A stretch of 20,000 nt of DNA from Chiloscyllium plagiosum (taxonomy: Eukaryota): the NCBI RefSeq assembly GCF_004010195.1, contig NC_057718.1:6049296-6069295 (forward strand), given 5' to 3'. A model generated the notes under the pieces. The model was not told the DNA's origin. It worked only from the letters and a program-made list of their open reading frames with translations, and made no database searches. The position numbers were made by a program, and so were the translations under genes. Positions 1 through 20,000 of this stretch are shown here, piece after piece. The first letter of the stretch is position 1, and every line of letters starts with the position of its first letter.

Positions 1-659
1 AAGCACTGCACAGGGATACCTCAAGAACAAGTTAATCAATTTGTCAATTCAAGCATCTTACAGGAGAAGTTCAGCCAAATGTATTCACCATCTCTTTAAC
101 AATAGGACCTCAGAGGGGTTTTCTTCCAGGAGAGCACTGAGTTTACCTTAGATGAAGGATGTGTGTGGAATTCTTTGTTGCATGGAAATGAAAAGTTGCC
201 AAAACAACCTCATTGATCTATTTGTGGTCCACATTCCCATATGCAGCTTTCTACATTTTTCTATGATAGAACTATATCTGGAAACGAGTCTGAAATCCTG
301 GAACATTACACTATTTTTCCTATGAGAATGTACTGTACAGCTACAAGCCTTTCTCAATCCAACCAACAAAAATAATTTAACCCACAAGGAACAAGAGTCC
401 TAATGCAAAGCAGCTGTTGAATTCAAAAGTTTATTTTATTACTATTGTTTTTTAATATTTACAGTTTGGGCTATTTTCATATTTCTATATATTTTGACTG
501 GGCAATAAATGCTGGCATCGCTAGTCAGAGCCATTTCCCAAAACTGGATGTTATTAAAAATGAAATCATAGTATGAAAGACATGCTGGGGGATGAGCAAG
601 CTGCATTACCTAAGTTGACTCCTGTCAAAGGCTGCCAATCATACCCACCTAAAAGTCTG

Positions 660-1208
660 AAGACCTTAAGAGATAGGAGGAGACCATTTGACCCCTCAAA
701 TCTGCTTCACCATTCAATAGAATCATGGCTGATCCGATATTCCTCATGTCCACATTCCTGCTGATTCCCCGTAACCCTTGATTCCCCGACTGATCAAGTA
801 TCCCTCGATCTTAGTCTTAAATGTACACAAGGACTCTGCGTTCACAGCGCTCTATGGCAAGGAGTTCCAAAGAATCACAACTCTCGGAGAGAATAAATTC
901 TTCCTCATCTCAGTCTTAAATTGAGACTATTTTGAGACTATGCCCTCTGGCCATAGACTCTCCCATGAGGGGAAACAGCCTCTCAGCATTTACTGTCAAA
1001 CCCCTTAAAAATCTGATACATTCCAATCAGATCACCTCCCATTCTTCTAAACTCCAGTGAACACAGTCCTAATCTGCTTAATCTTTGCTCTCTGGACAGT
1101 CTCTCCATATCCACGGATCATCCAAACGAACTTTCTCTCAACTGCCTCCAATGAAACAAAATTTTTTTCTGAGGTAAGGGGACCTAAGCTGCTCAATGCA
1201 GTGGTCTT
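660..1208 (-). mobile_element. CR1-type LINE 3' fragment (degraded)
   Basis: Resembles the reverse complement of a CR1 3' end (gaccatttgacccctc...ccattcaatagaatcatggctgatc), continuing into ORF2 C-terminal-like sequence. Similar to the copies at 5514 and 13372. Confidence 0.7.
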
Positions 1209-1711
1209 AAAGGCGAACTAATGTCTCAGAGCCTGTTTCATGAAGTACAGTTGGAGGACCTGCTGAAAGGTGTCTCTCCCTAATACATATCCTGGAGCTG
1301 GTATGTCCAGTGGGGTCAGTACTTACCTTGGAAGCTAAATCTTGATTGTACCTCCAGTTGGCACAATGGAAGAGGATGAAACTCCACCCTACCACGCTGT
1401 GCAATATCATTTCTATTGATGCTTCCCACAGGCTCATGATTTCACCTTGATTGCCCTTTCCCTATTATTTGTCCATTGCTTCTTATTCCCTGCCTCCCTA
1501 GACTTGACAATAGCCATTAATGTAAATTTCTTTCAGACTGTCTGACACGTTTCAAGGTTTTGTACTCCGTTCCAACACTCCTTCGACCCCTTAAATTTCT
1601 TCAGTGCACAATTTTCCATTCACTGGTAGACTTCCTAACTTCATCCAACTTTTCACTCATGAGCTGGCTTTAGAAAATTTTGCACAAGCAACAAATTTCC
1701 ATTGATCTAAA

Positions 1712-1971
1712 AATAAAACCAAAAGATGTGGATGCTGAAGATCTGAAATGAAAGCAGAAACCGCTGGAGAAGCTCAGCAGGTCCAGCAGCATCTGTGGAG
1801 TGGAAGCAGAGTTAATATTTAAGTCCAGTGACTTTTCCTCAGAACTTATGGCAGCTAGGAAAGTTATGAGTTCTGAAAAAGGGGTCACTGGGCTCGACAC
1901 GTTGATTCTGCTTTCTCTTCATAGATCCTGCCAGACCTGCTGATTTTCTCCAGCAGTTTCTGCTTTTGTTT
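1712..1971. mobile_element. Penelope-like 3'-end insertion with inverted duplication (family B, old copy)
   Basis: Imperfect inverted arms at ~1751-1846 and ~1869-1967 with a 22-nt spacer. Homologous to 8776-9248. Both arms carry decayed hammerhead cores. Confidence 0.8.
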
Positions 1972-3122
1972 GAAACTTCTATTTGTGTCCGCTGACAAGA
2001 CAGTCAATTGGGTTAAATTATACAGACAATTAAAAATCTAGACTAAGGCCTGTCAGGGTAAACTGAAGTCATAAGGAAAGACTTCATTGATATACATTAG
2101 ATCAGGATTTGTTAGAAATAAGACTAGTCACATAACAATGTTAGTGTAAAGACTATAACATTGAGGTCACATCTGAGTTTAATTTATTGGTAAGTCAGGA
2201 ACCAGCTCAAATCACTGAATATACACAGCTTGAAACAGTCAGCAGTGAGAATCATAAGGACTTTGAAACTACCATGTTCAATATTAGTGTCTGAATATTT
2301 AATGGGGGTTGATCTGAAGTTCCCCACATAGGGAATTTTAAAAGAAAGTTAACATCTCCTTTAAAATAGCAGGGAGTGAAAAGTTATGTGGATGTGTTAA
2401 ATATTTGCACACTCCACACTGTTTCTCAAATCTAAAGTTATTTTTAAATGCCATCAACTGATTGATATGCACATTGAGGACCTAAATCAGCCCTCAATGA
2501 TTAATATTGGGAAGGAGAAAATATGAGGTTCAGTTACTCTAGTGGAAAAGAAAATATTTTGTTGCTCAACCACTGGGCATGGCTGCATTAAGGATAGCTG
2601 TCCAGTGAAATTGACTTGATTGATTGCAGAGAATTGGAGGAAAAGTGCCAATGCAACAATGCAGGGATACAAACTGATGCCATTTGGGCAAAACTGAGAA
2701 GAAATTTGGAGTTTTCATCCACGCATTTCATATGAAAAAATAGGAAGTGGTGTAATGCTTGCAAATTGCCCACACCCAACCCACAGGACCATACACATGG
2801 GTAAAATTATGCATATAGGGAAGGCATCAATGTCCCATGGCTTGACAGATTTGACTTGATTTTGCGTGTGCACTGCAAATTGCTTCATTTTTCAACAACA
2901 GGCTTTCTCTATGCTCATCCTAATTCTCATAGCAACAGAACACAGCTTGCCTTTGAAAAACAATATGGGATTGCACACGTCCTCTTCTGATCTGCTGCCG
3001 CACGGGCTTCAGTCTTATGCAATTGTAAAGGGAATAGCAGACAGCACAGACTCCAGCTGATTCATGTCAAATGCTATATCCCTTCCTTCTGCAAATTTGA
3101 ATTTGTTAAGTTCATCACTTAC

Positions 3123-3194
3123 CACTGATCCCATTTCACCTTTTGGTCCTTGACTCCCTGGTTGACCGGGAGGGCCAGAAACACCAATTGGGCC
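3123..3194 (-). CDS. FACIT collagen exon, 72 bp, GPIGVSGPPGQPGSQGPKGEMGSV
   Basis: Eight Gly-X-Y triplets, acceptor ...atttgttttgtttag, donor gtaagt. The 54/54/54/72 run fits the end of the COL2 domain in collagens XII/XIV/XX. Confidence 0.95.
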
Positions 3195-3244
3195 CTAAAC
3201 AAAACAAATAATTTGTGAGTATTGAGAATCTATAATTAGCATTT

Positions 3245-3350
3245 CATAGAATCATAGAATTTTACAGAACAGAAGGAGGCCATTTGACCCATCATGACTG
3301 TACCGGCTCCTGAAAGAGTTACCCAGCCAGTCTCAGTCCTTGTGGCCCTC
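3245..3350 (-). mobile_element. CR1-type LINE 3' tail fragment
   Basis: (catagaat)2 tail followed by acagaaggaggccatttgacccatc, typical of a CR1/HER1 3' end in reverse orientation. Confidence 0.65.
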
Positions 3351-3670
3351 TAAGTTCTAGTCTCGGAAAGATAGACAGTTACATCAGTCAAAAGTAGTTC
3401 AGCAAGTGTAATTCTCTGATGAGTCAGAGATGGTGAAGATTGAGGTCATTATTAGGAAGAGGAATGTGGAATATCACTATGTCAAAATTAATTTGAAGTT
3501 ACATTTCTAGACAGCAGGGATTGGCAAACAGGATAGTGTGCATTGAACTGAAAAAAAACATCAGCTGAATTCACTGTAGGCACAACACATCATGTTCCTC
3601 TGAAAACTAAATTCAAACCCTCAAATTGCCAAGTTAAATGCTGAACCCCCAGTCCCTGGATTATTTATCT

Positions 3671-3987
3671 AGGTTTCCTCCCACAGTCCAAAGATGTGCA
3701 AGTGGATTGGCCATGCTAAATTGCCCATAGTGTCCAAGGATGTCCAGGTTAGGTGGATTGGCCAAGCTGAATTGCCCATAGTGTCCAAGGATGTGGAGGT
3801 TAGGTGGATTAGCCATGTTAAATTTCCCATAGTGTTCAGGGATGTGTAGGTGAGGTGCATTAATCATGGGAAATGCAAGCTTACGGGACAGGATTGGGGG
3901 GGTAGGTCAGGGTGAGATGACTTGCAGAGGGTCAGCATGGATTCAATGGGCCAATGGCCTTCAGCGACACTGTAGTGATTCTATGAC
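3671..3987 (+). mobile_element. 5'-truncated HE1-like V-SINE with an internal 51-bp tandem expansion
   Basis: V-domain-like ggtttcctcccacagtccaaagatgtgca. 51-bp units start at 3702, 3753, 3804 and 3855 (partial). 3' tail ...cactgtagtgattctatga. Confidence 0.85.
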
Positions 3988-4356
3988 TGTATAATGCCAA
4001 TGCCACAGTGGTAGAGGTGGTTCACAGTGAAGGTGGAACTTCACTCTAAAATCTGTGTATTGATCACAGAGACCTAAACTGCTCCGGTCATTAGATTCAT
4101 CTGTAGCTGGGAGGTTTTCCGAAGATGACAGTAAGCAGGCTTTCCCCTTGTATTGGCTCTCCTCAAAAAGCCACAGAAACTGTCATTCTATTATTTAATG
4201 CACTGCAATCATACAATGAGTGTCTACCTGTGCTTGTATGTTGTTACACAGAGAGATGGCACCAATACCAATTCTGACTCCTGTCTCTCCACTGTAACAA
4301 TGACAGTGGTCCTTGGAATGTTAGCAGGTGACAGATTCCTCACACTCTTTTGGTTC

Positions 4357-4661
4357 ATTAGATTAGATTACTTTACAGTGTGGAAATAGGCCCTTCGGCC
4401 CAACAAGTCCACACCGCCCCGCCGAAGCGCAACCCACCCATACCCCTACATTTACCCCTTACCTAACACTACGGGCAATTTAGCTTGGCCAATTCACCTG
4501 ACCTGCACATCTTTGTGACTGTGGGAGGAAACCGGAGCACCGGGAGGAAACCCGCGCAGATACAGGGAGAACGTGCAAACTCCACACAGTCAGTGGGTGG
4601 GAATTGAACCCGGGTCTCTGGCGCTGTGAGGCAGCAGTGCTAACCACTGTGCCACCCTGCC
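4357..4661 (-). mobile_element. Full-length HE1-like tRNA-derived V-SINE
   Basis: Pol III A box TGGCACAGTGG and B box GGTTCAATTCC on the minus strand, a V-domain, and an (AATCT)n tail. Homologous to 10749-11020. Confidence 0.92.
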
Positions 4662-5513
4662 ATTCATGTTCCTTTTAAACCTAATTACAAGTTCAGTGAT
4701 ATCCTCTTGTCTCTCCTGACTCCCTGTGATGGGGGTGTTCCAACAATGGTGTCATGGATTGAATCTGAGCCATACTTGTTGCATTATCTGTTTAACTTGT
4801 GACATAATGCAGTGGACTGGAGCCAGTATAAAGACTGGTGTAATATAATTTCAGCAATGGTGTGCACGGTGTACACATAAAATAGTAAGCTTCATCTCAA
4901 GAGGATTGGATGGTTATCCTGACAGAGAATGAGATGAGCATTACAAGGTGAAGTAAAGGCAGAGATAACTGAATGCTCTCAATAACGCAATGGGTTCATA
5001 ACGCCCCTCACAGTGGACAGGAAGCTGGCTGCGCGAGCAGCTCAATTGTCCTTTCTGTTGAAGTCAGTGGAAAATAAAACCACGCATATTGTGGGATGGG
5101 TGTCCAATCCAATAATGCTCATCCTACAATCCTGCCTGAGACAAATTCTGATTATTTCTGAGCTTTGTGTTTGCACATACAAATGTAGGCAACTGTCCTC
5201 TTGAACCTGTAGCGAGGCTATCTCTACATTGGAGATACGAGCATCTTCTTTCCAACTTGTATTGGCCTAAATAATCTGATGGCCAGAGAGTCATTGGAGC
5301 AGTGCAGACTGTATTTCCACAATTGGGTCATGTGGATCCCTCACTGGGGAACTGCCCAAGAAACTTGATTTTCTTGTGGGCAACACCCTCAAGACTGGAA
5401 TCTTCCAGAAGATCCCACTGAAGATGAAGAATTAGGAGTATTCCAACTCACTAAAACTTAGTCATTACGCACCTACAGTTAGAGGACTAAAGTCTTCATC
5501 TGGACAGAAGGCC

Positions 5514-5742
5514 AGAAGACACAGGAGCAAAAGTAGGCCATTCAGCCCATCAATTCTGCTCCACCACTCAACAAAATCATTGCTGATCTGATAATCCTCG
5601 ATTCCACTTTTGTGCCTTTTCCCAATCGTCCTAGATTGCCTCACTGATTAAAAGTCTATGTCCCTCAACCTTGAATATACTTAAAGAGCCATGCTCAATA
5701 GAGCTCTATGGTAAAGAATTCTGCAGACTGGCTACTCTGCAA
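5514..5742 (-). mobile_element. CR1-type LINE 3' fragment
   Basis: ggagcaaaagtaggccattcagcccatc...gctgatctgataatcctc, the same family as the copies at 660 and 13372. Confidence 0.7.
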
Positions 5743-6087
5743 GATAACGGCTGGATAACTCTAAAACTGAGCTCCAAACTCATCAGTGACTTACCCAAAT
5801 ATACCCACTGAACAGACCCTCTGTCCTGCCTGAAACTGATTCCACTTCATACGCCTAATTACCCTCGGACTGTCACCACAACCTTCGCCCCTGACTCCGT
5901 TCCACTCCATCACCAGCTTGACCAACCCCTCTCACCCCTGAACTGACATCTCTCCCACTTGATGTCGGAACCGACAGCCATTTCCACTGTCAGACCCCAA
6001 CAGCCCCCCAATCCCAGTCTGACATCCTCCCGAAACAACAAACTTAACTTGACAACCGCACCCCACCTGCACTTCCTGTGACAGTTT

Positions 6088-6556
6088 TGTTTTTCTTTAT
6101 TCATTTGTAGGATGTGGGCTTTGCTGACTGAGTCAGCATATTTTTGCCCATCTCTAGTTGCCCCTTGAGAAGGTGGGGGTGAGCTGCCTTCTTGAATTGC
6201 TGCAGTCCATGTGCTGTGGATTGACCCATAATATCTTTAGGGAGGGAGACCCAGGATTTTGGCCCAGTGACAGTGAAGGAACAGCAACATATTTCCAACT
6301 CAGGGTGGTGAATGGCTTGGAGGGGAGCTTACAGGGGTTGATGGTCCCATGTATCTGCTGCCCTTGTCCTCTTAGATGAAGGTGTTTGTGGGTTTGGAAG
6401 ATACTGTCTGAGGATCTTTGGTGAATTTCTGCAGTGCATCTGTAGATGATACACACTGCTGCTCCTGAGGGTTGGTGTTGGAGGGAATGGATGCTTATGG
6501 ATGTGGTGCCAATCAAGCAGCTGCTTTGTCCTGGATGGAGTCAAGCTTCTTGAGCA
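6088..6556 (-). mobile_element. Non-LTR retrotransposon 3' end (ORF2 C-terminus plus 3' UTR)
   Basis: Frameshifted minus-strand peptide IHSLQHQPSGAAVCIIY resembles a LINE ORF2 C-terminus. Tail ...cccacatcctacaaatgaataaagaaaaa. Homologous to 14728-15140. Confidence 0.75.
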
Positions 6557-6844
6557 AATAAAGTGGCTTTAGTCTATCATCATAACTCCATCCTATTTTC
6601 TCGATGGACTGAGTCAAATAGATGCTGTGAGCTTGAAATGTTCTACTGCAGAGAATGGAAGAGGCAGAGACAAATGTATCTTTCAGAACAAAAGTGTATA
6701 AAATTTAATCAGAAGGTGATATAGGTCCCTGGGACAATGGAACTGGTTTTCAACTGCTCTAATATTAGTTGGTGCTGTTATTATGGACTGAATAGATTCA
6801 TACTATGCTGTAAACTTCTGTTGCTTCATAGATTAAATCAATGA

Positions 6845-6952
6845 GTGAGAGCAAGAGGTCATTAAGACATGGTGACTCTCAGGTTAAACTCACCAATTGA
6901 CTCTCTTTAATAAGAAAGCTATCAGGGACTATGGAGACTTTACCTTTCCTTA
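6845..6952 (+). mobile_element. SINE 3' fragment
   Basis: ggtgactctcaggttaaactcacca...ggactatggagactttacctt, a reverse-complement homolog of 12725-12920. Confidence 0.5.
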
Positions 6953-7137
6953 ATCAGATTTAAGGCAAAGGAAAACCTTTTGTTATTCCATGATTTCTGT
7001 CCTTGATGCTGAGTTACAGTGAAGAACTTGTGCAGTGAAACTTTAAGCTAAAACTGTTTGTATGATGATTATTCATAATTCATAACATTGGTTAAAGACA
7101 TTGAACAGCAGTATTTCTTTCTGAAGGTATGACTTAC

Positions 7138-7191
7138 AGGTGGTCCTCGTGGTCCTGAAGGTCCAATTGGTCCTTGTTTACCTGGAAAACC
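7138..7191 (-). CDS. FACIT collagen exon, 54 bp, GFPGKQGPIGPSGPRGPP
   Basis: Six Gly-X-Y triplets, acceptor ...ttctttcatattacag, donor gtaagt. Resembles recalled COL12A1 GFTGKDGAMGPRGPPGPP. Confidence 0.95.
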
Positions 7192-7367
7192 CTGTAATAT
7201 GAAAGAAATACAGTCTTGAAAAAGATTGGAGTTAATGTATCTTTTGGCATTAAGCATTTATGCCCCCCCCCATAAAAAACTGTCTGGCAGCACAGTCTTG
7301 ACATCAATCAGCTGGAATTGGCAAGTATCATGAATCAGCTACTTGAGGATCTTGTTAAGTGGGACCT

Positions 7368-7708
7368 CTTATTAATTCATTTATTGTGGGACATCAATGA
7401 GGGTGTTGCTGAATGGGCAAGCATGTCAGATGTCAGTTCAGAGTCAGCCACATTGTTCTGAGTCTGGAGTCACATATAGGCCAGACCAGATAAGGATGGC
7501 CATTTCCTTCCTAAAGGGCATTAGTGAGCCAGGAGGGTGTTTTCCACAACAATTGACAATGATCATCATTAGACTCTTAGTTTCAAATTTTTAACTGGAT
7601 TAAAATTTCACCATCTTTCATGGTGGGAGTTGAACTCAGGTCCCCAGAACATTAACTAGATTTCTGCATTAACAATCCAACAATAATACCCAAGGCCAAT
7701 GCCTTCCC
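7368..7708 (-). mobile_element. SacSINE1/DeuSINE-like tRNA-derived SINE
   Basis: Minus-strand head with B box gagttcaactccc, Deu-domain-like ccagactcagaacaatgtggctgactctgaactg, and an aatgaat-type tail. Confidence 0.75.
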
Positions 7709-9025
7709 AGACTCTTCCAACTGCTCCAAATATGGCACATTACATCACAGAGATGGGTTAAACCAAACAAAGAGGAATCCCAAATGGGGAACCTTCCCTG
7801 CACTGGTCTCTTTCAGTGCCAAATGTTCAAATGCCTGACAACCAGTTAGCTAAAGGTCAGAAAGTGCCACCCACTGGGTATTCCAGGCCTGTCAAAGCTG
7901 AAGCAGCAACAAATCATCCTTGACAAAATCAAACAGCAGTGGTCCTGTATGACTGTCAGGGTCACTTTTTCTGCCTCCTTCCCTCATTCAACAAGCAACC
8001 TGAGTAAACCCACCATGGCATTCATGTTTATATACCATCGCTCAGTAATAGAAGGCGTGTCCCTTTGACTCTAGCAGCATCAAGAGCAGAAGTGGCTTCT
8101 GCCAGGAGATTTTGGAAAAAAATTCATGGGATAAATTTCTAGTCAGCCCACAGCAAGAATGAAGTGGATCTGAATAAGTTTTGCAAAATTGATGTTGGAG
8201 ACTCGGTGGCCTGATTTACACACTGCCAGATTTTCATCCTTAGTAGAAATTAGCATGGGGTAGAAAAGAGGTCGCTGATTCACCATCAATCTTTTGCAGC
8301 TCAGCTTAAAAATAATCTGGCATTTATTCAATGACCACTGGGCATCTCAAAGCTCCTTGGAGTCACTAAAGTATTTTTGAAGTGCAATTTAGGAAACAGA
8401 ACAGTAGCTTTGTGCAGGAAATAACATCATGGTAAAGATAATTTGTTTGATCAGAGGAATGCATCTAAGTTTTTTTCTTTTGCAATGCAACAGAATAACT
8501 CTGAATTATTCATTCAGATCCTCAGCTTTATACAGTCTCTCACTCTGTTGTCTAGTTTAGCTGACACTAATCATTCAGTCAGTTAGTGATTAACATGAAG
8601 GTAACACTAGTGAAGAGCTTTTATTTCTTATTGTTAAGCTTAACTCATTTGGTCGTTCCTCCACCTTAAGACAAGTCAGTTCAATCTCCCTCCATGGCTT
8701 AATCCTACCATCTAGCACTGCACTTTGGTAAATGTTCTTGTCCAGATGACTTGTTGAAGTCATCACTTACTTGTTAAAAACCAAAAAAACTGCAGATTCT
8801 GTAAATCACAAAGACAAACAGAAATTGCTGAAAAACCTCAGCAGGTCCAGCAGCATCTGTGGAGAGAAATCAAAGTTAACGTTTCAGGTCCAGTGACCCT
8901 TCCTTAGAACATGGTTCTGAGGAACGGTCACTGGACACGAAAAGTTAATTTTGCTTTCTCTCCATAGAGCTGAAAATGTGTTGCTGGAAAAGCACAGCAG
9001 GTCAGGCAGCATCCAAGGAACAGGA

Positions 9026-9063
9026 GAATCGACGTTTCGGGCATAAGCCCTTCTTCAGGAATG
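9026..9063 (-). ncRNA. Minimal type I hammerhead ribozyme motif (PLE-type)
   Basis: auuc CUGAAGA A GGGC-UUAU-GCCC GAA ACGU C gauu. Intact core, 4-bp stem II, palindromic stem III, predicted GUC cleavage site. Stem I is weak. Confidence 0.75.
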
Positions 9064-9066
9064 AAG

Positions 9067-9100
9067 CCTGAAGAAGGGCTTATGCCCGAAACGTCGATTC
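9067..9100 (+). ncRNA. Minimal hammerhead ribozyme motif (inverted copy)
   Basis: CUGAAGA 9068-9074, stem II 9076-9087, GAAACGUC 9088-9095. The 5' strand of stem I is mostly lost at the inversion junction. Confidence 0.65.
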
Positions 9101-9753
9101 TCCTGTTCCCTGGATGCTGCCTGACCTGCTGCGCTTTTCCAGCAACACATTTTCAGCTCTGATCTCCAGCATCTGCAGCCCTCATTTTCTCCTTTCTCTC
9201 CATAGATGCTACCAGACCTGCTGAGCTTTTCCAACGATTTCTGTTTTTATCACTTACGTGTTGTTCTAGATGTTAAACATTCTGACCTCAATTTTACGAC
9301 TGTAAGCTATTCAGCTCATTGGGTTCCCGTTGGTGTTTTGATTGAAAATGTTAGGCCATTGTATCACTACTGAACAAAGAGTAACTGCCATCCTTCTTGT
9401 ACACATAATGGTACAAAAGTATAAAGCAATTGGTTATTTATCTCTATACCATTTGTGGGAGTGTACTCATCACTGCTTTGTTTATTACACCTTGTATATC
9501 TCACTTCCCTACGTGCCCCCAATTTCATGAAGGCGCCCACTCCTGGTAGATATGATCCATGACTATCCAGCAGTCTTTGGAGCTTTACCTCAGTACCATG
9601 TCTCCACATCTAAGACTTGTCTGTTACAGTGAGCAGACTGCTTGTTCCTGGGGGTAACTCAGCAAAAGTCCCACGTTTAAATACACTGTTCAGAAACTCA
9701 CAACCAGGAGTATGACACTTAGGTTTCCTTCTTTGACATCCAAGACCACTCTG

Positions 9754-9882
9754 AGGAGAAAGTGAGGACTGCAGATGCTGGAGATCAGAGCTGAGGAAGA
9801 AGGGCTCATACCCGAAACGTCGATTCTCCTGTTCTTTGGATGCTGCCTGACCTGCTGAGCTTTTCCAGCAACACATTTTCAG
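9754..9882. mobile_element. Penelope-like 3'-end insertion (family A) with internal inversion
   Basis: Perfect 16-bp TSD atccaagaccactctg at 9738-9753 and 9883-9898. About 41 bp lie in one orientation and the rest is inverted, including gaagaagggctcatacccgaaacgtc. Confidence 0.92.
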
Positions 9883-10640
9883 ATCCAAGACCACTCTGCC
9901 CTGATTACAACTGAAAGCAAATAAAAACCACATCCACAAGGAGAAATTCAAGATCCTTCCGTTCCATATGGCTCAGTTCCATCCTGGCAGGGTGTAATAA
10001 CTCAGAAAACCCCACTGGAAAGGAACATTATTTAGAGTTAAACATCAAAATAGTGTCATACATAGGTTAGTCCCAGTACAGGACAGACCCATCCTTGGGT
10101 CTGATGTCTTGTTTTGCCTTTTCCAGAAGTGTTCTTACACACTACTGAACATTTTATTTCCCGTCACCAAATCACACTGACAATTAATTGGACAGGTGGC
10201 AGAGATGACCCCCCTCCACAGCCTGCTGCCTGGACCTGACATAGGAGGAGCTCCTCCCATCCGCCCACACCCCTTCACACTGGTTGCCCAAAGATCAGGA
10301 GCGTGGGGGCTGAAGTGCAACTAAAAACACAACAAAAGATTTTCTAAATCACCAAAAAATTGGATCTGCTTTATGTTTTTCTCCCCCCCGGGGGGCCTTG
10401 TAAAGCCCTCACATAGGGGACCTTATCATCCGAGATATGTTCCAGGAAAACCTGAAGGTTGCACTCATACTGCAGTAAATAAAAACTTGCAATTTATGTA
10501 AATATACTTCAAAGCGTTTACTGCCCTCTGCTATTAAATATGCCCAGGTACAAGAAGTGGAGGTGCCGGTGTTGGACTGGGGCGTACAAAGTTAAAAGTG
10601 ACACAACACCAGGTTATAGTCCAACAGGTTTATTTGAAAG

Positions 10641-10675
10641 CACTAGCTTTCGGATCGCTGTTCCTTCATCAGGTG
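10641..10675 (-). ncRNA. Minimal type I hammerhead ribozyme motif (family C)
   Basis: cac CUGAUGA A GGA-acagcga-UCC GAA AGCU A gug. 3-bp stem I, 3-bp stem II, palindromic AGCU stem III. Confidence 0.75.
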
Positions 10676-10748
10676 GTTGTGGAGCTGGATCAGAAGACAC
10701 AGAATTTATATTAAATGACTACAATTTCATACAACTGAAACAGGGGGA

Positions 10749-11020
10749 AGCAGGGTGGCTCAGTGGTTAGCACTGCAGCCTCATAGTACCAGGGACCCAG
10801 GTTCAATTCCAGCCTTAGGCGACTTTCTGTATGGAGCTTGCACATTCTCCCTGCGTCTGTGTGGGTTTGCTCCAGTTTCCTCTCACAATTCAAAGATGTA
10901 CAGGCCAGGTGAATTGGTGTATTAGTCAGAGGGAAATGGGTCTGGGTGGGTTACTCTTCAGAGGGTTAGTGTGGACTTGTTGGGCCGAAGGGCCTGTTTC
11001 CACACTGTAGGGAATCTAAA
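10749..11020 (+). mobile_element. HE1-like tRNA-derived V-SINE
   Basis: A box tggctcagtgg, B box ggttcaattcc, V-domain, and 3' end gggcctgtttccacactgtagggaatctaa. Confidence 0.92.
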
Positions 11021-11254
11021 TGTTAAAAAAATACAAACCATATATTAAACAAACCTAGGTTTCTATTAAGCCTTTCATCTTTTACAATGTCCAGATACAA
11101 GAAGTCCTTCTGAAAATGATTGGGATGTGTCAAGGTGTTTTACAGCCAGTGAAATAAAAGTGTAGCCAGTGTTGTAGGAAAGGATATACATTTGTGTCGA
11201 AAATCTGCACCTTTTTGGGATCTCTCTGATTCACATGAGTAAAACAGTACTCAC

Positions 11255-11308
11255 CCTTGGACCCTCTGTTCCTGCTGTACCTGGAGGGCCAACACGACCA
11301 GATGGTCC
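11255..11308 (-). CDS. FACIT collagen exon, 54 bp, [18 protein letters not shown]
   Basis: Six Gly-X-Y triplets, acceptor ...ttgtttgttaacag, donor gtgagt, phase 0/0. Confidence 0.95.
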
Positions 11309-11914
11309 CTGTTAACAAACAAGGTTTTCAGTCAGATACTAGTATCACAATTCGCCCTCATCTGACTTTCATCATTAACTTGCAAAAGTACATAACATCA
11401 AAACTCCCTTAAGTCTTGGGCCCTGCTAAGATCTACATTGTAAATTGCCTTTCAAACAAACTCTTAAAGAGCTAGCTTGTCTCACAAAATAGACTGCTAG
11501 ACAAATACCATTCACCATTCTTCCATATTGTTCAGTTTGTGACCCTCACAGATGTGGAAGGACTTGTAAACGAAAGGTATTTAAAAATGTCAAGCAGTTT
11601 TGGTGCCCTTTTAAGTTATGTTGATATTTACAATGTGTGTAATGTATTCCAGACTTCTCTGTTTCTTACAGCATTGGATGCTAAAAAACTGGAAGTGGAG
11701 TCTAAGATGGTCAACACAACTGTGCCTCCAACCAAATTGGACCACTACTTTCACCTATCCAATCTGGAAGTTTTCTTATTGAGAAAAATTTCAGGAAAAG
11801 AATCACAGAATATCAGATTGTGGGTCTCAAGTGTGTCAAGGATAGAGGGAACAGACAGACCAGAAAGAGGACTTAAGGGCCCGTTCAGAACAGCCATGAT
11901 CTTCTTGAATAATT

Positions 11915-12036
11915 TAGGATATCTAGTTGGTATGGATACGTTGGACCAAAGGATCTGTTTCCATGATGTACAACTCTATGATTCTATGATTGGCAGAACA
12001 AGCTCAACGGGTCACATGCCTTTGTTCCTTATGATA
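11915..12036 (+). mobile_element. CR1/HER1-type 3' tail fragment(s)
   Basis: ttggaccaaaggatctgtttccatg...ctctatgattctatgatt tail. Confidence 0.6.
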
Positions 12037-12724
12037 TTTTGAAAGGAATTTACCACTTTTTTTGAAAACATTCAGTATCAATTGTCTCAGTTGGCTTTTG
12101 TCAAGAAAGAGTTGGGACACTTTTGAATGTGGGATTCTGGGTGAAACAAGGAATAGACTCAGAGAAGTACTACGCCATGGGGTGGAATCTAAAACTTCGG
12201 CAGGAACTAAGGGTGCCATAGCGTGCCATAGGCTAAGGTAGCCCAGGGAGTGTCTGTGAAGGAAGAGTTTTACACTCGCACCAAGTGTGAAAAGATCTAA
12301 AATCTGTTTGGTAAGTGTGCTGACTCAGAAATCCTGAAGATGTGGATGAGAAGTCACACAAGTTTGGTCACTATGTGTAACTTAAGCCCAGAACTTGAGA
12401 GTGCTACATGTTCTTCAATCTGAAATGATTTTAAATATTGTTAACATCTCCATATGTGGCTCTGTCCAGATATTTCAGTTTAATGGTGAAAATGATGCAT
12501 TGTTTCTTTAAATAGAGCATCATAAAAATGATCAGACTTAAGCAAACTATTGCAGCATGTACATTGAATGGACTGTTCTATGTCAAACGAACCAGAACAG
12601 CACAGGCCAGTGCAAGCCAAACTCCCACAATACCTTGCTGAGAGGTACTCCTGGGTACAAGACAGGATAAATATAATTTAAGGTATTTGCTACACTCTGC
12701 TTTCAAGTTTGCCCAGAAAAAGGT

Positions 12725-12920
12725 CAAATCACCATAGTATTACCAGACCATAGGGCTGGTCTCTCATCAGAGAGAGGGGACTGGTGGTGGTTTAACCTAA
12801 TCAACGTGCCTCAGATAAGGGGAGAGGTTAAGAAGATCAGTCTTTTATGGTAACCTCAGCTGGTGAGGGAATTGAACACCATTGATGTCTGCATTGCACA
12901 TCTGCCGTCCAGCTATGTGG
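12725..12920 (-). mobile_element. tRNA-derived SINE (degraded)
   Basis: B-box-like gttcaattccc on the minus strand (plus strand gggaattgaac). The body tggtggtttaacct is shared with 6845-6952. Confidence 0.6.
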
Positions 12921-13219
12921 CTTTCCTGTAAGGCTGAAGCTCCTACTGCACTGCTTTATCAAGCAATCACAGCATTGGATCGATGGAGAGTAATAAACCT
13001 CCCTTTACATTCCCATCAAGCAACCTAGGATCAAGCACAATTCTCCCCCAGCCTCAGAGGAGCATCCTTTGCGTTCCTTCGACTACCTGTACCAGTCACG
13101 TAGCATCTATCACAATTAGGTTTCCATTGCAATTCAAGTTTAACACTGCAATCTCACCAGCCTTTGCACTACATAGCAACCCCAGAGAAAATAAAAGAGG
13201 AAGAGCAAAAATGACTTAC

Positions 13220-13273
13220 TTGCCGGCCTGGCAATCCCGGTTCTCCTGAATCACCTTTCATTCCAGGGCGTCC
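13220..13273 (-). CDS. FACIT collagen (COL12A1-like) COL2-domain exon, 54 bp, [18 protein letters not shown]
   Basis: Six Gly-X-Y triplets, acceptor ...tgtctgttacag, donor gtaagt, phase 0/0. Closely resembles the recalled COL12A1 segment [18 protein letters not shown]. Confidence 0.95.
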
Positions 13274-13371
13274 CTGTAACAGACATAGCCCAGATCGTAA
13301 GCACAGCAAAGAAAATGGCCCATCAGAAACAGTTTCCCAGTAATCTCGTCTGAATGAAAGCACTGACAGAG

Positions 13372-13635
13372 AGAATATAACAGAATTAGGCCATTCAGCT
13401 TATTCTATCTTTCAGTGAGTTCATGGCTGATCTGTATCTTAATTCCCATGACCTGACTTTGTATTCAATCACTCAATCCCTTTATTCAGTGCAACTTTAT
13501 CTCTTGAAAGCTTTAATTGTGCCAGCATCTACAGCCTCTTAGCAGAGTTCGCAATTTCAACTTTGCAGTGCTTCCTGCATTGCCTGGTTCCAATTTTGAG
13601 ATTATATACGGTTACTCCAATTCCCTTACCAGAGA
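13372..13635 (-). mobile_element. CR1-type LINE 3' fragment (old)
   Basis: taggccattcagc...tcatggctgatctg, the same family as the copies at 660 and 5514. Confidence 0.6.
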
Positions 13636-14084
13636 AAAAAAATCAATTAAACACAGATATTCAAGCAGTTGAAATGTTGGTTGTGTTATTTAGTTTAATC
13701 ACACTTTAATCAACTCCTAACTATTCTGCTTTCAACCAAACCTATCTTATGTCAAACCTCGTACAACTTTTAAAAAGAAAATACAGGCAGTTTGGTAGAT
13801 ATAAATTGTAACTTATCTCTCTTTCTTGTTGCTAACAATTATTTTATTGATGAATACATCAGTTCAGCCACACTCCAGGACATCGCTAAGGATCAGTGAA
13901 GAGAAAAATCTGGTCAATGTTTAATGCTTTGTAGATCCCCCTGATTTGAAACATTAACCTGTCTCCAATCAGATGATGACAGACCTACTGCATATTCAGC
14001 ACTATTTTCTTCTGATTGAGATAGAAAGATAGATGGAGCAATGGAAATACTGACTTCCTTAATGTGATATGAGAAAAGCCAAAG

Positions 14085-14720
14085 ATGAGAAATAGCTATT
14101 TGACCCATTCAACTCACCTTCTAGTCCCATAACTTTCACATAATAGCATCCAGCTGTATTTTCAATCTTCTCAGTTGTTTTTCCTTTAATATCTCACCTG
14201 GCAGATTATTCCCAACATTTATCCCTGCTTGAAGTAAATCTTCCTCTGTCTGTTTTACGTTTACTTGTCAAAAATTTAAATAATGCCTCCTACACTTGCT
14301 TTCCTAGCTTGTTTTGAAATAATGAAGAAATGCTTCCCCCATTTCATATTTTGTATGTGTGAATATCCTTAAAGTGTCTTCATTTTTGGCTCGTGAATTT
14401 GGCTGCCTCTAATCTTGCCTCATAGCTCATCCTCTTTACATCTGGGACTAGCCTTGCTGAATCCCTTCCCAATGCATGAATAGCAGAACCGAACACTGCG
14501 CCAAGTGTGATCTGACCAGTGTATTGTAAAATCTCTGAAGAGTTATACTCTCTATTGTTCCATTCTAGTATTCTATCAACATTTTTACCATATTGAAAGT
14601 TAAAGGTCTGATGTTATTCCCAGGTTCCCTCTCCAAGTCTGTCTGTGTTATATCCATTTTCATTTATTCAACTCTTAGAATGTGTTTTTTGCCTGAAGCA
14701 AGTCTCTAGCAACATTATTC
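14085..14720 (-). mobile_element. Ancient CR1-like LINE remnant
   Basis: gctatttgacccattc tail-like start. cagaaccgaacactgcgccaagtgtgatctgaccagtgtattgta resembles the antisense of the CR1 ORF2 LVRPHLEY region. Heavily decayed. Confidence 0.45.
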
Positions 14721-14727
14721 ACTTTTC

Positions 14728-15410
14728 TTTTCTTTCCTGGTGGATGAGCATCACTGGCAGGTCCTGCATTTTGTACAGTATACATCCCTAATTGCACTGG
14801 AGAAGGTCAAAGTGAGCTGTTCTCTTGAACCACTTCTGTGTGATGAAGTACTCTCATAGCACTGGTGGGGAGGCTGTTGTAGGATTTTGATCCAGTAATG
14901 ATGGAGGAACAAGGATATACTTCCAAGTCCATTAAGCACACTGCCCTTGTTCTTCTAGGCAGTGGGATAGGCTCTGCTACTAAAGAGTTACAGCAATGAA
15001 TCTTAAAGATGGTACACACTGCAACTATGGTGTGCAGGTGGTAGAAATGAAAATGCAGGTGGTAGAAATGTGAATGCTTAAGGTGATGGACTGAATGTCA
15101 ATTAAAATGACTCCTTTGTCATGGATGCTGTGAGCTTCTTAAGAAATACCGATGATTGAGAATTTGGCAAGGAAAGTACGATTGATTATCAATGGAAGAT
15201 CTTTCTCTTCCTTGAATAATCTTTACCTAACTCTCGTGTGATATAAACGTTACTTGCTACTATTTATCCCAAGCTTTCATATTGCCATTGTCTTGCTGAA
15301 TGGGGCATGGACTGTTAATTATCTAAGCAGTTGCAAATGGAGGTGAACATCATGCTATCATCAGTAAACAGCCCACTTCTGGTCTTAATGTGAAAGTCCT
15401 TGATGAAGTG
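14728..15410 (-). mobile_element. Non-LTR retrotransposon 3' fragment (same family as 6088-6556)
   Basis: Shares catccctaattgc..gagaaggt..gtgagctg..ttgaac, ggatttt.acccag and ctgcccttgt.cttctag with the 6088 copy. The far boundary is approximate. Confidence 0.65.
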
Positions 15411-17997
15411 GGGTTTTAGGCTTACAGTACTGCCTGCTCTTTCTGTTCTTCTTATTTTAGTGTCAGCAACAAATCTGAAGAGCAATGTCTACACCAGTAC
15501 TGCAAATTAGAAACAATACGTTTTAAACACTGACTCAGTAGGACTTCACTCAACACCTACACTTAATTTCATATTATTTTAACCAATTTCCTATCCAGAA
15601 AAAAAACAATGCACCTCAAATTCCTGTGGCTGAAATTACATTGGTTGTCCTTTGTTTTTTAAATTAGTTTAAAGGTAAGATGGACTGATAGTCAGACAAA
15701 TAAATTGGTTGTTAACTGAAATGAGAAAGCTATCTTAATCATAAACCAAGCGTCATTATGAAATACAGTGAGGCTGCACTGAATATGGTAGGAATTGTCA
15801 GTTGATAAAAGACTGAGGTTTAGCTTGCCTAAAATCCACCGAGTAGTCACATGATAAAATGATATGGAGTCAGTTACTGACCAAAGCAATTAAACTCTAT
15901 CTGGTAGTTAACAGCAGACCTCAATATGTGGTGAGGTAAATAGCAGTGAGCAAGACATTTTGGAACTGTATCTATGCCAAAGTCAGGCATCTCCTTTTAT
16001 CAATGTGTAATCGCTGCAAGATTTTGTGGGATCCTGTTTAAAGTTCAAATGAGGGCAATCTTTTTTTTAAAAGAAACTAAAATCTAGAAGAGGCTCTGGA
16101 TGGGAGAAGCCACTGTAAATAAATCAGTTTATTTAATGGAAATCAGTGGTATGGTTCTCTAATTATCAGATGGTGCTGGAACCCAGAATGAGGGGGGAGG
16201 TATCAGGTGTGCCGTTAGAGCGAAACCATTTCTGAAAGATAGCACAGCACTGAAAGATTACTATTCTGATTGATTTCTATGTTCACGGAGATGACATCAG
16301 CATCCGCTATGTTAACAGCCATCTCTATGTCTTGTTCAATAGTTGTGATCTGTTTTGTCCTTGTTGCTAAGAGCACACATACTGGAGAGGCAAGCCTGAT
16401 GAAAATTGGCCATGTATGGGTTTGTGGGTGGCTGAAGTGATTCGAACTCAAATGGAACACTACCATGGTAACCAGGCAATGAATGCAACAACATCTCTGT
16501 AGGAAGGAATGCAAACCTTTTGATTGCTTGAAACAGCCACTTCAGCAGAGTGGGTTTATGTATGGTCTTTGCATCTAGCTTATTGGGATGGTTCTCAACC
16601 TCATTGTCACAAAATTAAAAATGCAAAATATTTTTCTATCACTCTAATCTGTTGAAATAAATCTTGCCTTCAAAAAACACATTACACGAAGTTGTAAGTA
16701 ACAAATAGATGATGCCTTTAAAGTTCAACTGAGTGACATTGGAGAACAAGTGCTGAAAATATTCAAGAGATATTCCTTTATCACCAATCTAATGAATAAA
16801 CTGACCCTTATGTTTTAATGTAACTATTCAAGTTGGTGGATGAAGGACTTAAGGCAAATGCATTCAGCTTTTATATGACGAGAGCACACCAGTGAAACAT
16901 GCCCCAACTGGTACAAAATGGAATTCTGTGTCAGGAACAGAAGAGAGAGCAATGCTGGGGAAAGTTAAATATAGCCATTTAAAGATTCCTCAGAAGTGCT
17001 GCAGTCCCAAATTTGTAAGAGTGCCTCAATGATTCCAGTTAAATTATATGATTACTTATGGCAGCCAGTTCTACCTTAAAGGTCTTTGTTTCAGACTAGT
17101 GAGCAAGAGGCATCAGATCTGCTTTTTGGGAACAAAGTGGGCCAAGTGGATTAAGTGTGACTAGGGTGTTACAGATATGATATACATAATACAGTGATGT
17201 TTTAAGACTGTGGTTTAAGTTAGGATACAAATTAAGGATCCATGTAACCTGTTCTGAAATCTGCCTGACGTTATCGCAGTTAAAGCTTAAAGGGCAGTTC
17301 GGGCTGTTTGCAGAGAGAAGATGAAAGGCAGCAGCATCTGTGATTGCAGGGGTTTGACTGGCCCCACAATGGTGTGCAGAATGTCAGGCAAGAAACGGTT
17401 TTGCTTTTAAATCTCCATTTACTGCAAAATTAAAACACAGTTAGGGTCTCAAGCATAAATAATTAGCATTTCGACCTGCATATAAGGCTCATTTGATTCA
17501 TATTGCCATAGAGATGGGTTTTGTGATTAAAAAAGGTTTCCCAACATTATCACTGAACCACACTGACAGTGCTTAGCTGCCAAGATCCAAAAGGGGGCGA
17601 CCGAGCGAGATATGCAAACTCTCAATAGCCCACCAAATGGAACATTGCTGGGATCTCATGCTCAACTGAGTAGATCAAAAATTCATAAAGATTTGCACCT
17701 GGAAGATTGACCAACTTTGTGGAAGAGGGAGAATTGCCAGGAACAACTCTTACAGTGAATGACAGGCTCGTGGTTAAAGGTTACTAAGTTGGAAAAAGAA
17801 ATGAAGGGAAGTAAAGATTTGGAAGCTAAGAAAGGAATTGGACTGGAAAAATCAAATAAATCTTTAAATGTCAGTTTAAAGTATCTATATGATTTGGGTT
17901 TTCTGCTGTATTTGAAGTAAAAGAGCGATGCTCTGTCCTGTAGTTTATAGTATAGCTGCCTACAAAAATAATACTCAGTTAACAGTGCTTTTGGTCC

Positions 17998-18121
17998 GGG
18001 TAAAAACAATGACTGCAGATGCTGGAAACCAGATTCTGGATCAGTGGTGCGAAACGTCGATTTTGCCTGTCCTCGGATGCTGCCTGAATTGCTGTGCTCT
18101 TCCAGCACCACTGATCCAGAA
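17998..18121. mobile_element. Penelope-like 3'-end insertion (family A variant) with inversion
   Basis: Perfect 14-bp TSD agtgcttttggtcc at 17984-17997 and 18122-18135. 17-bp inverted repeat at 18034-18050 and 18105-18121. Only the GAAACGTC half of the hammerhead remains. Confidence 0.9.
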
Positions 18122-18338
18122 AGTGCTTTTGGTCCATTTGTTGAAGAAGTCTTGAACATGAAATTTTGTGTCATCCATTCAGCTGTTGATTCAAAGTTTA
18201 CGTAGTTTTTTTTAAAGTTATTGATCTCTTTGAGGATTGTAACAAATGAAACAGTTAGATGGTAGTGATCATTTAACTAAGTTGGCTACAGAAAAGGACA
18301 ATAATTAATTCAGATAAAATCAACTTCAATGGCCTACC

Positions 18339-18421
18339 AAAGCAGAAATTGCTGGAGGAGCTCAGCCAATCTGACAGCATCTCTCCACAGATTTCCAGTA
18401 TCCTCAGATCTTTGGTATTTA
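18339..18421. mobile_element. Decayed family B Penelope-like fragment
   Basis: agcagaaattgctggaggagctcagc...cagcatct followed by the inverted ttccagtatcctcagatctttggt. Confidence 0.55.
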
Positions 18422-18449
18422 TTCAAATGCATCAAAATGGTTCGGGCCA

Positions 18450-19110
18450 AGAGAAATCTGTAGCATGGATTAGTTGGAAATCAACGAATCGAACAATGGG
18501 CTGCCTTTAAAGGAGAGGGAATTCAAACACAGCCCGGGTATATTTGTAATGGGAAAAGGGAGGGCAAACAAACTTCCTGGATTATGAAAGGGATAGAAAT
18601 TGAGATAAAGCATAAAGAGTGTGCTTATGATAGATGTCAGATAGACAGTACAACTTAAACAAAAATTCCAGGCCGAGTGTAGATGGCTCATTTAAAAACT
18701 AGGAGAAAGTGAAGACTGCAGACGCTGGAGATCAGAGTCAAAAAGTGTAGCGCTGGAAAAGCACAGCGTCCGAGGGGCAGGAGAATCGACGTTTCAGGAG
18801 TAAGCCCTACATCAGGAATCATTTAAAAAGTAGCCAAGAGAAGCAAAATGATAAATGGTCATGATAAATGGTTTGATAAATGGTTTGGTAATTCTAAAGC
18901 CTTCTACAGATAAAAAGTCAGTAAAAAGATAGTAAAGGGAGAACTGGGGACCATTAGACATCAAGATTGTCATTTAGAGTGGAGACAGGGGACAAGAGTG
19001 AGCTTTTAAATAAATACTTTACATCCTGTTTTGACCTAGGAAGAGGAGACAGTTCAAAGACTTAAAGGGTTTAAAATTAATAAAGAAGCATTGACAAAAG
19101 GCTGCCTGTA
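18450..19110 (+). mobile_element. CR1 LINE ORF2 internal remnant
   Basis: Residual peptides GNSKAFYR (from 18887) and ELLNKYFTS (~19000) resemble CR1 ORF2 motifs between the endonuclease and RT domains. Many frameshifts. Confidence 0.7.
18701..18818 (-). mobile_element. Penelope-like 3'-end insertion (family A, no inversion)
   Basis: TSD tcatttaaaaa(c/g)tag at 18688-18702 and 18819-18833. The minus strand begins at a mutated hammerhead, CUGAUGU A GGG..CCU GAAACGUC. Confidence 0.88.
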
Positions 19111-20000
19111 CTTAAATTAATAAAGAGGCGTTGACAATAGGCTACTTGTACTTAAATTAATAAGGAAGCATTGGCAGCAGGCTGCCTGTACTTAAATTAA
19201 TAAAGAGGCGTTGACAATAGGCTACCTGTACTTAAATTAATAAGGAAGCATTGGCAGCAGGCTGCCTGTACTTAAATTAATAAAGAGGCGTTGACAGTAG
19301 GCTGCCTGTACTTAAATTAATAAGGAAGCATTGGCAGCAGGCTGACTGTATGTAAATTAATAAAGAGGCGTTGATAGTAGGCTGCCTGTACTTAAATTAA
19401 TAAGGAAGCATTGGCAGCAGGCTGACTGTATGTAAATTAATAAAGAGGCGTTGACAGTAGGCTGCCTGTACTTAAATTAATAAGGAAACATTGGCAGCAG
19501 GCTGACTGTATGTAAATTAATAAAGAGGCGTGACAATAGGCTGCCTGTACTTAAATTAATAAGGAAGCATTGGCAATAGGCTGCCTGTACTTAAATTAAT
19601 AAAGAAGCATTGGCAATAGGCTGCCTGTACTTAAATTAATAAAGAAGCATTGGCAATAGGCTGCCTGTACTTAAATTAATAAAGAAGCATTGGCAATAGG
19701 CTGCCTGTACTTAAATTAATAAAGAAGCATTGGCAATAGGCTGCCTGTACTTAAATTAATAAAGAAGCATTGGCAATAGGCTGCCTGTACTTAAATTAAT
19801 AAAGAAGCATTGGCAATAGGCTGCCTGTACTTAAATTAATAAAGAAGCATTGGCAATAGGCTGCCTGTACTTAAATTAATAAAGAAGCATTGGCAATAGG
19901 CTGCCTGTACTTAAATTAATAAAGAAGCATTGGCAATAGGCTGCCTGTACTTAAATTAATAAAGAAGCATTGGCAATAGGCTGCCTGTACTTAAATTAAT
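19071..20000. repeat. 40-bp minisatellite, 23 full units plus a partial unit, running off the window
   Basis: Consensus cttaaattaataaagaagcattggcaataggctgcctgta. Variant units at 19071-19589, identical units at 19590-20000. Confidence 0.98.

What the first reader, a model, noticed from the sequence alone, without database searches (positions are those of the whole stretch)
8878..10675. Covarying minimal hammerhead ribozymes shared by three repeat families inside a collagen intron
Seen: three families differ in every stem but keep the same core. Family A is auuc-CUGAAGA-A-GGGC uuau GCCC-GAA ACGU C-gauu (9063-9026 minus; mirror copy 9067-9100 plus). Family B is guu-CU(G/A)AGGA-A-GGGUC acug GACCU-GAA ACGU U-aac (8910-8878 minus with G5 mutated; decayed mirror at 8914-8949). 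Family C is cac-CUGAUGA-A-GGA acagcga UCC-GAA AGCU A-gug (10675-10641 minus). Stems I and II covary, stem III is always a loop-less 4-nt palindrome, and all have an extra A after A9. Established: Penelope-like elements (PLEs) carry minimal type I hammerheads whose palindromic stem III allows cleavage as dimers. Inference: sharks host several abundant hammerhead-bearing PLE or retrozyme-like families. Several copies here lie in the sense orientation of the collagen pre-mRNA.
Basis: partly seen in the sequence, partly recalled or inferred. Interest (0 to 1): 0.78.

Follow-up and report, generated by a model that had tools for sequence, protein, structure and literature searches.

The report
Penelope-type minimal hammerheads in repeats
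These are real copies of the small self-cutting RNA motif carried by Penelope-like jumping genes, left as short dead-end fragments in a collagen gene intron; the kind has been known since 2014 and the copies here are probably inert.

Summary
They lie in an intron of a minus-strand collagen-like gene, and five of nine motif-bearing arms in the window are sense to it.

The motifs are far above chance. Genome-wide, one descriptor gives 168,250 matches against 1,502 for the reversed control, and a second gives 51,829 against 262. The helices covary between families.

I linked family A directly to an autonomous Penelope-like element (PLE). In 7 of 11 loci chosen only by a GIY-YIG endonuclease match, a perfect family A hammerhead lies about 465 nt downstream. 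It is followed by the same roughly 62-nt body, with or without a 35-36-nt tail. Insertions have target-site duplications of varying length and head-to-head inverted arms. These are published PLE hallmarks.

So this is a new member of a known kind (Cervera and de la Pena 2014). Earlier notes of this scan on other DNA of this genome reached the same reading.

The window's sense copies look inert. A is locked in a 94-bp hairpin, B has G5A, and C has a decayed helix II. Cleavage was not testable.

The parts
9026..9063 (-). Family A minimal hammerhead, sense to the collagen gene. The core is intact, and the predicted cut is between 9031 and 9030.
   Evidence: Sequence. Passes the strict descriptor. 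Model R1 scores 47.1 bits.
9063..9100 (+). Mirror family A hammerhead (core 9068-9095), antisense to the gene. Its helix I 5' strand is replaced by the spacer of the palindrome.
   Evidence: R1 scores 35.6 bits.
8969..9193 (.). One family A insertion of 225 bp. Left arm 8969-9059 is inverted and lacks the tail. The spacer is 9060-9067. Right arm 9068-9193 ends in the 35-nt tail 9159-9193. The arms are joined head to head at the hammerhead ends.
   Evidence: Inverted repeat I1: 94 nt, 98% complementary, 7 nt between the arms. As RNA it folds to -199.7 kcal/mol, z -25.8.
8956..8968 (.). Left copy of the 13-bp target-site duplication ttctctccataga of the family A insertion. The right copy is at 9194-9206.
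   Evidence: Read.
9194..9206 (.). Right copy of the 13-bp target-site duplication.
   Evidence: Read.
8873..8912 (-). Family B hammerhead, sense to the gene, with G5 mutated to A (CUAAGGA).
   Evidence: R1 scores 42.9 bits.
8912..8951 (+). Decayed mirror of the family B hammerhead.
   Evidence: R1 scores 24.5 bits.
8785..9250 (.). Older family B inverted pair. The left arm with tail is about 8785-8913. The right arm is 8914-8968 plus 9194 to about 9250, split by the nested family A insertion. The ends are approximate.
   Evidence: Inverted repeats I9 and I10, both 85% complementary, and direct repeats D6 and D8. blastn.
9754..9882 (+). Rearranged family A insertion. The reverse complement of the tail and body end (9754-9794) is joined to a body that lacks the first bases of the hammerhead. 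The resulting CUGAGGA-AGA-AGGGC is a junction product and not an intact core. It is flanked by the 16-bp duplication atccaagaccactctg (9738-9753 and 9883-9898).
   Evidence: D3 (93%) and I13 (95%). R1 gives a partial match of 20.8 bits at 9796-9821.
10639..10677 (-). Family C hammerhead, sense to the gene. It passes the descriptor, but helix II has decayed to 3 bp. The predicted cut is between 10644 and 10643.
   Evidence: R1 scores 11.6 bits, E 0.63, with filters off. The minimum-energy fold does not form helix II.
10559..10712 (-). Family C unit: about 35 nt ahead of the hammerhead, the hammerhead, a body, and a tail of about 27 nt (acgccccagtccaacaccggcacctcc). The ends are approximate.
   Evidence: blastn against other copies. 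Contexts.
7138..7191 (-). 54-bp Gly-X-Y exon that bounds the intron downstream in the gene's sense.
11255..11308 (-). 54-bp Gly-X-Y exon that bounds the intron upstream in the gene's sense.
18783..18820 (-). A further family A arm, with A9 mutated (CUGAUGU) and a weakened helix II.
   Evidence: R1 scores 25.5 bits.
1809..1908 (.). Decayed family B inverted pair: hammerhead relics at 1809-1847 (minus) and 1868-1908 (plus).
   Evidence: R1 scores 33.3 and 20.3 bits.

Best explanation
The three families are the 3'-terminal parts of Penelope-like retrotransposons (PLEs). Each carries the minimal type I hammerhead typical of metazoan PLEs.

Shown:
- The family A hammerhead lies in the 3' untranslated region of an element that encodes a GIY-YIG endonuclease. 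An RT motif lies upstream in one locus (L010).
- Insertions end about 62 nt after the cleavage site, or about 98 nt when the optional 35-36-nt tail is present.
- Most copies are cut short at the 5' edge of the hammerhead. They are often joined there to an inverted second arm, and they are flanked by target-site duplications of varying length.

Inferred from published work on an Anolis PLE:
- The element's protein nicks both DNA strands.
- It starts reverse transcription at two neighbouring internal sites on the RNA. That would give the tail and the head-to-head pairs.

Inferred from the literature and not tested here:
- In master copies the hammerhead cuts element RNA only when two copies pair through the palindromic ACGU or AGCU, that is as dimers, perhaps helped by the element's protein.

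The copies in this collagen intron are passive relics and probably do not cut the pre-mRNA.
For: Motif and chance:
- All core features sit at the stated coordinates.
- In an unselected 200-kb sample there were 21 descriptor hits, against 0 in the reversed sequence and a mean of 2.58 in Markov simulations.
- 12 of those hits have a palindromic helix III, against a simulated mean of 0.16. 20 of the 21 have exactly one unpaired base after A9.
- Genome-wide: 168,250 against 1,502 and 51,829 against 262. The family A 33-mer has 154,084 matches with up to 3 mismatches, against 0 for the control.

Covariation:
- On 15 hand-picked copies, 82% of cells pair, against 24-46% (one slide 5.7%) when the partners are slid. 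8 of 9 pairs change on both sides. The score is 0.486 against 0.232, reached by 0 of 500 shuffles.
- On all 63 model matches, 76.6% pair, against at most 47% when slid.
- Family C: C-G changes to U-A in helix I. Family D: G-C changes to C-G.

Link to PLE:
- The ORF just upstream of a family A hammerhead matches GIY-YIG at Pfam's cut-off (22.6 bits, E 1.3e-4). An RT motif RYIDD lies in frame upstream in a second locus (RVT_1, E 0.002, below cut-off).
- Of 11 independent loci chosen only by the endonuclease match, 7 have a perfect 28-nt family A hammerhead 459-467 nt after the YIGET codon. The ORF stop lies 28-158 nt before the hammerhead. The body ends at cattttcagc(t) in 5 loci and carries the tail in 2.
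- One locus has an inverted 5'-truncated copy at the 5' end.
- Family D: YVDD RT (RVT_1, E 4.4e-6) and an ATG formed by A9, U and G10.1.

Insertion signature:
- Target-site duplications of roughly 8-16 bp, head-to-head arms, and a tail on one arm only.

Literature:
- The same hallmarks are listed in PMC4209133 (parts 1-2 read), PMC8557442 (passages) and PMC11167929 (passages).
Against: - No Rfam hammerhead family matched, either at gathering score or at E up to 10 in 8700-10900. This is expected for a motif without helix III, but it means no curated model confirms it.
- As monomers the motifs fold no better than shuffles (z -1.29 to +0.03).
- Helix I of family A has a U.U mismatch.
- Only 18 of the 59 sampled arms that reach the hammerhead pass the strict descriptor, and 12 also keep the palindrome.
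- Families B and C were not linked to a coding element here.
- The RT match for family A is below Pfam's cut-off, and the coding parts between RT and endonuclease read N in what I fetched.
- Published work leaves the function open. In vitro cleavage is low even for dimers (PMC4209133). Cleavage is not needed for insertion in vitro, and no RNA-seq reads end at the site in Anolis (PMC11167929). PLE clades without hammerheads proliferate well (PMC8557442).
Confidence: 0.88

Rival explanations
1. The short units are a dedicated non-autonomous (SINE-like or retrozyme-like) RNA and not the product of reverse transcriptase stopping early. The RNA would begin exactly at helix I, perhaps at an initiator-like TCATTC. 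PLE machinery would copy it in trans.
For: - Of 23 family A heads in the unselected sample, 17 end within about 5 nt upstream of C3. 14 of those are joined to an inverted arm and 3 abut unrelated DNA. Only 6 run on into the upstream region.
- 10 of 13 family C arms start 4 nt or less before C3.
- Contigs of other organisms break at 9062-9064.
- Arrays of a 38-nt unit that is exactly the hammerhead domain exist.
- YYANWYY with its A four bases before C3 occurs in 6 of 28 strict heads, against a background of 1.3%. All 6 are family A, so this is one lineage. The initiator consensus is recalled and comes from no call.
Against: - The same hammerhead, body and tail form the 3' end of endonuclease-coding copies, so no separate master gene is needed.
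- Families C and D lack the initiator-like word.
- No RNA data could be laid on the stretch.
- Tandem arrangements are rare: 161 against about 168,000 motifs.
Confidence: 0.2
2. The motif is kept in active elements for a reason other than self-cleavage. It might be a protein-binding or template-end structure used in reverse transcription, with the hammerhead core as a by-product or relic.
For: - Cleavage is not needed for insertion in vitro, and the ribozyme needs the protein (PMC11167929, passages).
- In vitro activity is low (PMC4209133).
- The 5' ends of arms coincide with the edge of the domain.
Against: The positions conserved across unrelated families are exactly the catalytic ones, while helices I and II vary and covary. 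That pattern is what a working ribozyme predicts. Fungal, plant and protist PLEs have efficient hammerheads (PMC4209133).
Confidence: 0.12
3. The palindromes are fold-back DNA transposons (MITEs) or microRNA-type hairpin genes, and the hammerhead resemblance is incidental.
For: - A 94-bp near-perfect hairpin.
- Sub-threshold Rfam matches to many microRNA precursor families, best 69.2 bits against a gathering score of 90.
Against: - The target-site duplications vary in length (roughly 8-16 bp).
- The arms are unequal, with a tail on one side.
- Single-arm and 5'-truncated copies are common, and the same sequence ends an RT-endonuclease element.
- The microRNA matches go to unrelated plant and animal families at once, which points to hairpin shape alone.
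Confidence: 0.02
4. The motifs are chance matches to a short, loose descriptor.
For: The descriptor specifies few bases. 2 of 200 shuffles of the window reached 7 matches of the loosest pattern.
Against: - 112-fold and 198-fold excess over the reversed controls.
- At least four sequence-unrelated contexts share the same architecture, including the unpaired base and the palindrome, neither of which was asked for in the first pattern.
Confidence: 0.01

Closest known systems
Minimal hammerheads (min-HHR) in the pseudo-LTRs of metazoan Penelope-like elements (Cervera and de la Pena 2014, PMC4209133)
   Same: - Type I layout with no loop III and a palindromic 15.2-16.2.
- One unpaired base between A9 and 10.1.
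- G10.1-C11.1.
- A short helix I.
- Many consensus families per genome with compensatory changes.
- Mostly solitary copies from truncated elements, and pairs on opposite strands close together.
   Different: - Copy numbers here are one to two orders higher than the roughly 4,000 (coelacanth) and 9,000 (Xenopus) quoted there.
- No cartilaginous fish is named in the parts I read. The supplements were not seen.
Poseidon element PAc of Anolis carolinensis (PMC11167929)
   Same: - An optional 30-40-bp tail, explained by two neighbouring internal start sites of reverse transcription.
- Both DNA strands are cut and extended.
- Family D, like PAc, starts its ORF at the beginning of helix II (the ATG spans A9-U-G10.1), with the cut site 28 nt after the A of the ATG (26 in PAc).
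   Different: In family A the hammerhead lies after the ORF stop, 157-158 nt downstream in 4 of 7 loci. The ATG in loop II opens only a 26-codon frame.
PLE insertion architecture (Craig et al. 2021, PMC8557442)
   Same: Strong 5' truncation, an inverted 5'-truncated copy adjacent to the unit, and a tail at one end only.
   Different: Here the inverted pairs are mostly tiny (about 95 plus 130 nt) and are joined at the hammerhead's 5' edge.
Animal non-LTR retrozymes (PMC7229834, listing and abstract only; bioRxiv 10.64898/2026.07.22.740005)
   Same: Type I hammerheads derived from PLE pseudo-LTRs. The preprint samples one chondrichthyan. Rare arrays of 38-nt and 54-nt hammerhead units exist here.
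   Different: Retrozymes are tandem arrays that give circular RNAs. The copies in the window are dispersed single or inverted arms. Tandem pairs are about 0.1% of family A motifs.
Rfam hammerhead families
   Same: The catalytic core.
   Different: No match at gathering score, nor at E up to 10. The motif has no helix III hairpin.

Membership tests
Metazoan PLE minimal hammerhead (min-HHR) | Core CUGANGA ... GAAA with H17 not G | tested here: met
   Met by A (both arms) and C in the window. B has G5A, and its mirror is decayed. 18 of 59 sampled arms that reach the motif pass the strict descriptor.
Metazoan PLE minimal hammerhead (min-HHR) | One unpaired nucleotide between A9 and 10.1 | tested here: met
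   20 of 21 descriptor hits in the 200-kb sample. It is A in families A, B and C and U in D.
Metazoan PLE minimal hammerhead (min-HHR) | No loop III, and palindromic 15.2-16.2 | tested here: met
   ACGU in A, B and D; AGCU in C. 12 of 21 hits are palindromic, against 0.16 expected. 7 others are ACAU or AUGU, the CpG-decay products of ACGU.
Metazoan PLE minimal hammerhead (min-HHR) | Helix II closed by G10.1-C11.1, and families with compensatory changes | tested here: met
   The first helix II pair is G-C in 12 of 15 rows. 5 of 5 helix II pairs and 3 of 4 helix I pairs change on both sides. All 63 model matches were also counted.
Metazoan PLE minimal hammerhead (min-HHR) | Sits in the terminal repeat of an element that encodes RT plus a C-terminal GIY-YIG endonuclease | tested here: met
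   Family A: GIY-YIG at Pfam's cut-off, and 7 of 11 endonuclease-anchored loci carry the hammerhead. The RT match is weak and partly masked. Family D: RT only. Families B and C: not tested.
Metazoan PLE minimal hammerhead (min-HHR) | Self-cleavage, as dimers | not testable with these tools
   The one raw RNA run laid no reads. No bench work was possible.
PLE insertion unit | 5' truncation, an adjacent inverted 5'-truncated copy, a 30-40-bp tail at one end, and target-site duplications of varying length | tested here: met
   Window insertions with 13-bp and 16-bp duplications and a 35-nt tail on one arm. Loci L001-L008, L028 and L042.
Non-LTR retrozyme | Head-to-tail tandem units, each with a hammerhead | tested here: not met
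   No tandem arrangement of the motifs among the repeats of the window. Genome-wide there are 71 plus 90 tandem pairs at unit spacing, against 168,250 motifs.
Rfam hammerhead families | Match to a curated covariance model | tested here: not met
   0 matches at gathering score. No hammerhead among 26 matches at E up to 10.
Fold-back DNA transposon or microRNA hairpin | Fixed-length duplication and symmetric termini, or a match above a microRNA family's gathering score | tested here: not met
   Duplications of roughly 8-16 bp and unequal arms. The best microRNA match is 69.2 bits against a gathering score of 90.

The most novel reading that the evidence does not exclude
The hammerhead domain may mark the 5' end of the RNA that PLE reverse transcriptase copies.

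In family A most arms stop within about 5 nt upstream of C3, and in family C within 4 nt. Rare arrays repeat exactly the 38-nt hammerhead domain. In the A/B lineage the 5' strand of helix I overlaps an initiator-like TCA(G/T)TY word.

If transcripts start at helix I, two things follow:
- Internal priming about 95-130 nt downstream would mass-produce the short hammerhead-headed units seen here, on the order of a million arms if the sample is typical.
- Self-cleavage would remove the capped 32-nt leader. That role differs from the proposed trimming of tandem precursors.
Probability: 0.15. Interest if true: 0.5.

Novelty: new member of a known kind. Interest (0 to 1): 0.15.

Why it matters
It adds a well-documented case to a known class: PLE minimal hammerheads at very high copy number in a large vertebrate genome, tied to an endonuclease-coding element.

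Genome annotators should expect two things. Rfam models miss these motifs. The palindromic insertions mimic microRNA precursors.

The clustering of 5' ends at the edge of the hammerhead is a small, testable lead on how PLEs make their RNA template. It does not open a new field.

Tried and rejected
RNA evidence:
- No RNA holder was listed for the stretch.
- The one raw-read RNA run I laid (X20, single-cell polyA) gave 0 reads, which is no test.
- So the ends at 9031/9030 and 10644/10643 could not be mapped.

Other organisms:
- Logan contigs of three other coded organisms hold families A, B and C at 90-100% identity (6,952, 32,286 and 27,028 contigs laid).
- These runs are only guessed to be RNA, so they show presence and not expression.

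Searches that led nowhere:
- A Pfam GIY-YIG search of the whole genome scored only 150 of 14,403 candidates and gave one weak hit.
- The long 'open frames' proved to be runs of withheld N in the locus I fetched. I make no claim that intact or active elements exist.

Alignment and model limits:
- MAFFT put family C one column out of register, so C was left out of the alignment that was counted.
- The model built from A, B and D finds C only at about 12 bits with filters off.

Sampling:
The unbiased sample is therefore one 5.5-Mb region of one contig.

Literature:
- Lunse et al. 2017 (PMC5785218) is not held. I know it only from its title in the reference list of PMC6765202.
- Searches for sharks plus hammerhead ribozyme and sharks plus Penelope gave no on-topic title. 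I saw listings only.

Rejected ideas:
- The initiator-word idea rests on one lineage.
- Rejected readings: MITE or microRNA hairpin, and chance.
Full report
**Observation**

The window sequence shows the motifs as described.

- Family A on the minus strand, 9063-9026, reads CAUUC-CUGAAGA-A-GGGC-UUAU-GCCC-GAA-ACGU-C-GAUUC. Its mirror on the plus strand has the core at 9068-9095.
- Family B on the minus strand, 8912-8873, reads GUU-CUAAGGA-A-GGGUC-ACUG-GACCU-GAA-ACGU-U-AAC, with G5 changed to A. The mirror at 8914-8949 is decayed.
- Family C on the minus strand, 10675-10641, reads CAC-CUGAUGA-A-GGA-ACAGCGA-UCC-GAA-AGCU-A-GUG.

There are small corrections. B's interval should run to about 8873. 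A and B are homologous subfamilies. Helix I of A has a U.U mismatch. The 3-bp helix II of the window's C copy is a decayed form of a 5-bp helix GGAGC/GCUCC seen in other copies.

**Chance**

- In the window, the loose pattern CTGANGA-N6-30-GAAA gave 7 matches against 2.19 expected. 2 of 200 shuffles reached 7.
- I fetched twenty 10-kb stretches at fixed intervals from another contig (about 185 kb after withheld N). I scanned them with a descriptor that asks for the two core boxes and a helix II of at least 3 bp.
- That scan gave 21 hits. The reversed sequence gave 0, and 50 first-order Markov simulations gave a mean of 2.58 (maximum 6).
- 12 hits have a palindromic ANNU, against a simulated mean of 0.16. 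20 of 21 have exactly one unpaired base after A9, which the descriptor did not require.
- Genome-wide, CTGANGA-N10-22-GAAACGTH has 168,250 matches against 1,502 for the backwards control.
- The GAAAGCTH version has 51,829 against 262.
- The family A 33-mer has 154,084 matches with up to 3 mismatches, against 0 for the control.

**Anatomy in the window**

The repeats are nested insertions.

- A 225-bp family A insertion (8969-9193) consists of two inverted arms joined at their hammerhead ends (94 nt, 98% complementary, 7 nt apart). Only the right arm carries a 35-nt tail (9159-9193). The insertion is flanked by a 13-bp duplication (8956-8968 and 9194-9206).
- That insertion sits inside the right arm of an older family B inverted pair.
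- A second family A insertion (9754-9882) is flanked by a 16-bp duplication. It joins the reverse complement of the tail to a body that lacks the first bases of the hammerhead. Its apparent CUGAGGA box is a junction product.
- Family C is a single unit with a tail.

Eight loci taken from the family A pattern search show the same grammar: a unit that begins at or near cattc-CTGAAGA, a body that ends at cattttcagc(t), an optional tail, an optional inverted partner of varying length, and duplications of about 8-15 bp.

**Link to a coding element**

- In the unselected sample, two family A copies extend upstream of the hammerhead.
- One of them (L011) has an ORF containing IYCILCTRCGLLYIGETGRLLAERFREH about 300 nt upstream of the hammerhead. 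It matches Pfam GIY-YIG at the curated cut-off (22.6 bits, E 1.3e-4).
- The other (L010) has an RT motif (RYIDD; RVT_1 E 0.002, below cut-off) in the same frame, separated from the hammerhead by withheld N.
- Searching the genome with the 89-residue endonuclease piece gave 150 scored matches out of 104,843 candidates, at 88-100% identity.
- Of the 11 returned loci other than the query's own, 7 have a perfect 28-nt family A hammerhead 459-467 nt after the YIGET codon.
- One has the hammerhead with an internal deletion. Three have none, and one of those three is largely N.
- In the 7, the ORF stop lies 157-158 nt before C3 in four, 114 nt before in two, and 28 nt before in one.
- The insertion ends at cattttcagc(t) in five and carries the tail in two.
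- A 4.2-kb locus shows an inverted 5'-truncated copy at the element's 5' side (425 nt, 87%). Its coding part reads N, so the long 'open frames' listed are not evidence of intact genes.
- A fourth family, D, lies next to an RT with YVDD (RVT_1 E 4.4e-6). Its ORF starts with an ATG formed by A9, the unpaired U and G10.1.

**Covariation**

I aligned 15 copies chosen by hand from the 87 sampled arms and the window's arms, to represent subfamilies of A, B and D. Five family C rows were dropped because MAFFT put them out of register.

- 82% of cells form standard pairs, against 24-46% (one slide 5.7%) when partners are slid by 1-3 columns and 67% in shuffles.
- 8 of 9 pairs change on both sides (8 of 500 shuffles reach this).
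- The covariation score is 0.486 against 0.232 (0 of 500 shuffles).

The caveat is that I picked the rows and drew the structure from them.

A covariance model built from this alignment found 63 matches at E up to 1 in 220 kb. On that alignment, which is fitted to the model, 76.6% of cells pair against at most 47% when slid.

Single clear events:
- Helix II of B is that of A with one U-A pair added.
- C subfamilies differ by C-G to U-A in helix I.
- D subfamilies differ by G-C to C-G in helix I.

Family C scores only about 12 bits with the A/B/D model. It is therefore independent in sequence but has the same layout. The genome lists show further helix II types, for example GUUACC/GGUAAU and AGCA/UGCU.

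**State of the copies**

- In the sample I counted 87 arms (A 49, B 20, C 14, D 4).
- 59 reach the start of the hammerhead, 18 pass the strict descriptor, and 12 also keep the palindrome.
- Common defects are CpG decay products: ACGU to AUGU or ACAU, and C11.1-G12 to CA.
- In the window, 9 arms carry the motif or a relic of it, 3 pass the descriptor, and 5 are sense to the gene.
- The sense-strand RNA of the family A insertion folds into one hairpin of -199.7 kcal/mol (shuffles -77.5, z -25.8). That buries the core.
- Isolated motifs fold no better than shuffles, and the C copy does not form helix II.
- I infer that none of the sense copies cuts the collagen pre-mRNA.

**Host gene**

Three 54-bp Gly-X-Y exons and one of 72 bp, all with ag/gt borders, lie on the minus strand. 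Pfam Collagen matched one of them at E 3.9e-4, below cut-off. The finding lies in the intron 7192-11254.

**Comparison with what is known**

- Cervera and de la Pena 2014 (PMC4209133, parts 1-2 of 4 read) define min-HHRs of metazoan PLEs by the features seen here. Those features include the unpaired base, G10.1-C11.1, the palindrome, families with compensatory changes, solitary copies, and nearby pairs on opposite strands. They report low activity even as dimers.
- Craig et al. 2021 (PMC8557442, passages) list 5' truncation, an adjacent inverted 5'-truncated copy, and a 30-40-bp tail at one end.
- The 2024 Anolis study (PMC11167929, passages) explains the tail by two internal start sites of reverse transcription. 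It shows that both DNA strands are cut and extended, and that the ribozyme is protein-assisted and not needed for insertion in vitro.
- A 2026 preprint (10.64898/2026.07.22.740005; abstract, passages and section 14 read) derives animal retrozymes from PLE pseudo-LTRs and includes one chondrichthyan.
- Rfam's hammerhead models do not match.
- Tandem pairs at unit spacing are rare: 71 plus 90. Some are arrays of a 38-nt or 54-nt unit.

**Open point**

Most family A and C arms stop at the 5' edge of helix I. A structural block to the enzyme would be expected on the 3' side of the domain, so this is not explained by one. Possible explanations are an RNA 5' end at that position or a preferred template switch there. 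I could not test either.

**Earlier notes of this scan**

Notes on other DNA of the same genome reached the same classification. I used them as leads only. The tests above are my own.

**Verdict**

This is a new member of a known kind, and interest is low.

Noticed in passing
L043:247-425 and L044:161-512: Tandem arrays made almost only of the hammerhead domain. One has 4.7 copies of a 38-nt unit (cattc, the 28-nt core and gaatc), 98% alike, and leads into a normal body plus tail. The other has 6.5 copies of a 54-nt unit.
   Followed up: partly
L026:4383-4522 and 6626-6757 (minus); L011:59-151: Family D hammerhead CUGAGGA-U-GUCACC...GGGGAC-GAA-ACGU-C. The element's ORF appears to start inside it (the ATG spans A9-U-G10.1), as published for an Anolis PLE. 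Two copies lie 2.2 kb apart in direct orientation with RT motifs between them.
   Followed up: partly
window 8969-9160: As part of the collagen pre-mRNA, this insertion would form a 94-bp near-perfect double-stranded hairpin (-199.7 kcal/mol). It gives sub-threshold Rfam matches to many unrelated microRNA precursor families.
   Followed up: partly
window 18914-20000: A satellite of 40-bp units (at least 23 copies, running to the window's end). Two variants alternate in part of it, which suggests an 80-bp higher-order repeat.
   Followed up: no
window 3702-3854 with 4466-4515: Three tandem 51-bp units (84-100% alike), with an inverted partner about 700 bp away. This is a different repeat family.
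   Followed up: no
window 10740-10810 with 4600-4660, and 10938-11009 with 4374-4445: Inverted matches (61 nt at 89%, 72 nt at 88%) of a repeat whose start looks tRNA-like (gggtggctcagtggttagcac...ggttcaattcc). It is probably a tRNA-derived SINE.
   Followed up: no
G000:C1 places listed: Further hammerhead families with other helix II sequences, such as U-GUUACC-UCGCCA-GGUAAU with ACGU and A-AGCA-AGCA-UGCU with AGCU. The genome therefore holds more than the four families studied.
   Followed up: no
upstream edge of family A, A4/A5 and B heads (for example L010:1894-1900): The 5' strand of helix I overlaps an initiator-like word, TCA(G/T)TY, whose A lies four bases before C3. That is where most short copies begin. 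It was seen in 6 of 28 strict heads, all of family A.
   Followed up: partly
L010, L011, L026, L035, L042: The stretches that read N fall on the RT and endonuclease coding parts of the PLE copies. Open-frame lengths that run across them are therefore not meaningful.
   Followed up: no
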